Source of the DNA: a virus
Length of the DNA: 6,017 bases
Reading direction: 5' to 3' (one strand)
IMG/VR virus record: IMGVR_UViG_3300014556_000002
Location: 1 to 6,017 of that record
In this document: positions 1 to 6,017 of the stretch, in pieces
Numbering within the stretch: the stretch's first letter is position 1
Layout: each line of letters opens with the position of its first letter
Position numbers and translations under genes: made by a program
Notes under the pieces: model-generated
Database searches by the model: none
The model's input: only the letters and a program-made list of their open reading frames with translations
What the model was told of the DNA's origin: nothing

Positions 1-99
1 AACAGAATCCAAGAAAGCAAGGAACAAATTGCATCCAGCAACATAAAAGAAGCCCAAGCCAATGCAAGAAAAGCAGTGGAAGAATTCAACCAAGCAATG
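1..99. repeat. Terminal redundancy copy 1 (circular-contig overlap), identical to 5919-6017
   Basis: Base-by-base comparison by eye: aacagaatccaagaaagcaagg...gaattcaaccaagcaatg is present at both ends, 99/99 identical. Confidence 0.97.
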
Positions 100-519
100 C
101 TCAACACAGAATATCTGGACAAGACGCAGCAGCAAAGAATTCAAACGATAACAGACCAACTCTCATTGATACAGAAACAAGGGCTAAAAGAAGAAGCCGT
201 AATAGACCTAACCAACGCACAAGCTTCAAAGGTAAGAAAAGAAATAGACATACTGTGGTACGATGCAATAACAAGAAGAACAAGTGCAGAAGCGCTGAAA
301 AAACAAGCCGATGCGGCAGTCGAGAAGATAGCGAAAGAATATGAACTCGGCAGAGGGCATCTAGACCTAGAAGAACAAAAGAACCTAAGGGAATGGATAT
401 ACCAAGGAATTGACCAGATTACCAATATAGTAGAAGTTATCGGAAAGATAAAGAATGGAATGGACGCATTAGAAGCACTAGCCAAACAATCAAAAACAAT
501 CGTAATAAACAAAAATTAA
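1..519 (+). CDS. VP2: VP2 minor capsid / DNA pilot protein, C-terminal part (the gene starts at 5304 and wraps around the circle; stop TAA at 517-519)
   Basis: The frame is open from base 1 (NRIQESKEQIASSNIKEAQANARKAVEEFNQAM...). It is the same frame as ORF 76-519 in the track and in phase with 5304-6017 after subtracting 5918. The sequence is Q/E/K/A-rich and looks coiled-coil-like, as in microvirus pilot proteins. The track start at 76 is a GTG inside the longer gene. Confidence 0.85.
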   Translation, partial: NRIQESKEQIASSNIKEAQANARKAVEEFNQAMLNTEYLDKTQQQRIQTITDQLSLIQKQGLKEEAVIDLTNAQASKVRKEIDILWYDAITRRTSAEALKKQADAAVEKIAKEYELGRGHLDLEEQKNLREWIYQGIDQITNIVEVIGKIKNGMDALEALAKQSKTIVINKN

Positions 520-520
520 A

Positions 521-1588
521 ATGTGTTATTTTCCAATCAAAATCAAGAACAAGCGGTTTGTACCTACAAAAAAAAATGGGTACGAACCGCCCGTTTGTAC
601 AGACGAACGACTAAAATATATCGAAGTAGAGTGCGGATATTGCTTCGAATGCAGGAAGAAAAAAAGAAACGCATGGAGAGTAAGGAACTTCGAACAACTA
701 AGAGAAACACCTACAGCGATATTCTTCACGGGGACGGTGTCTCCGGAAAGATACAATCATATCAAAGAAAAGTACAACCTAAAGACGGACAACGAAATAA
801 TCACAAAAATACACAGGCTATTCCTCGAAAGAATAAGGAAAGAAACAGGGAAGAGCATGAAACATTGGTGTGTAACAGAAAAAGGACACACCAATACAAG
901 AAGAATACATTTGCACGGAATATTCTATGCACCAAACGGAATGACACAATTCAAGTTGATAAACATATTAAGAAACAACTGGATAGATGGTTATTGCTAC
1001 AACGGAAAATACTGCAACGAAAAGACAATAAACTATGTATCAAAGTACATGACAAAAAAAGACGAAGACAATCCCGAATATACAGGAAAAGTACTATGTT
1101 CTCCAGGACTAGGAGCAGGATACATAAAACGAATAGGGAAAAGGCACGAATGGAACGAAGAAAATACAAAAGAAGACTACTACACAAGGCAAGGAACATA
1201 TATCGCATTACCAAAGTACTACAAATACAAGCTGTTCACAGAAGACCAAAGGGAACAACTATGGATATACCGAGAAGACTCCGGAGAAAAGTTCGTAGGG
1301 AACCTCAAAATAAAAATCACAGACGAAGAAAGCGAAGAATACTATAACACGCTAAGAAAACAACACAATGAAGAAGGAATAAAAATACATAAAGACGATA
1401 TCAAAGAAATCATTATCAAGAAATTACAAAACAGAAGAGATAAAAACAAAAAAAGTAAGGCGCAAAGACTTTTCGAATTATACGGGAAAGACCTAAGAAA
1501 AACAATAAACAATAACCTAAAGCTAGCGAGAGACATCGAAGAGTTCAAAAAAATCTACGAAGAAGAAAAATATTTTTTAAGGGTATAG
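521..1588 (+). CDS. VP4: VP4 replication initiator (HUH rolling-circle endonuclease, phiX174 gpA-like)
   Basis: 355 aa. Motif 1-like IFFTGTV lies at aa 67-73. The HUH motif is RIHLHGIFY, with H130-L-H132 at nt 908-916. The double-tyrosine catalytic motif YVSKYMTKK (Y172 at nt 1034-1036, Y176) resembles the phiX174 gpA active-site motif as I recall it (YVAKYVNK). The N-terminal Cys cluster (C2, C26, C38-x2-C41-x2-C44) is typical of microvirus VP4. The ATG lies 1 nt after the VP2 stop. Confidence 0.95.
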   Translation: MCYFPIKIKNKRFVPTKKNGYEPPVCTDERLKYIEVECGYCFECRKKKRNAWRVRNFEQLRETPTAIFFTGTVSPERYNHIKEKYNLKTDNEIITKIHRLFLERIRKETGKSMKHWCVTEKGHTNTRRIHLHGIFYAPNGMTQFKLINILRNNWIDGYCYNGKYCNEKTINYVSKYMTKKDEDNPEYTGKVLCSPGLGAGYIKRIGKRHEWNEENTKEDYYTRQGTYIALPKYYKYKLFTEDQREQLWIYREDSGEKFVGNLKIKITDEESEEYYNTLRKQHNEEGIKIHKDDIKEIIIKKLQNRRDKNKKSKAQRLFELYGKDLRKTINNNLKLARDIEEFKKIYEEEKYFLRV

Positions 1589-1591
1589 CAG

Positions 1592-1620
1592 CGACGGAAG
1601 AGAAAAGCTCTCCGGGAAAT
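1592..1620 (+). repeat. Hairpin module A: CGACGGA...CTCCGGGAAAT
   Basis: Stem 1595-1602 (cggaagag) pairs with 1608-1614 (ctctccg): 7 bp with one bulged A and a 5-nt loop. It shares the exact 7-mer CGACGGA and the CTCC(C/G)G(G)AAAT tail with module B at 1688-1706. Confidence 0.6.
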
Positions 1621-1676
1621 AGCTTACGCGTTGCAGACATCAAGCTTAAAGGATGGCAGTACTATAGCCTACGGCT

Positions 1677-1710
1677 CTGATTTCAGTCGACGGAGTCTCC
1701 CGAAATTCAG
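1677..1710 (+). repeat. Hairpin module B: outer stem ctgatttc/gaaattcag enclosing CGACGGAGTCTCCCGAAAT
   Basis: 1677-1684 pairs with 1702-1710 (8 bp, one bulged T). The inner sequence GGAGTCTCC is a near-palindrome and GTCGAC is a palindrome. The CGACGGA 7-mer at 1688-1694 is identical to 1592-1598. Confidence 0.55.
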
Positions 1711-1719
1711 GGGGTGTAT

Positions 1720-1738
1720 AACCATGTTTCACATGGTT
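1720..1738 (+). other. Perfect 7-bp stem / 5-nt loop hairpin (aaccatg-tttca-catggtt)
   Basis: Direct reading: 1720-1726 is the exact reverse complement of 1732-1738. No T-run follows, so it is not a classic terminator. Confidence 0.6.
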
Positions 1739-1741
1739 GCC

Positions 1742-1759
1742 AAAAGTTACTAAAAGTTA
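1742..1759 (+). repeat. Tandem direct repeat AAAAGTTA x2 with 10-nt period
   Basis: c-aaaagtta-c / t-aaaagtta-t at 1742-1749 and 1752-1759. The spacing is one helical turn. It lies between the hairpins and the promoter. Confidence 0.55.
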
Positions 1760-1795
1760 TATATGTGTTAATTTAATGTTAAAGCTCGGCAAATA

Positions 1796-1827
1796 TTTGT
1801 CGGGCAAAAAAAGGTTGTATACGTTTG
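1796..1827 (+). promoter_or_regulatory. Bacteroides/Bacteroidota-type promoter: -33 TTTG (1796-1799) and -7 TAcgTTTG (1820-1827), 20-bp spacer
   Basis: It matches the published Bacteroides consensus TTTG / TAnnTTTG. As I recall, the reported spacing is about 19-21 bp. It sits about 28 nt upstream of the ATG at 1856, with an A-rich leader. The -33 element is embedded in a 22-bp imperfect palindrome at 1784-1805. Confidence 0.55.
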
Positions 1828-1855
1828 TCCCAGAAAACAAAAAAAACAAAGAATT

Positions 1856-2143
1856 ATGAAACATCGTCAATTCAAAACAGAATGTTTTTGTAGGGCAATA
1901 ATCAACGAAAAGACATTCGTATGCAACAATCTCAAAGAAATGAAAACGAAAATCTACCATCTCGGAACAAGAGAAAAAAAATACGAGGTAGACGTAGTAG
2001 ACAAAAAAACAGGAATTACCAACGACATCTATTTAATGAAGTATACAAGAGAGGGGCCGATATTCCAAAAACAGATATACTCAAGATGGAAAGAAGAACA
2101 GGCAAAAGCAAGAATTCAACAACTAACAATAAACATAGTATAA
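1856..2143 (+). CDS. Hypothetical protein, 95 aa (ORFan; first gene downstream of the promoter)
   Basis: It has the AATTATG start context shared with three other genes. Amino-acid composition is diverse (C, F, Y, W, I, V present). The stop overlaps the next ATG (TAATG at 2141-2145). I recognise no family. A second frame (1921-2226) is also open across it. Confidence 0.55.
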   Translation: MKHRQFKTECFCRAIINEKTFVCNNLKEMKTKIYHLGTREKKYEVDVVDKKTGITNDIYLMKYTREGPIFQKQIYSRWKEEQAKARIQQLTINIV

Positions 2144-2226
2144 TGAAAACAGAAAAAATCAAAAAAATCATCACAAACCTAATCAAATTACTAAAATGGC
2201 TATATACTTTGATATCAAAGAAATGA
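2143..2226 (+). CDS. Candidate 27-aa amphipathic mini-protein MKTEKIKKIITNLIKLLKWLYTLISKK (speculative)
   Basis: The ATG overlaps the upstream stop (TAATG), which suggests translational coupling. This is the only open frame covering the otherwise unassigned 2144-2195. It overlaps the peptidase start by 31 nt. It is too short for statistical support. Confidence 0.3.
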   Translation: MKTEKIKKIITNLIKLLKWLYTLISKK

Positions 2227-2576
2227 CAGATTCGCAAACAGCGAAACAGCATCATATAGACAATACTCCGACCAAAGAAGTAATAGATAACCTAAAAAAA
2301 GTAATGTATGTACTTGACATAGTAAGAGCACACATGGGAAAACCTATACTTGTCAACAGTGGATACAGGTGCAAAAAACTAAACGAAATGGTAGGAGGAG
2401 TTCAAAATTCAATGCATACCAAAGGACTAGCAGCAGATATCCGAACAAGAGAGAAAGAGGATATAAACATAATGTACGAGTTCCTAAAAGAAAATCAAAA
2501 AAAACTGAAAATTATAGAGCTTCTCAACTATGGGACTTTCATTCATATAGGAGTAAGCGAAACATTAACAATTTAA
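2196..2576 (+). CDS. Zinc D-Ala-D-Ala carboxypeptidase-like peptidoglycan peptidase, M15 family (Peptidase_M15_3 / LAS-type); putative endolysin
   Basis: 126 aa with the family signature SGYRCKKLNEMVGGVQNSMHTKGLAADI...FIHIGV. The H-x6-D...H zinc triad is H74 (nt 2415-2417), D81 (2436-2438) and H117 (2544-2546). There is no N-terminal signal peptide or TM segment. Confidence 0.85.
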   Translation: MAIYFDIKEMTDSQTAKQHHIDNTPTKEVIDNLKKVMYVLDIVRAHMGKPILVNSGYRCKKLNEMVGGVQNSMHTKGLAADIRTREKEDINIMYEFLKENQKKLKIIELLNYGTFIHIGVSETLTI

Positions 2577-2588
2577 ATTTACAAAATT

Positions 2589-2804
2589 ATGGTAGAAAAT
2601 TTCTTTAAAATCCTTCCAACGAACACGGAAGAAAACGATTACGTAATCGTATGCGGAAATGTTCAAGCATCGAAAGAGCATTTCAAATCAGTAAAAGCTG
2701 CACAAGAATACATCAACACCAAACCATGGGATTTGATTTTTACAATTTCCTATGCAGCACACAAAGCGCTAAATGCACAAGAAGCAGAAGAAAAACAAAA
2801 GTAA
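2589..2804 (+). CDS. Hypothetical protein, 71 aa (ORFan)
   Basis: It has the same AAAATTATGG start context as the capsid gene. It sits in a 12-nt and a 22-nt gap between neighbours. Composition is diverse. I recognise no motif. Confidence 0.55.
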   Translation: MVENFFKILPTNTEENDYVIVCGNVQASKEHFKSVKAAQEYINTKPWDLIFTISYAAHKALNAQEAEEKQK

Positions 2805-2826
2805 AACAACTAAAAAGTATAAAATT

Positions 2827-4797
2827 ATGGCAATTACAAGAACTATCGGGAAAAACACCCTAGGTGACAACAACAAGATGCATGTGAGACTCAGAGAATA
2901 CGACATGTCTTCACAGAATCTAAGTTACGTATTTCGCAGCACAATGGGTGTCGGAATGCTCGTGCCATTCATGAAAATCGTATGTCAAAAGGGCGATATC
3001 TTCGACATCAAACTGATAAACAAAACAATGACACATCCAACGCTAGGGCCGCTGTTCGGAAGTTTCAAACTACAGCACTTTATCTTCACGGCAGGATTCA
3101 GACTGTACAACAGCTGGTTACACAACAACAGAACCGGTATCGGAATGAAGATGAGTGATATCAAACTTCCAATAATACTAAGAGGAGGCCCAACAGACAC
3201 AAACGATGAGATAAAATACAATCCTTCATCATTATACTCATATCTTGGATGGAAAGGGTGCAAACAAACAGGTACAGACACAGCAGGGAAAAATGCAATA
3301 CCATGGCTAATATATCTTGACATATTCAAAAACTACTTTGCCAACACTCAAGAAGACAAATTCTACATAATCGCAGGAGGCACAGAAGCAACAGTAACAA
3401 TCGCCCAAGAAAACGAAAAAACATTCACAGTAGAAGTAGGGAAAAATGCAGACCAAACATGGACCGGACCAATGGGAAGCACCGCAACTCTAAAAGCAGG
3501 GGACAACGTAGAAGACTACGCAAGTTTCTGGAAAAGCGTAAAAATAAAATTCTATAACCCATCAACCAATCAAAGCAAAGAATCGTATGTAAATTACCTA
3601 ACTTCAAACGTCAACGGGCAAACCATCAAAACGGATAAAATAACAACAGTATTCACGGCAGGAAACAGCCTAAACGGATATACTACGATAAAAGGAATAT
3701 ATGTAGGAAAATTCCCAGGCGACGAAACACTATACAAAAATTCACTAAAACCAATCCTCAATGAACAAAAACTAGAAACTCTTGACAAAATAAGAGACGA
3801 AATTCTGAAAAATCCAGGAAACGTAGCTCTAGAAATGGCAGGAACAAAAGACCAAGACGTAAACGGACTATTCAACACATTAAGAGTAGCTTCAACAAAC
3901 AAACTAGGAGGACTAGTGTTAAAAACGTACGACAGTGACATATTCAACAACTGGGTAAAAACAGACTGGATAGACGGAGAGAACGGTATTTCAAAAGTAA
4001 CAGCGTTAAAACCAGACGAAGACGGAACAATCACGATGGACGCACTAAACTTACAGCAAAAAGTTTACAATATGTTGAACCGCATTGCTGTATCGGGTGG
4101 AACATATCGCGACTGGTTGGAAACAGTATACACAGCAGGAAGATATCTCGACAGACCAGAAACACCAGTATTCCAAGGCGGAATGAGTCAAATGATAGAG
4201 TTTGACGAAGTAGTGGCAACAACAGGAAACGCAGAAGGACAAGCGTTAGGAGAGCTAGCAGGTAGAGGATACGCAAGACAACCAAATACCAGCGGCAGAC
4301 TCCACTTCCAAGTCGAAGAACCCGGATATGTCATGGGAATCATGGCAATCACTCCGATGATAGACTATTCACAAGGCAACGATTTCGACCTCAACCTATT
4401 CTCAATGGACGACTTACACAAGCCGGCATTAGACGGTATCGGATACCAAGACCTAATGAACGAGCAACGCGCATGGTGGACAGCAAAACAAGAGGGAACA
4501 ACAATCGTCGACACGACACCCGGAAAATCAGTTGCATGGATTGACTACATGACCAATTTCAACAAAACATTCGGGAACTTTGCATCCGGAGGAAGTGAAG
4601 ACTTCATGGTACTAAATCGAAACTACGAGAGAGATGACAGCAACGGTATTTCCAACGGGTCAACATATATCAATCCACAGGAACATATCGACATCTTTGC
4701 AGATACAGCACTAGACAGCCAGAACTTCTGGGTGCAGACAGCCTGCGAAATCACGAGACGCGGAAATTATTCTGCAAAACAAATTCCCAATTTCTAA
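2827..4797 (+). CDS. VP1: VP1 major capsid protein (Microviridae F-protein family), 656 aa
   Basis: The N-terminal pattern SYVFRSTMGVGMLVPFMKIVCQKGDIFDIK...THPTLGPLFGSFKLQHFIFTAGFRLYNSWLHN follows the conserved microvirus MCP layout (G-LVP...GD-F...P...P...K...FF...R-L...W). A later block LQQKVYNMLNRIAVSGGTYRDWLETVYTAGRYLDRPETPVFQGG is also typical. I prefer the start at ATG 2827 (MAITRT) over ATG 2773. The 2773 start would overlap the 71-aa ORF, and 2827 carries the AAAATTATGG context. Confidence 0.95.
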   Translation: MAITRTIGKNTLGDNNKMHVRLREYDMSSQNLSYVFRSTMGVGMLVPFMKIVCQKGDIFDIKLINKTMTHPTLGPLFGSFKLQHFIFTAGFRLYNSWLHNNRTGIGMKMSDIKLPIILRGGPTDTNDEIKYNPSSLYSYLGWKGCKQTGTDTAGKNAIPWLIYLDIFKNYFANTQEDKFYIIAGGTEATVTIAQENEKTFTVEVGKNADQTWTGPMGSTATLKAGDNVEDYASFWKSVKIKFYNPSTNQSKESYVNYLTSNVNGQTIKTDKITTVFTAGNSLNGYTTIKGIYVGKFPGDETLYKNSLKPILNEQKLETLDKIRDEILKNPGNVALEMAGTKDQDVNGLFNTLRVASTNKLGGLVLKTYDSDIFNNWVKTDWIDGENGISKVTALKPDEDGTITMDALNLQQKVYNMLNRIAVSGGTYRDWLETVYTAGRYLDRPETPVFQGGMSQMIEFDEVVATTGNAEGQALGELAGRGYARQPNTSGRLHFQVEEPGYVMGIMAITPMIDYSQGNDFDLNLFSMDDLHKPALDGIGYQDLMNEQRAWWTAKQEGTTIVDTTPGKSVAWIDYMTNFNKTFGNFASGGSEDFMVLNRNYERDDSNGISNGSTYINPQEHIDIFADTALDSQNFWVQTACEITRRGNYSAKQIPNF

Positions 4798-4809
4798 AAC
4801 AATACAATT

Positions 4810-5160
4810 ATGTTAAGAAAAAGAAACCTCAAAAGATACAACCCATTCGAAAAATATGCAACAAAATACGAAGAGGGTGAAAATATTCTTACAAAGATCA
4901 GACGAATACTGGATGAGAACGAACCATTAACAGACGGAGCACCGCTAATTTACACACCAAAAGAGGACGGAGTAAGACCAGAATTCGATATCCGGACAGA
5001 CAAATGGCAGATAGCAATCAATGCCATGGACAGAGTAAACGCGTACAAGCTGACAGACTACACAAAGAACGGACGAAATCCGGAAATGAAAGAACCGGAA
5101 AAAGAAGGCGAAACAACAACGGGTGAAACAACCAATACGGGAGACAACTCGGCTGCGTAA
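4810..5160 (+). CDS. Small conserved microvirus protein, 116 aa; possible internal scaffolding (VP3-like) role
   Basis: It starts 12 nt after the VP1 stop, with the AATTATG start context. The motif LIYTPKEDGVRPEFDIRTDKWQIAINAMD resembles a block I recall from small proteins encoded next to MCP in gut microviruses. It has an acidic, Thr-rich tail. The function is inferred from size and synteny only. Confidence 0.6.
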   Translation: MLRKRNLKRYNPFEKYATKYEEGENILTKIRRILDENEPLTDGAPLIYTPKEDGVRPEFDIRTDKWQIAINAMDRVNAYKLTDYTKNGRNPEMKEPEKEGETTTGETTNTGDNSAA

Positions 5161-5190
5161 GCCTCGAACACTACATGCAAGAAAAAAGAG

Positions 5191-5221
5191 GCGGGGATGT
5201 AAATATATATTCCCGCTTTTT
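5191..5221 (+). terminator. Rho-independent terminator after the capsid-module genes
   Basis: Stem 5191-5201 pairs with 5206-5216: a gcggg/cccgc core extended to 11 bp with two G-U pairs and a 4-nt loop. It is followed by TTTTT (5217-5221) and preceded by an A6 tract (5182-5187). It lies 31 nt after the stop at 5160. Confidence 0.75.
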
Positions 5222-5303
5222 CAAGCCCAAAAAGCGCAGTACGCATGTAGACTATTATATCAAGTAGAATATAGTAGCGCTTACTTAAAAAGAAGCGCGA
5301 AGA

Positions 5304-6017
5304 ATGTCAAATTTTAAAAACCCAAAAATCATGAGTTTCGGATTAGGAATCAGTGGAGCAATCGAAGGTGCATCAGAAGGAGTATCAATAGGTAGCGCAA
5401 TACCGGGAGTAGGAACAACAGTCGGCGGAATTATCGGCGGAGGATTAGGGCTACTGGGAGGACTATTCGGAAGCGGGAATAGTACAAAGAAACAAAAAGA
5501 GCTAATGGAAAAAGCTTGGGAATACGAAAAGGAAGGGATGGGAATGCAGTACCAATATGGACAGATGGCTGCAAATGAAGCACAAAGAAGAAATCTCGAA
5601 ATGTGGGAATCAACCAACTTTGAACAGCAACGCAAGCACATGGAAAACGCAGGTCTAAGCGCAGCGCTAATGTATGGAGGAAGTGGAGCAGGAAGTACAA
5701 GCACGGCAGGAGGACAAGCAACACAACCAAGCGGTCCAACAACCAATCCAGTAGGAATGGCACTTCAATACAAACAAATAGAGCAGCAAAGTGAAGCGAT
5801 AAAATCCCAAACAATACTTAACCAAGCAGAAGCGGCAAAAGCTCTTGCAGAAGCCAAAAAAACAAGTGGAGTCGACACAAAAAAAACAGAATATGAAATC
5901 AAATGGCAAGAAATTGAAAACAGAATCCAAGAAAGCAAGGAACAAATTGCATCCAGCAACATAAAAGAAGCCCAAGCCAATGCAAGAAAAGCAGTGGAAG
6001 AATTCAACCAAGCAATG
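5304..6017 (+). CDS. VP2: VP2 minor capsid / DNA pilot protein, N-terminal part (runs off the window end; continues at 100-519; whole gene 1,134 nt = 377 aa)
   Basis: My own translation is open from ATG 5304 (in-frame stop TAA at 5286-5288) to base 6017. It reads MSNFKNPKIMSFGLGISGAIEGASEGVSIGSAIPGVGTTVGGIIGGGLGLLGGLFGSG...QMAANEAQRRNLEMWESTNFEQQRKHMENAGLSAALMYGGSGAGSTS... This shows a Gly-rich hydrophobic N-terminus plus the conserved AQ..R....W..TN...Q..M..AGLN..LMYGG block of microvirus VP2. It is missing from the ORF track because it has no stop inside the window. Confidence 0.9.
   Translation, partial: MSNFKNPKIMSFGLGISGAIEGASEGVSIGSAIPGVGTTVGGIIGGGLGLLGGLFGSGNSTKKQKELMEKAWEYEKEGMGMQYQYGQMAANEAQRRNLEMWESTNFEQQRKHMENAGLSAALMYGGSGAGSTSTAGGQATQPSGPTTNPVGMALQYKQIEQQSEAIKSQTILNQAEAAKALAEAKKTSGVDTKKTEYEIKWQEIENRIQESKEQIASSNIKEAQANARKAVEEFNQAM
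5919..6017. repeat. Terminal redundancy copy 2, identical to 1-99
   Basis: See copy 1. Confidence 0.97.

What the first reader, a model, noticed from the sequence alone, without database searches (positions are those of the whole stretch)
2196..2576. Endolysin-type M15 peptidoglycan peptidase encoded by a microvirus
Well-studied Microviridae lyse through a single-gene inhibitor of cell-wall synthesis (phiX174 E blocks MraY). They carry no muralytic enzyme, and gokushoviruses have no assigned lysis gene. Here an intact LAS/M15 zinc peptidase (SGYR...H74-x6-D81...H117) sits in the variable region between rep and the capsid gene. This implies either an enzymatic lysis strategy like that of dsDNA phages or a host-derived acquisition. 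I recall scattered reports of M15 peptidases in metagenomic microviruses, but to my knowledge the function has not been shown experimentally. The protein has no signal peptide or signal-anchor-release (SAR) domain and no obvious holin partner, so how it reaches the periplasm is unexplained.
Basis: partly seen in the sequence, partly recalled or inferred. Interest (0 to 1): 0.75.

Follow-up and report, generated by a model that had tools for sequence, protein, structure and literature searches.

The report
Microvirus M15 cell-wall peptidase gene
A small single-stranded-DNA gut phage carries an intact zinc cell-wall peptidase of the kind tailed phages use to burst their hosts; this has been known in microviruses since 2012, but a conserved, unannotated 27-codon gene overlapping its start may be the missing helper that lets the enzyme reach the cell wall.

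Summary
ORF 2196-2576 (+) encodes a 126-aa Peptidase_M15_3 (PF08291) LAS zinc peptidase with every invariant family residue. Its AlphaFold model is very confident and has the LAS fold. It lies between Rep and the capsid gene of a complete 5,918-nt circular, Alpavirinae-like gut microvirus.

The finding is not new. Roux et al. 2012 described such peptidases in Alpavirinae and Gokushovirinae as horizontally acquired putative endolysins. Kirchberger et al. 2022 list them as lysis-associated accessory genes. More than 130 GenBank microviruses annotate a "peptidase". More than 115 protein clusters at 80-91% identity show this exact gene in a large, mostly unnamed clade.

The best explanation is a cytoplasmic, signal-less endolysin that needs a membrane lesion to reach the murein.

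New here:
- An unannotated 27-aa cationic amphipathic ORF (2143-2226) starts on the upstream gene's stop codon and overlaps the M15 start.
- It is intact in 9/9 relatives.
- It occupies the slot where peptidase-less relatives encode a ~65-aa lipoprotein-like membrane protein.
- Similar mini-ORFs abut the peptidase in 10 of 20 other microviruses (about 0.34 expected).

It is the best candidate for a holin substitute, but this is unproven.

The parts
2196..2576 (+). Gene for a 126-aa single-domain Peptidase_M15_3 (LAS-type zinc peptidoglycan peptidase), the putative endolysin
   Evidence: PF08291 E=1.7e-20. PHROG 894 endolysin E=4.9e-31. AlphaFold2 pLDDT 96.4, pTM 0.89. Foldseek best PDB hit 1LBU, TM 0.71, then Hedgehog-N, VanY, LdcB, ChiX and LysB4. 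More than 115 clusters at 80-91% identity, nearly all 126 aa, most on ~5.9-kb contigs or shorter fragments. dN/dS 0.37.
2367..2546 (+). Active-site codons: R58 (2367-2369), S72/H74 (2409-2417), D81 (2436-2438), E108 (2517-2519), Y112 (2529-2531), H117 (2544-2546)
   Evidence: R58, S72, H74, D81 and H117 are invariant in 67 diverse homologues. Those five plus E108, Y112 and F115 are invariant in 118 clade members. The predicted hairpin 106-111/116-120 puts E108 on the same sheet face as H117 (this is an inference from strand register, since no coordinates were available).
2143..2226 (+). Unannotated 27-aa ORF MKTEKIKKIITNLIKLLKWLYTLISKK. It is cationic (+7) and amphipathic. Its ATG overlaps the stop of the upstream gene (TAATG) and its last 31 nt overlap the M15 start. 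It is the candidate membrane-active lysis partner.
   Evidence: It is intact, exactly 84 nt and free of indels in 9/9 relatives, including one whose M15 is only 63% identical, while the other two frames carry stops. pN/pS is 0.30 against 0.68 and 0.78 off-frame. Best 18-residue hydrophobic moment is 0.55-0.74 across the nine orthologues, 0.63 for the window's own. It is the positional counterpart of 62-72-aa membrane/lipoprotein-like genes in peptidase-less relatives. No gene caller called it.
1856..2143 (+). 95-aa ORF upstream, first gene of the variable region. It is conserved in relatives with and without the peptidase (motif EGPIF.K.IY..W.E). Function unknown.
   Evidence: Homologues in L147-L150 and L152. 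The L147 homologue carries the GenBank note 'similar to VP5'. No Pfam or PHROG hit.
2589..2804 (+). 71-aa ORF between M15 and the capsid gene. It is a core gene of this lineage, not a lysis-cassette member.
   Evidence: Homologues directly precede the capsid gene in the peptidase-less relatives L144 and L147-L154. Changes among clade members are mostly synonymous. It has no transmembrane segment.
1796..1827 (+). TTTG-N20-TAcgTTTG, a match to the Bacteroides-type -33/-7 promoter consensus, 29 nt upstream of the 95-aa ORF (weak lead)
   Evidence: It is the only match in the window, but 0.82 matches are expected by chance. It is conserved in relatives. The consensus itself comes from my own knowledge of Bacteroides promoters.
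521..1588 (+). Replication initiator (VP4/Rep), context
   Evidence: PF23343 E=7e-10 and phrog_942 E=6e-23.
2827..4797 (+). Major capsid protein (VP1), context
   Evidence: PF02305 and phrog_514 E=2e-33. Start as called on the source contig. Best GenBank relatives are at most 56% identical.
5304..6017 (+). 5' part of the pilot protein VP2 gene (377 aa; it continues at 100-519 across the circular junction). It has a Gly-rich hydrophobic N-terminus.
5919..6017 (.). 99-nt terminal direct repeat, identical to 1-99: an assembly overlap of a 5,918-nt circular genome
   Evidence: The ENA contig of the same genome has a 119-nt overlap and the same 5,918-nt unit.

Best explanation
The gene encodes the phage's endolysin. 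It is a 126-aa, single-domain, zinc-dependent LAS peptidase of the Peptidase_M15_3 family that cuts the peptide part of the host's murein. The virus is a 5.9-kb Alpavirinae-like gut microvirus, probably infecting Bacteroidaceae. The gene was drawn from the endolysin pool of Bacteroidales and their tailed phages. The protein has no signal or SAR sequence, so it accumulates folded in the cytoplasm and can act only after the inner membrane is breached. The most likely agent of that breach is a small membrane-active product encoded beside it, and the best candidate is the conserved 27-aa cationic amphipathic ORF at 2143-2226. That ORF is translationally coupled to the upstream gene, overlaps the M15 start, and sits where peptidase-less relatives encode a ~65-aa lipoprotein-like membrane protein. 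Shown here: family membership, intact zinc site, LAS fold (predicted), conservation across a large clade, synteny, absence of an export signal, and conservation of the mini-ORF. Inferred: muralytic activity (by homology with the tested phage ST79 enzyme), a role in lysis, and the helper role of the mini-ORF.
For: Identity: PF08291 E=1.7e-20; PHROG endolysin E=4.9e-31; all nine invariant family columns present; pLDDT 96.4; LAS-fold matches to 1LBU, Hedgehog-N, VanY, LdcB, ChiX and LysB4 and to many viral M15A peptidases, including microviral ones. Function by homology: a 132-aa PF08291 endolysin of Burkholderia phage ST79 is muralytic on zymograms and on chloroform-permeabilised Gram-negative cells, and sits in a holin/LysB/LysC cassette (PMC5025407). 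The closest named homologues are endolysins of Bacteroides siphoviruses and crAss-like phages, some annotated next to holins. Selection: more than 115 clusters at 80-91% identity, nearly all exactly 126 aa; 34 invariant residues across 118 members; dN/dS 0.37. No export signal. Mini-ORF: intact in 9/9 relatives, pN/pS 0.30 against 0.68/0.78 off-frame, strongly amphipathic, charge +7. It has the same start-on-stop arrangement and slot as the membrane-protein genes of relatives. Analogous 24-36-aa ORFs with a basic N-terminus and a hydrophobic body abut the peptidase in 8/12 genomes and then in 2/8 fresh genomes, against 0.20 and 0.14 expected. Literature agrees on a lysis role.
Against: There is no experimental evidence for any microviral M15 peptidase. 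The family's modal Glu before the last zinc ligand (45/67) is Tyr here; E108 may substitute, but I could not measure distances. ORF27 is not hydrophobic enough to span a membrane (KD15 about 1.2), it is only 27 aa, and its coding signal rests on 16 non-overlapping codons. The mini-ORF criteria were set post hoc and held in only 2/8 fresh genomes, both related to earlier examples. One relative (Dulem virus 214) has a similar mini-ORF without any peptidase, so the peptide is not peptidase-specific. A basic 27-aa peptide could instead be a J/VP8-like DNA-packaging protein. Off-frame dN/dS controls for M15 (0.48, 1.16) are not far from 0.37.
Confidence: 0.7

Rival explanations
1. Enzymatic 'amurin'. 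The peptidase never leaves the cytoplasm. It destroys peptidoglycan precursors there (D-Ala-D-Ala, UDP-MurNAc-peptides or lipid II stem peptides, as VanX/VanY-type M15 enzymes do). This starves wall synthesis so that growing cells lyse at the septum, an enzymatic version of the phiX174 E strategy that needs no holin.
For: The protein has no signal peptide, and no transmembrane-grade ORF lies on the coding strand. The fold is shared with VanY and LdcB carboxypeptidases and with the 1LBU DD-carboxypeptidase. This would fit the single-gene-lysis logic of very small phages.
Against: The closest relatives are ordinary dsDNA-phage endolysins that sit in holin cassettes, and one is shown to digest sacculi. 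There is no significant hit to the VanX or VanY Pfam families. From general knowledge, tailed phages accumulate M15 endolysins (for example T5) in the cytoplasm without premature lysis. A conserved small membrane-active ORF is present next to the gene.
Confidence: 0.1
2. Accessory role. Lysis is triggered by another product: the 27-aa peptide acting alone as a single-gene lysis peptide, or the pilot protein VP2, or an unrecognised overprinted gene. The peptidase only speeds up wall breakdown or widens host range, so it is dispensable.
For: The capsid-nearest relatives all lack the peptidase and must lyse without it. Dulem virus 214 has a similar amphipathic 31-aa ORF and no peptidase. Peptidases are patchily distributed in microviruses.
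Against: The gene is strictly retained with an intact active site across more than 115 clusters of this clade, which argues for a substantial fitness contribution. In the window clade the ~65-aa membrane protein of relatives has been replaced rather than supplemented.
Confidence: 0.15
3. Not a lysis gene. The peptidase serves entry or superinfection functions (local wall digestion, or remodelling of the receptor environment), or it is a recently captured passenger gene with no role.
For: No experiment assigns a function. M15-type domains also occur in virion-associated and tail proteins of tailed phages (large multi-domain hits).
Against: A T=1 microvirus virion has no known room or mechanism for packaging an extra 14-kDa enzyme, and the protein has no virion-attachment domain (the whole length is the catalytic domain). 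Conservation across a large clade excludes a neutral passenger.
Confidence: 0.05

Closest known systems
M15_3 peptidases of human-gut Alpavirinae and Gokushovirinae (Roux et al. 2012, PMC3394797) and 'lysis-associated accessory' peptidases of microvirus Families 2, 7 and 14 (Kirchberger et al. 2022, PMC9239249)
   Same: Same Pfam family, same kind of virus, same proposed role (horizontally acquired endolysin), same Bacteroidetes affinity for Alpavirinae, and the same location in the variable region next to small unknown ORFs.
   Different: The sequence is only 29-43% identical to the 19 GenBank microviral peptidases sampled, and the capsid is at most 56% identical to any GenBank record. This is an undescribed lineage. 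The overlapping 27-aa ORF is not mentioned in those papers, and Kirchberger et al. explicitly omit overprinted genes.
Endolysin of Burkholderia phage ST79 (peptidase M15A, PF08291; PMC5025407)
   Same: Same Pfam family, similar size (132 against 126 aa), single domain, no signal peptide, 1LBU-like fold. Experimentally muralytic on Gram-negative murein.
   Different: It comes from a tailed dsDNA phage with an explicit holin/LysB/LysC cassette. The window has no transmembrane holin or spanin genes.
Endolysins of Bacteroides siphoviruses (B124-14, B40-8) and crAss-like phages (cr4_1, cr114_1)
   Same: These are the closest named homologues: 44-54% identity over 77-94% of the protein, with the same presumed host group.
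   Different: They are encoded in 45-100-kb dsDNA genomes. To my knowledge they are uncharacterised biochemically.
Streptomyces albus G zinc D-Ala-D-Ala carboxypeptidase (PDB 1LBU), prototype of MEROPS M15A / LAS enzymes
   Same: Best solved-structure match (TM 0.71; sequence E=7e-5, profile E=3e-12), with the same SxHxxGxAxD and Arg motifs.
   Different: 1LBU is a secreted 213-aa enzyme with an extra N-terminal peptidoglycan-binding domain. Its bond specificity need not carry over.
phiX174 protein E and other single-gene lysis proteins (amurins)
   Same: Both are lysis functions of a very small phage.
   Different: E is a membrane-anchored, non-enzymatic MraY inhibitor overprinted in gene D. 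Here the effector is a soluble hydrolase in its own reading frame.
Serratia ChiX/ChiW and phage phiKT gp28 'disruptin' (own knowledge for the biology; ChiX appears as a structural hit)
   Same: ChiX is a signal-less M15-type L-Ala-D-Glu endopeptidase that a small holin-like partner lets across the inner membrane. gp28 is a cationic amphipathic peptide that acts in lysis. Both are precedents for the proposed M15 plus small-peptide pairing.
   Different: There is no sequence similarity to ORF27. ChiW is a true transmembrane holin. gp28 acts on the outer membrane and is about twice as long.

Membership tests
Peptidase_M15_3 (Pfam PF08291; MEROPS M15 subfamily A-like; LAS superfamily) | Profile match above the curated gathering score over most of the domain | tested here: met
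   73.6 bits against a cut-off of 23.2, residues 4-118 on profile positions 2-107 of 108.
Peptidase_M15_3 / LAS | Zinc ligands H-x6-D and a C-terminal His, within the SxHxxGxAxD motif | tested here: met
   S72-M-H74-T-K-G77-L-A79-A-D81 and H117. All are invariant in 67 diverse and 118 clade sequences.
Peptidase_M15_3 / LAS | Conserved substrate-binding or transition-state Arg (SGYR) | tested here: met
   R58 is invariant and aligns with GFR of 1LBU.
Peptidase_M15_3 / LAS | General base (Glu/His/Asp) shortly before the last zinc ligand (Shh E177, VanX E181 type) | tested here: inconclusive
   The family's modal Glu (45/67) is Tyr112 here. This 'Y/H...F/Y-x-H' variant occurs in 20/67 homologues and in most of the microviral peptidases sampled. 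E108 is invariant in the clade and, by strand register, faces the same side as H117. No coordinates were available to measure distances.
Peptidase_M15_3 / LAS | LAS fold (central antiparallel sheet with flanking helices) | tested here: met
   AlphaFold2 pLDDT 96.4. Foldseek probability 1.00 to 1LBU (TM 0.71), Hedgehog-N, VanY, LdcB and ChiX. This is a prediction, not a solved structure.
Peptidase_M15_3 / LAS | Zinc binding and hydrolysis of a murein peptide bond | not testable with these tools
   Needs purified protein, metal analysis and muropeptide LC-MS.
Canonical holin-dependent phage endolysin | Soluble muralytic enzyme without a secretion signal | tested here: met
   No hydrophobic N-terminus (KD19 max 0.97). 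The N-terminus is part of the folded domain.
Canonical holin-dependent phage endolysin | Adjacent holin gene encoding at least one transmembrane domain | tested here: not met
   No + strand ORF of 25 aa or more reaches transmembrane-grade hydrophobicity apart from the VP2 N-terminus and a capsid segment. ORF27 is amphipathic, not membrane-spanning. So it may work like a holin-endolysin pair, but it is not a canonical cassette.
Canonical holin-dependent phage endolysin | Spanin or other outer-membrane disruptor for Gram-negative hosts | tested here: not met
   No lipobox ORF occurs in the window's variable region, unlike the predicted lipoprotein in the same slot of relatives.
SAR or signal-peptide endolysin | N-terminal signal-anchor-release or cleavable signal sequence | tested here: not met
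   The N-terminus MAIYFDIKEMTDSQTAKQHH is acidic or polar. The 143-147-aa variants in databases are upstream-ATG or frameshift calls, not hydrophobic extensions.
Single-gene lysis protein (phiX174 E-type amurin) | Small membrane protein, usually overprinted, that inhibits a murein-synthesis enzyme | tested here: not met
   M15 is a soluble hydrolase in its own frame. No E-like transmembrane ORF was found. Whether ORF27 acts as a single-gene lysis protein on its own is untested.
VanX / VanY resistance-type M15 peptidases | Profile match to PF01427 or PF02557 | tested here: not met
   Neither family appears among the Pfam hits at E<=1. There is only fold-level similarity to VanY (TM about 0.5).

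The most novel reading that the evidence does not exclude
The 27-aa cationic amphipathic ORF (2143-2226) and the M15 peptidase form a minimal two-gene lysis cassette of an ssDNA phage. The peptide would be the smallest known holin substitute, permeabilising the inner membrane without a transmembrane domain to release a folded endolysin. More broadly, unannotated 24-36-aa membrane-active peptide genes abutting the peptidase would be a recurrent, convergent feature of about half of peptidase-carrying microviruses. The slot they occupy would be the long-sought lysis module of non-Bullavirinae microviruses; in peptidase-less relatives it holds a ~65-aa predicted lipoprotein.
Probability: 0.3. Interest if true: 0.6.

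Novelty: new member of a known kind. Interest (0 to 1): 0.3.

Why it matters
How microviruses outside the phiX174 group lyse their hosts has never been shown experimentally, although they are among the most abundant phages of the gut. This genome adds nothing new about the peptidase itself. It does offer a compact, testable pair: a 126-aa enzyme and an overlapping 27-codon ORF, conserved in hundreds of related genomes. Both could be synthesised and expressed to ask whether an ssDNA phage uses a holin-endolysin-like strategy and what the minimal membrane-breaching partner looks like. A small, signal-less M15 enzyme active on Bacteroidales murein could also interest enzybiotic work.

Tried and rejected
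- IMG/VR scans for relatives found nothing useful. The single-protein query gave no relative. An exact DNA pattern gave none. The alignment was too diverse to seed a scan. A degenerate motif returned almost only dsDNA phages.
- A GTDB genome scan for a prophage copy, which would have named the host, found none.
- tblastn with the 27- and 28-aa peptides found nothing, not even the self-hit. The queries were masked as low complexity, so this is uninformative.
- ORF71 (2589-2804) was rejected as a lysis partner. It is a core gene present in peptidase-less relatives and has no membrane segment.
- A -1 frameshift fusion of ORF27 to M15 was rejected. The M15 frame carries stops between the two starts in L002, L006 and L010.
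- The N-terminally longer database forms (143-147 aa) are upstream-ATG calls or come from an error-rich long-read concatemer. They are not signal sequences.
- Rfam found no RNA family in the window.
- The Bacteroides-type promoter motif is not significant on its own: 0.82 matches are expected by chance.
- The conserved non-coding element 1589-1770 has no significant fold (z = -0.83).
- The slot-X membrane protein of relatives gave only weak PHROG 'holin' hits (E = 7.5e-4 and 0.012). Its homologues are all close microviral ones, one auto-named 'Lipoprotein'.
- The strict mini-ORF rule did not generalise well: 2 of 8 in a fresh set.
Full report
**1. The observation**

The window carries an ORF at exactly 2196..2576 (+), 126 aa plus TAA. 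It matches Pfam PF08291 (Peptidase_M15_3) at E=1.7e-20, with 73.6 bits against a curated cut-off of 23.2, over residues 4-118. It matches PHROG 894 'endolysin' at E=4.9e-31. By sequence alone it reaches the Streptomyces albus zinc D-Ala-D-Ala carboxypeptidase 1LBU (E=7e-5), and a family profile reaches it at E=3e-12.

I checked the codons. PF02557 (VanY) does not match.

**2. The genome**

The window ends in a 99-nt copy of its first 99 nt. The same genome in ENA carries a 119-nt overlap. Both give a 5,918-nt circle.

All genes are on one strand, in this order:
- Rep 521-1588
- 95-aa ORF 1856-2143
- M15 2196-2576
- 71-aa ORF 2589-2804
- capsid 2827-4797
- 116-aa ORF 4810-5160
- pilot protein VP2, 5304 across the junction to 519

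These assignments rest. The capsid is at most 56% identical to any GenBank phage record. Its nearest relatives are faecal microviruses of mammals, with Parabacteroides-named records also among the hits. The only nucleotide-level match to the genes is 76% over part of Rep. This is an Alpavirinae-like gut microvirus from a lineage without a close GenBank representative.

**3. The protein**

A 67-sequence alignment of divergent homologues has nine invariant columns, and the window protein has all of them: N23, R44, R58, N63, G68, S72, H74, D81 and H117. The exhaustive search counted 8,915 clusters at 50% identity with E<=0.001.

In 118 members of the window's own clade (51-100% identity), 34 residues are invariant. 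They include those nine plus E108, Y112 and F115.

AlphaFold2 with that alignment gives pLDDT 96.4 and pTM 0.89. Foldseek places the model in the LAS fold:
- 1LBU, TM 0.71
- Hedgehog N-domains
- VanY
- LdcB
- the Serratia L-Ala-D-Glu endopeptidase ChiX
- phage endolysin LysB4

Among predicted viral structures the best matches are M15A peptidases of tailed phages and of several microviruses.

One caveat concerns the general base. The family's modal Glu a few residues before the last zinc ligand aligns with the catalytic-type Glu of Hedgehog, and here it is Tyr112. This is a recurrent coupled variant ('Y/H...F/Y-x-H' instead of 'E...W-x-H'). It occurs in 20 of 67 homologues and in most of the microviral peptidases I sampled. 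In the window's version a Glu four residues earlier (E108) is invariant, and by the predicted hairpin register it lies on the same face as H117. I could not measure distances, so the identity of the general base is open. The breadth of the variant argues against inactivation.

Pairwise dN/dS among eight clade members is 0.37.

**4. How common it is**

More than 115 protein clusters at 80-91% identity were found. Nearly all are exactly 126 aa, and most are on contigs of about 5.9 kb or on shorter fragments. Six fetched relatives show the same order: Rep, 95/96 aa, M15, 71/76 aa, capsid, 116 aa, VP2.

In GenBank, tblastn finds the protein in 593 phage records. These include 82 'bajarodmic virus', 24 'Microviridae' and 20 'Microvirus' entries, usually annotated 'peptidase' and usually lying between Rep and the capsid gene.

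**5. What is already published**

- Roux et al. 2012 reported PF08291 genes in 11 human-associated Microviridae. They argued for repeated horizontal transfer involving Bacteroidetes and their phages, proposed an endolysin role, and noted that 5 of the 11 are next to an unknown ORF (PMC3394797).
- Kirchberger et al. 2022 describe peptidases as lysis-associated accessory genes conserved between VP1 and VP4 in several families. They state that they omitted overprinted genes (PMC9239249).
- Cultured microviruses of Roseobacter carry M15 peptidases presumed to act in lysis (PMC11499846; PMC9865509).
- A PF08291 endolysin of the tailed phage ST79 has been purified and shown to be muralytic (PMC5025407).
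- I found no experiment on a microviral enzyme.

**6. Origin**

The window's enzyme is closer to endolysins of Bacteroides siphoviruses and crAss-like phages (44-54% identity, 88-98 bits) than to the 19 other GenBank microviral peptidases sampled (29-43%, 32-86 bits). The next cluster outside the clade is named 'peptidase M15 [Bacteroidaceae bacterium]' on contigs up to 159 kb. This fits acquisition from the Bacteroidaceae host or phage pool, and a Bacteroidaceae host. No prophage copy was found in GTDB species genomes.

**7. The export problem and the small ORF**

The protein has no signal or SAR segment. No coding-strand ORF of 25 aa or more has a transmembrane-grade segment except the Gly-rich N-terminus of VP2 and a stretch of the capsid protein.

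A 27-codon ORF (2143-2226, MKTEKIKKIITNLIKLLKWLYTLISKK) begins on the stop codon of the 95-aa gene (TAATG; ATGA in relatives), and its last 31 nt overlap the M15 start. No gene caller reported it. The evidence that it is a real gene:
- It is intact and exactly 84 nt in 9 of 9 relatives, including one whose M15 is only 63% identical. The other two frames of the same stretch carry stops in several of them.
- A relative at 51% M15 identity has a different but equally amphipathic ORF in the same place.
- In the 16 non-overlapping codons, pN/pS is 0.30 against 0.68 and 0.78 off-frame.
- Net charge is +7 or +8 and the best 18-residue hydrophobic moment is 0.55-0.74, comparable with melittin scored the same way.

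**8. Tests of the small-ORF idea**

In 12 peptidase-carrying microvirus lineages, 8 have a 24-36-aa ORF with a basic N-terminus and a hydrophobic or amphipathic body directly abutting the peptidase. Often its ATG lies on the peptidase stop codon. Dinucleotide shuffles predict 0.20.

Because the criteria were set after seeing the data, I applied them unchanged to eight fresh genomes. Only 2 of 8 qualified (0.14 expected), and both are relatives of earlier examples. Several others have 37-52-aa transmembrane ORFs nearby, and some have nothing detectable. The association is real but not universal.

Relatives chosen by capsid similarity all lack the peptidase, and they keep the 95-aa and 71-aa gene homologues. 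In the slot between them, with the same start-on-stop arrangement:
- Seven encode a 62-72-aa protein with a basic N-terminus, one transmembrane segment, a conserved Cys (lipobox-like in four) and a hydrophilic tail.
- One (Dulem virus 214) has a 31-aa amphipathic ORF like the window's.
- One (L144) has none.

The slot protein has only close microviral homologues, one auto-named 'Lipoprotein', and only weak PHROG 'holin' hits.

So ORF27 is the positional counterpart of a small membrane protein that is general to this group. The 71-aa ORF is a core gene, not a lysis partner.

**9. Most likely mechanism**

The enzyme is a signal-less endolysin that waits in the cytoplasm and degrades murein peptides once the inner membrane is breached. 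The breach most plausibly comes from the adjacent small membrane-active product.

My probabilities are roughly as follows:
- M15_3 peptidase: 0.97.
- Lysis role: about 0.75.
- ORF27 as the helper: about 0.3.

Rivals are cytoplasmic destruction of precursors (0.1), an accessory role with another primary lysis effector (0.15), and a non-lysis or passenger role (0.05). The evidence for and against each is listed in the Rival explanations section.

**10. Verdict**

This is a new member of a known kind. The part worth following up is the conserved, unannotated mini-ORF and the 'slot' it shares with membrane-protein genes of relatives. Together they turn the open question of microvirus lysis into a simple expression experiment.

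Noticed in passing
window 2143-2226 (+): An unannotated 27-aa cationic amphipathic ORF. It starts on the stop codon of the 95-aa gene and overlaps the M15 start by 31 nt. It is intact in 9/9 relatives, and pN/pS is 0.30 against about 0.7 off-frame.
   Followed up: yes
L147 2231-2434, L148 5747-5953, L149 5289-5486, L150 5612-5800, L151 4924-5142, L153 5598-5804, L154 5452-5655: Peptidase-less relatives encode a 62-72-aa predicted lipoprotein or single-pass membrane protein in the same slot as ORF27 plus M15. It has a basic N-terminus, a TM segment, a conserved Cys (C-T-x-S-L in five of seven) and a hydrophilic tail. It is 'hypothetical' in GenBank, and one is auto-named 'Lipoprotein' in UniRef. 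It could be the lysis or superinfection-exclusion protein of this microvirus group.
   Followed up: partly
L008 6040-6126, L136 6244-6333, L009 5918-6007, L137 6420-6515, L139 5810-5896, L141 5719-5811, L156 5743-, L160 6164-, L146 (reverse strand) 4246-4335: Mostly unannotated ORFs of 27-31 aa beginning MK(K/E/S), with a hydrophobic helix that is often rich in small residues (SALxGALG-like). They directly abut the peptidase gene in unrelated GenBank microviruses. The count is 10 of 20 genomes against about 0.34 expected from shuffles.
   Followed up: yes
window 1567-1751 (extends to about 1860 within the clade): The non-coding stretch after Rep is 87-97% identical among clade members whose genes are more diverged. 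It recurs at 73% identity after Rep in Microvirus mar40. It is 87% identical to a stretch of the otherwise unrelated Dulem virus 257, where it lies in the opposite orientation relative to the genes. There is no Rfam hit and no significant fold (z = -0.83), only a local hairpin near 1722-1740. It could be an origin, a priming site or a recombination module.
   Followed up: partly
window 1-99 and 5919-6017: A 99-nt terminal direct repeat shows that the window is a complete 5,918-nt circular genome plus an assembly overlap. Naive circularisation of the window duplicates 33 aa of VP2.
   Followed up: yes
M15 residues 105-119 (window 2508-2552) and homologues: PF08291 splits into two coupled variants around the last zinc ligand: 'LIxE..W-x-H' (45/67) and 'x-Y/H..F/Y-x-H' (20/67). 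The window and most of the microviral peptidases sampled carry the second. Some members have no Glu at either candidate position.
   Followed up: partly
window 2589-2804 (+): A 71-aa ORF directly upstream of the capsid gene is conserved in all relatives, with or without the peptidase (motif ..I.IGN..A....F.....A...I....W.LI..). It has no family hit. It is a core gene of unknown function.
   Followed up: partly
window 5304-5450 (+): VP2 begins with a Gly-rich hydrophobic stretch (GLGISGAIEGASEGVSIGSAIPGVGTTVGGIIGGGLGLLGGLFG). This is the only membrane-like segment on the coding strand apart from a capsid stretch, and it is conserved in relatives' pilot proteins.
   Followed up: no
window 1796-1827 (+): TTTG-N20-TAcgTTTG matches the Bacteroides -33/-7 promoter consensus 29 nt upstream of the 95-aa ORF and is conserved in relatives. 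On its own it is not significant (0.82 matches expected).
   Followed up: partly
whole window: The coding strand is strongly A-rich (AT skew 0.28-0.57), so hydrophobic codons are scarce on it. The many 'hydrophobic' ORFs on the opposite strand are compositional artefacts.
   Followed up: no
L003 (8,827 nt) and L005 (11,618 nt): Two public contigs of this clade are concatemers (about 1.5 and 2 genome units). L005 is riddled with frameshifts, which explains the 143-aa 'extended' peptidase in the protein database.
   Followed up: partly
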